Of a DNA stretch of 64,000 bases, positions 1 through 64,000 are shown piece by piece. The translations under genes were made by a program, and so were the position numbers. Within the stretch, counting starts at the first letter, position 1. The number at the start of each line of letters is the position of its first letter. The notes beneath the pieces were generated by a model. The model did no database searches, was not told the origin of the DNA, and saw nothing but the letters and a program-made list of their open reading frames with translations. Source of the stretch: an uncultured delta proteobacterium. GTDB taxonomy: Bacteria > Desulfobacterota > Binatia > UBA9968. The stretch is from positions 384,001-448,000 of the forward strand of contig CAWFJP010000030.1 in the NCBI GenBank assembly GCA_963816145.1. The letters are read 5' to 3'.

Positions 1-889
1 TCTCCAAGCCGACGATCTGTCGCGCCGGGCTTTGCGGATTACACTGTCGTAACGCCACAGCTCCGACGAAATGATCCTTGCGCAAATCCACCGTCCAGCC
101 CAGACCGATCTCGAATGGCGAATAGCGCTGGGAATCGATCACCGCTTTTTCGGCGCCGATATAGTCGACTTCGAGAAGAATAAATCCCGCCTCCAGCCGT
201 GCAACATCAAGCGCCAGTATGCCGGTGGGTTTGATGCCGAAATCGCTGCCCTGCTCGATCAAGTGATCCCAAATCTTGAGCGCATGCTCGGCGCCGAACC
301 ACAGCTCGTAACCCAGATCGCCGGTGTAACCGGTGCGCGAAATGACCACGGGAACGCCGAGAATCTTGCTGGAGGTAAGACGAAAAAACTTGAGCTGACT
401 CAGGTCCACGTCGACAACGCGCTGGAGAACTTTCAGAGCATGGGGGCCTTGCAGCGCCAGGGCGGCAACTTGCTCCGAAACTTCTTGAATCGAAACTTCC
501 ATGCCGCGCGCATTGAGGCTCAACCAGCGCAAGCTTGGATCGGCAAGGTGGAAACGAAAATAGTCCTCGCCGAGGCGAAACACCGTGCCGTCTTGGATCA
601 CCGCGCCATCGTCTTCGCAGAGACAACTATACAGCGCCTGGCCGACGGCGCATTTCGCCGCATCGCGGGTGATCACGCGGTTGACGAGTCTGAGCGCGTC
701 CCGGCCGCGAACGTCGTACTTGTACAGCGGCGAGACATCGATCAGCGCCGCCGTGTTGCGGATCGCGTGATACTCGTAGTCGTGCATCACGTCGTAAGAA
801 CTGGCAACGAAGTAGCCGGACCAGGTGCGCCAGTTGTGGCTCGCGCATAACGCCGCGGTGCGCGGGTGAAAGGGAGTTCCGATGGGCAT
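1..889 (-). CDS. GcvT/aminomethyltransferase-family (THF-binding) protein, 3' end outside window
   Basis: Manual minus-strand translation from ATG at 889: MPIGTPFHPRT...AIRNTAALIDVSPLYKY...ALQGP...SRTGYTGDLGYELW...ALDVARLEAG. Absent from the ORF track because it has no stop in the window. Confidence 0.9.
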   Translation of the reverse strand, partial: MPIGTPFHPRTAALCASHNWRTWSGYFVASSYDVMHDYEYHAIRNTAALIDVSPLYKYDVRGRDALRLVNRVITRDAAKCAVGQALYSCLCEDDGAVIQDGTVFRLGEDYFRFHLADPSLRWLSLNARGMEVSIQEVSEQVAALALQGPHALKVLQRVVDVDLSQLKFFRLTSSKILGVPVVISRTGYTGDLGYELWFGAEHALKIWDHLIEQGSDFGIKPTGILALDVARLEAGFILLEVDYIGAEKAVIDSQRYSPFEIGLGWTVDLRKDHFVGAVALRQCNPQSPARQIVGLE

Positions 890-894
890 CTTCT

Positions 895-937
895 ATTTTG
901 GATTTTCGTCTGCGGGGCTTCTTTTGGATTTTAGATT
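895..937. repeat. TTTTGGA-type heptamer tract directly upstream of the gcvT-like start
   Basis: attttggattttcg...ttttggattttagatt; same unit as at 11729-11847 and 27838-27910. Confidence 0.6.
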
Positions 938-1006
938 CAAATGCAGCGGCTCGCGTTGACTTATAGGGCGAAATTACCAAATATGCCTTATTAAGCAAAC
1001 CGCATC

Positions 1007-2587
1007 ATGGTTTCATACGACGCAATCATCATCGGCGGCGGTCACAACGGCCTAACCAGCGCTGCATACCTTGCCCAAGCCGGCAAAAAAGTCCTCGTCT
1101 TAGAGCGGCGCCATGTGCTCGGCGGCGCGGCGGTGACCGAGGAGATCTATCCCGGTTTTAAATATTCAGTATGCTCCTATGTCGTGAGCCTGCTCAGGCC
1201 GGAAGTGATCCGTGATCTTGAGCTGCCGAAGTACGATCTCGAAATAATCCCGCTCGACAGCACCTTTACGCCGATGCCCAACGGCGACCATCTGTTCCGC
1301 TGCGGCGATCACGCCCAGACGCGCCGGGAGATCGCGCGCCATTCGGTGACCGATGCCGAGGCCTACGAGCAGTATGGCCAGCTGATGGCGCAGATGGCTT
1401 TGGCGGTCAAGCCCATACTCGGCATGATCCCGCCTGAGCCGACGACGTGGAATCCGAAGGATCTATTCGGTTTGGCGAAGGTGGCCAGTCATTTTCGCGA
1501 TCTCGGCGACAAACTAGTCTACGAGCTTACCAAACTCATGACCATGAGTTCGGCGGATTTTCTCGACGAGTGGTTCGAGACCGACGTGCTCAAAGCGACC
1601 ATGTCGGCCAGCGGCATCATCGGCACCTTTATGGGGCCGCGCTCGCCGGGAACGGCTTACGTGCTGCTGCATCACTACATGGGCGAGCTTGACGGCGCCT
1701 TCCGCTCATGGGGATTTGCCCGCGGCGGCACCGGCGCTATTAGCAACGCCATCGCCGACGCGGCGCGCCATTTTGGCGCCGAGATCAGAACCCAAGTCAC
1801 GGTCGACCAAGTAACGGTCAAGAATGGCCGTGCCACTGGCGTCGTTCTAACAAACGGCGAAGAGATCCAGTCCAAAATTGTCGTCTCCAGCGTCGATCCC
1901 AAACGGACTTTTTTAAAAATGATCGACAGCCAGCATTTGGGCGCGCCGTTCTTGAAGCAAGTGAGCGATTTCAAAATCCGTGGCTCGTCGGCGAAGGTCA
2001 ATCTTTCCCTCGATACCCTGCCGAACTTCACCAGCATGCCCGGCAACGGCCCCCATCTCAACGGCGCGATCTCGATCAGCCCTAGCTTGGACTACATCGA
2101 GCACGCCTACGACGATGCCAAGTATGGTGATTTTTCGCGCCGCCCCTACATGGACATCATCCTGCCGTCGATGCTCGACCCGTCCATGGCGCCGCCGGGG
2201 AAACATGTCATGTCGATCTTCGTCCAGTACGCGCCCTATCATCTGGCGAGCGGCACCTGGCCGGAGAAACGCGAAGCTTTAGGCGATGCGGTCATCGACA
2301 CCCTGAGCGAGTACGCGCCCAACATGAAGAATATTATTCTGCATCGTCAAGTCGTCACTCCTTGGGATTTGGAACAGGAGTTCGGCCTTACGGAGGGCAA
2401 TATTTTTCAAGGCGAACTGACGCTGGATCAGCTTTTCTTTCTAAGACCGGTGCCCGGCTGGGCGAAATACCGCACGCCGGTCAAAAATCTTTACATGTGC
2501 GGCGCCTGCACCCATCCAGGCGGCGGCGTCATGGCAGCGTCAGGGAGACTGGCGGCGTTGGAGATCTTGAAAAGCTCGCGACTGTAG
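1007..2587 (+). CDS. Phytoene desaturase-like (PYROXD2-like) FAD-dependent oxidoreductase
   Basis: N-terminal IIIGGGHNGL Rossmann motif; C-terminal LYMCGACTHPGGGV. Confidence 0.88.
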   Translation: MVSYDAIIIGGGHNGLTSAAYLAQAGKKVLVLERRHVLGGAAVTEEIYPGFKYSVCSYVVSLLRPEVIRDLELPKYDLEIIPLDSTFTPMPNGDHLFRCGDHAQTRREIARHSVTDAEAYEQYGQLMAQMALAVKPILGMIPPEPTTWNPKDLFGLAKVASHFRDLGDKLVYELTKLMTMSSADFLDEWFETDVLKATMSASGIIGTFMGPRSPGTAYVLLHHYMGELDGAFRSWGFARGGTGAISNAIADAARHFGAEIRTQVTVDQVTVKNGRATGVVLTNGEEIQSKIVVSSVDPKRTFLKMIDSQHLGAPFLKQVSDFKIRGSSAKVNLSLDTLPNFTSMPGNGPHLNGAISISPSLDYIEHAYDDAKYGDFSRRPYMDIILPSMLDPSMAPPGKHVMSIFVQYAPYHLASGTWPEKREALGDAVIDTLSEYAPNMKNIILHRQVVTPWDLEQEFGLTEGNIFQGELTLDQLFFLRPVPGWAKYRTPVKNLYMCGACTHPGGGVMAASGRLAALEILKSSRL

Positions 2588-2622
2588 CATTAACCGAACC
2601 GGTTTTACTCAGCGGCAAAGCG

Positions 2623-3036
2623 ATGGCCGAAACTCCGATCACGGTTTTTTACGACGGCCATTGCGGACTCTGTCACGGCTTGGTGCGCTTTCTGATAGCT
2701 AGAGATCATACCGGTGACAAGTTCGCCTTTGCGCCGCTCCAGGGCGAGTATTGCGCCGCGGTAATTCCTCAAGCGGAACGCCAACGCTTGCCTGATAGTG
2801 TGGTGGTTCGAAGCGATGATGGACAACTGCTGGTGAAGACAGCAGCCGTACTATACGTTATCAAACGAATCGGCGGAGCCTGGCACGCTATTGGAATGGC
2901 CTTGAGCCTTTTGCCGACTTCAATACTCGACTTCGGCTATGACAGCGTCGCGCGAATGCGCCGCCGGCTTTTTAGCACGCCTGCAAACACTTGTCCGTTG
3001 GTTCCGGCAAATGTGCAGGGCCGTTTTCGACCCTAG
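2623..3036 (+). CDS. DCC1-like thiol-disulfide oxidoreductase (DUF393)
   Basis: FYDGHCGLCH (DxxCxxC), FAPLQG and YDSVARMR motifs; start moved to ATG 2623. Confidence 0.85.
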   Translation: MAETPITVFYDGHCGLCHGLVRFLIARDHTGDKFAFAPLQGEYCAAVIPQAERQRLPDSVVVRSDDGQLLVKTAAVLYVIKRIGGAWHAIGMALSLLPTSILDFGYDSVARMRRRLFSTPANTCPLVPANVQGRFRP

Positions 3037-3101
3037 CCCGGCTGCCTCGATCGGATTTTGAATCTTCGACCTGGTGAAAGAACGGTTTGAATGACAAAAT
3101 C

Positions 3102-4691
3102 ATGAGCAACTACGACGCCATCGTCATCGGCGCCGGTCACAATGGCCTGGTCACCGCCGCCTATCTCGCCAAAGCCGGCAAAAAAGTATTGATTCTCGAA
3201 CGGCGCGCCGTCGTTGGCGGCATCGCCGTTACTGAAGAAATCTTTCCGGGATTCAAATTCTCCACATGCGCGCACCTCGCCGCCAGCTTTGCCGGTGAAA
3301 TCAGCGCCGATCTTGATCTTAAGAAGCACGGCCTGGAATTCTTGCCGCTCGATCCGCTGCTGTTTGCGCCGAACTTGAACGGCGCGCCGCTGGTGATTCC
3401 GCGCGATCCAGTTGAAGCCGCCAAAGCGATTGGCCACCACTCAAAAAACGACGCGAGCAAGTACCCAGCGTTCTGCGCCAGACTTAAAACTATCGCCGGC
3501 TTCCTGCGCACCATTTACGGCCTGACTTTGCCTGACAAAGCGAACCCTGGTGAATTCAACCCGATGGAGCTGATAAAGGTTGGTCTAAAATTTCATGGTC
3601 TCGGCGACAAAGAAGGGTACGAGTTCCTGCGTACCTTGCCCATAAGCATAGCCGATCTGCTGCACGAATGGTTTGAAAACGATCTACTTAACGCCAGCCT
3701 GGCGGCAAGCTCCATGCTTGGCTCCTTTGTCGGGCCACACCAGCAAGGCACGGCGTTTAACTTGCTGCATCACCAGATCGGCGAGTCCAACGGCGTCCTG
3801 CGCACCGCCGGCTACGTGCGCGGCGGCATCGGCAATCTCACTGCCGCCCTCGCCCGCACCGCCCAGCAACATGGCGCCGAGATCCGCACTGGCGCCGAAG
3901 TAGTGAAAGTGCTCACCAAGCAGAGCGCCGCCACCGCCGTGGCACTAACCACTGGCGAAGAAATCACTGCGACATGCGTAATCTCCAGCGCCGATGTAAA
4001 GCGAACTTTTCTCCAGCTCGTTGAGCCCACCTACCTCGACCCGCATTTTCTCCTGCAAGTGCAAAACATCCGCAGCCGCGGCACGGTGGCGAAGATCAAC
4101 TTGGCATTGGACGGCTTGCCAAAATTCAACCAGCAGGAATCCCAGGCTCCGCTCGGTGGCATCACCCACATCGGCCCGACGTTGGATTATCTGGAACGCG
4201 CCGCCGATGACGCCAAGTATGGCCGTTACTCCAAGCAGCCGTTCTTGGAAATCACCCTGCCGTCGCTCACCGATCCGTCGCTGGCGCCCGCTGGCAAGCA
4301 TGTCATGTCGGTATGGATGCAGTCGGCGCCTTATAACCTGCGCGACGCGAATTGGCATGACCAGCGCGAGGCCTTAGGCGACACCGTCGTCAAGCTTATC
4401 GACGAGTACGCGCCCGGATTTAAAAATTCGATCTTACATCGACAGGTTTTAACGCCCTTAGATTTGGAGCAGACCTACGGCCTCACCGGCGGCCACCCCT
4501 ATCACGCCGAGATGGCATTAGACCAAATCTTCTTCATGCGACCGGTCCCCGGCTGGGCCCGCTATCGCACGCCCATCGACCATCTTTACCTCTGCGGCTC
4601 CGGCACTCATCCCGGCGGCGGCATTACCGGCCTGCCGGGATACTATGCCGCCAAAGAAGTGTTGAAAGATTTGAAACAGAAGAAATCCTAA
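3102..4691 (+). CDS. Second phytoene desaturase-like FAD-dependent oxidoreductase
   Basis: VIGAGHNGL and LYLCGSGTHPGGG; clear paralogue of 1007-2587. Confidence 0.88.
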   Translation: MSNYDAIVIGAGHNGLVTAAYLAKAGKKVLILERRAVVGGIAVTEEIFPGFKFSTCAHLAASFAGEISADLDLKKHGLEFLPLDPLLFAPNLNGAPLVIPRDPVEAAKAIGHHSKNDASKYPAFCARLKTIAGFLRTIYGLTLPDKANPGEFNPMELIKVGLKFHGLGDKEGYEFLRTLPISIADLLHEWFENDLLNASLAASSMLGSFVGPHQQGTAFNLLHHQIGESNGVLRTAGYVRGGIGNLTAALARTAQQHGAEIRTGAEVVKVLTKQSAATAVALTTGEEITATCVISSADVKRTFLQLVEPTYLDPHFLLQVQNIRSRGTVAKINLALDGLPKFNQQESQAPLGGITHIGPTLDYLERAADDAKYGRYSKQPFLEITLPSLTDPSLAPAGKHVMSVWMQSAPYNLRDANWHDQREALGDTVVKLIDEYAPGFKNSILHRQVLTPLDLEQTYGLTGGHPYHAEMALDQIFFMRPVPGWARYRTPIDHLYLCGSGTHPGGGITGLPGYYAAKEVLKDLKQKKS

Positions 4692-4769
4692 ACCGGTCTC
4701 GTAGGAAATTCCCTGCGTCCGTGATAGACGAAAGACTACTTGTTCGGTTCATTTGTAAGGGCTCATTCG

Positions 4770-5753
4770 ATGAAACTTTATCTCGGTCTATTGGAAAGTT
4801 CGCTGCCGGATCAAAGCAGAATCTTTGGCGAACTCGACGCCCAACTCGTCGACTTGCAGATTGCCTGCGCCGCGTATTTGACTCAGGCCGAAGGCAATCA
4901 GGCTAACGCTTACGAACTCGCCAGCTATTATTTTCCCAATACCATCGCCGGTTTTCTCGAATGGGGCGAACCGGCGCAGAAACTGCTCGATCAAGTCATA
5001 TCCTTCGTCAGCAAATCCGGTGTACGCGAGTTGCGCGGCCCCCGTGGCGAAAAGCTCGCTTACGCTAGCACCGACGTAAGGGTCCTGCCGCCGTTACAGA
5101 ATCCCGAGAAAAGCCTGGTCATCGGCTTCTCCGACCGCGCACGCACCGAAGTACTTCCACCAGCGGAAATCCCCACCGGCTATTACAAACTGCCGCAGAC
5201 TTTTGTCACCACCGGTGCGCCGGTCATTTGGCCGAAGTTTTCCGAAGAGCTCGACGCCGATGGTTGCATCGCCATTGTCATGGGCAAGGCGGGCAAACGC
5301 ATCCCACCGGAAAGAGCCTGGGAACATGTCGCCGGCGCGATGTTGATCGTCGATATCACCGCCCGCGATATCAACAAGCGCGAAGGACTCACGACCAACA
5401 ACCTGCTCGGCAAGAACTTCCCGTCGAGCACTTGCGTCGCCCCGGCCATGTTGGTCGGCAAGGACAAGCAAGACCTAATGGCTTTGGAAGTGGAGCTCTC
5501 GCTCGACGGCAGCGTCAAACAGAAATTCGCGTTGCGCGATTGCGTGTTCACTGTCGAGCAGATCATCGCCCGCTGGTCGATCCTCGGGATAAAGCCGGGC
5601 GATTGGCTCGCCATCGGCGCAAGCATGGCGCTGCAAGGCGACCGCTTGCAGAATCCCGTGCCGCTGAAAATCGGTTCAACGATCCGCTGCGTGTCGCCAG
5701 CTATCGGCGAGCTATCGCACCAGGTTGTTGCCGCGGGAGGCATATGCCGATGA
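4770..5753 (+). CDS. Fumarylacetoacetate-hydrolase family protein, degenerate active site
   Basis: DITARD and GKNFP retained; LDYEVEL motif replaced by LDADGCI and TGTP by IGAS. Confidence 0.75.
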   Translation: MKLYLGLLESSLPDQSRIFGELDAQLVDLQIACAAYLTQAEGNQANAYELASYYFPNTIAGFLEWGEPAQKLLDQVISFVSKSGVRELRGPRGEKLAYASTDVRVLPPLQNPEKSLVIGFSDRARTEVLPPAEIPTGYYKLPQTFVTTGAPVIWPKFSEELDADGCIAIVMGKAGKRIPPERAWEHVAGAMLIVDITARDINKREGLTTNNLLGKNFPSSTCVAPAMLVGKDKQDLMALEVELSLDGSVKQKFALRDCVFTVEQIIARWSILGIKPGDWLAIGASMALQGDRLQNPVPLKIGSTIRCVSPAIGELSHQVVAAGGICR

Positions 5754-6697
5754 AGCTGGTTACTTTTTTCTACGACGAGCAAGAAAGAATCGGCGCTATT
5801 GATCACTCCGGCAATGTCGTCGACCTAATTAATGCTTACGGGTCCTATCTGAGCAAGGTTGAGAAAGCCGCCGCCGCAGTGCGCTTGGCCGCCGCCACCC
5901 TCGGCAGGGACATGGTCGAATTCTTGAAGCATGGCGACAAAGCAATGGACGCCGCCCGCATAGCCATCAAGCACGCAGCCACCGACAGCGCCGGTGACAA
6001 TGTCGTTGAGCGCCAGCGCGTGCGCCTAATGGCGCCGGTGCCCCGTCCCGGCGCGCTCATCTCCGCCGGCAAAAACTTTTCCGATCATGTCGCCGAAATG
6101 TCGTCGAAAAAAGGTCCGGTGGCGCCGGTGGCGTTTCTAAAACTGCCGGGCTCGGTTATCGGCCCCGAGGACGACATACCGCATCCGCCGGAAGTGAAGA
6201 ATCTAGACTACGAGGTCGAACTCGCAGTGATTATCGGCAAGCCCTGCGTCGATGTCGGTGAGAACGAGGCTTTGAACTATGTCGCCGGCTACGCTTCATT
6301 TAACGACATCAGCGCACGTGACATTATCCGCGGTGAAAACAAGAGCGGCATCCATCTCATGGGCAAAAGCTTTCCCGGCTTCGCGCCCATGGGACCCTAT
6401 TTGGTCACCGCCGACGAAATCCCCGATCCGCAAAATTTAAAACTCTGGCTGCGCGTCAACGGCGAGACGCGCCAAGACTCGAACCTGGGCTACATGATTT
6501 TCAAAATCCGCGACATGATCGCCTACTGGTCGCAAATGGGTATCAACCCCGGCGACGTGCTTACCACGGGCACCCCGCGCGGGGTTGCCGCCGGCAGAAA
6601 ATCGGATCAAGTGCCTTGGTGGCTCAAACCCGGCGACCTTGTTGAGGCCGAAGTCGAAGGACTCGGTTGTTTGCGTAACCGCATCGTCGCGGAATAG
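5750..6697 (+). CDS. Fumarylacetoacetate-hydrolase family protein
   Basis: GKNFSDH, LDYEVELAVIIG, NDISARD, GKSF, PGDVLTTGTP; ATGA overlap with upstream gene. Confidence 0.9.
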   Translation: MKLVTFFYDEQERIGAIDHSGNVVDLINAYGSYLSKVEKAAAAVRLAAATLGRDMVEFLKHGDKAMDAARIAIKHAATDSAGDNVVERQRVRLMAPVPRPGALISAGKNFSDHVAEMSSKKGPVAPVAFLKLPGSVIGPEDDIPHPPEVKNLDYEVELAVIIGKPCVDVGENEALNYVAGYASFNDISARDIIRGENKSGIHLMGKSFPGFAPMGPYLVTADEIPDPQNLKLWLRVNGETRQDSNLGYMIFKIRDMIAYWSQMGINPGDVLTTGTPRGVAAGRKSDQVPWWLKPGDLVEAEVEGLGCLRNRIVAE

Positions 6698-6947
6698 GGG
6701 GACTTTGCAGCGACTACGTATGAAGCATCGAGGTATATTTCGATTCGTCGAATCCGTCTTATCGGTCCTATCCGTTCCATTCCTCCTACTCGATAGCACG
6801 GCCTTGGCCACCCCGAACCGCCGAAACCAAGCGAGGCGCCGATCAAAGCCCAAGTCGGCAACTGCTCGTTCACCGGCACCATCATTCAATGATCGACAGC
6901 GCGGAGAAAGTGAGCGTCGGCAACAAATAGCTTAGGAGCCAATCGTT

Positions 6948-7811
6948 ATGACGGATTCCGTCCTCAAACCCACCGGACTAGTGCACGGCCATACCGAAGT
7001 CCGATTTCTCAACGACACGATCCCCGTGCTCACCAGAGTCCTGGGGCTCGATCTGCTCGAACGGCACGATCGTGAAGCGGTTTTGAAACATCCCAACACC
7101 GGCTGGAAGCTGATCGTCCACGAAGGCGGTGCCGCGGTCAAAAACAAACCCGAGCGTAATCACTACGGCGTGCGCGTGGCGAATAACGAACAAGTCGATC
7201 ACGCTTATCGATATTTGCTCGCCAACAAAGAAACCCTCGGCCTCACCAAAGTCGTCAAGCGCAAGGAGCGCGCCGGCTCCTACTCGATGTTTTTCGTCGA
7301 ACCCGGCGGCAATTACTGGGAGATCGAGTCCTATGAGAATCGCCACAAGGCGGGCCTCCCCTACGAAGTCGCCTATCCGTGGAAGACGGTTCGCACCGAA
7401 GAACGCCTGCCAGGATGCGGCTACATCCCGCAGGCGCTGACCCATGGCACCATGGAGTGCACCGACTTGCAGGCGTCAAAGAAGTTCTATCAGCGAGGAC
7501 TGGGCCTCGATGTCATCACCCATGTGCCGACCATCGAACCCCATGACGTGAAACATCCAACCACCGCCTGGTACGTCGTCAGCTTGGAAGTGCCGCCGAA
7601 AAACAAACACTATTTAACCCCGTTGCAGCGCTACACCGTCGCCGTCGAGACGCCTGCCGCACTCGCCGAAGCCCATCGAGAATTCACCGCACGCAAGGAC
7701 GAGTTTGGCCTGACCGCAATCGAATCGATTCAAGAGAGCGGCGCCGGACAGTCCTTTCAGATCTGCGACCTCGATCGCAACTGGTGGGAAGTCGCCTACA
7801 TTACAAATTAG
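6948..7811 (+). CDS. Two-domain VOC/glyoxalase family protein
   Basis: Tandem VOC modules (HGHTEV...HYG...EPGGNYWEI; HGTMEC...DLDRNWWEV); AGGAG RBS. Confidence 0.8.
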   Translation: MTDSVLKPTGLVHGHTEVRFLNDTIPVLTRVLGLDLLERHDREAVLKHPNTGWKLIVHEGGAAVKNKPERNHYGVRVANNEQVDHAYRYLLANKETLGLTKVVKRKERAGSYSMFFVEPGGNYWEIESYENRHKAGLPYEVAYPWKTVRTEERLPGCGYIPQALTHGTMECTDLQASKKFYQRGLGLDVITHVPTIEPHDVKHPTTAWYVVSLEVPPKNKHYLTPLQRYTVAVETPAALAEAHREFTARKDEFGLTAIESIQESGAGQSFQICDLDRNWWEVAYITN

Positions 7812-7953
7812 CACGGCGACGGCAATTAACGATGAGGATAGCCAATCTTAGCTCTGGATTTAAACAAAAATGGTGGAGATTGCCTGCCCCACCGTCATTT
7901 AGGCGGAACCCGGAACGACCAAGCGAATCTCATTTTCTTAGGAGAACTGAATC

Positions 7954-8591
7954 ATGAATATCCATCACATCGACAACAAAAAAACCGCCCTGCTGTTCTT
8001 CGACATGCTCAACGTCTACTTCCACGGCGATTCCCGGAAGAAAAGCAAAAAGCCTTGAAACCGGTGGTCGACAATGCCGTGCGCTTGATGAACGCCGCGC
8101 GCCAGGCCGGCATCCTGATCTACTACGCCATGGCCAATCACCGCGCCGACGGCCATAGCCGCTATATGGCGATCACCGACACCGACATGCGTCTGCGCCC
8201 CTGGCCCAACGACGACTGCAATCCGACCGTGCACGGCGCCACCGAAGGGTCCTGGGAGCAAAAAGTTATCGACCCGATCGCGCCCCAGCCGCAGGATTAC
8301 ATCATTCCCAAATACCGCTGGAGCACCTTTCACCAGACCTACTTCGATTTGGCGCTGCGCTCCCGCGGCATCGACACGATCATTATTTCCGGCGGTGCCG
8401 TCGACGTCGGCGTCGCCTCGACCGTCTACTCGGCCCGCGACCATGACTACAACATCGTCGTCGTCCGCGACGCGTGCAGCAATTCCCACGACGACTCCAT
8501 GGCCGCGCTCATGAACACGGTCTTTCCCCGCCTGGCCCGGGTTCGCACCACCGACCAAGTCCTGGAAATGATACAAAACGGCGCCAAGTAG
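7954..8591 (+). CDS. Isochorismatase/cysteine hydrolase family protein (frameshift near 8033)
   Basis: RBS plus ATG at 7954 gives KTALLFFDMLN; a different frame continues KPVVDNA...KYRWSTF...DYNIVVVRDAC; one extra C in gattcccg restores the frame. Confidence 0.8.
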
Positions 8592-8707
8592 TCAGGTTTG
8601 GAGCCCATAAGATTTATCGTCGTCGAACGTCTCAACTAAGCAATGGCTACTAACCAATTTTGCGTTAACGAAAATCGATCGACGCACGTATTCTTTTCAT
8701 CCTCCCC

Positions 8708-9118
8708 TTGGGAAAAGGGGGGAAGCAATCACTACAGCCACTTACTCAACAAATTGGCCGCATCACAAAGGCTTTAGTGCTTCTTGTGATTCTAACAGCG
8801 CCATCGTTCGTCCAGGCCCAGGACCTGTCTGCCCCAGAGAAGCAAAAAATCGAAGCACTGATTAGGCAAGTCGGCGATCTAAAAGAAGCCAAGTTCGTCC
8901 GCAACGGCTCCACCTATGAGCCGGCAACCGCGGTGCGTTTCATGCGCGGCAAGTGGGACGCCAACTTGTCCGACGTCAAATCCGCCCGCGATTTCATCGA
9001 CAAGGTCGCTACTATTTCAGGAACCTCTGGCAAACCGTATCTCATCCGCTTCAAAGACGGCAAAGAAATCCCCAGCCGTGAATTTCTCCTGACCGAGCTG
9101 AAAAAACTCGAATCTTAA
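8708..9118 (+). CDS. DUF5329-like exported protein (start uncertain)
   Basis: Signal-like segment; FVRNGSTY...ARDFIDKVATISGTSGKPY. Confidence 0.7.
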   Translation: MGKGGKQSLQPLTQQIGRITKALVLLVILTAPSFVQAQDLSAPEKQKIEALIRQVGDLKEAKFVRNGSTYEPATAVRFMRGKWDANLSDVKSARDFIDKVATISGTSGKPYLIRFKDGKEIPSREFLLTELKKLES

Positions 9119-9207
9119 ATCGCCAGTACTCGAATAAGCTTCGCTCCCGTTGAACCAAGTCGTCACCGCCATCCGCCGGGGCACTGCTCTTGCTCCGATG
9201 ATTAACG

Positions 9208-9753
9208 GTGCGTTTCAGAAGTTCAATTCTCCCAAACCTGCTCGCAGTTCTCTTCCTGAGCGCCAGCGTTGCCGCGCAACTTGACCCGCATACGGGTATT
9301 CCAGAGACATCGAAAGAGTCCGTCGAATCAAGCTCCAATAAGCGCTTCGTCGTCCGCGTCATCGACGGCGACACAATCGTCGTCAGCCCGAACGAAAAAG
9401 TTCGCTTGATCGGCGTCGATACACCGGAAACCGTCCATCCGAATAAGATGGTCGCCTGCTTCGGCAAGGAAGCCAAACAATTCACCCGCGATGCCGTGGA
9501 AGGGAAAACCATCAGATTGGTCATGGACACAGTCAACGCTAAGCGCCGGCATAAAGACCGCTACGGCCGCACACTCGCCTACGCTTATCTCCCCGACGGC
9601 AAGATGCTGAACGCCGAACTGATCCGCCAAGGCTATGCCCACGCCTATACTCGCTTCTCGTTTCGCTACCTTGTAGAATTTAAGCAATTGGAGCGGCAGG
9701 CCAGAATCCAAACGGTCGGTCTCTGGTCAAGCTGCTCGTTGAACGAACCATAA
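9208..9753 (+). CDS. Thermonuclease (SNase) family, exported
   Basis: VIDGDT, VRLIGVDTPE, DRYGRTLAY, GLW; N-terminal signal peptide. Confidence 0.9.
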   Translation: MRFRSSILPNLLAVLFLSASVAAQLDPHTGIPETSKESVESSSNKRFVVRVIDGDTIVVSPNEKVRLIGVDTPETVHPNKMVACFGKEAKQFTRDAVEGKTIRLVMDTVNAKRRHKDRYGRTLAYAYLPDGKMLNAELIRQGYAHAYTRFSFRYLVEFKQLERQARIQTVGLWSSCSLNEP

Positions 9754-9772
9754 TCTTGGGAGGAATTGTCAG

Positions 9773-10114
9773 ATGCCGATTGTGCTCCGTACCGCTCTGC
9801 TACTCACAGCTTCGAACGTTTTTATGACCTTTGCCTGGTACGGGCATCTCAAAAACTTGAGCAACCGGCCATGGTACATCGCCGCGCTGATCAGCTGGGG
9901 CATCGCCTGCTTTGAATACTTGCTCCAAGTTCCCGCCAACCGTCTCGGCCACACGCAGATGAGCCTTCCCCAGCTCAAGATCATACAGGAAGTCATCACA
10001 CTCTCGGTCTTCGCGCCGTTCGCCGTGTTCTACATGAACGAACCGCTCAAATGGGATTATCTTTGGGCCGGGGTATGTTTGTTGGGCGCGGTATATTTCG
10101 TGTTTCGCTCGTAG
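9773..10114 (+). CDS. DMT-family small membrane protein (DUF486-like)
   Basis: SNVFMTFAWYGHLK, FEYLLQVPANR, QLKIIQEVITL. Confidence 0.85.
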   Translation: MPIVLRTALLLTASNVFMTFAWYGHLKNLSNRPWYIAALISWGIACFEYLLQVPANRLGHTQMSLPQLKIIQEVITLSVFAPFAVFYMNEPLKWDYLWAGVCLLGAVYFVFRS

Positions 10115-10156
10115 AAACGGAACTCAGCCGGGATAATATCTCATTCGAAGCCTGAG

Positions 10157-11098
10157 CTACCCTTCGTGATTCTCCAAATACCTCTCCGCATCTATCGCCG
10201 CCATGCAGCCGCTGCCGGCGGCGGTAATCGCTTGGCGGTAAACATGGTCCTGGACATCGCCGCAGGCAAAGACACCGGGGATGTTGGTCTTGGTGCCATC
10301 GTGGGTGAAGATGTATCCGGTCGGATCTAGATCGAGCTGGCCGACGAACAGTTTAGAATTGGGTTCATGGCCGATGGCGATGAATAGGCCGTCGCATTTG
10401 AAGTCGGAAGTCTTGCCGGTTTTTAGGTTTTTGAACTTCAGTCCGGTCACGCCGCCGGCTTTGGGATCGCCGTAGACCTCTTCCACTGCGGTGTCCCAGA
10501 CAAAAGCTATTTTCGGATTTTTCTCGGCGCGTTCTTGCATGATCTTCGAAGCGCGCAGTTGATCGCGACGATGGACGACGGTTACTTTGCTGGCGAACTT
10601 GGTGAGAAACGTCGCCTCTTCCATCGCCGTGTCACCGCCGCCGACGACTACCAACTCTTTATCTTTGAAGAAAAAACCGTCGCAAGTGGCGCATGCCGAG
10701 ACGCCGTGGCCCATGAGTTTCATCTCGGATTCCAAGCCCAAAAGCTTGGCCGTCGCGCCCGTGGCGACAATCAACGTGTCGCAAGTGTAAATTTCTTTAC
10801 TGGCGGTGATTTTAAATGGCCGTTGTTTCAAATCGACGGCGGTCACTTCGCCGAAAAACGTTTCGGTGCCGAAACGTAGCGCCTGCTTCTTAAACTCCTC
10901 CATCAGCTCGGGCCCCATGATGCCCTTGGGAAAGCCGGGGAAATTCTCAACGTCAGTGGTAATAGTCAATTGCCCGCCAGGCTGCGAACCTTCGATGACC
11001 AATGGTTGGAGATTAGCGCGGGCAGCGTAGATCGCCGCGGTGAGGCCTGCGGCGCCGGAGCCAAGTATGATGACACGGTAGTGTCTTTGCTTATCCAT
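10157..11098 (-). CDS. trxB: Thioredoxin-disulfide reductase
   Basis: GSGAAG, GGQL, CATCDGFF, GGGDTAMEEA, YRQAITAAG. Confidence 0.96.
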   Translation of the reverse strand: MDKQRHYRVIILGSGAAGLTAAIYAARANLQPLVIEGSQPGGQLTITTDVENFPGFPKGIMGPELMEEFKKQALRFGTETFFGEVTAVDLKQRPFKITASKEIYTCDTLIVATGATAKLLGLESEMKLMGHGVSACATCDGFFFKDKELVVVGGGDTAMEEATFLTKFASKVTVVHRRDQLRASKIMQERAEKNPKIAFVWDTAVEEVYGDPKAGGVTGLKFKNLKTGKTSDFKCDGLFIAIGHEPNSKLFVGQLDLDPTGYIFTHDGTKTNIPGVFACGDVQDHVYRQAITAAGSGCMAAIDAERYLENHEG

Positions 11099-11249
11099 CC
11101 GGTTTCTGTAACATAAAAAGGACGAAGCAGAAAGCAATGGCGCGCTTCAGGATAATCGAAGATCATTTCGTTTAACCAAACCTATTCTTAAATTGAGTCG
11201 ACGTCCTGAGCGAAGCAAAGGATCTCGAATCAGAACCGAAACCAAGCCT

Positions 11250-11729
11250 ATGGCAAGACTCAGTCACTTGGACGAACAAGGGCGCGCGCGTATGGTCGAC
11301 GTGAGCGAAAAGGCAGTCACCAGCCGCATCGCCACCGCCTGCGGCACCATTCAAATGCGTCCGCAAACTCTGGCGCTGATTCTCGACGACAAGATCGAAA
11401 AGGGCGATGTGTTTTCGGTCGCTCGCGTCGCCGGCATCATGGCGGCAAAAAAAACTTCCGAACTGATCCCCATGTGCCATCCACTCAACATCACCTCGGT
11501 CGAAGTCGAGCTGACGCCAGCTAATAATCCCGCCCGCGTCGACATCGAGGCCTCGGTACGCGTCAGCGGTAAAACCGGCGTCGAGATGGAAGCAATGACC
11601 GCGGTGTCAGTCGCCGGACTGACGATCTATGACATGTGCAAAGCGGTTGACCGCGAAATGACCATCGGCGAGATCCGCCTAGTCAAAAAAAGCGGCGGCA
11701 AAAGCGGCACGTTCATCAGAAAGGAATAA
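11250..11729 (+). CDS. moaC: Cyclic pyranopterin monophosphate synthase
   Basis: [39 protein letters not shown]. Confidence 0.96.
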
Positions 11730-11847
11730 TTTTGGAAATGCGATTTTGGATTTTGGATTGTCGATGAGGCGGGGAGTTTGCGAGGATGCCCCTAGTGCAG
11801 ATACGTCCGGGATTCTAATCCAAAATCGAAAATCCAAAATCCAAAAT
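11729..11847. repeat. Inverted heptamer arrays (TTTTGGA)n...(TCCAAAA)n
   Basis: gattttggattttggatt ... aatccaaaatcgaaaatccaaaatccaaaat. Confidence 0.8.
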
Positions 11848-11852
11848 GACCG

Positions 11853-13028
11853 GTGTTGCATCTATTCCTCAAACCCACCCGCGACGTGCCGATCCGCCGC
11901 GGCCATCCGTGGATCTTCTCCGGCGCCATCGAGCGCTGCGAAGGCGACGATCAGGTTGTCGACGTCGCCGACATTTTCGACAACAAGAAAAACTGGATCG
12001 GCCGCGGCCTTTACAATCCCAAGTCGCAGTTGCGCGTGCGCCTGCTCACCTGGAAAAAAGAGACCATCGATCAGGGCTTCTTTGCCGCTCGCTTGTCCCA
12101 AGCCTTGGACTTTCGCAGTGAGCAACTCGGCGCGGCGAATAATGCCTACCGGCTGATTAATGGCGAGGGCGATTTTCTCCCAGGGTTGATCGTCGACCGT
12201 TACGGCGATTATTTCGTCTGCCAGTTTTATACCGCCGGCATGGAGTCGTTCAAAGAAGAGATCGTCGCCGCGTTGTCGGCGCTTGCGCCAATGACGGGCA
12301 TCTTCGAGCGCAGCGAGGGCCGGGTGCGCGAAGAAGAAGGGCTCGAAGCCGCCGTTGGTGTTCTCGCCGGCGCACCGCCGCCGGAGACGTTTGCCATCGA
12401 AGAGAACGGCCGAAAATTTCTCGTCGACATCCGCCGTGGCCAGAAAACCGGCTTCTTTCTCGATCAACGCGACAGCCGCCAGTTTCTTTCGACGCTAACC
12501 CGCGGCCGCTCGGTATTGAACTGTTTTGCCTACACCGGTGGCTTTTCGGTCCAAGCCTATGCCGGCGGTGCCAAGGAAGTCGTTACCTTCGATTCTTCCT
12601 TGCCGGCCTTGGAGCTCGCCGAGAAAAATTTGGCACTGAACGGCTACGCCGACGCGCCAGGCGAAGTCATCAAAGGCGATGCCTTCGCGTATTTGAAAGA
12701 AACCGACAGCAAATTCGACGTGATCGTCCTCGACCCGCCGTCGCTGGCACATCGGCGCGGCGACTTGGACGCCGCCACCGGCGGCTACAAGTTTTTAAAC
12801 TTGCACGCGCTCAAACATCTCAATCCCGGCGGCATCCTGTTGACCTTTTCCTGCTCGCAGCATTTGCCGAGAGAGCTGTTTCAAAAAGTCGTCTTCGGCG
12901 CCGCCGTCGACGCCGGCACAAAAGTAACCATCATCAAACAACTGGGCCATCCGATTGACCATCCGGTCAGCTTACACCACCCGGAGGGCGAGTACCTGAA
13001 AGGACTCGCGCTTCGCGTGATGGACTAA
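11853..13028 (+). CDS. rlmI: RlmI/RlmK-family 23S rRNA methyltransferase
   Basis: GHPWIFSG PUA domain, GQKTGFFLDQR, FAYTGGF, LDPP, FSCS, YLKG. Confidence 0.88.
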   Translation: MLHLFLKPTRDVPIRRGHPWIFSGAIERCEGDDQVVDVADIFDNKKNWIGRGLYNPKSQLRVRLLTWKKETIDQGFFAARLSQALDFRSEQLGAANNAYRLINGEGDFLPGLIVDRYGDYFVCQFYTAGMESFKEEIVAALSALAPMTGIFERSEGRVREEEGLEAAVGVLAGAPPPETFAIEENGRKFLVDIRRGQKTGFFLDQRDSRQFLSTLTRGRSVLNCFAYTGGFSVQAYAGGAKEVVTFDSSLPALELAEKNLALNGYADAPGEVIKGDAFAYLKETDSKFDVIVLDPPSLAHRRGDLDAATGGYKFLNLHALKHLNPGGILLTFSCSQHLPRELFQKVVFGAAVDAGTKVTIIKQLGHPIDHPVSLHHPEGEYLKGLALRVMD

Positions 13029-13045
13029 AACTCAACCCCCGCTGT

Positions 13046-13138
13046 TGTCACCCTAGAGCGAATGCGCAGGATATCGTTAAAGAACCTTCGCGACGAATTC
13101 CCATGAAGAGATTTCTCGGCCGCGCCTCGAAATGACAG
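13046..13138. repeat. REP-like palindromic pair (GTCA...ATCT / AGAT...TGAC family)
   Basis: tgtcaccctagagcg... and gagatttctcggccgcgcctcgaaatgacag; related halves near 11201-11227, 14020-14047 and 23602-23685. Confidence 0.55.
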
Positions 13139-13263
13139 AACAGAGTGTCGGCGCGCCTGGAACCCACCGACAATTTCCCTTTGAGACCTAGCTCTTACTG
13201 TGGTAGACGAATCACGCAACTGCGGGCTCTCTGACCGCGTTGACGTTGGGTCGCGAGGAGTTC

Positions 13264-13956
13264 ATGGCCTCATCGTACACCATCAAAGAATGGCCCGAAG
13301 AAGACCGGCCGCGGGAAAAACTACTCGCCAAGGGGGCGCCGGCGCTGAGCGAGACCGAGCTCCTGGCGATCATCCTGCGCAATGGCGACGCCGCGAGCGG
13401 TAACAGCGCCATCGATCATGCACGGCTTCTGCTCAATCAATTTGGCGGACTTAAGGGAATCGACGAGGCAGCGATCGCCGAACTGAGCAGCATCAAAGGC
13501 ATCGGCCCGGCCAAAGTCGCCCAGCTCAAAGCCTGCTTGGAGATCGGCAAGCGCATCGGCAGCCAAAAATGGGAGACCGGGCAGCCGCTCCAGTCCGCCG
13601 AAGATGTTTTTCACCATTTTCGCGAAACCTTGGGTCGGGAGAAGCGCGAATTTTTCTACGTCGTTCTGCTCAACAACAAAAATCGCAAGATGCGCGAGGT
13701 CAAAGTTTCCGAAGGGTCGCTGACCGCATCGCTGGTCCACCCGCGCGAAGTCTACAATCCAGTCATCCGCGAATCGGCCGCGGGCGTCATCTTCGTGCAC
13801 AATCATCCGAGCGGCGATCCGGCGCCAAGCCGCGAAGACATCGACATCACCAAGCGTTTGAAAGACGTGGGCGATGTCATGGGCGTGCGCGTGCTCGACC
13901 ATGTTGTGATCGGCCATGACCGCTACTTTAGCTTCAGCGATAAAGGCATGCTTTAA
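13264..13956 (+). CDS. radC: RadC family protein
   Basis: RPREKL, LSETELLAIIL, GIGPAK, VHPREV, HNHPSGDP, LDHVVIG. Confidence 0.93.
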   Translation: MASSYTIKEWPEEDRPREKLLAKGAPALSETELLAIILRNGDAASGNSAIDHARLLLNQFGGLKGIDEAAIAELSSIKGIGPAKVAQLKACLEIGKRIGSQKWETGQPLQSAEDVFHHFRETLGREKREFFYVVLLNNKNRKMREVKVSEGSLTASLVHPREVYNPVIRESAAGVIFVHNHPSGDPAPSREDIDITKRLKDVGDVMGVRVLDHVVIGHDRYFSFSDKGML

Positions 13957-14173
13957 ATCGCGATTCCTGCACAATAAAATTTCCACCCATACCCAGCTTC
14001 ATCCCCGGGTCGGACAACTTGTCATTTCGACCGCAGGGAGAAATCTCTTTCATGCAGCGCGCTATGAATCGAGATTAGCTGCTAATGCCGGGGATTTGAT
14101 TGACATCACTACCGACGGCGTTTATCTTGATTGCACTATCTCAGAGCCTTTCCAATATCTTTTAATATAAAAA

Positions 14174-15604
14174 ATGAGCGCACTTGAACTAGGCAGACCC
14201 AAAAGGAGTTTCGTCCCCGGGCGAGGCGTGATCTACGTGCTACTTTTCGCCATCGTTGCGGCTGGCGGCTATTTTCTGATTCCGCGCTTCGAGTGGCGCA
14301 AACCGCAGATCAAAATTACCCCCGACAGTGAGACCCTTGGCCTGGGATCGTTGCAGATCGAAGTCACCGATCAAGGCACCGGGTTAAAGTCGTTTTCCGC
14401 CGTGCTCACTGCCGGCGGCACCGATTACCCTTTGGCCGCCGAACAGTACACCGAACCGACACAGCAAAAAAAACTTACGGTCGCGCTGTCGTCTAAGCTC
14501 GCTGGCTTGAAGGAAGGGCCGGCGGTACTGCGGGTCAGTGCGCGCGATAATTCGTTGTGGAACCTGTTCCGTGGCAACGAGACCGTACTGCAGAAAAACA
14601 TTACCATTGACATTACCCCGCCAACCATCGAGATCATCGCCGACGACCGTTACGTCAATTTCGGCGGTGTCGGCTTGATCGTTTACAAACCTTCGCCGGA
14701 CACGGTGACGACAGGGATAAAGATCGGCAGCTACTTTTTCCCTGGCTATAAAGGGCAGATCAAGAGCCAACCCGAGCACTACATCGCCTTTTTCGCCCAT
14801 GCCTACAACGTCGGCGAGGATGAGCGTGCCACGCTGGTTGCCACCGATAAAGCCGGCAACACTAGAGAAGTACGCCTCGCTTATACGCTCAAGAACGTCA
14901 AATACAAAAAGAGCACGCTGCAGATCTCCGAGGATTTTCTCCGCAATAAAGTCACCCCTCTGGTGACCGACGTCGCCGCGCGCCAGGGAACTCCCAAAGA
15001 AATCTTCATCAAAGTAAACAAAGTGCTGCGCAAGGAAAACGAAGACAAGATCAAAGCGATCACCGAAAAGTCGACGCCGTCGATCCTTTGGCAAGGCGCC
15101 TTCAGCCAGCTCAGCAATTCCAAAGTCGAGGCCAATTTCGCCGACGCACGGACCTACATCTACAACGGAGAGGAAATCGATCAGGCCTACCATCTGGGCT
15201 ATGACCTCTCGGTCACCAAACATTACCCAGCTGAAGCGGCGAATCATGGAGTAATCGCCTTTGTCGGCGATTTGGGCATCTACGGCAACACGGTGATCAT
15301 CGACCACGGGCTCGGGTTATTCACCCTTTATTCGCATCTGAGTTCCATCGAGGTCAAAGTCGGCGACAAGGTCAAGCAGAGACAGCCCATCGGCAAGACC
15401 GGCGAAACCGGCTTTGCCGGCGGCGATCACTTGCACTTCGGCGTCTATCTTCACGGCGTCGCGATCCTGCCGGTGGAATGGTGGGATCAGAAATGGATCA
15501 AGGACAATATCCAGCCCAAACTCGACGGCCTGACCGGCGAAAGCACAGCGGAAGCGCAAGAAACCAAAACCACCCATAAGCCCGCACGCAAACGGCGCCG
15601 ATAA
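14174..15604 (+). CDS. M23 family metallopeptidase, membrane-anchored
   Basis: HLGYD, YGNTVIIDHG, YSHLS, GDHLHF; N-terminal TM segment. Confidence 0.9.
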   Translation: MSALELGRPKRSFVPGRGVIYVLLFAIVAAGGYFLIPRFEWRKPQIKITPDSETLGLGSLQIEVTDQGTGLKSFSAVLTAGGTDYPLAAEQYTEPTQQKKLTVALSSKLAGLKEGPAVLRVSARDNSLWNLFRGNETVLQKNITIDITPPTIEIIADDRYVNFGGVGLIVYKPSPDTVTTGIKIGSYFFPGYKGQIKSQPEHYIAFFAHAYNVGEDERATLVATDKAGNTREVRLAYTLKNVKYKKSTLQISEDFLRNKVTPLVTDVAARQGTPKEIFIKVNKVLRKENEDKIKAITEKSTPSILWQGAFSQLSNSKVEANFADARTYIYNGEEIDQAYHLGYDLSVTKHYPAEAANHGVIAFVGDLGIYGNTVIIDHGLGLFTLYSHLSSIEVKVGDKVKQRQPIGKTGETGFAGGDHLHFGVYLHGVAILPVEWWDQKWIKDNIQPKLDGLTGESTAEAQETKTTHKPARKRRR

Positions 15605-15671
15605 GCTACCGCAGTGCAGCATTGGTCCGCTCTACTGTTTTTAAATATTGCGAAAAATCGGAAATTCGCCG

Positions 15672-16871
15672 TCAACTGCGCCGCTGTACCAGCAGGATAA
15701 AACAGATCAAAGACGCCATCAGGGGGAAAATCGCGATGGCGGTAACCGCGGTGGGCAGGCCGTAATTATCCGCAACGATTCCAGCCATCAACGGCGCCAA
15801 AAATGACAGTCCCATATTGGCGCCGTAGATAAGCGCAACGATACTGCCGGACAGCTGTTGCGGTGCCTCGGACATTGCCGCCGAAACGATTACTGGCCTT
15901 AGCGCCCAGAGCAGCGCGCCTAAAAGGCCCAAACCGGCAACCAAGACAATTCCCGAGCCCAAGTGCGGGATCGCCACCACCATGGCGACGCTGAGCAGGG
16001 AAAACAGCACAATCAGATAGCGATGGCCGATACGGTCGGAAACCCAACCGACCAGCGCCGGCGCCACCCCGGCACAGAGAAACAAGATCGACATATAAGC
16101 GCCGGTCAGCGCCGCCGGCAGCTTGAGGTGCAACAAGAGGTACAAAGGCAGGAACGACGCCAACGCCGTCTGGCCCATGGCGCGCAAGGTCGATACTGCG
16201 ACGAGCCCGCAGACGGTTTTGTTCTTGAGCACGTCATTCCAGATCGCCTTGCGATAGTCACGCGCGCGCGGCACCGCGAGCGTGCCTTCGGAACCTGCGA
16301 CAGCGTACAGTGCACCCACTACCAAACCCGGAATCGCCCAAAACAACAACGCAGTGCGCCAATCGAAAAAATTGAGCATCAAGCCGATCGCGAGCGGCCC
16401 GATGACTTCGCCAAGATTGGCGCTGCTGTCATGAACGCCCAGAGCAAACGCCTTCCGGGTACGATATTTCTCCGACAATATCGCCAAGGACTGTGGATGA
16501 AACCAACCACCGCCAAATCCGCCGAGCCCCATGAAAACCATCAACAGCGGGAAACTGTAGGCCGCGCTCAACCCCAGTGACGCCAAACCAATCAAGGCGA
16601 CACAGCCACCCAATAAGAGATTTCTCCGGCTCGCCAAGTCGGCTAAGAAACCCGAGGGAAAGCTCGCGACGCCAGCCATCAGCGTGCGGATCGAGGCCAG
16701 CGCGCCAGCCTGCGACATGCTCAGCCCCAACGACGCGGTGATCAGCGGCAGAATAACGCTGACCACGGCATTGAACAGATGCTCGGTCATATGCGCCGTG
16801 CAATTTGCAGCAAGCCGGCCCCAGTTAGCCACCGGCAGGCTTATAGCTTCGATATTTTCGGCTTTTGACAA
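15672..16871 (-). CDS. MFS transporter (Fsr-like)
   Basis: Many hydrophobic segments; GFLADL, FHP, GWVSDRIG; probable TTG start at 16871 with GAGG upstream. Confidence 0.85.
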   Translation of the reverse strand: MSKAENIEAISLPVANWGRLAANCTAHMTEHLFNAVVSVILPLITASLGLSMSQAGALASIRTLMAGVASFPSGFLADLASRRNLLLGGCVALIGLASLGLSAAYSFPLLMVFMGLGGFGGGWFHPQSLAILSEKYRTRKAFALGVHDSSANLGEVIGPLAIGLMLNFFDWRTALLFWAIPGLVVGALYAVAGSEGTLAVPRARDYRKAIWNDVLKNKTVCGLVAVSTLRAMGQTALASFLPLYLLLHLKLPAALTGAYMSILFLCAGVAPALVGWVSDRIGHRYLIVLFSLLSVAMVVAIPHLGSGIVLVAGLGLLGALLWALRPVIVSAAMSEAPQQLSGSIVALIYGANMGLSFLAPLMAGIVADNYGLPTAVTAIAIFPLMASLICFILLVQRRS

Positions 16872-16966
16872 ACTCTCATCCTCATAAGTTTTCCCAGTTT
16901 CATATGCCGAATTGGCAATTGTCGCAAGTTCATTTGACCATCTCGGAGCAAACCCTTGACCCAGGA

Positions 16967-17191
16967 TCAATCGATCTCGACGAGTTTTTTGCGCGCTGAC
17001 CGGCCGCGGACAATCCTCACAGTGGACTTGGGAACCGCGAGGAATTCAGCCAACGCTTCGATCACAGCGCGGTTGGCTGCGCCTTCTTGGGCCGGCGCCC
17101 GAACGGTAACAAGAAACTCAGCTTCGGAAATTTTCTCGACACTGGCATGCCGAGCATTGGGCTTGACCGTGACCAAAAATTTCCGCGCCAT
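16967..17191 (-). CDS. DUF167/YggU family protein
   Basis: VTVKPNAR...APAQEGAANRAVIEALA...GRSARKK. Confidence 0.88.
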   Translation of the reverse strand: MARKFLVTVKPNARHASVEKISEAEFLVTVRAPAQEGAANRAVIEALAEFLAVPKSTVRIVRGRSARKKLVEID

Positions 17192-17248
17192 GGCTCGGAG
17201 ATTAGCGCCATTGGGCGCGTGGTCAACCCTTAAGTTGAATGGAAACGA

Positions 17249-17725
17249 TCAACCTGCTTGCTTGTGCACCATCTCGAGCAGTTGCTGGTAGGACTTGAGC
17301 AAATCGGTGGAGGTCACGATGCCGCAGATCGAGCCGTCGTCGTCGACCACCGGCAGGCAATTGATACGCTTCGAAAGGATTTTGGAAACCGCATCGAGGA
17401 TCGAGGTGTCGCGCTTCACGGTGATCGGATTGCGCGTCATGATTTGGTCGAGCGACTTCCCTCGTGAATTGGGATTGCGCGCCAGGCTCCGCAGAATGTC
17501 CCGGTCGGAAATAATACCAGCCAGCTTGCCATGAACGTCGACCACGATACAGTGGCGGAAGTGGCGATCGTTCATCAACCGCACCACCTCGTCGAAGCCA
17601 TGATGCGTGCTCAAGGTCACGACTCTGGCGACCATCACGTCGGCCACTTCCGTGGGACCGATGACTAAAGAAACCTTACCCGGCTGCGAGTCTCGGGACG
17701 ATTTTTCGCTTAAGCTTTGAAGCAT
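17249..17725 (-). CDS. CBS-domain pair protein
   Basis: VADVM...GIISDRD and IMTRNPIT...LPVVD...GIVTSTD. Confidence 0.85.
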   Translation of the reverse strand: MLQSLSEKSSRDSQPGKVSLVIGPTEVADVMVARVVTLSTHHGFDEVVRLMNDRHFRHCIVVDVHGKLAGIISDRDILRSLARNPNSRGKSLDQIMTRNPITVKRDTSILDAVSKILSKRINCLPVVDDDGSICGIVTSTDLLKSYQQLLEMVHKQAG

Positions 17726-18071
17726 AGGGCAACCTCTCAATCTGAGCGCTTAGAAGAATCTGCTGGACAACAACTAGGAGTTTTTAGCAATTCTCACACC
17801 AGCTTCTCCGCAAACCGGACCCAGCCTGCCAGGGCGACGAGCGATACACCGATTCCAAAGAGGCTTCGAAGAAGGCCAGCAATGGGAAAAAAGTTCCTTT
17901 AAAGTACCGGCAAAGTCTGTCCAACCTAGTCGAAAGATGTCAATTTTCTGTGGCTCAATCCGCAAAATTGAATGATAGCGGGGCGCGCCGCTAATTTCTC
18001 CAGTCATCTATCTCTCCCATGAGCCCTATGCTAAAAGGTTGCTCGACTGGATAATTTAGGGGAGGTCATGA

Positions 18072-19133
18072 ATGACCCTTATTCTCAACAACAACGACGT
18101 TCAGAAGGCGCTCACTGTGAAAGATTGTCTGAATGTCATGGAGGACTCTTACCGCGAGCAGGCCGAAAGCCGCGCCGTCAACCGGCCGACATGCCATTCC
18201 TATCTGCCGCACTCATTGCCCAACTCGACTTATAGTTTTAAGTCCGTCGATGGCGGTGTCGGCAAGTACGGTGTCTTGGCCTTGCGCGTCACTTCGGACG
18301 TCGTCCAAGAACAAGAAATCCATGGCACCGTGCGCCTGGAAAAAATCCCACTGGCGGGGAAAGGACTATTCGTCGGCCTGGTGCAACTTTACAGCTCGGA
18401 GACCGGCGAGCTGTTAGCCATCATGCCCGACGGCTTGATCCAGCAAACCCGCGTCGGCGTCACCAGCGCGCTCGGGATGAAAGTCATGGCGCGAAACAAT
18501 TCCGAGACATTAGGCCTTATCGGCTCCGGCGGCCAGGCCAAAGCGCATTACCGCTACATGACCGCGGTGATGCCGGTCAAAAAAGTCAAAGTCTTCAGCC
18601 CAAATGCCGAGCACTGTAAAGTCTTCGTCGCCGAGATGGAAAAGGAAACCGGCGTGGCCGGCGAACCGGTGGCAAGCCCGGAGCAGGCAGTGCGCGGCTG
18701 CGATGTGATTTGCAGCGCGACCAATTCATCGCGCCCGGTGGTTAAGCTCGATTGGCTCGAAGCCGGTATGCACTACAACTCGATCCGTGAGTTCGAAACC
18801 GATCTCGCCGTCTTAGACAAATGCGATCCGATCGCGATCCACACCAACTTTGGCGGCATTCAGCACTTCCAACCGCCAGGAATCAACGAGGACATGCCCG
18901 GTGTGCGCCGTGAGAAACCGCGCGATTGGTCGAAGTATCCCGAGATTTGCGACTTGATTGCCGGCAAAGCGCCGAGCCGGACCAACGATAAGCAGATCAG
19001 TTTTTTCTTGAACAACGTCGGCACCGGCGTTCAATTCGCCGCCATGGGCTACTGCGCCTACAAAGCCGCCAAAGAGAACGGCATGGGGCATGAGATCCCG
19101 AGCGAATGGTTTATGCAGGATATCAAGCCGTAA
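18072..19133 (+). CDS. Ornithine cyclodeaminase/mu-crystallin family protein
   Basis: TGELLAIM, RVGVTS, IGSGGQA, SATNS, GTGVQFAA; GGAGG RBS. Confidence 0.85.
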   Translation: MTLILNNNDVQKALTVKDCLNVMEDSYREQAESRAVNRPTCHSYLPHSLPNSTYSFKSVDGGVGKYGVLALRVTSDVVQEQEIHGTVRLEKIPLAGKGLFVGLVQLYSSETGELLAIMPDGLIQQTRVGVTSALGMKVMARNNSETLGLIGSGGQAKAHYRYMTAVMPVKKVKVFSPNAEHCKVFVAEMEKETGVAGEPVASPEQAVRGCDVICSATNSSRPVVKLDWLEAGMHYNSIREFETDLAVLDKCDPIAIHTNFGGIQHFQPPGINEDMPGVRREKPRDWSKYPEICDLIAGKAPSRTNDKQISFFLNNVGTGVQFAAMGYCAYKAAKENGMGHEIPSEWFMQDIKP

Positions 19134-19149
19134 ACGAGAAATTGCCCGC

Positions 19150-20184
19150 TTACCGGCCCATCAATTTCTTGAGTTTGTCCACCACATCCTTAGGCTGAGA
19201 CATGACCTCAGTCGCCAAGGCCTGCACTTCTTCACCGGTGGTCGGATCCATGTCCAACCGCTTCTTCTTGGTCTCGGCGAGAAAATCCGGGTCTTTCATG
19301 GTTTTGGTAAAGGCGTCGCGCAGCATTTTCACCACCTCGGCAGGTATCTTGGGCGGTGCCATGTAGGGGCGATGAAATTCCCCGGAGGCCAATAGCGCCG
19401 TTGCCAAGCGCCGGCCGGTTTCCGTGGTTTTGTACTTGTCCATCAACTCGTAAACCGTCGGCACATTGGCGAGCTTCTCAAGCCTAACTTTTCCACCTTG
19501 CATCAGTTCGCGTGAAAAGCCGTTCTTGCGCCAAGTGAGAAAAGGCTCCCGCGAAAAATACGCCTCGGTGCTAAGTGACCGGCAAACGATCTCGCCGCGC
19601 TCGACGCCAAGATCGATCTCATTGCCGCCTTGATAGCCGGCTACGACGTTAAATCTCGCGCCGACGGTTTCCTCCAACAATTTCGGTACAAAGTACCCCA
19701 TATTGCTTAAGCCGGTGGTGCCGCACTTGGGCGGTTCCTTGGCGTTGCGCACGTCTTCGATCGACTTGAACGGTGCGTCGGCGCGCATGTAAAGCACCTG
19801 CGGCGACTTGGTCGCGTTGCCGATCCAGTTAAACTTGGTCCAGTCGAACTTGACTTCAGAACGGCCAATCAACTGCTCGAAATAAAGCCCGGCATTGATC
19901 GCCCCCATCGTCAGCCCATCCGGCTTGGCGACGTTGTACACATAATTCGCAGCAATCATATGGCCGGCGCCCGGCATATTCTGCACAATGATGTTGGGAC
20001 TACCTGGCAAGTATTTGCCCATGAATAAAGCGATGGACCGAGCATATAGATCGTACAGATCGCCAGCCACAGTGCCGACGATGATGGTCACGGTCTTTCC
20101 CTGAAAATAGGGAGTTTGACCGTAGGCTGGAAAAATCACGAATGAATTGATCGCGAAGAACAACAGAGCAGGTTTAATTCTCAT
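19150..20184 (-). CDS. TctC/Bug-family solute-binding protein
   Basis: Signal peptide; IIVQNMPGAG, AKPDGLT, GYQGG, ERGE. Confidence 0.87.
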   Translation of the reverse strand: MRIKPALLFFAINSFVIFPAYGQTPYFQGKTVTIIVGTVAGDLYDLYARSIALFMGKYLPGSPNIIVQNMPGAGHMIAANYVYNVAKPDGLTMGAINAGLYFEQLIGRSEVKFDWTKFNWIGNATKSPQVLYMRADAPFKSIEDVRNAKEPPKCGTTGLSNMGYFVPKLLEETVGARFNVVAGYQGGNEIDLGVERGEIVCRSLSTEAYFSREPFLTWRKNGFSRELMQGGKVRLEKLANVPTVYELMDKYKTTETGRRLATALLASGEFHRPYMAPPKIPAEVVKMLRDAFTKTMKDPDFLAETKKKRLDMDPTTGEEVQALATEVMSQPKDVVDKLKKLMGR

Positions 20185-20252
20185 TGTTTCACTTTCCTCC
20201 TTTGGCCGACGATGGAACTTTTGTTTCGTGGAACCTCGCGCATTTTTTCCGG

Positions 20253-21314
20253 TTATTCGGACAAGATTTTCTTAACCCGCTCGATGACGTCGGGCGGCTG
20301 CGTCATGATCTCGTTTACGAGGGTTTGCAACTCCTCTCCGCTCGTCGGGTCCATATCCATACGGCCCTTTTTAGCTTCGGCGATGAGCTCCGGGTCTTTC
20401 ATCGACCGGGCATAGGCTTCGCGCAGCATTTTGACGCGATCCGGCGGCGTGCCCGGCGCCACCAGCATGAAACGGCCGAACTCGGCGCCGCCGAGTAATA
20501 CACTGGCAATGCGCCGGTTGGTCTCGGCGGTTTTGAATTGGTCCATTAGCTCGTAGACCGTTGGCGTGTCGGCAACCACCGCCTCACGCTTGCGCCCGGT
20601 CTGAATGAGATGGCGATCGAAGCCCTTCTTATGCCAACTATCGAACGGTTCCCGGCCAAAATGCGGCAAGATAGTGTTGCCGCGGCATTGAATCTCGCCG
20701 CGCTCCACCGCCAGATCGATCTCGTTCCCACCCGGATAACCCATCACCGTGTTGATCTTGGCGCCGAAGGCCACTTCCAACACCCGGTCGACTATATATC
20801 CCGCGCTGCCCACGCCGGTGCTGCCGCACTTCGGCGCTTCTTTGGCTTTGATGATGTCGCCGATGGTTTTGAACGGCGCATCGGCGCGCATGTAGAGCAG
20901 CATGTAATTTTTCTCTTGCGAGCCAACGATGTGAAACTTGCGCAGATCGAAGCGCACTTCCTTGCTGCCCGAGAGCTGCTCCAGATAAATATTGCTGTTG
21001 GGCATCACCGCGGTCAGCCCATCGGGCTTGGCCACGCCGTAGACATAATTGGTCGCTGTGAGCGACCCACCGCCCGGCATATTCTGCACGATGAAGTTGG
21101 GATTGCCCGGGATATGCTTCGGCATGATCCGCGACAATAACCGCGCCCAGCGATCGTAAAATCCCCCAGCCGTTGCGCCGACGATAATCTTCATCTGCTT
21201 GTCTTTGTAAAAATCGCTCTGGGCAACAGTCCGGGGAGCCCACAGCGCGTTCATCAACATCGCCGCCACAAAAACCATTCCAAATCGCAACCTAATCAGT
21301 CCTGCCAATTTCAT
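20253..21314 (-). CDS. TctC/Bug-family solute-binding protein
   Basis: VGATAGGFYD, VQNMPGGG, KPDGLT, GYPGG; paralogue of the downstream gene. Confidence 0.87.
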   Translation of the reverse strand: MKLAGLIRLRFGMVFVAAMLMNALWAPRTVAQSDFYKDKQMKIIVGATAGGFYDRWARLLSRIMPKHIPGNPNFIVQNMPGGGSLTATNYVYGVAKPDGLTAVMPNSNIYLEQLSGSKEVRFDLRKFHIVGSQEKNYMLLYMRADAPFKTIGDIIKAKEAPKCGSTGVGSAGYIVDRVLEVAFGAKINTVMGYPGGNEIDLAVERGEIQCRGNTILPHFGREPFDSWHKKGFDRHLIQTGRKREAVVADTPTVYELMDQFKTAETNRRIASVLLGGAEFGRFMLVAPGTPPDRVKMLREAYARSMKDPELIAEAKKGRMDMDPTSGEELQTLVNEIMTQPPDVIERVKKILSE

Positions 21315-21378
21315 CCTTTCGCCCTCATCCTTCATCCCTAATTCCATTTTCCAAACCTTGAACTCTTGAACCAATATT

Positions 21379-22494
21379 CTACCAAGTCTCCGCCCGACCG
21401 CCCTGCACCCACCAGTTCAGGCGCGGCTCGACCTTCAGCTCGTAGCCTTTACCATGTTGCTTGGCGAGATCGAAACACTTTTTCGCCAGCGCAATATCGA
21501 CGATGCCCTGGCCGCCCTGATTCTTGTAAAGAATGATTTGCTTGTCGTTGGTTCGCCCTTTGACTTTGCCGGCAAGCACATCGGAGATCTCGACGACTTT
21601 ATCCCAAGTGATGACACCGTCCTGCACGGGCCAGTATATATCGCCCTGCTGCGAATCGATCGCCTGCGCTTTCGACAGCGCGACGATAAAGTCACAGCGT
21701 TTGAGCGTGCCGTCGTCGATCTCCCGGCGCGGCTTGTCAAGGTTGCCGCTTTTGACCAGTTCGATGTTGCTGCCGATGACCGAAATGATGTACTGCCCTT
21801 GTTCCAACCAGGCGCCGTCAAGCACCGGCACATTGGTATTGGTCATGCAGAGAATGATGTCGACATCCTGCGCCGCCAGCTCCGGCTTGTCCACCGGCCG
21901 CACCGTCACGCCAGTGCGAGCGCTGATCTTTTTGGCAAAGCCTTCGCGATGCGATGGCGTCGGACTGAATACTTTGGCGCTGTCGATCTTGCGCATCTCG
22001 CAGAGGCCGGCGAACGTCGCCCAAGCCTGCTGTCCCGAACCGTAAATGCCGACCCGTCGCGCATCTTTGCGGGCGAACAGATCGAGCCCTGCCAAGCTCG
22101 TCGCCGGCGTGCGCAGATCTGCCACCCCGGTAAAATCCCGCGGCCGATGCGCCATCACACCCAAAAGCGATCCGGTGTCCGAATCGTAAATCAGCGCCAA
22201 CTCAGTCTGATCCGGATTGAATGGCGGCCGCTTCTGCGTCGTGCCCGAGATCGCTTTACGATGGAGCGCCACCTGCGCCCCCACCGCGCCGTAGTTCGCC
22301 GAGCCGCCGGCGTAAATGTTCAGAACCGTGTCGAAAGTCCCTTCGCCGACGTTGCGATGGAGATTTAACCGTTTACGCGGCGCACAGACACCCGAGGGCG
22401 TTATCATATCGCGCAGCGCATTCTCCGTGATCTGCACCGCGTCCGTGATTGGAATCATCTGATCGACATCGTCTGAATGAAAAAAAAGTGCCAT
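21379..22494 (-). CDS. Ornithine cyclodeaminase/mu-crystallin family protein
   Basis: DTGSLLGVM, LRTPATS, YGSGQQA, CMTNT, GQGIVDIA. Confidence 0.83.
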   Translation of the reverse strand: MALFFHSDDVDQMIPITDAVQITENALRDMITPSGVCAPRKRLNLHRNVGEGTFDTVLNIYAGGSANYGAVGAQVALHRKAISGTTQKRPPFNPDQTELALIYDSDTGSLLGVMAHRPRDFTGVADLRTPATSLAGLDLFARKDARRVGIYGSGQQAWATFAGLCEMRKIDSAKVFSPTPSHREGFAKKISARTGVTVRPVDKPELAAQDVDIILCMTNTNVPVLDGAWLEQGQYIISVIGSNIELVKSGNLDKPRREIDDGTLKRCDFIVALSKAQAIDSQQGDIYWPVQDGVITWDKVVEISDVLAGKVKGRTNDKQIILYKNQGGQGIVDIALAKKCFDLAKQHGKGYELKVEPRLNWWVQGGRAETW

Positions 22495-22523
22495 CGTGAA
22501 TCTCCCAAAAACCACAAATATCA

Positions 22524-23519
22524 TTAACCGCTAAAATCGGTGTCCCATAGTCTTCTCATCTTGTTTATTGGTTCTTCAGTCAACCCCGGCATCTCCGCGC
22601 ACGCCACCGCCACATCGACATGCGTGGTATTGGAAAATCCCACCAGCACCGCGGCGGTCGTCTGATGCATCAAGCCGAAGCGAATCGCAGCTTGGGTCAG
22701 ATCATTGCCCGCGACGCCGAGCGCGGCTTTAACCTTCTCCGTGCGTTGGAGATCGAGGGGATAGTCCGAACCTGGCGACAGCGTGTTACCGCTGCCGCCA
22801 CCGCCGGCGCTGGGATCGGCGGTCAGAGCGCCGGCGGCGAGAATGCGGATGATAAAGGCGCCCATGCCTTTGGCCGCGGCGCGCTCGAGGATCAAACCGT
22901 AATCCTGCGCGCTGAAGTTCTTCGGCACCGGCTGGCCGGCGCTGGGGTTGAGCAGATTGTAGTAGCACTGAAAGCCGTGGAACTCGCCGCTGTCGACCAG
23001 CTCGTGCAGCGCCGGGGTTTCGCCGAGGCCGCTGAAACCGAAGAAGCCGACTTTGCTGCGGGCCCGCATCGCTTTGAATCCCTCAATGACGCCGCCCTGA
23101 CCGAGCACGTCGTGCGGCGTCAGACTGAAGCGCTTTTCCATGCCGCGCGTCTGGGTCACACGGGTATGAAGTTGCACGAAGTCGACGCGCTCGCGGCCGA
23201 GTCGATCGAGCCCGGCTTCGACGGCGCGAACCGTCGCCGCTTTGATATCGCTCAGGCAATCGGCTTCGAGCCGAATCTTGGTCGAGATCACCGGATTGAC
23301 ACCGAGGTCCTTGAGAATGCGCCCCAGGTTCTCCTCGGACTTGCCCAAGCCGTAAGCGAACGCGGTGTCAAAAAATGTGATACCGGCATCCAACGCGCGC
23401 CTAACGACTTTTACTTGCTCGTCATAACGGGCTCTAACCATAAGCACGGCGTTGTTGCCACAGCCGAAACCGATCTCGGAAACCTTCACACCGGTGCTGC
23501 CGATGGTTCGATAACGCAT
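22524..23519 (-). CDS. Aldo/keto reductase
   Basis: VSEIGFGC, FFDTAFAYG, ISTK, VQLH; GGAGG RBS. Confidence 0.9.
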   Translation of the reverse strand: MRYRTIGSTGVKVSEIGFGCGNNAVLMVRARYDEQVKVVRRALDAGITFFDTAFAYGLGKSEENLGRILKDLGVNPVISTKIRLEADCLSDIKAATVRAVEAGLDRLGRERVDFVQLHTRVTQTRGMEKRFSLTPHDVLGQGGVIEGFKAMRARSKVGFFGFSGLGETPALHELVDSGEFHGFQCYYNLLNPSAGQPVPKNFSAQDYGLILERAAAKGMGAFIIRILAAGALTADPSAGGGGSGNTLSPGSDYPLDLQRTEKVKAALGVAGNDLTQAAIRFGLMHQTTAAVLVGFSNTTHVDVAVACAEMPGLTEEPINKMRRLWDTDFSG

Positions 23520-23570
23520 GATTACCTCCACGGGAAAAAAATTACCCAATCATCGCCTTGATTCGTCCGA

Positions 23571-23790
23571 TCCCCCCTTTGGCAAAGAGACTGTGTCGCA
23601 ACTGTCATTCCGAGGCCAAGCCGAGGAATCTCTTCTTCGTATGTGGCTGAGAATACGAGATCCCTCGCTTTGCTCGGGACGACAGATGTGGGGCATTTGC
23701 GCATTACGACACAGCCTCAAAGGGGGGAAGGGGGGATTTTCTTAGGCGAATGACTCAAATCCCCCTCGGTCCCCCTTTTTCAAAGAGGGA
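23571..23790. repeat. Convergent pair of CCCCCTTT-N-AAAGGGGG REP-like hairpins; left copy interrupted by an insertion
   Basis: Reconstructed left copy TCCCCCCTTTGGCAAAGGGGGGAAGGGGGGATTT; inverted related copy at about 23757-23790. Confidence 0.7.
23587..23718. mobile_element. Putative 132-bp MITE with 15-bp TIRs and AAA target duplication
   Basis: Left GAGACTGTGTCGCAA vs reverse complement of right end GAGGCTGTGTCGTAA (13/15); AAA on both flanks; internal REP-like pair. Confidence 0.65.
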
Positions 23791-23825
23791 AGCTCGGAGC
23801 TCGCTATCGATAAAATATTGCGACT

Positions 23826-24518
23826 TCATAGCATCGCCAGTAATGCCACCACCGCATGCGTGTCGCTCAGATCCGCCAGACAAGCATCGGCCTGCCAATA
23901 CTCCAGCTCTTCTACCGGATAACGGCCAGTGCCGACAAGTACGCATTTCATGCCGTTGGCGCGGGCGCACTCCAAATCTTTCGGCGTGTCGCCGACGATG
24001 ACACATTCCCCCGCCGCAATCGTTCGCCCGGCGGCCATCTCCCAGCGCGTTCTGGCGATCGCCGGCAAGTCCGGCCGGTGCTCGGAATCGCTGGCATAGG
24101 CACCGCGACTCAAGTAGCTTCCCAGACCGGCGGAATCGAGTTTCACTTGAGCCGTCGCTTCGAAGTTCCCCGTAACTACGCTCGAGTGAAACTCCGCTAC
24201 GGCGGACAAATGCTGCAACAGCGAATCCGCCCCGGGCAGCGGCCGAATCGTCGTCGCGCCGCTGGCCACATGGTGACGGTAGCTCGCCTGCAACTGCGAC
24301 GTGAATTGCGCCCACTGGTCCGGTTCAACAATGATCTCCACACCGGCTTTGGTAAATATATCCTTGACGATCAGCGGATCGGTATTGCCGTCCGGAACCA
24401 CCGTGCGAATATCGACGGCAAAACCGAAGGTTTTCAAAATAGCATCGTTGAACGGCAAATAACCGTTCTGCGTCCGCGTCAGCGTGCCGTCGATGTCGAA
24501 AAGAATCAGTCGTTCCAT
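23826..24518 (-). CDS. HAD-superfamily hydrolase/phosphatase
   Basis: LFDIDGTL (motif I), VVTGN (motif II), IVGDTPKD (motif IV). Confidence 0.9.
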   Translation of the reverse strand: MERLILFDIDGTLTRTQNGYLPFNDAILKTFGFAVDIRTVVPDGNTDPLIVKDIFTKAGVEIIVEPDQWAQFTSQLQASYRHHVASGATTIRPLPGADSLLQHLSAVAEFHSSVVTGNFEATAQVKLDSAGLGSYLSRGAYASDSEHRPDLPAIARTRWEMAAGRTIAAGECVIVGDTPKDLECARANGMKCVLVGTGRYPVEELEYWQADACLADLSDTHAVVALLAML

Positions 24519-24643
24519 GGTGAAAAAGACAAGTATTTGCAACAGACGCGGCTTCGCCTCTTGGTTCTCCTATCGCAAATCTCGGTCCCTGTCGCTATCT
24601 CGCCCATAGTTCTCGGTTTCGCCCCTGTCTGGTAGCCGCGACA

Positions 24644-24672
24644 TTGACATTGCGGTCGCTACAAGATAGAAG
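24644..24672 (+). promoter_or_regulatory. Putative sigma70 promoter upstream of the riboswitch
   Basis: TTGACA-N17-TAGAAG, ending about 10 nt before aptamer P1. Confidence 0.55.
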
Positions 24673-24682
24673 TTTTTCGTAA

Positions 24683-24757
24683 GTTTTGCGCGACTGGCGT
24701 CAACGTGGAATCGACCACGAGGGAGTGCAAAGCATTAAGACGGCCGAACGCCTGGGT
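24683..24757 (+). ncRNA. ZMP/ZTP (pfl) riboswitch aptamer
   Basis: P1 gttttgcgc/gtgcaaagc; GACTGGCG; P2 cgtgg/ccacg; GGGAG; 3' GCCGaacGCCTGGG, matching the pfl consensus as recalled. Confidence 0.9.
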
Positions 24758-24786
24758 CTCTTAACGATAGAGGTCCAGGTTTTTTT
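24751..24786 (+). terminator. Riboswitch expression-platform intrinsic terminator
   Basis: CCTGGGTCTCT-loop-AGAGGTCCAGG followed by a T-run; the 5' arm overlaps the aptamer 3' end. Confidence 0.85.
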
Positions 24787-24883
24787 GTGGACAACGCGCC
24801 GTAAGTTAACCGCCGACGCCTAATTTTTTCCACTTCAAATCCTGCCATAGCATGATAGTCCTTAGTTAGTATGGAGTTGAGGC

Positions 24884-26026
24884 ATGATTAAGCAATATCT
24901 TCTGTCCCCCGGTCCAACGCCGATCCCCAACGAAGTGGCCTTGGCCATGGCCGAGACAATGATTCATCACCGCACGCCGCAGTTTAACAAAATCTTCGAC
25001 GAAGCCCGTGACGGTCTCAAAAAACTTTTCGGCACCAAAAACGATGTCCTGATCCTGGCGTCTTCCGGCACCGGCGCCATGGAAGCAGCGGTGGCCAATC
25101 TGTTTTCGCCCGGCGATAAAGTCTTGGTGATCAATGGCGGTAAATTCGGCGAGCGCTGGTTGAATATTTCCAATGCCTTCGGCCTAAATCCCATCGAAAT
25201 GAAAGTCGAGTGGGGCCAGGCTGTCAAAGTCGCCGATGTCGAAAAGCAGCTCAAAGCCAATCCCGACATTCAGGGTGTGATGATTCAGGCGAGCGAGACG
25301 TCGACCACCGTACTGCACCCTATCAGAGAAATCGCCGAGTTAACCCAGAACGGCCCGCTCTTCCTGGTCGATGGCGTCACTGCCGTCGGTGTCGTCTCGC
25401 TGCCGCTCGACGAATGGGGCCTCGACGTGCTCGTCACCGGCTCGCAAAAGGCGCTCATGCTGCCGCCGGGCTTGGGCTTCATCGCACTCAGCGACCGTGC
25501 CTGGGAGAAGACCAAGAAGGCCAAGCTGCCGCGCTTTTACTTCGACCTGAACTTGGAACGCAAAAACCAGCAGAAGGGTTCCGGCGCATTCACCCCGGCG
25601 GTCTCGTTGATCTTTGGCGTGCGCGCGTCGCTGCAAATGATGCAGCGCGAAGGCTTACAGAATGTCTACGCGCGCCATGATCGCTTGTGCCGGGCGACTC
25701 GCGCCGCAGCCAAGGCCATGGGGCTAAAGCTCCTAGCGCCCGACAGCCCGAGTCCGGCGGCCACAGGAATTTATCTGCCCACGGGCATCGATGCCGACGC
25801 TGTGCTCGAATATCTGCGCGACAAGATGAACGTCACCCTGGCCGAAGGCCAAGATCAACTCAAAGGCAAAGCGATTCGCATCGCCCATATCGGCTTCATG
25901 GGCGCCTTCGACGTGATCACGGCGATTGCCGCCTTAGAGATGGCGCTCAGAAAATTCGGCGCGGAAATCCCCTTCGGCAAAGGCGTTGCCGCGGCGCAGG
26001 AAGTTTTGATGGAGGCGCTGGCTTAG
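24884..26026 (+). CDS. Class V PLP aminotransferase (serine-pyruvate/alanine-glyoxylate type; probable SerC surrogate)
   Basis: LLSPGPT, HHRT, SSGTGAMEA, GKFGERW, SETST, TGSQKALMLPPG, RIAHIG; directly upstream of serA. Confidence 0.88.
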   Translation: MIKQYLLSPGPTPIPNEVALAMAETMIHHRTPQFNKIFDEARDGLKKLFGTKNDVLILASSGTGAMEAAVANLFSPGDKVLVINGGKFGERWLNISNAFGLNPIEMKVEWGQAVKVADVEKQLKANPDIQGVMIQASETSTTVLHPIREIAELTQNGPLFLVDGVTAVGVVSLPLDEWGLDVLVTGSQKALMLPPGLGFIALSDRAWEKTKKAKLPRFYFDLNLERKNQQKGSGAFTPAVSLIFGVRASLQMMQREGLQNVYARHDRLCRATRAAAKAMGLKLLAPDSPSPAATGIYLPTGIDADAVLEYLRDKMNVTLAEGQDQLKGKAIRIAHIGFMGAFDVITAIAALEMALRKFGAEIPFGKGVAAAQEVLMEALA

Positions 26027-26120
26027 CGAAGTCGAAATTCGCGGATGGAGGATAGCAGATCGCGTCGATCTCTATCGTGGACGTAAAAATCGATTCTTCA
26101 GGATTAGTGTGAAGATGTTT

Positions 26121-26183
26121 TCACCACGAAGGACACGAAGAGCGCGAAGTTCTGAATCTTAACCGTCCGTGTCCTTCGTTGCG
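26121..26183. repeat. CACGAAG-type short repeat cluster
   Basis: accacgaaggacacgaagagcgcgaag...gtgtccttcgtt; related to 32225-32304. Confidence 0.6.
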
Positions 26184-26240
26184 AACAAAACAATCGGGAC
26201 GTGATGGGTTCATCACACGATATCCTGAGAAAATCACAGC

Positions 26241-27836
26241 ATGGAAGCAAAGATGAAGATACTCGTTACCGACTCCCTGGCACCGGAAGGCCTGGCGGTT
26301 TTTCACAACGCCGAAGGTTTTGAAGTCGACGTCAAGATCGGTCTCAAACCCGACGAACTGAAAAAAATCTGCGGCGCCTACGACGGCTGGGTGATCCGTA
26401 GCGGCACCAAGATCACCGCCGAGTTGATCGACGCGGCCAGCAACCTGAAAGTCATCGGCCGCGCCGGCGTGGGTTATGAAAACATCGATGCCGACGCCGC
26501 CACCCAACGCGGCATCGTCGTCATGAACACTCCAGGCGGCAACAACGTCACCACCGGCGAGCATACCATTGCGCTGATGATGTCGATGGCGCGCCATATT
26601 CCCCAAGCCGTCGCTTCGCTCAAAGGCGGCAAGTGGGAGCGCAATAAGTTTGTCGGCGTCGAACTCTGCAACAAAACCATCGGCGTCATCGGCCTGGGCA
26701 ATGTCGGCCGTATCGTCGCCGAAAGGGCCGCCGGCTTGTGCATGAAAGTAATCGGCTTCGATCCCTTCATCGCGCCGGAAAACGTCGCCCGCATGGGCGT
26801 CGAGCCCAGCACGCTGGAAGACATTTTCACCAAGGCCGATTTCATCACCGTCCATGTGCCGCTCACCCCGGACACCCAGGGACTGATCAACAAAGCTGCT
26901 TTCGCCAAGATGAAGACCGGCGTGCGGATTATCAATTGCGCCCGCGGCGGTATCGTCGACGAGCAGGATCTCGCCGACGCAATCAAAGCCGGCAAAGTCG
27001 CCGGCGCCGCGCTCGATGTCTACGTTGACGAACCTCCCGCCGCCGAGCATCCATTAGTGAAGCTTGAGCAAGTCGTCACTACGCCGCATTTGGGCGCATC
27101 CACCGATGAGGCGCAGTTGAACGTCGCCATCGCCGTCGCCGAACAGATGGTCGACTTTCTCGCCAGAGGCGTAGTTCGCTACGCGGTCAACGTGCCGTCG
27201 GTGAGCCCGGAACTTCTCGAAGTCTTGCGCCCCTATCTCACGCTGGCAGAAAAGCTCGGCAGCCTGCACAGCCAGATGGCCGGTGCTTTGCCCAAGGAAG
27301 TTCAGGTCGAGTATCGTGGCGATGTCACTCAGTACAACGTCGCGCCATTAACCGTGGCTGTGTTAAAGGGTCTCCTGTCCCCGGTGATGGAATCCGCGGT
27401 CAACTATGTCAACGCGCCGGTGGTCGCTAAAGAGCGCGGCATCAAGATCGTCGAGTCCAAAGGCGAAGGGGTCGGCGATTTCACCAGCTCCATCGTCGTC
27501 AAGGCCAAGAACGGCAAACAGGACTTGGAAGTCGAAGGCGCGATATTCGGTGCCAAACATCCGCGCATTGTCCGCGTTAACGATTTCTATCTGGAAGCCG
27601 TGCCATCGGGCTATATCTTGATCCTGCAAAACAAGGATGTACCCGGTGTCGTCGGCGCAGTGGGAACCATCCTAGGCAACAACGGCATCAACATCGCCGG
27701 CATGGAGTTAGGCCGCAGCGAAAAGGGCGGCAACGCGATATCGTTCACGCATGTCGATGAAGCGGTCTCGAAAAAAGCCATCGACGAGCTGCTCGCCTTG
27801 CCGCAGATCGTCTCGGCGGAATTGGTCAAGCTATAG
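26241..27836 (+). CDS. serA: D-3-phosphoglycerate dehydrogenase (long form with ASB and ACT domains)
   Basis: GRAGVG, GLGNVG, INCARGG, TPHLGASTDEAQ, C-terminal DVPGVVG...INIA ACT domain. Confidence 0.95.
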   Translation: MEAKMKILVTDSLAPEGLAVFHNAEGFEVDVKIGLKPDELKKICGAYDGWVIRSGTKITAELIDAASNLKVIGRAGVGYENIDADAATQRGIVVMNTPGGNNVTTGEHTIALMMSMARHIPQAVASLKGGKWERNKFVGVELCNKTIGVIGLGNVGRIVAERAAGLCMKVIGFDPFIAPENVARMGVEPSTLEDIFTKADFITVHVPLTPDTQGLINKAAFAKMKTGVRIINCARGGIVDEQDLADAIKAGKVAGAALDVYVDEPPAAEHPLVKLEQVVTTPHLGASTDEAQLNVAIAVAEQMVDFLARGVVRYAVNVPSVSPELLEVLRPYLTLAEKLGSLHSQMAGALPKEVQVEYRGDVTQYNVAPLTVAVLKGLLSPVMESAVNYVNAPVVAKERGIKIVESKGEGVGDFTSSIVVKAKNGKQDLEVEGAIFGAKHPRIVRVNDFYLEAVPSGYILILQNKDVPGVVGAVGTILGNNGINIAGMELGRSEKGGNAISFTHVDEAVSKKAIDELLALPQIVSAELVKL

Positions 27837-27837
27837 G

Positions 27838-29206
<1,369 letters not shown>

Positions 29207-29347
29207 CTCGGCAAATCGTCCGGGCAAGGCGCGCCTTACCCCCTTCACCGCAGCGGAAATAATTCCCTGCGCTCGCGCGATTAACCTTGAATAGCCCCGA
29301 TCCCCTGTTTATCATGTCAGCGACTATACACTCGCATGGAGGACGTT

Positions 29348-29656
29348 ATGGAAGGTGAAGCCAGCAGCAAAGAAAGATTGGCCGGCGATTTGAAAAATCT
29401 GGTCGCAGACGCCGAGGAACTGTTAAAAGCCACAGCAAGCCAGGCGGGCGATAAGATCGCTGTCGCGCGCCAAAAAATCGAGCAAAGCCTGATCGAAGGC
29501 AAAAAGGCCTTGGCCGACGCAGAGAAGACACTGGTCGCCAAATCCAAAGAAGCGGCCGAAGTCGCCGACGACTACGTTCGCGAGAATCCCTGGAGCGCCG
29601 TCGGTGTCGCGGCCGGCCTCGGGCTCATACTCGGGTTGCTGATTCGCGGTAAATAA
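29348..29656 (+). CDS. DUF883/ElaB-YqjD family tail-anchored protein
   Basis: DAEELLKAT...DDYVRENPWSAVGVAAGLGLILGLL; GGAGGA RBS. Confidence 0.9.
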   Translation: MEGEASSKERLAGDLKNLVADAEELLKATASQAGDKIAVARQKIEQSLIEGKKALADAEKTLVAKSKEAAEVADDYVRENPWSAVGVAAGLGLILGLLIRGK

Positions 29657-29665
29657 GCGTTGCCC

Positions 29666-30064
29666 ATGTTCGACAGCAGCAGCCGTCCGGGCGGGGGTGA
29701 CTCGCCCGGGATTTTGCATTCGTTACGAGCGCTCAGCACGGCGCTCGCGTCGGCCTTTCACACCCGCGTCGAACTGTTCGTCACCGAGCTTGAGGAAGAA
29801 CGCGAGCGGCTCAAGCAGACCCTGATCTTCACCATGCTGTTGCTCTTCGGCCTCAGCATGGGCTTCATTCTTCTGACCATTTTTCTGGTGGCGCTGTTTT
29901 GGGAGCGGGGCTGGATCGGTGCCATCGGCTTGCTGTCCTTTCTCTACTTGGGCGTCGCGACATTTGCCGCGGTCAAATTGCGCAACTCGGTTCTCAGCCG
30001 CCCAGGGCTGTTCCCCGCCACCCTGGCCGAGCTCGGCAAAGACCGCGACCGCTTCAAGGGTTGA
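29666..30064 (+). CDS. YqjE-like (holin superfamily) membrane protein
   Basis: TRVELFVTELEEE, two TM segments, FPATLAELGKDR; follows DUF883 as in yqjDEK. Confidence 0.82.
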   Translation: MFDSSSRPGGGDSPGILHSLRALSTALASAFHTRVELFVTELEEERERLKQTLIFTMLLLFGLSMGFILLTIFLVALFWERGWIGAIGLLSFLYLGVATFAAVKLRNSVLSRPGLFPATLAELGKDRDRFKG

Positions 30065-30068
30065 GGCC

Positions 30069-30368
30069 ATGGCCAATCGCCTTGAAGAAATCGCCCGGCG
30101 CAAGCAAGCCTTGATCGACAAGGCCGCTCAAGAGCGCGCCGATCTAGCGCGCAGTTACGCCAATTTGAAATCACCCTTCGACCTCAGCTCGACCGTGTTG
30201 GGCATCGGCCGCACGCTAAAAACCCACCCCATCGTCGCCGCCGGCCTCTCAAGTTTTCTCGTCAGCGGCTACGCCGGCAAACTATTGAAATCGAGCATTG
30301 AAGCGCTGCAGCTCTGGAAGCTCGCCCAGCCGATCTGGAACTGGTGGCGCAAACGCCGCAATAAATAA
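30069..30368 (+). CDS. YqjK-like protein
   Basis: RKQALIDKAAQERADLA; third gene of a yqjDEK-like cluster. Confidence 0.65.
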   Translation: MANRLEEIARRKQALIDKAAQERADLARSYANLKSPFDLSSTVLGIGRTLKTHPIVAAGLSSFLVSGYAGKLLKSSIEALQLWKLAQPIWNWWRKRRNK

Positions 30369-30414
30369 CCCGGCAGGCTAATCCTAGCAGTCCTTTCTCG
30401 TCTTGAATCCGAAT

Positions 30415-30455
30415 TAACGATTGGAACGTTTTGAACGGCTGGAACGATTGGAACT
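30415..30455. repeat. TTGAACG-type nonamer repeat
   Basis: ttaacgattggaacgttttgaacggctggaacgattggaac; related copy at 52438-52474. Confidence 0.65.
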
Positions 30456-30471
30456 ACGCGGCGAAGCCGCG

Positions 30472-32157
30472 CTATTCCGTCCTCGCCCGCTCGACTTTTC
30501 TTGAATCCGCCGCGCCCTTCATCGTCACACCGTCCCAGGTAATCGCCTGCACTACCCCTAGCGCGCTTTGCGTGCGCAGCGCATGGCCGCGCTTTTCCAA
30601 ATCCTTTCTTGGTTCCGCCGCGATGCCCGCTTCGACACCCATGCGATCGGGCATCCATTGATGGTGAATGCGCGCCGACTCGACGGCAGCGGTCACCGGC
30701 ATCTTGAATTCAATTAGGTTGAGGATCGTCTGAAACGTCGCATTGATAATCCGCGGCCCGCCGGAAGCACCGACGACGATCTCAGGCCGACCATTGTTCA
30801 GGACAATAGTCGGCGACATGCTACTGAGCGGTCGCTTGTTGGGCTGGAGCGAGTTGGCCTGATTGCCGATCAAGCCGTAGACGTTACCGATGTCGCCATG
30901 GATCGCGAAATCGTCGATTTCGTTATTGAGTACGATGCCGACCTTGGGCACTAGCAGTTTCGAGCCGAAGCGCGTGTTGACCGTCTGTGTGCAAGCCACG
31001 GCATTACCGTCGCGGTCGATGACGCTGAAATGCGTGGTGCTGCCCTTCTCCCCGTTGTAATTGTAGTAGCCATAATAAGTCGGAGCGTAAGTCTTGTCCG
31101 GGGAAATCCGCCCGCGCACCCAGGCAGCATAGTTCTTATCCGTCAGCTTGCGGACCGGCACATGGACGAAATCCGGATCGCCGAGGTGCTCCGCGCGATC
31201 GGCAAACGCATGTTTCATCGCTTCGGCGAGCAAGTGTAAATAAGGTGCCGAGTTATGTTTGAACTCGTCGAACTTGTAACCTTCGACGACATTGAGCATC
31301 TGCAACAACGCTACCCCGCCCGAGCTCGGCGGCGGCATGGTGATCACCGTGCGGCCCCGGTAGCTGCCGACGAGCGGCTCGCGCCACACCGCTTTGTAGT
31401 TCTTCAGATCGTCGAGGGTCATGACGCCGCCCTCTTTCTTGACCATGTCGACGATCGCCTCGGCGATCCAGCCGCGATAAAAAACCTCGGCGCCCTCCTG
31501 CGCGATCGCTTTGATCGTCGCCGCCAGTCGTGGTTGGCGGATCAGCTCGCCTTCCTTGGGCACTTCGCCGTTGGGCATGTAGACGCTCCCGAGATCAGCG
31601 AAGCGCTTCAAGTTGTTGACGCCGCGTTCGATGGCGACGCGCAAGGTCGCGTCGAGGGGAAACCCTTCGGCCGCAAGCTTCACCGCCGGCGCCGCCAGAA
31701 CCGCCAGCGGCAAAGTGCCGAACTTTTTGCGCACCTCGATCAATCCCGCCGCCTCGCCGGGCACCGCTACCGCCAGCGGCCCTGTGAGGCTCGCCGCCGG
31801 CACTGGTTTGCCATCCTTCAAATATAACTCCCGGCGCGATGCTGCCGGCGCGGTCTCGCGAAAATCCAGTGCGAACGACTTCTTGTCTTTGGCGCGGTAG
31901 ATCACCATGAATCCGCCGCCGCCCAATCCCGACGACGCCTGATCGACCACCGACAACGCCAGCGCCGTGGCGATCGCTGCGTCGACGGCGTTGCCGCCGC
32001 GCTTGAGAATCTCCATGCCGGCCTGGCTCGCCAACTCGCTGTCCGCCACCACCAGCCCCGCACTCGCTTGCTGCGACCGAGCAGAGACATCCGCGGCAAC
32101 GAAACTAACGATAAAGAGAAAACAGAAGAAAATCCTCGCCCGGAGTAAGAATCGCAT
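30472..32157 (-). CDS. ggt: Gamma-glutamyltransferase
   Basis: GGNAVDAA, SGLGGGGF, DFRETAP, PPPSSGG, TTHFSV (Thr nucleophile), RPLSSMSP, GASGG. Confidence 0.95.
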   Translation of the reverse strand: MRFLLRARIFFCFLFIVSFVAADVSARSQQASAGLVVADSELASQAGMEILKRGGNAVDAAIATALALSVVDQASSGLGGGGFMVIYRAKDKKSFALDFRETAPAASRRELYLKDGKPVPAASLTGPLAVAVPGEAAGLIEVRKKFGTLPLAVLAAPAVKLAAEGFPLDATLRVAIERGVNNLKRFADLGSVYMPNGEVPKEGELIRQPRLAATIKAIAQEGAEVFYRGWIAEAIVDMVKKEGGVMTLDDLKNYKAVWREPLVGSYRGRTVITMPPPSSGGVALLQMLNVVEGYKFDEFKHNSAPYLHLLAEAMKHAFADRAEHLGDPDFVHVPVRKLTDKNYAAWVRGRISPDKTYAPTYYGYYNYNGEKGSTTHFSVIDRDGNAVACTQTVNTRFGSKLLVPKVGIVLNNEIDDFAIHGDIGNVYGLIGNQANSLQPNKRPLSSMSPTIVLNNGRPEIVVGASGGPRIINATFQTILNLIEFKMPVTAAVESARIHHQWMPDRMGVEAGIAAEPRKDLEKRGHALRTQSALGVVQAITWDGVTMKGAADSRKVERARTE

Positions 32158-32224
32158 ATGAATCGGGTTTAATGCTTTGCCTGCGCGTTTGCAATCAATT
32201 GCCGGGTTGATGATAAATTCCGTC

Positions 32225-32304
32225 TCACCACGAAGGCACGAAGAGCACGAAGGTTTCGGAAAAGTAGGATTCCGAACTTCGTGTCCATCGTGCCTTCGTG
32301 GTGA
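32225..32304. repeat. Long imperfect hairpin built from CACGAAG repeats
   Basis: tcaccacgaaggcacgaagagcacgaagg...cttcgtgtccatcgtgccttcgtggtga. Confidence 0.75.
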
Positions 32305-32387
32305 AAACCATCTCTCCCTTGCCAATCGGCAACAGCTATTTCATATTGAATTGAACCCGCACACGTTTCGCCACTCGAAACAAAACC

Positions 32388-35300
32388 ATGCAAACCGTCC
32401 TCGGACCATTTCATCCCGATTTGGAAAACGCCCTTGTCGACGCAATCTCGCAACATAAACAAGCCGACCTGCTCCGCCCGCTGTTGATCCTGGTGCCGTC
32501 CGATCTCATCCGCCGGCGCTTGAAGATTCTCCTGGCCCAAGAGCGCGGCTTGGCGCTGCTCAATGTCCAGCTGCTAACCTTTCACCAATTGTCGTTGCGC
32601 CTGAATGGCGAATGCGGCAGCGCGCCGACGGAGTTGCATAGCGACCTGTTTCTCGAAGAAGCGCTGCGTCAAATTATCCGAACCGGCAAGCCCGGTGCCC
32701 AGCCCTTTGCCGGCGTCGAGGATCGCGCCGGCGGTTGCGCCGCATTGTGGCAGACCCTGCGCGACCTGCGCGACGGATTGGTCGATCCAGAGCTAGCGCT
32801 TACCGCGCTCGGCGAGGGCCATTTCACCGAGCGTACCGGCGTGCGCACGGCGCAGTTGCTAGAGCTATTGCAAACGTTGCAAACCTTCTGCGACGAGCAA
32901 GACATCAAAGATCTCGCCGATCTCGATCGCCGCGCCACCGAACAGGCGCCGTCGTCGCCCTTCCTCCAACAGTTCAAAGAAATTTTTTACTATGGCTTTT
33001 ACGATCTGACGCAGATTCAATTGGACTTTTTCCGCGCGGTAGCTAGCCACTATCCAACCAGGTTGTTCTTTCCGCTGCTCACCGCCATACCCGGCCATGA
33101 CGCTTGGAATTTCGCCGCGCGCTTCTACGAGCGCTATGTCCAGGGACGTGCGGCGGAATTGGCCGGCGAATCAGACTCGCCTCACGCGCTGCCCGCCAAC
33201 GCCCGGCTGTTCGACGGCGACAAAGGCCGAAGCTACGCGAAACCCGACAAGCAGTGGCAGTGCAAGATCGTCAACACCTTCGGCATCGAGGATGAAGTCG
33301 CCACCGCGGCCAAAGAGATCGTGCGGCTCATCGACGACGGCAAGTTGGCGTTTAACGAGATCGGCGTGGTCGCGCGCGGTTTGGAATCCTACGGCACGGT
33401 GATCCGGGACCGCTTTGCCCAACATCGCATCCCGCTCGCCGGGCGCCTTGAAGAACCGCTGGTGCTGTTTCCTTTGACCAAGTCGGTCATTCTGCTGCTC
33501 AATCTGCCGGCCAAAGATTTCCTGCGCAGCCAGGTTATCGACCTGCTGTCATCGCCCTATTTCCAATTACCAAAACTCGCCGCCGAACCCACTAATGCCC
33601 GCCCCGATCTCTGGGACTTGGCGACCCGCGAGCTGGTGATTTGCAAAGGCGTTAGCGAATGGCGCCGGCTGCGCCGCTTCACCCAGCGCGATTTGTTGCT
33701 GCGGCAAATCTCCGACGACGACGAAGCGCGGGTGATCCAAATCACCACGGCGCAGTTGCTTTCTCTCGCTGACGTCGTCGACGCGCTGGTTGCCGATCTC
33801 GCTGGTCTACCGAACCAAGCGACATGGCAAGAATACAGCACGAGATGGAAAGCCTTGCTGGAAAAATATCTTGGCATCGCGTCTATGGACGAGACCGGAA
33901 CGGCGGCAGCGTCACCGAGCCAAGCGATCCTCGGCGTCCTGGGCGAGCTCGCCGGCCTCGATAAGATTTCTGACAAGGTTAGCCTCGGCGATTTCAGCCA
34001 CACCTTCGAGCACTGGCTCGAACGCACCACGGTGAGCGACGACCGGCGCAACCGTGACGGCGTCATGGTGCTCGGCGCCACGGCGGCGCGGGGCTTGTCG
34101 TTCCGCGCGCTGTTCGTCCTCGGCATGAACGAAGGGGTGTTTCCGCGAACTATCCGCGAGGACGCTTTTCTGCGCGACCGCGACCGCGAAGTTTTGGAAA
34201 CTGATCTAGGCTACAAGGTCAACCAGAAACTCACAGGTTACGACGAAGAAAAGCTCTTGTTCACCCTGCTCGTCGGCGCCGCCGGCGAACGGCTTTATTG
34301 CTCCTATCAGCGCGCCGATGACAACGGCCGCGCGCTGGCGCCGTCGTGGTACGTCGAGGAATTGAGACAAGCCCTCGTCGGCCAAGGCCGGCAATGTGAA
34401 ATCGTCACCATACCGCGCAGCTTGATCGAAAAATCCACGATCCCGCCCTTCGACCGCCAAGACTTGCTGCTGCCCGATGAACTCGCTATCCGCCTGACCT
34501 TGGAGAATCAAGATCCGACCTCATTGATCGAAGCCACCGGCAATCTGCCGGCGCTGTACCAGCAAGGACGCAAAATCGTCGGCGAACTCGATCGCTCGGG
34601 CGACCGTTTGTTGGGCTATGACGGATTGGTCGGCGAACTCGCCGCTTACTGGAAACATTTCGCCGAGCGCGGCTTGTCGCCCACGGCCCTGGAAACCTAC
34701 GCGCGCTGTCCGTTTCAATTCTTCGCCCGCCACGTGCTGGGGTTACAGCCGCTCGAACGGCCCGAAGAGATTCTTGGCCCTAATCCAGCGGAGTTCGGCG
34801 AGTTGGGCCATGAAATTCTCAACGGCTTCTACGCCGCTCTGATGGATGGCGGTTATTTCGCTGGCAAGGCCGCAGCCATGAATACGGAAACCACACTGTT
34901 AGCGGTCGCCAGCCGCGCCTGCGCTGAGTATGAAGCGAACAATCCGGTAGGCTATCCGCTCGCTTGGGAAACGTTGAAAGAAGGACTGATTCAACTGCTG
35001 CGCCAGGTGACCACCAAAGATCTCGAAGAACTTTCGATCTCGGGCTTTGTCCCGGTGAGTCTCGAAACCGATATGGCGCGCAGCGTACCAGATGACTGGC
35101 CCGACGGCGTCAAACGCCTCACCATCCGCGGCCGTATGGACCGCATCGATCAGAACACGCGCGACGGCAACGCGCTGCGCGTGATCGACTATAAATTTAA
35201 ATTCGGCGGCGCGCAGGCGACCCAGGACAAGAACCTTGTGCGCGCCGCCCTGCGCGGCGAGCGTTTGCAGCCGCCGTTTTATTATTTGCTCGCCGAGGCG

Positions 35301-35636
35301 TGGTCAGAACCACAGGTTGGAAAACCTGCCCCGGCCATCGAAGCCGATTTTTACTACATCGCGCCGCGCTGGTCCGACGGCCCGCTGGTCACAGAATCCT
35401 ACGATCGCGAAGGATTGAGCGGCAACCTCGGCGCCGCCACTAAAGCGACCATCGAGTATCTCGCCAATGGCGTGCACCAGGGCCGTTACTTCATCCACCG
35501 CGGCGAGCATTGCGGCCGCTGCGAGGTCGCCACCATCTGCCGCAAGAATCATCCGCCAAGCCTGTGGCGCGCTGAAAACGATCCGCTAACCGAACCGCAT
35601 TACGCTTTGCGCGCCAAAGATCCGAAAAAGCTATGA
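32388..35636 (+). CDS. addB: AddB/RexB-like helicase-nuclease subunit
   Basis: Inactive helicase-like body; LSPTALETYARCPFQFF, RGRMDRID, VIDYK, CGRCEVATIC (Fe-S staple Cys). Confidence 0.8.
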   Translation: MQTVLGPFHPDLENALVDAISQHKQADLLRPLLILVPSDLIRRRLKILLAQERGLALLNVQLLTFHQLSLRLNGECGSAPTELHSDLFLEEALRQIIRTGKPGAQPFAGVEDRAGGCAALWQTLRDLRDGLVDPELALTALGEGHFTERTGVRTAQLLELLQTLQTFCDEQDIKDLADLDRRATEQAPSSPFLQQFKEIFYYGFYDLTQIQLDFFRAVASHYPTRLFFPLLTAIPGHDAWNFAARFYERYVQGRAAELAGESDSPHALPANARLFDGDKGRSYAKPDKQWQCKIVNTFGIEDEVATAAKEIVRLIDDGKLAFNEIGVVARGLESYGTVIRDRFAQHRIPLAGRLEEPLVLFPLTKSVILLLNLPAKDFLRSQVIDLLSSPYFQLPKLAAEPTNARPDLWDLATRELVICKGVSEWRRLRRFTQRDLLLRQISDDDEARVIQITTAQLLSLADVVDALVADLAGLPNQATWQEYSTRWKALLEKYLGIASMDETGTAAASPSQAILGVLGELAGLDKISDKVSLGDFSHTFEHWLERTTVSDDRRNRDGVMVLGATAARGLSFRALFVLGMNEGVFPRTIREDAFLRDRDREVLETDLGYKVNQKLTGYDEEKLLFTLLVGAAGERLYCSYQRADDNGRALAPSWYVEELRQALVGQGRQCEIVTIPRSLIEKSTIPPFDRQDLLLPDELAIRLTLENQDPTSLIEATGNLPALYQQGRKIVGELDRSGDRLLGYDGLVGELAAYWKHFAERGLSPTALETYARCPFQFFARHVLGLQPLERPEEILGPNPAEFGELGHEILNGFYAALMDGGYFAGKAAAMNTETTLLAVASRACAEYEANNPVGYPLAWETLKEGLIQLLRQVTTKDLEELSISGFVPVSLETDMARSVPDDWPDGVKRLTIRGRMDRIDQNTRDGNALRVIDYKFKFGGAQATQDKNLVRAALRGERLQPPFYYLLAEAWSEPQVGKPAPAIEADFYYIAPRWSDGPLVTESYDREGLSGNLGAATKATIEYLANGVHQGRYFIHRGEHCGRCEVATICRKNHPPSLWRAENDPLTEPHYALRAKDPKKL

Positions 35637-38600
35637 GCGGAAATCCAGAAAAAATAGCGCTGCCTGACACCCGCGACCGCCAAATCGCGGTCGGCACCTT
35701 CGACCACAATCTAGTCGTCACCGCCGGCGCGGGCACCGGCAAGACCACCTTGCTGGTGGACCGGCTGGCGCATTTGATTTTGCGCGACCCCGAACCGGTC
35801 AAAATTACCGAGATCGTCGCCCTGACCTTTACCAACAAAGCCGCCGATGAAATGAAGTTACGCCTGCGCGAGCGTTTGCAGACTTACCTCGCCGTCGAGC
35901 TCGACCGCCAACCGGAAAGCGACGCTGAACGGAAAACCTTTCACGCTGTCGAAGAGTTGATCGCCCGCTACCGGCTCTCCAAGGATGACATGGACGGGCG
36001 CATGCGCGAGGCTCTGCGTAATCTGGAACGCAGCGACATCGGCACGATCCATAGCTTCGCGGCGAATTTACTCCGTCTCTATCCCATCGAAGCCGGCGTC
36101 GACCCGCAGTTCCGCGAGGACGAAGGCAGCGAATTCGACCGTCTGTTCGACGAACAATGGGACGCCTGGCTCGATCAGGAACTGGCGCTCGCGAGCCCGC
36201 GCGCCGAAGATTGGCGCAAAGTGCTCGCCCGCTGCCAGCTCGATCAAATCAAAGCTCTCGCTCGCTCGCTCTCGGCGGAAACCGTCGAACTCAATCAAGA
36301 GCCGGCGCAAGGGATCGCCGCGCCGCTGCGCGATTGGCTCGGTAAATTAGCCGCCCTAGCCGCCGCTTTGGACGCGCGCCATCCCGAAGACCGGATGAAT
36401 GAAAAACTCGTGCGGGCCGCCCACGCAGTGATCTACGAGTTTGAAAAATCTGGCCGACGCTCGGAAGACTTGACCGATTGCTACAAGCTCCTGGCGGAAA
36501 AGTCCGTCAGCCGCACTTTGAAAGGCTGGTCTGCCGAGGACAGCGCCGCAGCCCAAGAACTGGTGCGCGCCGCCAAAGGCTTGACCGGCGTCGACGGCGA
36601 GTTTACCGCTTTACTTTGGCGTCTGCTCACGCCCTACGCCGAAGCGTTTCGCGAGCGCTTCCTGCGCGATGGCCATATCTCTTTCGACGGCCTGCTGGTG
36701 CGCGCGCGTAACCTGGTGCGCGATCACCAGCGTGTGCGCGCCGAACTCAAGCGCCGCTACCGGACGATCTTGATCGACGAGTTTCAGGACACCGACCCGA
36801 TCCAATATGAGATTCTGCTCTACCTGGCCGAACAGCCCGACCAGAGCGTGTCGGACTGGCGCAAAATTAAATTGGCACCGGGTAAATTGTTTGTCGTCGG
36901 CGATCCGAAACAATCGATCTACGCCTTCCGCCGCGCCGACATCGAAGCCTATTTGGAAGTGGTCGAGAAGATCGTCCTGGCGCAAGACGGCATCGAATGC
37001 CGGCTGACGACAAACTTCCGCAGTGACGGCGCCATCCTCGACGTCGTCAACGGTGCCTTTGAAACATCTCATCCAAGCGCAACCAGGCTTGCAGCCACCT
37101 TACATCGCCATCGAGCCCGCGCCGGGCCGCGCCAGCATCTCAGGCTCGCTGGCAAAACTATCAGTGAGAAAAATTATCGCTCCCGACGACCAGACCGACG
37201 CCGAAACCGCTCGACGCATCGAAGGCGAAAGTTTGGCGCGCTGGTTGAAAGAATTAGTGTTGGGCAAGGCGCAAATCTTGAACGCCCGCGGCGAGACCGT
37301 CCACGCCCAACCTAAAGATATCGCCATCCTGATGCGCAAGTTGACCGACATCCACGATTACTTGGAGCCGTTTCGCCGCCAGGGTATCCGCTACGTCGTC
37401 GAAGGCGAACGCCATTTCTACGCCGCCAAAGAAATTATCGACGCGGTTAACTTACTACGTGCGGTGGAGAACCCCTACGACCGCCTGGCTCTGGTAGGCG
37501 TACTGCGTTCGCCTCTGGGTGGCCTCACCGATCTACAGATTTACCAGCTACACCGGCAAAATCGGCTCGACTATCGCGACAGTGCTAAGCTCGGCAGTGA
37601 AGGACTTTCCGGCAACGCTGACGCAGCTCTATCAGGCGCTGACCCAACTCAATGTCGAAACCAGAACACTGCCCATCGGCGCCGCCGTCGATCGCATATT
37701 TTCAACTTTGCCCGTGGAGCTGCTCGCCGCCTGTCATTTCCACGGCGAGCAGGCGGTGGCCAATTTGGCCAAGCTGCGCCAGCAGGCCGAACAACTCGGC
37801 CGCGAGGGATTAACCACGCTCAAGGCTGCGATCCGCCAGCTCGAACAGCGCGTCCTCGACGTCAAAGACGAAGGCGAAAGTGTGCTCGCCGAAGAAAACT
37901 TGGACGCCGTGCGCATCATGAGCATCCACAAGGCAAAAGGGTTGGAATTTTCCATCGTCATCCTCGCCGGCTGCCAGACCGGCACCGAAGGACGCCACAG
38001 CGCCGAAGCTGAGTCCACTTTCGACTGGTCGACCGGACTCACCGGCACCCGCGTCGGCCAGGCCGCCGATCTCGCCGGCCTCTACATCGCCGAGAAGAAT
38101 CGCTTGCGCAACCTTGAAGAACAAAAACGGCTGCTCTACGTCGCCATGACCCGCGCGCGCGAGCATCTGGTTCTCTCTTGCGCGCCCGCCAACCGGCGCT
38201 CCGGCGGCAGCTTTCAAGCGATGCTCGACACGACGCTAGGCAACAGCATCGCCGGCGCGGAATCCTCCACCCGCGTCGCCCTTGGCAAAGGCATGGTCAA
38301 GATCGAAGTCGTCCATCAAAGTCTCAGCGCGCCCAGCCATGCGCCGGCCAAAGCCAAACGCCCGAAGAAAAAGCCCAACTGGAAACCCTATATAGAAAAG
38401 TGGGCGCGCCGGACGGAAATTTTTGACAAGGCGCAACAGACCACGCCGTTTCTCACGCCGACGCTGCTCAAACGCCAGGAAGACGCGAGCAGCGAAGCTG
38501 GTGATAAGCTCAACATCCAAGCCGCCGCGCAACACTCCGGCGCTAGTGGTCGGCGATCTGACGCACCGATTTTTGCAGTCATGGCAGTTTGACGGCGAGA

Positions 38601-39052
38601 CATCGAATCTCAATGAGCAATTGCGCAGTTTCATCGACGGTGCTTTGCCGGCGGAATTCGTTTCAGAGCGTAGCGAGATCGTAACCGAGCTGCACGAGAT
38701 ATTGGAAAATTTTTTCCACTCGAAGGCCTACGCCGAACTCGTTGGGGCCAAGATCCTCGGCCGCGAAGTGCCGCTGCTGATGCCGTGGCAGGATCAGATC
38801 ATGGAAGGCGTCATCGATTTGATCTACGAGAAAGACGGCTTGCTTTACCTGGCCGACTATAAGACAGATAGAATTAAACGCAGCGAATTGCGCGCCGGCG
38901 CCGAGCGCTATTGTCAGCAGGCGGAGATTTATATCGAGGCGGTGAGAAAAAGTTTGGGCCGCCAAGTAGCCGCGTTCAAGCTAATTTTTCTCCGCGTGGG
39001 CGAAGCGATTGAAGTCGGAACCAAGTCGAACGCAGAATTGACGCTGTTTTAG
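35633..39052 (+). CDS. addA: AddA/RexA-like UvrD helicase-nuclease (three apparent +1 frameshifts)
   Basis: AGAGTGKT, TFTNKAA, TIHSF, IDEFQDT, VGDPKQSIYAFR; continues in successive frames to MSIHKAKGLEF, LLYVAMTRA, EGVIDL...DYKTD; breaks near 37070, 37595 and 38510. Confidence 0.8.
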
Positions 39053-39084
39053 CTATCGGCCGCCAACCACAGGATAGAGCAAAA

Positions 39085-39675
39085 ATGAAAATTTTTTTCT
39101 TCGACATCGAAACCGTTCCCACCGACAAGTCCTTAGAGGACAACGGCCTGCTCGAACCGCAGATCAAACTCGACGAGGCCGAGATCATCAAGAAATTAAG
39201 CCTGTCGGCCGCCACGGCGAAAATCATTTGCCTGTGTTACGCCATCGAGCCATCGGTCAGCGGCACCGTCGAAGTCTTGAAGGGCGAAGAGACCGACATC
39301 ATCAAAAATTTTTGGAAGATCGTCCCCGACTGCAATCTTTTCGTCGGCCATAACATTTTGGACTTTGACCTGCGCTTCATCTACCAGCGCTCGGTGATCC
39401 ATCAAATCAAACCCAGCCGCGACATCCCCTTCACCCGCTTCCGCAACGCGCCGATCTACGACACCATGCACGAGTGGAGCAAATGGGGCCGCGAACACGC
39501 CAGCCTCGACTCATTGTCGAAGGCCCTCGGCATCCCCTCGCCGAAGGAGAATCTCGACGGCTCGAAAGTCTACCCCTACTACCGCGCCGGCAAACTCCCC
39601 GAGATCATCGAATACTGCAAACGCGACGTCGAGTCGGTGCGCGCGGTTTATAAGCGGCTGACGTTTACGAAATAG
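39085..39675 (+). CDS. DEDD 3'-5' exonuclease (PolB-exonuclease-related/RNase H-like)
   Basis: FFDIET (ExoI), GHNILDFD (ExoII), YCKRDV (ExoIII). Confidence 0.87.
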   Translation: MKIFFFDIETVPTDKSLEDNGLLEPQIKLDEAEIIKKLSLSAATAKIICLCYAIEPSVSGTVEVLKGEETDIIKNFWKIVPDCNLFVGHNILDFDLRFIYQRSVIHQIKPSRDIPFTRFRNAPIYDTMHEWSKWGREHASLDSLSKALGIPSPKENLDGSKVYPYYRAGKLPEIIEYCKRDVESVRAVYKRLTFTK

Positions 39676-39838
39676 TGCCCGGTCCGTTGTAGGGGCAAGC
39701 GGCGCTCGCCCGTCCGATAGAAAGACTCTTGTAACCACGGAGGGCACCGACATCACAGAGGGGACGATTCGGATTCGGAATGTTAACCGAAAAGAACGCA
39801 TAGAGCGCAAAGTTAATCTCAAGACGGATTTCGATTCG

Positions 39839-39881
39839 GTACCTTGAAAATCCCGCAGTTAGTGCGGGATTTTCAAGGTAC
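39839..39881. repeat. Perfect 19-bp inverted repeat with 5-nt loop
   Basis: GTACCTTGAAAATCCCGCA-gttag-TGCGGGATTTTCAAGGTAC. Confidence 0.9.
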
Positions 39882-39989
39882 GGCCGGCAAACCTAAACAC
39901 TGCTAATTCGCCGAGCCAAAGAGGCAAACCCGATCGTCTAACACTAACTCAAGGCGAGCAGCACCACCGGAAGCGACCGCCCATGTCGT

Positions 39990-40018
39990 TTGACTCCCTA
40001 TCTCTCAGACTATAAATT
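39990..40018 (+). promoter_or_regulatory. Putative sigma70 promoter of the cupin-eutA operon
   Basis: TTGACT-N17-TAAATT. Confidence 0.45.
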
Positions 40019-40126
40019 GAGCGAATAAATCCACCGGTCTTCGGCAGTTTCGTCGTTAGCCGAGTCCGCAGATTCAGATCGCAAACGTAACCGATCAATT
40101 CAAAGTCAGATTTCTTAGGAGGCATT

Positions 40127-41323
40127 ATGGATCATCCCACCGAGTCGACATTCAATGAACCGACAGACAAAAAGACCAGGGCTGGCCTTGGCAAATTTCT
40201 CCGGCCCAATACACCCTACGACGACTTCATGGAAGCGCAGGGCATCCCGATCTTTCGCGATATCGGCGTGCGCCGGGTGCAGGACTTGCCGCGCAAGCCG
40301 TGGAAACGCATGGGCGGCAACGGCACGTTCATTCAGCTGCTCGGTACCGAGGGGCTGTGGGGCTGCTACGTCGTCGAGGTTCCCGGCGCCGGCGCGTTGA
40401 ATCCCGAGAAGCACCTCTACGAAGAGCAATATCTGGTCGTCGACGGCCGCGGCACCACCGAAGTCTGGGTCGATGGTAATCCCAAGAAGTTGACCTTCGA
40501 ATGGCAAAAGGGTTCGATCTTTGCGATTCCGATGAATGCGACCCATCGCATCGTCAATGCGACTTCGAGCCCGGCGCTGCTGCTCGCCGGCACCACGGCA
40601 CCTAACATCATGAACAACTTCGGCAACGAAGATTTCATATTCAACTGCCCCTATCAGTTCAAAGACCGTTTCGATCCTAGCGACGACTATTTCAAATACA
40701 AAGAGGATGTCACACCGGATCCGGTGCGCGGCCTGGCCATGCGCATGACCAACATTATCCCGGACGTGATGGGCTGCGAACTGCCGATGGACAACCGCCG
40801 CTCGCCGGGCTATCGGCGTATCGAACCGCATATGGCCGGGCAGCATTTTTACTATTGGATCGGCCAGCATGAAACCGGCCGCTATTCGAAGGCCCACGCT
40901 CACGGCTCGGCCGCCGTGCTGATCTGTCTTAGCGGCAAAGGCTACACTTATACCTGGCCGTCGAAGTTGGGCACCAAACCCTGGGAGGCCGGCACTACTG
41001 AAGAAATCCGCCGCCAGGACTACGAGCCGGTCGGTATGGTCAGCGCCGCGCCCATGAGCGGCAACTGGTTCCACGCCCATTTCGGCGCCAGCAAAGAACC
41101 TCTGCGTCTCACCGCGTGGTTTGGCCCCAACGCGCCGGGCCGCGAACGCGGCCGACCGGGCGAAAAAGCGATCGATTACGGCGCCATCGATATGAAAGAT
41201 GGCGGCACGGCGATCCCCTACAACGAAGAAGATCCGTACTTGCGTAAAGAGTTCGAGGAAACCCTCGAGAAGGTCGGCGCCAAGTCGCGCATGGAACCGG
41301 ACCTCTACAAGAACTCCTACTAA
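40127..41323 (+). CDS. Bicupin protein (gentisate-dioxygenase-like architecture)
   Basis: Cupin 1 PEKHLYEE...GRG...IPMNATHRIVN; cupin 2 KAHAHG...GKGYT...NWFHAHF; AGGAGG RBS. Confidence 0.8.
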   Translation: MDHPTESTFNEPTDKKTRAGLGKFLRPNTPYDDFMEAQGIPIFRDIGVRRVQDLPRKPWKRMGGNGTFIQLLGTEGLWGCYVVEVPGAGALNPEKHLYEEQYLVVDGRGTTEVWVDGNPKKLTFEWQKGSIFAIPMNATHRIVNATSSPALLLAGTTAPNIMNNFGNEDFIFNCPYQFKDRFDPSDDYFKYKEDVTPDPVRGLAMRMTNIIPDVMGCELPMDNRRSPGYRRIEPHMAGQHFYYWIGQHETGRYSKAHAHGSAAVLICLSGKGYTYTWPSKLGTKPWEAGTTEEIRRQDYEPVGMVSAAPMSGNWFHAHFGASKEPLRLTAWFGPNAPGRERGRPGEKAIDYGAIDMKDGGTAIPYNEEDPYLRKEFEETLEKVGAKSRMEPDLYKNSY

Positions 41324-41325
41324 TC

Positions 41326-41392
41326 AGGTTTCGGGTTTGCGGTTTCGAGTTTCGGGTTAACACGACACCCGGGACTCGAGACCCGTAACCGT
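41326..41392. repeat. Inverted GTTTCGG heptamer arrays between cupin and eutA-like gene
   Basis: ggtttcgggtttgcggtttcgagtttcgggtt...acccgggactcgagacccgtaacc. Confidence 0.7.
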
Positions 41393-41443
41393 TCTCACTC
41401 CCAAACACTTTCCAAGATTGACTGAGATTTGTCAGGAAAAATT

Positions 41444-42928
41444 ATGGCCACCGCACCTAGAGGTTCGTTTTCCAATGCCAACCGCCACATGCAGGAGGAA
41501 GAAAACCTTCAGCTCACGAGTGTCGGCGTCGATATCGGCTCGTCGACTTCACACTTAGTTTTCTCCCGGCTGGAATTGACCCTCGAGGGATCGCGCTACA
41601 GGGTGACCAAGCGCGAAGTGATCAACGAATCGCAGATTTTGCTGACGCCCTACGTCGACGACACTAGGATCGATGTCGAGGCTCTAGGAAAATTCATCAA
41701 CGACCAATACAAGATCGCCAAAATTGACCGCGAACACGTCGACACCGGCGCGTTGATCCTCACCGGCGTCGCCGTGCGCCGGCGCAACGCCCGGGCAATT
41801 GGCGAACTATTCGCCCAGGAAGCCGGTAAATTTGTCGCGGTCAGCGCCGGGGACGGCCTCGAAGCGACCATGGCCGCCCATGGTTCGGGGGCCGTGGCGC
41901 ACTCGGCTAAAATGGGCGGCGTGGTTTTGAACATCGACATTGGCGGCGGCACCAGTAAGTTCGCCGTCTGCAACAATGGCAAGGTTCAGGAAGTCACGGC
42001 CATCGATGTCGGCGCGCGGTTGCTCGCGTTCGACCAGGACGGCGCGGTGGTGCGCATCGAGGAAGCCGCGCGCAAGCACGCCGGCTGGGCCGGCTTCTCT
42101 GTGGAAATGGGTCAGAAGATCTCGGACGAGAATCTGCGCAAAATGGTTTCCGGCATGATGGACAAGCTATTCGCCATGTTGAAACCGGAATCGGTGAATG
42201 ACGACATCAGATCGCTGCTGCGCCTGCCCCCGCTTACGTACACAGGTGAAATTGATTGCGTGATGTTTTCCGGCGGTGTGTCGGAGTTTATTTACAATCG
42301 CGCCAAGACCAGCTTCGGCGACCTAGGGCCGCTCATCGCCGACGAAGTGCACAAGCGTGCCGGCAGCCTGGGCCTTTTGATGATGGAGCCCAACGCGCGC
42401 ATCCGCGCCACGGTCATCGGCGCCTCGCAATATACCGTGCAGGTAAGCGGCAATACCATTTTCATCTCGCCGGACGACGCCGTTCCGGTGCGCAACATCG
42501 CGGTGGTCGCGCCGGAGTTTCCGCTCGGTCAAGATGAATTCACCAAGGATACGGTCCGTGATGCGCTGCTCAGCGCGCTGCGCCGTCTCGACCTGCTGCA
42601 CGGCCGCCAACCGGTCGCCGTGGCCTTTCACTGGGACGGCTCGGCGACCTTCGCGCGCCTGCAAGCGTTTTGCAGCGGCGTCGCCGAAGGGCTCAAAGAT
42701 ATTCTCGCCAAAGGTCATCCCTTGGTCTTGGTCAACGACGGCGACATCGGCGGCATCATCGGCCTGCACTGCCAGGAAGAACTGAAGTTGCAAAGTGCCA
42801 TCATCTCCATCGACGGCATCGCGCTCAGCGATTTCGATTTCATCGATGCCGGGGCCTTGATTCCGTCTTCCGGCGCCGTCCCGGTTGTTATCAAGTCGCT
42901 AATCTTCCCTGCTTCCCCGGAGAATTAA
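41444..42928 (+). CDS. eutA: EutA-like ASKHA ATPase (ethanolamine ammonia-lyase reactivase family)
   Basis: SVGVDIGSSTSHLVFSRL, TGALILTG, NIDIGGGT, FSGGV, IRATVIGA, VPVVIKSLIF. Confidence 0.85.
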   Translation: MATAPRGSFSNANRHMQEEENLQLTSVGVDIGSSTSHLVFSRLELTLEGSRYRVTKREVINESQILLTPYVDDTRIDVEALGKFINDQYKIAKIDREHVDTGALILTGVAVRRRNARAIGELFAQEAGKFVAVSAGDGLEATMAAHGSGAVAHSAKMGGVVLNIDIGGGTSKFAVCNNGKVQEVTAIDVGARLLAFDQDGAVVRIEEAARKHAGWAGFSVEMGQKISDENLRKMVSGMMDKLFAMLKPESVNDDIRSLLRLPPLTYTGEIDCVMFSGGVSEFIYNRAKTSFGDLGPLIADEVHKRAGSLGLLMMEPNARIRATVIGASQYTVQVSGNTIFISPDDAVPVRNIAVVAPEFPLGQDEFTKDTVRDALLSALRRLDLLHGRQPVAVAFHWDGSATFARLQAFCSGVAEGLKDILAKGHPLVLVNDGDIGGIIGLHCQEELKLQSAIISIDGIALSDFDFIDAGALIPSSGAVPVVIKSLIFPASPEN

Positions 42929-43045
42929 ACGTGAGCTAAACGAGTTGATCTCGAAGCACGAACCCCAATAGCGCCCGGTAACAAGGGGACATGCGGCCCT
43001 CGCGCTAGCCATCAATCAGCACTGCTATCGAATGTTTTAAGTGAT

Positions 43046-43351
43046 CTAAGCCGGCGCGTGGGCTGTGTAGTCGCGAGCGACCTCCAAGCCAACGCCGTCG
43101 AATCCCGCGAAGATATCCTGAGCCCGGTCAAGCGCGGCTTGCACATGGGGCAGAATATTTTCGCGGCCGATGACTTCGACAAAATCGGATTCCTCGATAA
43201 ACCGAGCCGGCTGATCGCGCGCGCCACAAAGCAACAAGACTCTGCTGGATCGTTTGATGCGTTTGGCGAACATTTCAATGGCGTGAAGACCCGTGGCATC
43301 GATGGCCGTCATGTGACGTAGGCGAAGTATGACGATCCGCGTTAGAACCAA
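43046..43351 (-). pseudogene. Isolated C-terminal STAS fragment of a SulP-type anion transporter
   Basis: IVILRLRHMTAIDATGLHAIE...LLLCG...IGRENI; no membrane domain upstream; begins 6 nt after the Ehr large-subunit stop. Confidence 0.65.
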
Positions 43352-43357
43352 GTGAGG

Positions 43358-44941
43358 CTACAGGTCGTTGCCCGCGTAGGATAGATTGAAACTCTTATTC
43401 ACCAGCGGGAAATCGGGCACGATGTTTTTCAGAATGGCATAGTTGAGCGCCGGCCAATTGGCGAAGGAGGGATCCTTGATCTTAACTCGCCGGAGCGATT
43501 GGTTCTTGCCGCCGACCACCCAGTGCCATATCGGGCCGCGCCAACCTTCCACCAAGCCGAAGGCTCCTTCGCCTTCTGGAAGTGTGTCTAACGCCACGGC
43601 GAGCCTGCCGCTCGGCAACGCCTCAAGCGCCGACCCGATCAAACGCGACGCCTCACGCGCTTCTTCTACGCGCACCATCATTCGCGCCCATACATCTCCT
43701 TCAGCGTGCACGATCACCCGTGGTGGCAATGCTGAATAGGCGGCGAAGGGATGGTCGCGCCGCGCATCTGCGTCGATCCCGCTCGCCCGTGCCGGAACGC
43801 CGACCACCTGCATTTCGCGCGCGGTCTGTTGGTTCAATCGCCCGGTGCCGTGCAAACGATCAAGCACCAGGCCGTTGTTGGTCGCGATGTCAACAACCTG
43901 ATCGAAGTCGGCAATGATGCGGCTAATTGTGCTCAGCGCGTCGGCAATCTGCTCCGCATCGAAATCTCGCGTCACTCCGCCCGGAACCAGGGAATCACGC
44001 AAGAGCCGGTGGCCGAGCAAACGCATGTTCAGGCGAAATAGATCCTCGCGCAAGCGCAGCGCGTGCACATTGGCGAACGCAAATCCGGTATCCGTGCAAA
44101 TGGCGCCGACGTCGGCGATATGATTGTAGAGTCGTTCGAGTTCAAGCAGGACGACGCGCAGATACGCTGCGCGCGGTGGAATGATTACGCCGGCAAGCGT
44201 TTCAACGGCTTGACAAAAAGCCATGGCGTGCGCCACGCTCGAGTCGCCGGAGATGCGCTCGGCCAGTTTGACCCCTTGCGCGGGCGTGGCCGTCTCGAAA
44301 AGCTTCTCTATGCCCTTGTGAACAAAATACATGCGGGACTCAAGATTAATAATCGTTTCGCCTTCGACGCTGAAGCGAAAATGGCCGGGCTCGATGATGC
44401 CCGCGTGCACTGGGCCGACGGTGATTTCGTACAGCCCTTCACCTTCGACGCGGCGAAATGGATAGGGTTGGCCATCATCGGAAAAATCTTGGCGAGCGGT
44501 CGAGTCTTTCAACAAAGGATGATAATGGGCCGGCCAAAATTGGTGCAACGGCAAGCGGCGCAAATCGGGGTGTCGGGTCGGCACCAGTCCAAACAGGTCA
44601 TGAATCTCGCGCTCGAAACGGCTCGCGAGATACCAGCGCGTCGCGAGCGACGGGAATGTCGGATCCCCGGCGGGGACGCTGATTGAGGCGACGACGAACC
44701 CAGCGGCGCCGTCAACCTCAAAAACATAGCGCAAGGTGAAGGCTTTGGCTTCTAACCGGGTATCTTCGGCGACGATAAGTTCCGGACGAGCATGGACTTC
44801 CGCCCGCAGGTAATCGGCGAACCCGATCAGTGTCTCTCGCGGGACGCTGACACGCAGCTCACGCGGACTGCGCAGTTGGATATCGCTCGGATTCAGATTG
44901 GCGGCGACCAGCCGCTGCTTTAGCTCCTTCAAATCCGCCAT
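43358..44941 (-). CDS. Ehr large subunit (HycE/HyfG-like, NuoC+D fold, no NiFe-binding Cys)
   Basis: FEREIHDLFG, VGPVHAGIIEPGHFRF, HKGIEK; RISGDS in place of RxCGxC; KSFNLSY in place of DPCxxC. Confidence 0.88.
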   Translation of the reverse strand: MADLKELKQRLVAANLNPSDIQLRSPRELRVSVPRETLIGFADYLRAEVHARPELIVAEDTRLEAKAFTLRYVFEVDGAAGFVVASISVPAGDPTFPSLATRWYLASRFEREIHDLFGLVPTRHPDLRRLPLHQFWPAHYHPLLKDSTARQDFSDDGQPYPFRRVEGEGLYEITVGPVHAGIIEPGHFRFSVEGETIINLESRMYFVHKGIEKLFETATPAQGVKLAERISGDSSVAHAMAFCQAVETLAGVIIPPRAAYLRVVLLELERLYNHIADVGAICTDTGFAFANVHALRLREDLFRLNMRLLGHRLLRDSLVPGGVTRDFDAEQIADALSTISRIIADFDQVVDIATNNGLVLDRLHGTGRLNQQTAREMQVVGVPARASGIDADARRDHPFAAYSALPPRVIVHAEGDVWARMMVRVEEAREASRLIGSALEALPSGRLAVALDTLPEGEGAFGLVEGWRGPIWHWVVGGKNQSLRRVKIKDPSFANWPALNYAILKNIVPDFPLVNKSFNLSYAGNDL

Positions 44942-46390
44942 CTATACTCCCAAAACTTTCAGCACTTGCTGGAGCGCGGTTACAAACGGGGAGGGTAGGG
45001 TGAGTCCCAGCACAACCAAGACTATGAAATTCGCGGCGAGGGGCGCGAGCCACAGCCGCAGCGCATCACCGCGCGGGAGATCAGTCGGAGGCTCGCCGTA
45101 TAACATTCCATTCACGCTCGCCAACATTCCCCCGAAAACGATGACGAGAAGGATCACGCCTGTTCCCGCCGCCCACGGTTGGCTCGCAAAGCCGGCGCGA
45201 AAAATCATGAACTCGCTAATGAACGGCGCAAACGGCGGCAAGCCGATCAGCGCAAGTGTGCCGGCGAGAAAAAGCGCGCCGGTCCACGGCGCCACCTGCA
45301 ACAGTCCACGCACCTCGCGAATTTCCGCACTGTGATATTTGAGTAGAATATTGCCCGAAAGAATGAAGAGCAGCGATTTCGACAGCGCATGATTGACCAC
45401 ATGGAAAAGCGCGCCGAAGATCCCCCAATACCCGCCGAAGCCCAAACCGAGGCAAATGATACCGATGTGTTCGACGCTCGAATAGGCCAGCATTCGTTTA
45501 TAGTTGCGCTGGCTGACCAAGAAAAACGCCGCAACCAGAAGTGAGAACAACCCTACGCCGATCAACAAACGCGCGGCAAATTCCGGCCCGACCGCCACAT
45601 CGACGACCGCCTTGAATCGTATCATTGCATACAAGCCGACGTTGAGCAGTACTCCCGACATCAGCGCGCTGATCGGTGCAGGCGCTTCGCTATGCGCGTC
45701 CGGTAGCCACGTATGCATCGGCGCGAGCCCCGCCTTCGTTCCATAGCCGATGACGATGAACACGAACGCCAGCCGTACCACCTCAGGATTGAGTGACCCC
45801 GCGGCGGCGCGCAGCGCGCTCCAATTGACGGCGATTTCACCGGCCTTTGCGGCCCCGGCGTAGTACACCAGCGCGGTGCCGATAAACGCGAGCGCGATGC
45901 CCACGGACGACAAAATCAAATACTTGTAAGCGGCTTCGAGTGAGGTACGAGTCTGGTGCAAATTGACCAGAAACACCGTCGCCAGGGTCGTTCCTTCAAT
46001 GGCGACCCACATCACGCCGAGATTATCCGTCGTCACCGCCAAGAGCATGGTGAAAATAAACAGCTGGAAGAGCGCGAAGAACAACCGCGCGCGCGACAAA
46101 TGCTCGCCGTCGAATTCGGCGCGGATGTAGCCGACCGCGTAAAGCGAAGCGATCGCGCCGAGAAAAGTAATGATGGCGATCATGAAAGCGGACAACGCGT
46201 CAACGCGAAATAGATCACGGACTGCGCTGAGGACTGCACCGTTCCACACCTGGGCGACGATGACCGCTCCCGTGGCCAACGTTGCCAGTCCCGCCAGGGT
46301 GTGCAACAGTTCGATCAGCGCACGCCGGCGGGCGACAGCGATCAGCCCCGCCGCCGCGAGCGGTATTAGCAGCAAACTAACCAGTATCAT
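44942..46390 (-). CDS. hyfF: HyfF-like antiporter-like membrane subunit
   Basis: WVAIEGTTL, EAAYKY, GYGTKAGLAPMHTWLPDAHSEAP, KRMLAYSSVEH. Confidence 0.87.
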   Translation of the reverse strand: MILVSLLLIPLAAAGLIAVARRRALIELLHTLAGLATLATGAVIVAQVWNGAVLSAVRDLFRVDALSAFMIAIITFLGAIASLYAVGYIRAEFDGEHLSRARLFFALFQLFIFTMLLAVTTDNLGVMWVAIEGTTLATVFLVNLHQTRTSLEAAYKYLILSSVGIALAFIGTALVYYAGAAKAGEIAVNWSALRAAAGSLNPEVVRLAFVFIVIGYGTKAGLAPMHTWLPDAHSEAPAPISALMSGVLLNVGLYAMIRFKAVVDVAVGPEFAARLLIGVGLFSLLVAAFFLVSQRNYKRMLAYSSVEHIGIICLGLGFGGYWGIFGALFHVVNHALSKSLLFILSGNILLKYHSAEIREVRGLLQVAPWTGALFLAGTLALIGLPPFAPFISEFMIFRAGFASQPWAAGTGVILLVIVFGGMLASVNGMLYGEPPTDLPRGDALRLWLAPLAANFIVLVVLGLTLPSPFVTALQQVLKVLGV

Positions 46391-47061
46391 TCTTTCAATT
46401 TTTCCAATTCGCCGACGTCGATCGAGTCGAAATTATCCTTGATGCGATAGACAAATACTTCCATGATCAGCACGGCGACCAGCACGTCGAGAAAGACCCC
46501 CATTTCGACGATGAAGGGCACGCCGTACGTCGCCAAGAGGGCGAGCAAGAAGATGCCGTTTTCCAACATGAGGAATCCAAGAATCTGCGTCACCGCCCGG
46601 CGGCGATTGACCATGATAAAGAAACCAATCAGGACGCCGGCGAACGCGAGCGGGATGGCATCTGCCGTGGGCAAAGAATTCGAAGCGGCGATAGGGGTCA
46701 TCACGTAAAACGATAGGATCGTGAGTATGCCGCAGATAATGAGCGCCGGCGCGGTCCCCAGATACGGCGCCGCAACTCGCGCCAGGCCGATCTTTGCCAC
46801 GGCGCGATTGAGTACGCGAGGAATCATGATGGCTTTGACGACCACAAGCGCAACGCCGACGCCGAACAATTCGAGACTACCGCTGTAGAGCGCGATCAGC
46901 ATGGAGAGCATGGCGAGCACGAACGATTGCAATCCGAACACGCGCACCTGTCCCTCCAGACTGCTTCGGACAATCAGCAAGATGGTCAATCCGAGGGCGA
47001 CAAACGCCAGCAGATTGACCGCCTTGGACAGCACTTCAGCAGACATAGCAATTCCCATCAT
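46387..47061 (-). CDS. hyfE: HyfE-like membrane subunit
   Basis: QILGFLMLENGI, PFIVEMGVFLD. Confidence 0.85.
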   Translation of the reverse strand: MMGIAMSAEVLSKAVNLLAFVALGLTILLIVRSSLEGQVRVFGLQSFVLAMLSMLIALYSGSLELFGVGVALVVVKAIMIPRVLNRAVAKIGLARVAAPYLGTAPALIICGILTILSFYVMTPIAASNSLPTADAIPLAFAGVLIGFFIMVNRRRAVTQILGFLMLENGIFLLALLATYGVPFIVEMGVFLDVLVAVLIMEVFVYRIKDNFDSIDVGELEKLKE

Positions 47062-48002
47062 TTGATAAAAAACGCGGTCACTACGGCCAACAACGCGATC
47101 GTAAACGACCCGGCTAAAAGTGCCGGCACACGGAAAAGACGGAGCTTGGCGACCGCTGTTTCCACTAACGCAATGGCCAACGCGAAAAGCACAAGTTTAA
47201 CGGCAAGCGCGAGAAAAGCCCCAACGAGGGCGACCGGCGTGTTCGCCAGCGCGACGCCCCAGGGAAAAAACAAGTTCGACAACAACGTCAAGAACAAAAA
47301 CAATTTCATCGCAGCCGCCCATTCCACCAGCGCGAGTAGATGGCCGGAATATTCCAAGATCATCGCTTCGTGAATCATCGTCAGTTCGAGATGAGTGGCG
47401 GGATTGTCCACCGGCAATCGCCCGTTTTCCGCCAGCGCAACAATGAAGAACGCAAAGAACGCGAGCAAATGCCCTGCGTTTAACATCAAGAGCGGCTCGG
47501 CGGCAAAACGCGTGATGATGCCATCGAGACTGGTCGTGCCGGCACGCAGAGCGATACCGAAAATCGCGATCAACACGGTGGGCTCGGCCAGCGCGGCAAG
47601 GGCAACCTCGCGGCTCGATCCCATGCCTCCAAAAGCGCTCCCCGCGTCCAACCCCGCCAGCGCAAGAAAGAAGGTGCCGAGCAATAATAGATACATCAGA
47701 GCGATGATGTTGCCCATGAAGCCGAGCGGAGCGCGGGTCGTCAGCACCGGGACGATGAGCGCCGACAAGAGCATCGTCGTGGCCAGCAGGTAGGGCGTGA
47801 AGCGAAAGATCCAAGAGGTATTTTCGGAAACCACCACCTCTTTCAAAAGCAATTTCCGAATGTCGGCGTAAGGCTGCAAAATACCCGCGCCGCGACGCCC
47901 CTGCAGGCGCGCCTTCGCCTTGCGGATCACGCCGACAAGCAAGGGCGATCCGAACATGACGATAAGCAGCTGCAACAGCTGGATTACTATTTCTGTAAGC
48001 AT
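47058..48002 (-). CDS. hyfC: HyfC/HycD (NuoH-like) membrane subunit
   Basis: KARLQGRRG, QPYADIRKLL, GSSRE, ENGRLPVDNPATHLELTMIHEAMILEYSG. Confidence 0.9.
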   Translation of the reverse strand: MLTEIVIQLLQLLIVMFGSPLLVGVIRKAKARLQGRRGAGILQPYADIRKLLLKEVVVSENTSWIFRFTPYLLATTMLLSALIVPVLTTRAPLGFMGNIIALMYLLLLGTFFLALAGLDAGSAFGGMGSSREVALAALAEPTVLIAIFGIALRAGTTSLDGIITRFAAEPLLMLNAGHLLAFFAFFIVALAENGRLPVDNPATHLELTMIHEAMILEYSGHLLALVEWAAAMKLFLFLTLLSNLFFPWGVALANTPVALVGAFLALAVKLVLFALAIALVETAVAKLRLFRVPALLAGSFTIALLAVVTAFFIK

Positions 48003-48044
48003 AGGCCGTTCTCGTAAGTATTACGCATTTCTCGGGCGGCGGGA

Positions 48045-50045
48045 CTACACCGTCAGGATTAATAACGCGACGAGCGCCACTAAAATATAAACCAGATAAC
48101 TGTGTACGTTGCCCGATTGTAAGGCGCGCGCCGCGCGCGCCAATGCCTGAATCAGGCGTAGAAGCGGCCTATACAGTGTGTCTTCAAAGACCGAGCGTCC
48201 TTCGTTGTAATACGCGATGGTGCGCACGAAATAACGCGACTCGGGGTGAAACTCGATGTCGAGCTGCTTGACCGGGCGATACAACAAAGCGAAAACGCGC
48301 TTAAAGGGATTAGCGAAGGCGGTTGCGGTGTATTCAAAACGCGCCGTCTGTAGCGCGCGCCCGCAGCCCCAGGTCTCGTAGTAGCGGCGCCACTTGTTGA
48401 CACCCATCAGGCGCAGCGCAAGCGGAATCGCTACCAGAAAAACGACAAGTCCGAGTGCGATCCACAACGGCGCGACCCAGCCGAACCCGTCGTTGGCCAC
48501 AACCGCGTTCCAATCGAAGTGCATGTCGGCGTGCCCGCCCATGAGATCGAAGACCGTCGCTTCGAGTGGCGCCAGTATCAGCGATGGCGCAACGCCGAGG
48601 ACGACACACACGAGCGCCAGCAGCGCCATGGCCGCGCGCATCGTCCATGCGACTTCGCGCGCAAGCGCGGCGGGATCGCTCCGCGGCAGGGCCAGGAAGG
48701 TGATGCCGAAAGCCCTGACAAAACACGCCGCGGCGAGGCCGCTCGTCAGTGCGAGGGCGGCGACGCCGAGCGCGAAAATCAAATTGACCTGTGCGCGGCG
48801 ATCTGAAAACTCAACAGCAGCGACTGAACCGTTAGCCATTCACTGTAAAACCGATGAACCGGGGGGCGGGGAATGCCAATGAACCGATCAGGAAGAAGAC
48901 CGCTGTTTGCGGCATGCACTTAATGAGTCCGCCCAGTTCTTCCATATTTCGCGTATGAGTCGCGTGCAGAACCGCACCGGCGCCCATGAACAGCAGGCTC
49001 TTGAACGCGGCGGACTAAGCGGGTGATAAAGGGCTGCCACGAGCGCCAGCGCTGCCAGGCCCGGCAAACTAAACGCCTGGAACAACATTGCAGCACCCAG
49101 ACCGAGCATAATAATGCCGATGTTTTCGACACTGGAGTACGCCAGCAAGCGTTTCAAATCGGCGTCGATCAGCGCATACAGGACGCCAAGCACCCCCGAG
49201 ACCGCCCCGACGATGAGCAACGTCGCGCCCCACCACAGCGGCCCGGATCGCAACCAGCAAAAGCGACGGGCATCAGGCGTCACACCGAGCTTAATCATCA
49301 CACCGGAACAGCGCGGAAACGTGACTGCCGGCAGGATGGGCCACGGCACAGACATGCTCCGGTTGGCCCGCTTTGGACCCGACGCCCAGCGCTGAACATA
49401 CAAAAAATCAAGTTGCGTGAGGTTGTGTCGAGTTTGCCCGCCGCCGCGCCCCATTGGGCGAAAGACATTGTCCCGGTGGCCTGCGCTAACAACAGGAACC
49501 CCACCAACAACGCAGCAAATCCCGCGTGGGTCATGACAAAGTAAACCCAGCCTGCACGCAGCGTCTCCTCGCGCTCGCGTTCCGTAATCACCAAAAAATA
49601 TGATGCCAGCGACATCAGTTCCCAAAGCACAAGAAACGTCAGCACGTTGCGCGCCAGCGCGACGAGAATCATCGCTGCGACAAAAACGTTGAATGCGAAT
49701 GCCATCCGGCGAGCGAATGTTTACCGCCGTCTCTCGCGTAAAGACCGATCGAGTCACCCCGGACGGGATTGCCAACGGCAATGACCAGCGCGAAAAACGC
49801 ACCAGCCGGACTCGCCGAACGCGGCGACGCCGTCGGCAGCAGATCTGGCTGTTAAGTTCCATACTGCTGAAAGCGAGCCGGACACAGAACACAATTGCCG
49901 CGATGGGCCAGCCACGCACTTGTTTATCCGCGACGCGAGAGCGAGTTGGCGAGCGCGCTGTAACCAACGCGCCGACTGTGCCCGCGCTGAAACAAGCGAA
50001 GGTGACAAGGAACAAATCGACCATCAAGGTTGAATCAATGATCAT
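48045..50045 (-). pseudogene. hyfB: HyfB-like antiporter subunit, heavily frameshifted in this sequence
   Basis: Motifs in alternating frames: FLVLWELMSLASYFLV, SGVMIKLG, DLKRLLAYSSVENIGII, ACFVRAFGITFL.LPRS, WGCG, LQSGNVHSYL. Confidence 0.75.
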
Positions 50046-50081
50046 TGCGGTAGATGCGAAAGCTGGATTGGAACTGAGGCC

Positions 50082-50596
50082 TCAAGGCTGTTTTTCCAAG
50101 GCAGCGAGGATGCCCAGCAAGATTGACCGGGGCTCCGGCGGACAGCCGTGCACGACGGCGTCCACAGGCAAAATCGCGGACACCGGGCCGACGACACCGT
50201 AGCCGCCCGCGAATACGCCGCAATCATGCGCACAGTCGCCGATCGCCACAACGATTTTCGGCGCGGGAGTCGCGTCGTAGGTTCACTTTAGCAAGTTCTC
50301 CTTTTCGGCGTGACCGGGCCAGTCACAAGCAAACAATCGGCATGACGGGGTGAGGCAACGAAATGCATGCCAAATCGTTCGAGATCGTAGTACGGGTTGT
50401 TCAACGCACCGATCTCCAACTCGCAACCGTTGCAAGACCCCGCGTCCACCTCTCGAATATGCAAGGAACGGCCAAAGCGTTTGCGAGCGCGCTCGTCAAT
50501 TTGACTGGCTATAACTTCAATTTGCGTGTCATCCGCCGAATTTAGCGCTTCGGTGACGACAGGTGTTTTCAATAGATACTCAAACAATGACGTCAT
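50082..50596 (-). CDS. Ehr small Fe-S subunit (NuoB/HycG-like), frameshift near 50290-50310
   Basis: DAGSCNGCELE, SPRHAD.LLVTGPVT, then in another frame TYDATPAPKIVVAIGDC...VHGCPPEP. Confidence 0.85.
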
Positions 50597-50646
50597 CGGA
50601 TTGCGATCTTGGTCGTAGCAATATGGTCGAGGTAGATGTTTTCCAT

Positions 50647-50982
50647 TTAGAGCCCCTTGGCTCCCTTACCTTTCAGGTATGTGATGATCTCGGTATTCAG
50701 GCCCTTAGCCTCAGAAAAATCGGCGCCGGTGACAATTGCGCCGGTAAAGACGGTGCCGTTTAAATTTGCTTTTTTAAAACTTACGTTGATAAGCATTGAG
50801 TTGGATAAATCGGCGTTGGTTAAATCACTTCCGGCAAGATTGCCGTAATTTAATCGGCAACCCTTAAGATTGGCTCGGTTAAGATCTAGGGTAGAGAGAT
50901 CCATACCCGAGAGATAAAGATTCCTGAGGTCGACTCCGGCCAGGCTTTCGTGTTTTTCAATTTTTTGCAAAATACGTTTCAT
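50647..50982 (-). CDS. Pentapeptide-repeat protein
   Basis: A(D/N)Lxx repeats: VDLRN, ANLKG, SDLTN, ADLSN, ANLNG, ADFSE; GGGGAG RBS. Confidence 0.88.
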   Translation of the reverse strand: MKRILQKIEKHESLAGVDLRNLYLSGMDLSTLDLNRANLKGCRLNYGNLAGSDLTNADLSNSMLINVSFKKANLNGTVFTGAIVTGADFSEAKGLNTEIITYLKGKGAKGL

Positions 50983-51255
50983 ATCTTTATCTCCCCGCCA
51001 GAGGTTATATTCGTATGTGCCACGCTCCTCACACCGTCCTTCAATCTGGACCGTGGCAAGAGATTTCGCCTTAAGCCATGCGCCGTAACCTTTCAGAATC
51101 TCCCTGGTTCCTGTGCTGAGATCATAACGATCGAAATCAAAATTAATGTCGGCAAGAGGCCCTTGCTCCCCGCTATTGCCCAGAGTTTCCTTCTAGCCGG
51201 TTCAAGGTAATTTGATATCAGGAGTTGCCAGATACTTTTCCCCAGCCGAATGAAC

Positions 51256-51633
51256 TTACTCTTTATTTGCAGATAGCTCCACGTTCCGTAGGGTGTCTCT
51301 AATGGTTTGTGGTTTGACAGGAAAAACAAGGAAAGCCGCGGCCTTTTCCTTCACGGCTTTAACCAGAGTCTGCTTCGCGATGAGGGAAATAACCGCAACT
51401 ACAGGCACTCGCCCGGCGAATGCCAAACACTCGTCCAATATGTCCACATCTTTGGGATAGCGCAGTTGAACGATGATGAAATGCGGCTTATATAAAGGGC
51501 ACACGCCCCGGGCGCGGTGAGGGGTTTCAAGAGCAGCAACTTCGTAACCTTGTTCACCCAGTAAGGCGAAAAGCTCATTGTCCGCCTTCTCACCAATCAA
51601 CAAAACTTTTTTCTTCATTTCCGCCATTGTCAT
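51256..51633 (-). CDS. Atypical (aspartate-less) receiver-domain protein
   Basis: CheY-like pattern KVLLIGE...GYEV...KPHFIIVQLRYP...PVVAV...AFLVFP; DD pair, phospho-Asp and Lys absent. Confidence 0.65.
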   Translation of the reverse strand: MTMAEMKKKVLLIGEKADNELFALLGEQGYEVAALETPHRARGVCPLYKPHFIIVQLRYPKDVDILDECLAFAGRVPVVAVISLIAKQTLVKAVKEKAAAFLVFPVKPQTIRDTLRNVELSANKE

Positions 51634-51878
51634 CTTATCTGTCTCCCCTCTGGCTTATGCGATCCACCGCAATTTTCTCGTTACTCACGTGCGCAGGCCA
51701 ACACCGAGGTTCATAGGGCCTCCCTATATTCGCGCGAGCACCAGGAGCGTCGCGTTGATAACTAGTTGCCCGCGTTGCATATCAGCTGGTATGAACTCAT
51801 CAATTTTACTGCACCATCGTTTAAAGCTAATATTCTGATTGAAGCGGTGGCATTGGCATTCACTTCGCGGCGCATCCT

Positions 51879-52199
51879 TCAGATCATCTCCTTGAGCATA
51901 GATACCGCCTCCTCCACATGACTTTGGAAATAGCGCCGCATAATGTCCATGAGCTCGTTCAGCAGCGGATCGCGCAAAGAATAAAACACTTGGTTGCCTT
52001 CCTTGCGGCTGCTGACGATCTGTCGACCTCGGAGTATCGCTAGATGTTGCGACGCGTTGGCTTGCTCGATCGCCAAACGCTCGATGATGGTTCCCGCGGA
52101 CAATTCTCCGTCTCGCAACACTTCAAGGATGGCGATTCGGGTCGGATGGGCAAGGGCTTGAAAGATACTCGCTTTAAACTGTCTTAATGTTTCGGGCAT
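51879..52199 (-). CDS. ArsR/SmtB-family transcriptional regulator
   Basis: FKASIFQALAHPTRIAILE...SQHLAILR...RKEGNQVFYSL. Confidence 0.92.
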   Translation of the reverse strand: MPETLRQFKASIFQALAHPTRIAILEVLRDGELSAGTIIERLAIEQANASQHLAILRGRQIVSSRKEGNQVFYSLRDPLLNELMDIMRRYFQSHVEEAVSMLKEMI

Positions 52200-52243
52200 G
52201 ACGAAATCTCCGATAACTGCGATATTGGATATTGTAACGGCCA

Positions 52244-52275
52244 ATTAGTATATTCGCAATATCGAATATACTAAT
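52244..52275. promoter_or_regulatory. Probable ArsR operator, perfect 13-6-13 palindrome
   Basis: ATTAGTATATTCG-caatat-CGAATATACTAAT; degenerate second copy at 52213-52232 next to the start codon. Confidence 0.8.
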
Positions 52276-52392
52276 ATGATGGTTAAATACTCCTACCCTC
52301 TGGCACAATTAAATAACTCACGTATTTTCAATACCTTATGGATAAGGCTGTTAGACAGCGAGGGGTCGACGCTAAGCAATTTCATTAGTTCG

Positions 52393-52431
52393 AAAAGCAA
52401 AAGCCGAGAGAAGTCTCCCGGCTTTTGCTTT
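52393..52431 (-). terminator. Intrinsic terminator after the amidohydrolase gene (possibly bidirectional)
   Basis: AAAGCAAAAGCCG...CGGCTTTTGCTTT hairpin with T-rich ends on both strands. Confidence 0.75.
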
Positions 52432-52483
52432 GCCGCTGGCTTGAACTATTTGAACGTTTTGAATGGCTTGAACGCGTGTAAAT

Positions 52484-53566
52484 CTAAACCCGAAAAAACC
52501 GCTTGGCATTGAGTCCCAGCACCTTGGCCTTCTCATCGTGGGTCAAATCCGGCCGCTCGATGGTTTCGTGAATCATCTGCCTGGCGGCGATCAAGTCGAC
52601 CTCATGGGGATAGTCCGAGGCGTAAGCAAATCCATCGGCGCCGCACTGTTTGATGACGAAGGGCAATATCCATTCATTGCCCTCGACCCCGACCAGCACT
52701 TGGCCGCTTGAAAGATAGTCGTTGAGACTGCGCGCGTGACCGGTGCTAGTCGTGTAGACATTGTCGTCGCGGTCCATGCGGTCTTTCAACAACAGCACCC
52801 AAGCACAGCCGCCCTCGAAGAAACCGATATGCAGATCTTTGAAGCGGTCGAGCACGCCATGATAAACTAGCGAGACGAATTCCAGCGCCAACGGCACCGG
52901 ATGGCGCAGCACGCGTGAAGCCCAAGGGTCGGTAAAGGTATCCTGCCCAAGACCCACACCCGAACCGCCGTGGACACCGAGCACGCAGCCGAGACTAGCC
53001 GCCTCCTCGTAGATCGGCCAGTAGTAGTCGTGACCCAGATGCAGGGGCAGGCCGCGCGATGGCAACATGGCACCGGGCAGTTTTAGCTCCACCACCAAAC
53101 GGCGCAGCTCATTTCTCGCCGCATTGACATCTTGCATGGCAAGCAGTCCCATGGGGAACAGCCGCTTGTCGACTTTGCGGTAGCGCTCGGCGACATAGTC
53201 ATTGAAAGCGCGGCAGATCCGCGTCGCATAATCGGCCTGCTGGAAAAATCCCACCGACAAACCTTCCGAAGGAAACAACACGGCTTCGCTGACGCCGGCT
53301 TTTTCCAAGAATGCGACCCAGTCCTCGCCGGAGCCCTTGCGCTCGCTGCTGGCATCGACGCGGGGCCGGCGCGGCGGCTCAACCTCGCCGGATTTGCGCA
53401 CGTTGCGCGGGTAGTGAATATTGTCCAAGCTCGCGAACACACCCTGCCGATTGCGCACGGGTGTTAACGCAACCTCACGATCCACCGGATCGAGAAACTG
53501 CACCATCTCAGGAATCGATTCGATGATATGACCGTCGCAATCGAAGACCACAATGCTTTCCGCCAT
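52484..53566 (-). CDS. Amidohydrolase family 2 protein
   Basis: DCDGH, VLFPS, AFNDY, VH, FEGG, ASDYPH, LGLNA; GGAGG RBS. Confidence 0.9.
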   Translation of the reverse strand: MAESIVVFDCDGHIIESIPEMVQFLDPVDREVALTPVRNRQGVFASLDNIHYPRNVRKSGEVEPPRRPRVDASSERKGSGEDWVAFLEKAGVSEAVLFPSEGLSVGFFQQADYATRICRAFNDYVAERYRKVDKRLFPMGLLAMQDVNAARNELRRLVVELKLPGAMLPSRGLPLHLGHDYYWPIYEEAASLGCVLGVHGGSGVGLGQDTFTDPWASRVLRHPVPLALEFVSLVYHGVLDRFKDLHIGFFEGGCAWVLLLKDRMDRDDNVYTTSTGHARSLNDYLSSGQVLVGVEGNEWILPFVIKQCGADGFAYASDYPHEVDLIAARQMIHETIERPDLTHDEKAKVLGLNAKRFFRV

Positions 53567-53884
53567 TTGAATCCTCCGAAGAATTGATGATCTGGAATCA
53601 ATCTGTCTCTATCACAAAGTCGAATCAGCATGAAAGGCGTTGCCGATGACCATTGATAGCGACATCGGTACGCCGAGCCATCCGCTCATGCGCGACGTTT
53701 CGCATAGCCGAATAATTCTTGGTGGGAGGATTCGTCGTAAATCCTAGCTAAAACATGACAACGCGGGAACCCCAGGCAGTCACAGCGCGCCACAATCGAG
53801 TACCACAGCGATGATTACGTCAATCTCGCGCGGCTTTCTTGACATTCGCTGCCGATATGAATAAGTAACGTCGCCAAAAGCAAC

Positions 53885-54727
53885 ATGTACATGTCCAAAT
53901 ATCGCGCCCGATCTTGTCCCAAGTGCGGTTACTATCTTGGCTTCTCGATATCACAGCGGCTGCCTAAACCAGCCCAGGTCGCCGTGACTAATTTTTGCCT
54001 CAATTGCAACTACAAATTGCCTGTGGTTAGTATTGTCAGAGGGGTTCGGCGGACGCCGCGTCCGCCTAAGCGTGGGCTCTTGCGCTTGATTTCAGAGAGG
54101 GGTCGCGGTGCGGCGATGTCGTTCAACACCCACAAGCAGAGCAAATCCATGGGCAATGCTATCGGCAATACCGACTACGGCCGCCATCTGCGCGTCATCG
54201 GTCAGGACCTGGAGAACCTCCACTTCAGCAGATTTAATTTAGAATTTACCGGTGACGCCTACCTAGTCTGGGTAAGGTCAGAGTCGGCAACCGGAAACCA
54301 GAACCCCCTGTTGCGAATCAGCCGTAGCCGGCTACAAAAGCTGTGGAAAAATCGCACTGAGCTGCGCACTGTCGGTCACGAGGAAACCTATACCGACACC
54401 ACCGCGCAACCGGCCAGGCGCTTACGGTACTCACTCCAAGATCTCGACCGGATCGAGCGCGACCGGCGCCAGCTGCGACGCCGCCATAGCGGCAACGCCG
54501 ATGGTCATGGACTTTCGCAACTGCTGCGGACGATCGGTGAGTTGATCGAACAGCGCAACGAACGCCTGCTCGGCATTTCGTGGCAGGAACTTTCGATCAG
54601 TATGATTGTCGAAAATTCCCAGGGCCGCAAAGGAATCGATGTTTTCAGGCCCGACAATCTTTACGACCTTTGGGTGAAGATGTATCTGAAGCGGGACAAC
54701 CGGGCGATCTCCGACACGCCGCGCTAA
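53885..54727 (+). CDS. Hypothetical protein with N-terminal Zn-ribbon (CxxC...CxxC)
   Basis: CPKC...CLNC followed by a basic region with two LRxIG motifs. Confidence 0.55.
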   Translation: MYMSKYRARSCPKCGYYLGFSISQRLPKPAQVAVTNFCLNCNYKLPVVSIVRGVRRTPRPPKRGLLRLISERGRGAAMSFNTHKQSKSMGNAIGNTDYGRHLRVIGQDLENLHFSRFNLEFTGDAYLVWVRSESATGNQNPLLRISRSRLQKLWKNRTELRTVGHEETYTDTTAQPARRLRYSLQDLDRIERDRRQLRRRHSGNADGHGLSQLLRTIGELIEQRNERLLGISWQELSISMIVENSQGRKGIDVFRPDNLYDLWVKMYLKRDNRAISDTPR

Positions 54728-54762
54728 ATTCCCCGCGCGGCCGCACGGCACCGCCAACTATG

Positions 54763-56667
54763 CTATTTTTGCGCTAAACTAACGCTCGATGTTTCGATTC
54801 CGGTCGGCAGTAAAAGCTGCTCGTGCAATGCCACGCGTTTGTAGAGCGTTACCGGGATGCGCATGGTAAAAGTTGAGCCCTTTCCCGGTTCGCTGTCGAC
54901 GCAAATCTCGCCGCCAAGAATGTCCATGTATTTTTTGACGATGTAGAGCCCCAGCCCCACGCCGCCATGTTGCAGTACCAGATGAGCCTCGTGCAATTGG
55001 CGAAATTTCTCGAAAATCACCCCGCGCCGTTCGCTCGCCATGCCGATGCCTGTATCAGCGACCGTGAGTTCAAGAACCTTGGCCGGCGCTAAGTAATTCA
55101 GCGAGATCACCACGGACCCATGATCGGTGAACTTGACGGCATTGTTGATCAAGTTTTCGGCGATGCGCTTGAGCTTGGGCCGATCGCTTTGCACCGTCGG
55201 CAAGTCCGCCGGGTAGTCCCAGATGATTTTGACGTTCTTGGCCAGCGGGGAGTCGTACTCCGCGCGCAGCTCGGACATAAATTCCCAAAGATTGATCTCG
55301 TTCTTGGCGGCCCGCAGAGTTTCGGACTCGATGTCGCTCACTTGCAAAACTTTACTGATGAGACCGCCAAGCTCTGTCGACTGCCGCTCGATCGTCTCGA
55401 TCGCCTTCTCCTGAATTGGCGTCAGTTGTCCCAACATGCCTTGGTTGAACATGTCAGTGTAGCCCGAGATGACGTTCAACGGCGTCTTCAACTCGTTGGA
55501 AACCACCTTGAGAAACTCGTCTTTGATCTTGTGCGCATGACGCAGCTCTTCGGTCTGCTGCTGGCTTTGGCGGTACAACTGCGAGTGGTGAATCGCGATG
55601 GCGGCCTGCCCGGCCAGCGTCTTTAAAAACTCGATTTCTTCGGCACCGAAACTATGCTCTTCGCGGGCAGCATAAACGAGGCAACCGAGGTTCTGGCCGT
55701 TGGCCACTAAGGGCATTCCAAAAATCGACACCAACCCCTCTTTCTTAAAAAACTCCAGATTCTCGACACGCTCGTCGGTAAATACGTTGCGGACGATTAC
55801 GGGCTCAACGGCTTTCATGATCCCGTCTATAAAGCTGAGCGAATCCGCGTCCAACCGTTCCTTGGCATCGAAGCCCTTTGCGGCAACCATGTCGATCAAC
55901 TGGGATTGCGGGTCGCGGAGCCGAACTAACGCAGCGGCGTAGGGCAGATGGGTTAAGGTTTTCTCCAACAATGCATTCAGAATGCTTCTGGTTTCATTGG
56001 TCGAGGTCACAGCGGCGTTGACATCATGCATCGCCTCCAAGCGCTCGCGCTGGCGGCGCAGTTCTTCTGCGGCCCGCTGCTCGCGCCGCACCTCCTCCTC
56101 TTTCTCACGGGCCGCCCGGCGCATTCGGCCGACTTGCGCGAAGTAACCGTAAAATAGCGAGATGACGAATGGAAAGGGCAACTGGACGAAAAGCTCCGGC
56201 TCCAATACGGTCGACGAACTGAACAACGCGTAGGCGTAGAGCAGCGGCGCTAGAATCGTCACGACTAGGAGCCCTCGTGAGTCGTTGCAGATCAGACTCA
56301 AGACGACAGTGACGACACAGGCGATGTAAAAGTCCGGACTAGTCGCGCCGGTGGCGCTCAACATTACAATCAGCACCAAGGTGTCGAAGACCAGCAATGG
56401 CCCATAGAAATATGGCGAATCGAAAAAATCATCGGCCAAAAAATACAGCGTAGCGTGGCTCAACAAATAGAGACTCAGAATCACTTGGACCTGGGTCGCG
56501 GAAAGCCAGGCAACCTGCGCGTAGTAAAGTAGATAGGAGGACAGAATCACCAGCGGCCAGCGCAAACGGATAACCGTTTCTTTTCGCGCGACCCCGAAAA
56601 TGAAGTCGACATTCCACGGCCGTTGCTTGTTAGCGATTTCACCGCTGCGCATGGTCTGCATGATCAC
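54763..56667 (-). CDS. Membrane GAF sensor histidine-kinase-like protein; H-box His replaced by Asn
   Basis: TM N-terminus; GAF (MPLV...LAGQAAIAI); VSNELKTPLN; NLINNAVKFT, DTGIG, GVGLGL, GKGSTF. Confidence 0.88.
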   Translation of the reverse strand: MIMQTMRSGEIANKQRPWNVDFIFGVARKETVIRLRWPLVILSSYLLYYAQVAWLSATQVQVILSLYLLSHATLYFLADDFFDSPYFYGPLLVFDTLVLIVMLSATGATSPDFYIACVVTVVLSLICNDSRGLLVVTILAPLLYAYALFSSSTVLEPELFVQLPFPFVISLFYGYFAQVGRMRRAAREKEEEVRREQRAAEELRRQRERLEAMHDVNAAVTSTNETRSILNALLEKTLTHLPYAAALVRLRDPQSQLIDMVAAKGFDAKERLDADSLSFIDGIMKAVEPVIVRNVFTDERVENLEFFKKEGLVSIFGMPLVANGQNLGCLVYAAREEHSFGAEEIEFLKTLAGQAAIAIHHSQLYRQSQQQTEELRHAHKIKDEFLKVVSNELKTPLNVISGYTDMFNQGMLGQLTPIQEKAIETIERQSTELGGLISKVLQVSDIESETLRAAKNEINLWEFMSELRAEYDSPLAKNVKIIWDYPADLPTVQSDRPKLKRIAENLINNAVKFTDHGSVVISLNYLAPAKVLELTVADTGIGMASERRGVIFEKFRQLHEAHLVLQHGGVGLGLYIVKKYMDILGGEICVDSEPGKGSTFTMRIPVTLYKRVALHEQLLLPTGIETSSVSLAQK

Positions 56668-56947
56668 TGTCGATGCTCTTTAAGATGAACTTGAACCCTC
56701 GGTAAGAATTGACAGCACATCACGTGCCATTGGCTCGAGTGGTCATTAAACGACCGGCAGCGGTGAAATTTGTCTCGAATTGTCAATGACTTGACCATCG
56801 GCTGATTCAGCCGTGGGCTATACGCGCCAGCGACGCCGGACAATTTATACTGCGACGGCACAAAAATGTCGTAAGTTGCCTTCAGACCCCCGCAAGGACA
56901 GAAATGTTCAAAGTATGCAGGATCCTTCAGCCAGCAGGGTGTTTTGA

Positions 56948-57433
56948 CTAACTGGCAGCAGCGGCCAGCTTGATCTTTTCTTGGGCGGCGCGCACCGCGC
57001 GGAGGATTTCGGCATAGCCGGCACAGCGGCACAGATTACCCGCAAGATATTCTCGAATCTGATCATCGCTCGGATCGGCGTTTTCTTCTAACAGTGCTTT
57101 GACCGACAGCACGAAGCCCGGCGTACAGTAGGCGCACTGCAATGCGCGCTCTTCGACCCAAGCTCGCTGGATCGGATGGAGCGCATCACCGTCGCTCAAA
57201 CCTTCGAGCGTGAGGATCTCATGGCCGGTGGCGCGCGCTGCCAAGTGTAAACAGGCACTCACCGGCTTGCCATCGAGCAGTACCGTGCAGCTGCCGCACG
57301 CGCTGACACCGCAAGCTTCGCGCACGCTCCAAAGCTGGAAACGGTCGCGCAAGACTTCCAACAGAGTATCGGCGTCATCGATGACAAGCGAAACATCCCG
57401 CTGGTTAAGCCGTAAGTGAATCTCGCGTTTCAT
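56948..57433 (-). CDS. (2Fe-2S)-binding small subunit, xanthine dehydrogenase family (CoxS-like)
   Basis: CGVSACGSC...C, QCAYCTPG, NLCRCAGY. Confidence 0.92.
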   Translation of the reverse strand: MKREIHLRLNQRDVSLVIDDADTLLEVLRDRFQLWSVREACGVSACGSCTVLLDGKPVSACLHLAARATGHEILTLEGLSDGDALHPIQRAWVEERALQCAYCTPGFVLSVKALLEENADPSDDQIREYLAGNLCRCAGYAEILRAVRAAQEKIKLAAAAS

Positions 57434-57437
57434 GAAA

Positions 57438-59774
57438 TTAACCTCTGGATACTGTGACGCCGTTTTTCTCGGCTAAAGCGCGCAACACTCGCTCTGGCGT
57501 AATCGGCAGGTCGCGTATGCGCACGCCGACGGCGTCTTCGATCGCATTGGCGATCGCCGGTGCCACGGTTAAGGCACCGGTCTCTCCAGCCCCCTTGGCG
57601 CCGAAGGGCCCGTCCTCATGCGGCACCTGAACGATGATCGGGCGAACCAATTGCGGCATGTCTTTGATCGAGGCCACCTGATAGTCGAGCAACGAACCGT
57701 TGATCAGCTGGCCTTCGTCAAAGATCATTTCTTCGAACATCGTCAAGCCTAGATGCATCAGCGCGGCGCCCTGGAGTTGCTGCTCGCAATGGCGCGGGTT
57801 GATCGCCGTCCCGGTATCGCCGACGCTGTACAATTGCAGCACTTTCACGTGGCCGGTTTCAGTGTCGACTTCAACTTCGGCTGCCGTCGCCGATGGAAAC
57901 CAATATTCCGTACACTTTTCCGACTGGCCGGTTTCCGGATCCATATGCGCCGCCGTCGGCTGACACACCGCCTCGGCGGCCAGCGTCGTGCCGAGGCTGC
58001 CGAATTTGGCCAAGAATATCTCCCCGACAGTCATGCCGCGCTCTTCTAAACCGCGCACATAGATGCGGCCTTTCCCCGCGGTGAGATCATCCGGATCCAC
58101 TTCCAGTTTTGCTGCGACAACCTCGCATAACTGCGCTTTGACCTTGGCCGCGGCCAGGCGCACGGCATTGCCCATGTGATAGGTCGAACGGCTGCCGGCG
58201 GTGATGGTATCGTAGGGTGTAACGTCGGTGTCGGGTTGCACGATATGCACGCGATCGGCGGTGATACCAAGTTCCTCGGCGACGATCTGACTCATGGTCG
58301 TCTCAGATCCCTGCCCCATCTCCACCGTGCTGCTCAAGACATTGGCCGTGCCGTCGGCATTGAGAATGACGATGGCACCGGAAATCGACGGCGTCAGCAC
58401 CGCTTTGACTCCGGCGGCGATGCCTCGGCCGCGTCGCTTCGTGCCGCTTTGGCTTGGTTGGGGTTTCGACCATTCGATGGCTTGCGCAGCTTGACGGATC
58501 GCTTCTTTGATCCCGAACGAGCGCACCACAGTGCCGGTGGCGAACTTTTCACCCTCGTCCAGAGCCGGTCGCAAGCGAAACTCTACCGGGTCGACGCCGA
58601 GTGCGCGCGCGATCATGTCAGTCTGCGAATCATAGGCCCAGATGACTTGCGGCACGCCGAAGCCGCGAAACGCGCCGGCCGGCACCTTGTTGGTGTAGAC
58701 GCAATAAGAATCGATCCACACGTTGGGTATCTTGTAGGGCCCCGCCGAGGTGTAACCGGATTTGTGACCGATGCGCGGGCCGATTTCAGCATAGGCCCCG
58801 GTATCCCAATACACTTCGCATTTGCGCGCGGTGATTGTCCCGTTCTTGATCGCAGTTTTTATTTTGGTCACCACTTTGTGCTTGGTGATCGTCAGGAACT
58901 CTTCTTCCCGGGTCAGCGCGTAGCGCACCGGCTTCTTGGTGAGCAAAGCCAGCGCCGTTACCAGCGGTTCCAATTTGGCGTATAACTTCGCGCCATAGCC
59001 GCCGCCCAAATACGGCACCCGCACGCGAATCCGGTGCATCGGAATTCCGAAGGTGGCGGCAAGCTCGGTGCGCACGTAGGACGGGGATTGGCTCGCAGTC
59101 CAAACATTGAGCCGATTATGTTCATCCAAATAAACCAGCGTCACATGCGGCTCCATCGGCACATGCTGGGCCGGCGGTGAGCTAAACGTATCGTCAAAAA
59201 CTCGATCCGCTTCGGCAAACGCCTTGTCGACATCGCCGACGCGGAGTTTGAACTGATAACAAATATTGGACTGTTGTCCGGCTTTGACATGGGCCAAATC
59301 CGCGAAAGCCTTAGCCGGTCGATGCTGTTCATGAACCAGGGGCGCGTCCTTCTTGACTGCATCCAACACGTCAAAGATCGCCGGCAGCGGCTGGTAATCG
59401 ATCTCGACCAGCTGCAGCGCATCCTCGGCGGTCCGATGATCCGCGGCCGCCACCGCGACGACGGGATCGCCAACGTGGCAAACTCTGTCCACCGCGAGGA
59501 TCGGCTGATCGCGAAACGCCGGACCGAAGTGCGGATCGACCCCCGGCATCTTCGCGATATCGGCACCGGTGAGCACCGCGGCGACACCGGCCAACGCCGC
59601 GGCCTTGGATTTGTCGATGCGCAAAATCCGCGCGTGCGGGTAAGGACTTCGCAGCACAGCAACATGGAGCATTCCCGGCATCTCGATGTTGCCGACATGC
59701 AGCGCCCGCCCGGTGACTTTGGGGTTGGCGTCCTTGCGATAAACCGATTGCCCGACGACTGAAAAATTTGTCAT
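57438..59774 (-). CDS. Molybdopterin-binding large subunit, xanthine dehydrogenase family
   Basis: KVTG, GGGYGAK, AFRGFG, EMGQG, AGSR, GPFGAKGAGE. Confidence 0.92.
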   Translation of the reverse strand: MTNFSVVGQSVYRKDANPKVTGRALHVGNIEMPGMLHVAVLRSPYPHARILRIDKSKAAALAGVAAVLTGADIAKMPGVDPHFGPAFRDQPILAVDRVCHVGDPVVAVAAADHRTAEDALQLVEIDYQPLPAIFDVLDAVKKDAPLVHEQHRPAKAFADLAHVKAGQQSNICYQFKLRVGDVDKAFAEADRVFDDTFSSPPAQHVPMEPHVTLVYLDEHNRLNVWTASQSPSYVRTELAATFGIPMHRIRVRVPYLGGGYGAKLYAKLEPLVTALALLTKKPVRYALTREEEFLTITKHKVVTKIKTAIKNGTITARKCEVYWDTGAYAEIGPRIGHKSGYTSAGPYKIPNVWIDSYCVYTNKVPAGAFRGFGVPQVIWAYDSQTDMIARALGVDPVEFRLRPALDEGEKFATGTVVRSFGIKEAIRQAAQAIEWSKPQPSQSGTKRRGRGIAAGVKAVLTPSISGAIVILNADGTANVLSSTVEMGQGSETTMSQIVAEELGITADRVHIVQPDTDVTPYDTITAGSRSTYHMGNAVRLAAAKVKAQLCEVVAAKLEVDPDDLTAGKGRIYVRGLEERGMTVGEIFLAKFGSLGTTLAAEAVCQPTAAHMDPETGQSEKCTEYWFPSATAAEVEVDTETGHVKVLQLYSVGDTGTAINPRHCEQQLQGAALMHLGLTMFEEMIFDEGQLINGSLLDYQVASIKDMPQLVRPIIVQVPHEDGPFGAKGAGETGALTVAPAIANAIEDAVGVRIRDLPITPERVLRALAEKNGVTVSRG

Positions 59775-59778
59775 GAGT

Positions 59779-60633
59779 TTATCCGTTGACCTGCTCGAGC
59801 GCCTTTTGCGTAAACAGCCGCGCCATCTTGCGCTTGTACCAATCCGAGCCGCGCAAATCGGACGACGGCGAGATCTGTGCGTCGACCGCGGCGAGTATTT
59901 TGTCGATCACTGCGGCATCGACGACCTGGTCATGAGCGAACTCCAACCCGGAGATCAGCAGCGGCGTCGCCGCCACGCCGCCGAGCGCCAGACGCAATTG
60001 CTGACAGCGGCCGCCCTGCTTTTGCATGAACGCCGATACGCCGACACAGGGCCAGTCGTTGGCAGATAGGGTGCTGTAGCGCAGATAAACTGCGCGACTG
60101 TTAGCCGGCATTTGCGGGATTCTTACCTCGGTGAGAATCTCGCCCGGCTCCAGCGCCGTCTCGTACATGCCGCGAAAGAAATCTTTGAGCTCGATCGTGC
60201 GCGCGCCTTTCGGACCGATGGCTGAAACCGCGGCGCCGAGAACCAACAACGGCGGCGGCGGGTCCAAACGATAATCGGCGTGGGCGAGATTGCCGCCCAC
60301 CGACGCCGTCTGGCGCACCCGCACATTGCCGATATGGCTAAACGCCTCGGCGACGACCGGAAAAGCTTGACGGATCAGCGGCGACAGCTCGATCATTCGA
60401 TGCGTCGCCAGAGCGCCGAGTCGAACACCGTCGCGATCCTGCGTGATATGACTCAGTCCCGGAATCGTCTGCAGATCGACCAAATACGGATAGTGCAGCG
60501 CCCGCTGCTTCATCAAGATGACCAGCGTCGTGCCGCCGCCGATGGCGCGGGCGTCTTCGCCATGCATTTGTAGGAACTCCACGGCTTCGGGCAAGGATCG
60601 CGGCTGGAGTAGATCGAACGAGCGGATAGTCAT
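59779..60633 (-). CDS. FAD-binding medium subunit (CoxM-like)
   Basis: IGGGTTL, RLGAL, VRQTASVGGNL, DLRGS. Confidence 0.9.
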   Translation of the reverse strand: MTIRSFDLLQPRSLPEAVEFLQMHGEDARAIGGGTTLVILMKQRALHYPYLVDLQTIPGLSHITQDRDGVRLGALATHRMIELSPLIRQAFPVVAEAFSHIGNVRVRQTASVGGNLAHADYRLDPPPPLLVLGAAVSAIGPKGARTIELKDFFRGMYETALEPGEILTEVRIPQMPANSRAVYLRYSTLSANDWPCVGVSAFMQKQGGRCQQLRLALGGVAATPLLISGLEFAHDQVVDAAVIDKILAAVDAQISPSSDLRGSDWYKRKMARLFTQKALEQVNG

Positions 60634-60762
60634 TGGTATTCCTGAGTCGGTTTCGTTTCTATCCTTACGCTATTTCAGAATCAAGTTGACGGAGCACCAA
60701 AACGCATTTGACAGAACCACCCAACTCTGAGATGAATCGATTTTAATAGGAGGGCAAAGACG

Positions 60763-61575
60763 ATGTTTACGAGCATTAGACATATCGCGGTGATGACCGA
60801 GAACTGGAACCGCGAAGCAAGGTTTTATCAGACGATCTTCGGCATGAAAAAGATCACCAATGGCATGACCGACGAAAAAGGCGATTACAATCCCGAACGC
60901 GGCCATCTGAGCGACGGCGTCATCGGCCTGGCGCTACTGCAACGCCAGCCGGGCTTCAGGTCGGGCATGGACCATTTCGGCTTCGCGGTCGAAAGCGTCG
61001 ACCTAGTGCGCGAGCGGCTCAAACAGTCTTATCCCGACGTCAATATTCACCAAAGCCAAAGCCATGTGCCATTTGCCGGCCTGCGCGGCCACGATCCGGA
61101 CGGCAACCAGTACGATCTCTCGCAGATGGGTATGGCCAACGTGCGTGAAGGTTACGTCGAGTTTGGCTGGGAGCAGCCGCGCTGGATCAATCATATCTGC
61201 ATCCGCAGCGGCAGAACGGCGCATATCGCCGAGTTTTATCAAAAAGTTTTCGACCTGAAACCGGTGGAAGGCCTCTCCGGCGACAACAGTTATTACTTGA
61301 CCGACGGCAAGGTCAGTCTCGCGATCCGGCCGTGGAGCATGGTTACGCATCGCGGTTTTTACTCGGGCCTCGACCACTTCGGCTTTAAAGTCGACAACCT
61401 CGAACAAACCAAGAAAGATCTCGACGCCCTCGGCGCCGCCCATCCCGAATCGGCGGCGCGCCGCGTCGACATCGGCCGCGACGGCCCCAACCACATGAAA
61501 AACCTCGAGGCCTGCAAGCTATGCAAGCACGCCCTGTCCGATCCGGACGGCGTGCTGCTAGATTTGACGGACTGA
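60763..61575 (+). CDS. Two-domain VOC family protein
   Basis: IRHIA...MDHFGF...DPDGNQYDL; INHIC...LDHFGF...DPDGVLLDL. Confidence 0.85.
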   Translation: MFTSIRHIAVMTENWNREARFYQTIFGMKKITNGMTDEKGDYNPERGHLSDGVIGLALLQRQPGFRSGMDHFGFAVESVDLVRERLKQSYPDVNIHQSQSHVPFAGLRGHDPDGNQYDLSQMGMANVREGYVEFGWEQPRWINHICIRSGRTAHIAEFYQKVFDLKPVEGLSGDNSYYLTDGKVSLAIRPWSMVTHRGFYSGLDHFGFKVDNLEQTKKDLDALGAAHPESAARRVDIGRDGPNHMKNLEACKLCKHALSDPDGVLLDLTD

Positions 61576-61646
61576 GGGATCGAGGGGTCGCCAACCGTAG
61601 TGGAAGCTCTCGACTGGGGCTGAAGACAGATCGTTTGGGAGGAGCT

Positions 61647-61994
61647 ATGGAGTTTGCCAACATCAACGACACCATGCGGACGGCCAAGGATCAGGACAAA
61701 CGCTTCATGCCGCTTTTCGGCTCGGAGACTTTTCGCTCGTGGATCCTATATTTCCGCCCCGGCGAACACACCGACATGCATTTCCATATGTCACCGGAAA
61801 CTTTCCTTGTGCTGCAAGGCAAAGCGTCGGTCAAAGGCCTTAAGGGCGATGAGCGCGTGATCGGGCAGAACGAGATCGTTTTTTTCGGCGCCAAAGATTA
61901 TTATCAAATCACCAACGTCGGCGATGAACCGCTGGTGCTGGTCGGCAACCGTTCCGAAGCGTTCGGCGGCGCCCATGTGACCGCGAAAGAATAG
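61647..61994 (+). CDS. Small cupin-domain protein
   Basis: PGEHTDMHFH...ETFLVLQG...ITNVGDEPL; GGAGG RBS. Confidence 0.82.
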   Translation: MEFANINDTMRTAKDQDKRFMPLFGSETFRSWILYFRPGEHTDMHFHMSPETFLVLQGKASVKGLKGDERVIGQNEIVFFGAKDYYQITNVGDEPLVLVGNRSEAFGGAHVTAKE

Positions 61995-62045
61995 ACTCGG
62001 ATTATCTCCCGCAAAGACGCGAAGGCGCAAAGGTGACGGGATAAA

Positions 62046-63017
62046 ATGCAGCTGTCATCGCGTGTCTGCCTGCTGCTATGTATTCTTTCCGTCACGGCGC
62101 GGCATTCCCTCGCCGCAGAGGAAATCAAAATCGCCTCCACCGGTGCCGGACTTAGCACATTGCCGCTGGAGGTCGCCGCGCGCAAAGGCTTTTTTCGCGA
62201 CGAAGGCTTTGACGTATTGACGATAACGATGCGCACTAACATCGCGGTCAATGCGCTCCTCACTCGAAGTGTCGAATTTGCCACTCCCAGCACGTCCGCG
62301 ATAAAAGCCGCCAGCGCCGGCTTACCGGTGAAACTGGTTGCCGTCTTGCTTGGCCGTCCCGACTACTTTCTCACCGTCAAGAAAGATGTAAAAACCGTAC
62401 GCGATCTCAAGGGCAAACGCATCGCCATCGGCAGCTACGGCGCCGCCGCCGACTTGGCCCTGCGCGCAGTCGCCAAGCAAGACGGCTTGGACCCCGACCG
62501 CGAGCTCATTCGATTGCAAATGGGCGGCGCCGCAGCGCGCTACGCTGCGCTCGTTTCCGGCAGCGTCGACGCAACTATCTTGACTCTGCCTTACAACCTG
62601 CAAGCGGAAAAAGCCGGCTACAAAGACCTCCTCTGGTTCGGCGAACGCTTAGAGCTCCCGCTCTCTGGCCTCGCCGTCCGGGACGAGACAATTCAGAAAA
62701 ATCCCAAACAAGTCTACGGCATGATTAGAGCCGTCTTCCGCGCCATGGCGTTCGCCGGCGCCAACCGCGAGGAAACCATCCAGATACTAATCAACTGGTT
62801 GAAGCTCGATCGTGAGGTTGCTGCAAGGAGCTATGAATTAGGGAAGCGAAGTTGGTCCGACGGTGGTATCGTCTCCGACGCCGCGGTCCAGACGCTGATC
62901 GATCAGTCGATGCTCGAACTAAAAAGCAAAGATCCCGTCACCCTGGACAACGTGCGCAACTGGAGCTTTGCCGAGCGGGCGCGGCGGGAGTTGGATAAAG
63001 CCATCCCCGCACGATAG
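62046..63017 (+). CDS. NitT/TauT-type ABC transporter substrate-binding protein
   Basis: Signal peptide; KGFFRDEG, DLKGKRIAI, ALVSGSVDA. Confidence 0.85.
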   Translation: MQLSSRVCLLLCILSVTARHSLAAEEIKIASTGAGLSTLPLEVAARKGFFRDEGFDVLTITMRTNIAVNALLTRSVEFATPSTSAIKAASAGLPVKLVAVLLGRPDYFLTVKKDVKTVRDLKGKRIAIGSYGAAADLALRAVAKQDGLDPDRELIRLQMGGAAARYAALVSGSVDATILTLPYNLQAEKAGYKDLLWFGERLELPLSGLAVRDETIQKNPKQVYGMIRAVFRAMAFAGANREETIQILINWLKLDREVAARSYELGKRSWSDGGIVSDAAVQTLIDQSMLELKSKDPVTLDNVRNWSFAERARRELDKAIPAR

Positions 63018-63050
63018 TTTAATGGCCCAAGCTCATCTCGGGAATTACCA

Positions 63051-63767
63051 ATGGCCGCTCTCAGCAAAACCAAAATCGACCGTCTCGGGGATCGCCTGAA
63101 ACGGGGGTCCCCGAGCGATGATGACCTCAGGTTACTCGATGAGCACCGAAGGTCGTTTAGCCCCGCCTATGACTCTGTCATTGGAACAATCCGAGAAAAA
63201 TTGCATCTAGATCCCACCGGTAGACCAGCTAAATCGACCAGCTCAATTGCCGAGAAGCTTCGCCGCGAAAGCATACGGCTAAGCCAAGTCCAAGATATCG
63301 CAGGTTGTCGTGTTATAGTCACGGACATAATTGCTCAGGACAATACAATCGCCACGCTGCGTGAAACATTCTCTGACATCAGAGTGATGGATCGCCGATT
63401 GAACCCCAGCCACGGCTACAGGGCCGTGCATGTAATTGTGACGACCGAAGGTGGAAGCGTAGAGATCCAAATCAGAACATCCTTACAGCATTTCTGGGCA
63501 GAGCTTTCAGAGCGCCTTGCCGACGTGGTAGACTCAAGCATCAAGTACGGTGGTGGCGACACGGATATTCGAGAACCTTTGTCAGCAGCGTCTGAATCAA
63601 TTGTCATACTAGAAGACTTGGAAAGGAAGTATGGTGTGGGCTCTGCAAGGTCTGGTGCACAAAGCGCTACGTGGCTAGCGCTTCACCAGCTTGTAATGAG
63701 CTTGAAAACTCTGCTGACCGCAAACTTTCGTGATGTGCTTTCCAAATTCGAAAAATCTCAAGGGTAG
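63051..63767 (+). CDS. RelA/SpoT synthetase-domain small protein (CapRel-like toxSAS candidate)
   Basis: LSKTKIDRLG N-terminus; RPAKSTSSIAEKL, QDIAGCR, GYRAVH, EIQIRTSLQHFWAE. Confidence 0.85.
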   Translation: MAALSKTKIDRLGDRLKRGSPSDDDLRLLDEHRRSFSPAYDSVIGTIREKLHLDPTGRPAKSTSSIAEKLRRESIRLSQVQDIAGCRVIVTDIIAQDNTIATLRETFSDIRVMDRRLNPSHGYRAVHVIVTTEGGSVEIQIRTSLQHFWAELSERLADVVDSSIKYGGGDTDIREPLSAASESIVILEDLERKYGVGSARSGAQSATWLALHQLVMSLKTLLTANFRDVLSKFEKSQG

Positions 63768-63772
63768 TCGAA

Positions 63773-64000
63773 ATGCTATTCCTAATCGAGTATAAACGCT
63801 CCGAAGGTCGAATCGTAACTTTCAAGACATTTGACGATTCCGAGCGATCCAAAGCGGAACGATCGCGTCTGCAAATCGAATTAGAGTTAAACCAACGGCA
63901 AATCGATCATGAAGTTGTTTTGTTAGACGCGGCGGACGAACAGGCGCTACGTCGCACCCATCGTCGTTACTTTGAAGACGCTGCACAAATCGCGAACTCC
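63773..64000 (+). CDS. Small protein, putative cognate antitoxin (runs off window)
   Basis: Manual translation MLFLIEYKRSEGRIVTFKTF...LELNQRQIDHEVVLLDAADEQALRRTHRRYFED; ATG 5 nt after the SAS stop. Confidence 0.7.
   Translation, partial: MLFLIEYKRSEGRIVTFKTFDDSERSKAERSRLQIELELNQRQIDHEVVLLDAADEQALRRTHRRYFEDAAQIANS

Follow-up and report, generated by a model that had tools for sequence, protein, structure and literature searches.

The window analysed here is the whole stretch of 64,000 nucleotides. A two-gene unit on its + strand encodes a bicupin followed by an EutA-like ATPase, and is preceded by a promoter-like site of its own. The features of the unit are:

39990..40018, + strand, TTGACT-17-TAAATT, a sigma-70-like promoter site within the 450-bp spacer that precedes the bicupin gene (consensus match only)
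40117..40122, + strand, ribosome-binding site AGGAGG, 4 nt 5' of the bicupin ATG (read from sequence)
40127..41323, + strand, bicupin gene (ORF), 398 aa, of an uncharacterised family with 21 paralogs in the source genome
40295..40594, + strand, N-terminal cupin barrel, residues about 57-156, with candidate ligands H96, E99/E100 and H140
40736..41122, + strand, C-terminal cupin barrel, residues about 204-332, bearing the invariant His residues of the family
40889..40906, + strand, cupin motif 1 of the C-terminal barrel, KAHAHG (H257, H259)
41066..41083, + strand, cupin motif 2 of the C-terminal barrel, WFHAHF (H316, H318)
41338..41387, + strand, intercistronic RNA hairpin with a stem of about 20 bp and no T-run 3' of it (folding compared with shuffles)
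41429..42928, + strand, EutA-family ASKHA ATPase gene, ORF from TTG 41429, with the probable start at ATG 41444 (494 aa)
41468..41515, + strand, conserved acidic N-terminal motif FSNANRHMQEEENLQL, preceding the ASKHA core
41522..41554, + strand, ASKHA phosphate-1 motif VGVDIGSSTSH (D35 and G37 invariant)
41927..41959, + strand, ASKHA phosphate-2 motif LNIDIGGGTSK (D170, G172 and G173 invariant)
42266..42289, + strand, ASKHA adenosine motif FSGGVSEF (G282 and G283 invariant)
42461..42898, + strand, C-terminal alpha/beta domain of the EutA family, residues about 345-490

The first-pass annotation had described a unit of a His-rich bicupin and a full-length EutA-family protein. Both genes are real and the unit was confirmed; the term 'His-rich' was wrong, as His makes up 2.5% of the bicupin. 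Matches to the promoter consensus numbered 3, against 1.4 expected from shuffled sequences. The intercistronic hairpin was predicted to fold with a dG of -40.8 kcal/mol (z -3.1), and equally good folds were obtained in 0 of 200 shuffles. Contigs of soil RNA libraries match both genes with 0-4 differences, with DNA carry-over possible. One such contig stops at 41394, just past the hairpin; this contig and the uncovered stretches come from a single data set that was filed twice (X15 and X16), and they are not taken to mark the ends of transcripts.

The bicupin contains two jelly-roll barrels within one chain, as expected for a bicupin of the cupin superfamily. Its sole match in NCBIfam was NF049978, which scored 16.7 bits where the cut-off is 650, so that no usable family name was obtained, and the best match by phmmer among PDB sequences had an E-value of 0.66. 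Foldseek returned generic bicupins only (MncA, OxdC and vicilins, TM 0.39-0.47), and the matches in the ESM Atlas were limited to clusters named 'cupin domain-containing protein'. The candidate ligands of the N-terminal barrel are not conserved family-wide. Motif 1 of the C-terminal barrel has Ala or Gly at the usual position of the Glu ligand. The bicupin would be a metal-dependent enzyme, and the site that is conserved in it consists of H257, H259, H316 and H318 of the C-terminal barrel. Copies of the bicupin number up to 45 in relatives, and paralogs are located in what look like clusters for the breakdown of aromatic compounds.

The second gene product has the duplicated RNase-H-like fold of the ASKHA superfamily, and its phosphate-1, phosphate-2 and adenosine motifs are intact, as had been claimed, with the invariant residues kept. 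It matched the broad EutA family PF06277 with 387.1 bits (cut-off 27) over positions 2-474 of 475, and about 800 clusters at 50% identity matched it at an E-value of 1e-30 or better. No solved EutA structure was found by sequence search, and few structural matches reached the C-terminal alpha/beta domain. Alignment A2 leaves out the wrong-frame row L024 together with L021, whose start was over-long, and L028, which probably contains a frameshift. Thirteen longer relatives comprised four MFS_3 fusions, four with EutB, one with EutH, one with a methyltransferase and three others; no cupin-ATPase fusion was found among them, a null result that is weak evidence. In some paralogs, the acidic N-terminal motif is replaced by a His/Asp-rich segment, which was present in only 10 of the 75 cupin-adjacent ATPases sampled.

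EutA is the ATP-dependent reactivase of the adenosylcobalamin-dependent ethanolamine ammonia-lyase EutBC, in which it exchanges damaged cobalamin, and public sources label relatives of the present ATPase 'ethanolamine ammonia-lyase reactivating factor EutA'. The protein fell under the cut-offs of all four EutA equivalogs of NCBIfam, NF007991 to NF007994 (322 bits against 598, 243.4 against 769, 221.2 against 952 and 188 against 799, respectively). In a tree of 113 rows built with FastTree, a quick method, and including only 4 canonical EutA rows, it grouped with cupin-adjacent, eutBC-independent proteins and not with characterised or EutB-linked EutAs, its clade being separated by a branch of 1.73 (support 100) from E. 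coli EutA and from the forms fused to EutB or EutH. The source genome is 99.5% complete and contained no matches for EutB, EutC or shell genes of bacterial microcompartments (BMC); the absence of these genes, first noted for the 64 kb, thus holds genome-wide. Nor was EutB found in any of the 41 genomes that sample this order, within 4 kb at any of the 80 loci from a wider search, or in any of 3 distant genomes bearing the pair, so that the ATPase did not co-occur with EutBC and is without a client of the known kind. The MM_CoA_mutase family gave no match in the source genome, with the control positive in 8 of 14 genomes, and a search for diol dehydratase (PF02286) gave none, but its control matched nowhere either.

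The orthologous cupin-then-ATPase pair was adjacent and on one strand in 38 of the 41 genomes of the order, which represent 11 genera and 3 families. Both orthologs were missing from the remaining three, where the best ATPase identity was at most 48%, against at least 63% for orthologs. The genes flanking the pair are not common between families. A search for related loci with a 6-row alignment (A6) yielded 80 loci from several phyla, and at 60 of these a bicupin of the same family lies directly upstream of the EutA-like gene on the same strand. No third gene recurred with the pair in more than 8 of the 80 loci, the largest neighbour cluster (8/80) being an alpha/beta hydrolase. In four genomes, a bicupin was found immediately upstream of 15 of the 24 EutA-family genes. 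EutA-like genes also adjoin Amidohydro_2 and UbiD genes, according to a Pfam scan of neighbours that covered 75 of 136 listed ORFs and left out the high-GC loci L033, L035 and L036 (antisense ORFs).

The two proteins have also diverged together. Among paralogous pairs, the ATPase and its cupin shared the same best cross-genome partner in 14 of 14 cases, and pairwise identities of ATPases and cupins were correlated with r = 0.913 over 73 pairs, a value reached in 0 of 999 Mantel permutations. The 75 adjacent pairs were reduced to these 73 because two cupins, the divergent L042 among them, did not pass a filter on length or E-value. In a sample of the class, both families occurred in the same 15 of 121 genomes, a co-occurrence that amounts to a single evolutionary event. 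Most bicupins are unpaired: 18 of 21 paralogs in the source genome have no adjacent ATPase, and a Dehalococcoidia genome of 2.9 Mb encodes 43 bicupins and 4 ATPases, most of the cupins again lacking an adjacent ATPase. Paired and unpaired cupins keep the same conserved residues. Residues specific to paired cupins were considered as a clue, and A307, a minor column, was the only one that stood out and was not informative. The pair forms a self-contained, co-inherited module that is independent of ethanolamine lyase.

Prediction of the bicupin-ATPase complex gave a score of 0.48 (0.51, 0.43 and 0.48 in individual runs), against 0.00 for the best of three controls, with at least 64% of contacts agreeing between runs and a pLDDT of at least 81 for the partner. 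In calibration, 116 of 157 solved complexes attained the mark for a pass, as did 2 of 215 mismatched pairs; it was reached at 0.60 or below by only 18 of the 157 solved complexes and by both passing mismatches, and a score of 0.48 falls within a range in which, unless the prior is high, more passes are wrong than right. The model lends weak support to physical binding of the two proteins, in the direction that had been predicted.

The first-pass annotation had inferred that the ATPase serves the cupin, with a metal or cofactor loader, a reactivase or a kinase-like partner as possible roles. The coupling, though no one role over the others, is supported by the lack of eutBC, the tree, the conserved adjacency and, weakly, the complex score. 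The findings that would have spoken for a canonical reactivase, namely eutBC in the genome, grouping with canonical EutA and an adjacency that is not conserved, were not made. EutA and diol-dehydratase reactivase are reported to bind their B12 enzymes and to use ATP to open them. By analogy, the EutA-like ATPase would bind immature or inactivated bicupin, ATP binding and hydrolysis would open it, and the buried His site could then give up a metal ion that is wrong or oxidised, or be refilled where the ion is missing. Our preferred reading, which we consider as likely as not, is that the ATPase is such an ATP-driven chaperone, either a maturase or a reactivase, for the C-terminal-barrel His site; in this scheme the hydrolysis of ATP, the metal and substrate of the cupin, and the direction in which the ATPase acts are all inferred. 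Because most bicupin paralogs lack an adjacent ATPase and yet keep the same conserved residues, an accessory factor fits better than an obligate catalytic subunit.

That alternative, an obligate two-subunit ATP-dependent enzyme, was modelled on the ASKHA subunits of hydantoinase/oxoprolinase-type and acetone-carboxylase-type enzymes, which activate the substrate with ATP. The ASKHA subunit would phosphorylate or activate the substrate and the cupin would carry out the metal-dependent step. The strict 1:1 co-divergence fits such an enzyme equally well, but the unpaired cupins of the source genome and of the Dehalococcoidia genome, with their invariant residues retained and A307 alone differing, argue against it. 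In addition, the one member of the EutA family known to have been characterised is a chaperone-type reactivase, and the occurrence of EutA-like genes beside Amidohydro_2 and UbiD genes suggests a helper activity that is independent of the client. We regard the two-subunit enzyme as unlikely. A redox reactivase, conceived by analogy with RACo or the activators of 2-hydroxyacyl-CoA dehydratases, would use ATP hydrolysis to return the oxidised Fe(III) centre of a dioxygenase-type cupin to Fe(II); this is considerably less probable still. No Cys is conserved among 35 aligned EutA-family members (the present ATPase has 4, none invariant), which makes an Fe-S cluster like that of known ATP-driven electron activators unlikely, and no ferredoxin or flavoprotein is conserved beside the pair at the 80 loci. 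An ordinary EutA-type reactivase acting on an adenosylcobalamin enzyme encoded elsewhere, with the cupin as an unrelated neighbour, draws on the full-length PF06277 match, the 33% identity to E. coli EutA and the public naming of relatives, but is already contradicted by the missing EutB, EutC and MM_CoA_mutase, the equivalog scores (best 322 against 598), the long branch and the conserved, co-diverging cupin, and has next to no probability.

With regard to the maturase or reactivase reading, carriage of metal by the ATPase itself is disfavoured: a His/Asp-rich segment, which would suggest it, was found in 0 of 16 rows of the clade that includes this ATPase, and the lead offered by His-rich tails was dropped. 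No metal transporter is linked to the pair at this locus. At 3 of the 80 loci, each with a betaproteobacterial or Pseudomonadota label, a NicO-type gene is found close to the pair, and the source genome has no NicO-type homologue at an E-value of 1e-5; nickel was rejected for the window. A broader version, which we hold only tentatively and think rather improbable, is that the non-canonical EutA clade constitutes a general and widespread class of ASKHA-fold, ATP-driven factors for maturation or repair of metal centres, unrelated to the GTPase metallochaperones. Dedicated copies would serve single bicupins, and orphan or His-rich copies would act in trans on unpaired bicupins and perhaps on amidohydrolase-fold and UbiD enzymes.

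No published description of the EutA-bicupin pairing was found in full-text literature searches, as judged by titles and the openings of abstracts; several of the 'eutA' papers concern, by the same parts, an unrelated ectoine gene eutA. An EutA-labelled gene is, at this locus and in many unrelated bacteria without ethanolamine ammonia-lyase, the fixed partner of an unstudied bicupin, and this suggests that it encodes an undescribed ATP-driven helper. Genome annotation at present applies the EutA label to relatives of this ATPase in organisms that cannot carry out reactivation of ethanolamine ammonia-lyase. If the ATPase matures or repairs the metal centre of the cupin, this would represent a new route of metalloenzyme maturation and would extend the concept of a reactivase past B12 enzymes; as a conjecture, it might also explain difficulty in obtaining active bicupins in heterologous hosts. 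The module marks large unstudied expansions of bicupins, which are probably of importance in degrading plant-derived aromatics in soil and wetlands, and, were the general class real, the expanded aromatic-degrading metalloenzyme families of soil bacteria would depend on an ASKHA factor. A cultured and non-pathogenic carrier is Aromatoleum toluclasticum ATCC 700605, in which a single scaffold encodes 3 ATPases along with 3 bicupins; this makes the question testable.

Among known systems, E. coli EutA (b2451) is 33% identical to the EutA-like ATPase over 486 columns (E 7e-63). The two have in common the full-length domain architecture, the ASKHA ATP motifs and a dedicated partner gene adjoining the presumed client enzyme; they differ in that the client of EutA is a B12 enzyme whereas the neighbour and presumed client here is a cupin metalloenzyme, and E. 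coli EutA is without the acidic N-terminal motif. DdrA, the alpha subunit of diol/glycerol dehydratase reactivase (PDB 2d0o), shares the fold alone (14% identity); it is paired with a beta subunit and serves a B12 enzyme, and neither of these is present here. For the bicupin, gentisate and salicylate 1,2-dioxygenases (PDB 3bu7 and 2phd) are among the closest known systems. Their three-His Fe(II) site is located in the N-terminal barrel, whereas that barrel of the bicupin reads PEKHLYEE, with no HxH and no invariant His, and the invariant H257, H259, H316 and H318 sit in the C-terminal barrel; curated models did not place the bicupin in these families. Oxalate decarboxylase and MncA-type Mn bicupins have a His-His-Glu-His ligand set in their barrels, which the bicupin does not show. 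The G3E GTPases (UreG, HypB and the COG0523 family) are known metallochaperones for sites that bind weakly or are prone to mis-metallation. They have a P-loop fold, whereas the EutA-like ATPase is an ASKHA protein without a His-rich segment; the likeness lies in the His-rich segments of some of its paralogs and in the proposed job, in which a nucleotide drives the loading of a metal into a client enzyme or its exchange there.

The bicupin and the EutA-like ATPase form a co-inherited, co-diverging gene pair in which the ASKHA ATP site is intact and the C-terminal barrel of the bicupin has a conserved all-His site, and for which there is no B12 client. The following features of the unit were read in the window.

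39839-39883, in the spacer, after the exonuclease-like gene and ahead of the promoter region of the bicupin: perfect 20-bp inverted repeat (GGTACCTTGAAAATCCCGCA ... TGCGGGATTTTCAAGGTACC)
39990-40018, in the spacer: promoter-like site
Spacer, ahead of the first ATG of the bicupin: AGGAGG
40127-41323, same strand as the ATPase: bicupin ORF, 398 aa
41338-41387, intercistronic: stable hairpin without a T-run (dG -40.8 kcal/mol, z -3.1)
41429-42928, same strand as the bicupin: EutA-like ORF, 499 aa from TTG

The real start of the EutA-like gene is probably the ATG at 41444, which has AGGA ahead of it, because close homologues are 494-495 aa long and begin with MATAPRG. The unit has its own promoter-like site in a 450-bp spacer upstream of the bicupin; it is flanked by a PolB-exonuclease-like gene upstream and, as the next gene downstream, a STAS-domain gene on the opposite strand, and is therefore a bicistronic operon. 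The inverted repeat is possibly a terminator, or else a repeat element, and the hairpin could set the ratio of bicupin to ATPase product. Soil metatranscriptome contigs matched both genes with 0-4 differences in RNA libraries X15/X16 (one data set filed twice), X17, and X19, and one contig (41221-41394) spans the cupin stop codon; as DNA may be present in libraries of this type, these contigs do no more than hint that both genes are expressed. In one data set only, a contig ended just past the hairpin. Translations inspected by eye placed a putative hydrogenase-4/formate-hydrogenlyase-like membrane complex cluster, with large-subunit-like and antiporter-like subunits, downstream at 43358-50045 (minus strand), and a membrane-subunit gene of the cluster is split (48045-48839 and 48888-50045). 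Upstream, a helicase-nuclease-like gene on the plus strand was seen by eye as four overlapping ORFs in different frames (35633-37315, 37023-38012, 37519-38592, and 38423-39052). The split ORFs at 35633-39052 and 48045-50045 are either assembly frameshift errors or pseudogenes.

The first-pass annotation of a full-length EutA-family protein with intact ASKHA motifs was borne out by an end-to-end match to Pfam EutA (387 bits) and by phosphate-1, phosphate-2, and adenosine motifs that are intact and invariant across 35 family members. The protein belongs to the Pfam EutA family in the broad sense and fails every runnable test for EutA reactivase proper; its scores are below each of the four NCBIfam EutA equivalog cut-offs (322 vs 598 at best). 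Its identity with E. coli EutA is 33% over 486 columns. The predicted structure (pLDDT 84.9) has an ASKHA fold and a C-terminal alpha/beta domain, with phosphatase- and kinase-like proteins as the nearest folds; no solved EutA structure was found by sequence. An acidic N-terminal motif, F-S/T-x-x-x-R-H-I/M-x-E-E-D/E-E-I/L, is shared by the clade of the window protein and by numerous further cupin-linked proteins, whereas E. coli EutA lacks it. His/Asp-rich N- or C-terminal segments occur in three of the four EutA-likes of the genome and in several representatives elsewhere, and are missing from the window protein and from all 16 members of its clade. In the sample, at least four His were present in the terminal segments of 10 of 75 cupin-adjacent ATPases versus 14 of 32 non-adjacent ones.

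The bicupin matched generic cupin models only, the match (Cupin_2, 36.2 bits) being confined to the N-terminal half; no fitting NCBIfam family was found, and by the tests applied the bicupin qualifies for neither the gentisate-dioxygenase nor the oxalate-decarboxylase family. It had been described as His-rich, which was incorrect, since 10 of its 398 residues (2.5%) are His. Alignments with paralogs and homologues showed four invariant His residues, H257 and H259 (KAHAHG) and H316 and H318 (WFHAHF), all in the C-terminal barrel, where Ala or Gly occupies the usual Glu ligand position; the candidate ligands of the N-terminal barrel were not conserved in these alignments.

The lack of eutB/eutC and microcompartment genes, reported earlier for the window, held for the genome (7.8 Mb, 31 contigs, 99.47% complete, 6.72% contamination), in which EutB, EutC, and BMC shell proteins were not found and E. 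coli EutB and EutC gave no tblastn match. No MM_CoA_mutase-family protein was found there either, by a search whose control gave a signal in 8 of 14 genomes; in the diol-dehydratase search of this genome the control was silent. EutB was found in none of the 41 sampled genomes of the order and none of three distant genomes carrying the pair, and neither EutB nor EutC was matched in any of 80 wide loci. Five sampled genomes of the same genus measure 3.9-5.7 Mb vs 7.8 Mb here, which may reflect a mixed bin or additional DNA in it; the number of EutA-likes (four) is still typical of the genus.

Publicly named homologues come from MAGs labelled Candidatus Binatia. Among 121 sampled genomes of the class, the EutA and bicupin families were both present in the same 15, all of the window's order, and neither was found in the 106 genomes of 16 other families; because the genomes are kin, this shared distribution counts as approximately one evolutionary event. 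All 41 genomes of the order sample (three families, 11 genera) carry both families, with 2-9 EutA-likes and 4-45 bicupins each. An ortholog of the window cupin (73-96% identity) lies directly upstream of an EutA-like gene on the same strand in 38 of the 41, as scored by eye from listed coordinates and including three genomes (G122, G130, and G139) whose cupin is either truncated at a contig end or split. The other three (G140, G146, and G123; 95%, 98%, and 81% complete) were without a cupin ortholog, and their best match to the window ATPase is at most 48% identical vs at least 63% for orthologs; since they thus lack the ATPase ortholog as well, each of the 41 genomes has either both genes or neither. 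Conserved linkage is confined to the pair itself: of nine proteins encoded around it in the window, none was matched next to it in three genomes of the other two families.

Beyond the order, a scan with one genome per species yielded at least 556 stretches encoding relatives, of which 80 loci, chosen by likeness to non-canonical queries, were kept; they are labelled Chloroflexota/Dehalococcoidia, Alpha- and Betaproteobacteria, Binatia, 'Deltaproteobacteria', and Thermodesulfobacteriota. The bicupin-family HMM matched directly upstream on the same strand in 60, elsewhere within 4 kb in four, and not at all in 14, the upstream DNA of the remaining two being too short to judge. No third gene recurred in more than eight loci; recurrent neighbours were alpha/beta hydrolase, Mo-hydroxylase subunits, TctC and other binding proteins, UbiD, and MFS transporters. 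A NicO-type transporter lay near the pair in three of the 80, and no homologue was found in the window genome; neither nickel nor a His-rich tail is therefore a lead for the copy in the window. The cultured Aromatoleum toluclasticum ATCC 700605, source of one of the 80 loci, carries three EutA-likes and three bicupins within approximately 20 kb of one scaffold, no EutB being found in its genome; UbiD, a binding protein, a NicO-type transporter, and an IclR regulator are encoded nearby. A Dehalococcoidia genome of 2.9 Mb has 43 bicupins and four EutA-likes. Four homologues (P0325, P0391, P0393, and P0394) have an EutA-like domain, 41-43% identical to that of the window, naturally fused to an MFS_3 transporter, and one such fusion is named from Pseudonocardiaceae; at another locus (L050), an MFS_3 gene lies two genes away from a pair.

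A tree built quickly with FastTree from 113 EutA-family rows placed the only four canonical rows, E. coli EutA and three EutB-/EutH-fused proteins, across a branch of 1.73 (support 100) from the other 109, which include all 75 cupin-adjacent proteins; the window protein falls in a 16-row clade (support 96) whose every member is cupin-adjacent. Pairwise identities of ATPase and cupin across 73 adjacent pairs correlated at r = 0.913, a value that includes a contribution from shared species history and that none of 999 Mantel permutations reached. More telling is the partner test: for the 14 pairs of four multi-pair genomes, the best cross-genome matches of ATPase and cupin belonged to the same locus in 14 of 14, so each pair has been duplicated and passed on as a unit. 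Together with the adjacency in 38 of 41 and 60 of 80 cases and the absence of EutBC from the genome, this supports the first-pass annotation in coupling the ATPase to the cupin; eutBC elsewhere, a canonical grouping, and unconserved adjacency, named there as the contrary outcome, were not what was found. Complex prediction, also proposed there, gave weak support for binding. With custom alignments the pair scored 0.48 (runs 0.51, 0.43, and 0.48) against 0.00 for the best of three controls, the runs sharing at least 64% of contacts with partner pLDDT of at least 81. Of 157 solved complexes 116 pass the mark, as do 2 of 215 mismatched pairs, and passing scores of 0.60 or less comprise only 18 of those 157 complexes and both mismatches. 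Set against a strong genomic prior, the prediction adds a little.

The window genome encodes four full-length EutA-family proteins and 21 bicupin paralogs (E 1e-37 or better). The second EutA-like (L015, contig C17) is preceded by a bicupin, and the pair directly follows F-type ATP synthase genes, as does a pair in all three genomes of the order examined (L015 in the window genome, L037 in G047, and L047 in G113). The third (L016, G000:C14:339915-344084) has two haem-oxygenase-like di-iron-type genes (PF14518) directly behind it, with a bicupin after these. The fourth (L014, G000:C2:174858-176279) has no cupin nearby and lies between DUF4175 and TPR genes; this orphan type, with His/Asp-rich N- and C-terminal segments (L014, L033, L038, and L046, in four genomes examined), adjoins a large DUF4175 protein and a TPR protein in the three genomes in which its neighbours were scanned (L014, L038, and L046). 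Top scores suggest that it occurs across the order, and it could act in trans on the many unpaired bicupins. Other bicupin paralogs sit among solute-binding proteins, UbiD decarboxylases, Amidohydro_2, Rieske/LigXa oxygenases, molybdenum hydroxylases, and one FAA hydrolase, which is the gene company of aromatic-compound catabolism. The four multi-pair genomes carry 24 EutA-family genes, 15 with a bicupin immediately upstream, one with a bicupin three genes downstream, and eight without (four orphans, two beside an Opp-type ABC transporter and Amidohydro_2, and two divergent in a UbiD cluster). The Opp-type cases (L043 in G047 and L051 in G113) lie between the transporter genes and the Amidohydro_2 gene; the divergent ones (L045 and L052 in the same genomes, approximately 192 bits) share a conserved cluster of UbiD, three small ORFs, a CDC48-like double AAA ATPase, and a class II aldolase.

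We give about an even chance to the reading that the ATPase is a maturase or reactivase of its own bicupin: it would bind the bicupin, ATP use would open it, and the buried metal would be inserted or exchanged. Bicupins outnumber EutA-likes 21:4 in the window genome and 45:9 and 43:4 elsewhere, and no residues of note are specific to paired as opposed to unpaired cupins; because there are many cupins per few ATPases and no such residues, an accessory role is favoured over an obligate catalytic one. The same ratios and residue comparison count against the main rival, a true two-subunit ATP-dependent enzyme, which we consider unlikely even though strict pairing, the phosphatase- and kinase-like nearest folds, and an ATPase free of any metal-carrying segment would fit it. 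A redox reactivase is more doubtful still, being weakened by the lack of a conserved Cys in the ATPase family alignment. The canonical EutA role is contradicted by the evidence and has a negligible probability.

In the literature searched (titles and abstract openings, with subscription journals largely outside), no description of the bicupin/EutA-like pairing was found. What we rate as new is a reactivase-family ATPase with a putative new class of client, the family itself (Pfam EutA) being known. A maturase or reactivase of the bicupin would follow the logic of EutA and DdrA, which are reported to use ATP to open their B12 enzymes; there the exchange concerns cobalamin, whereas in the case proposed here it would concern a metal ion.
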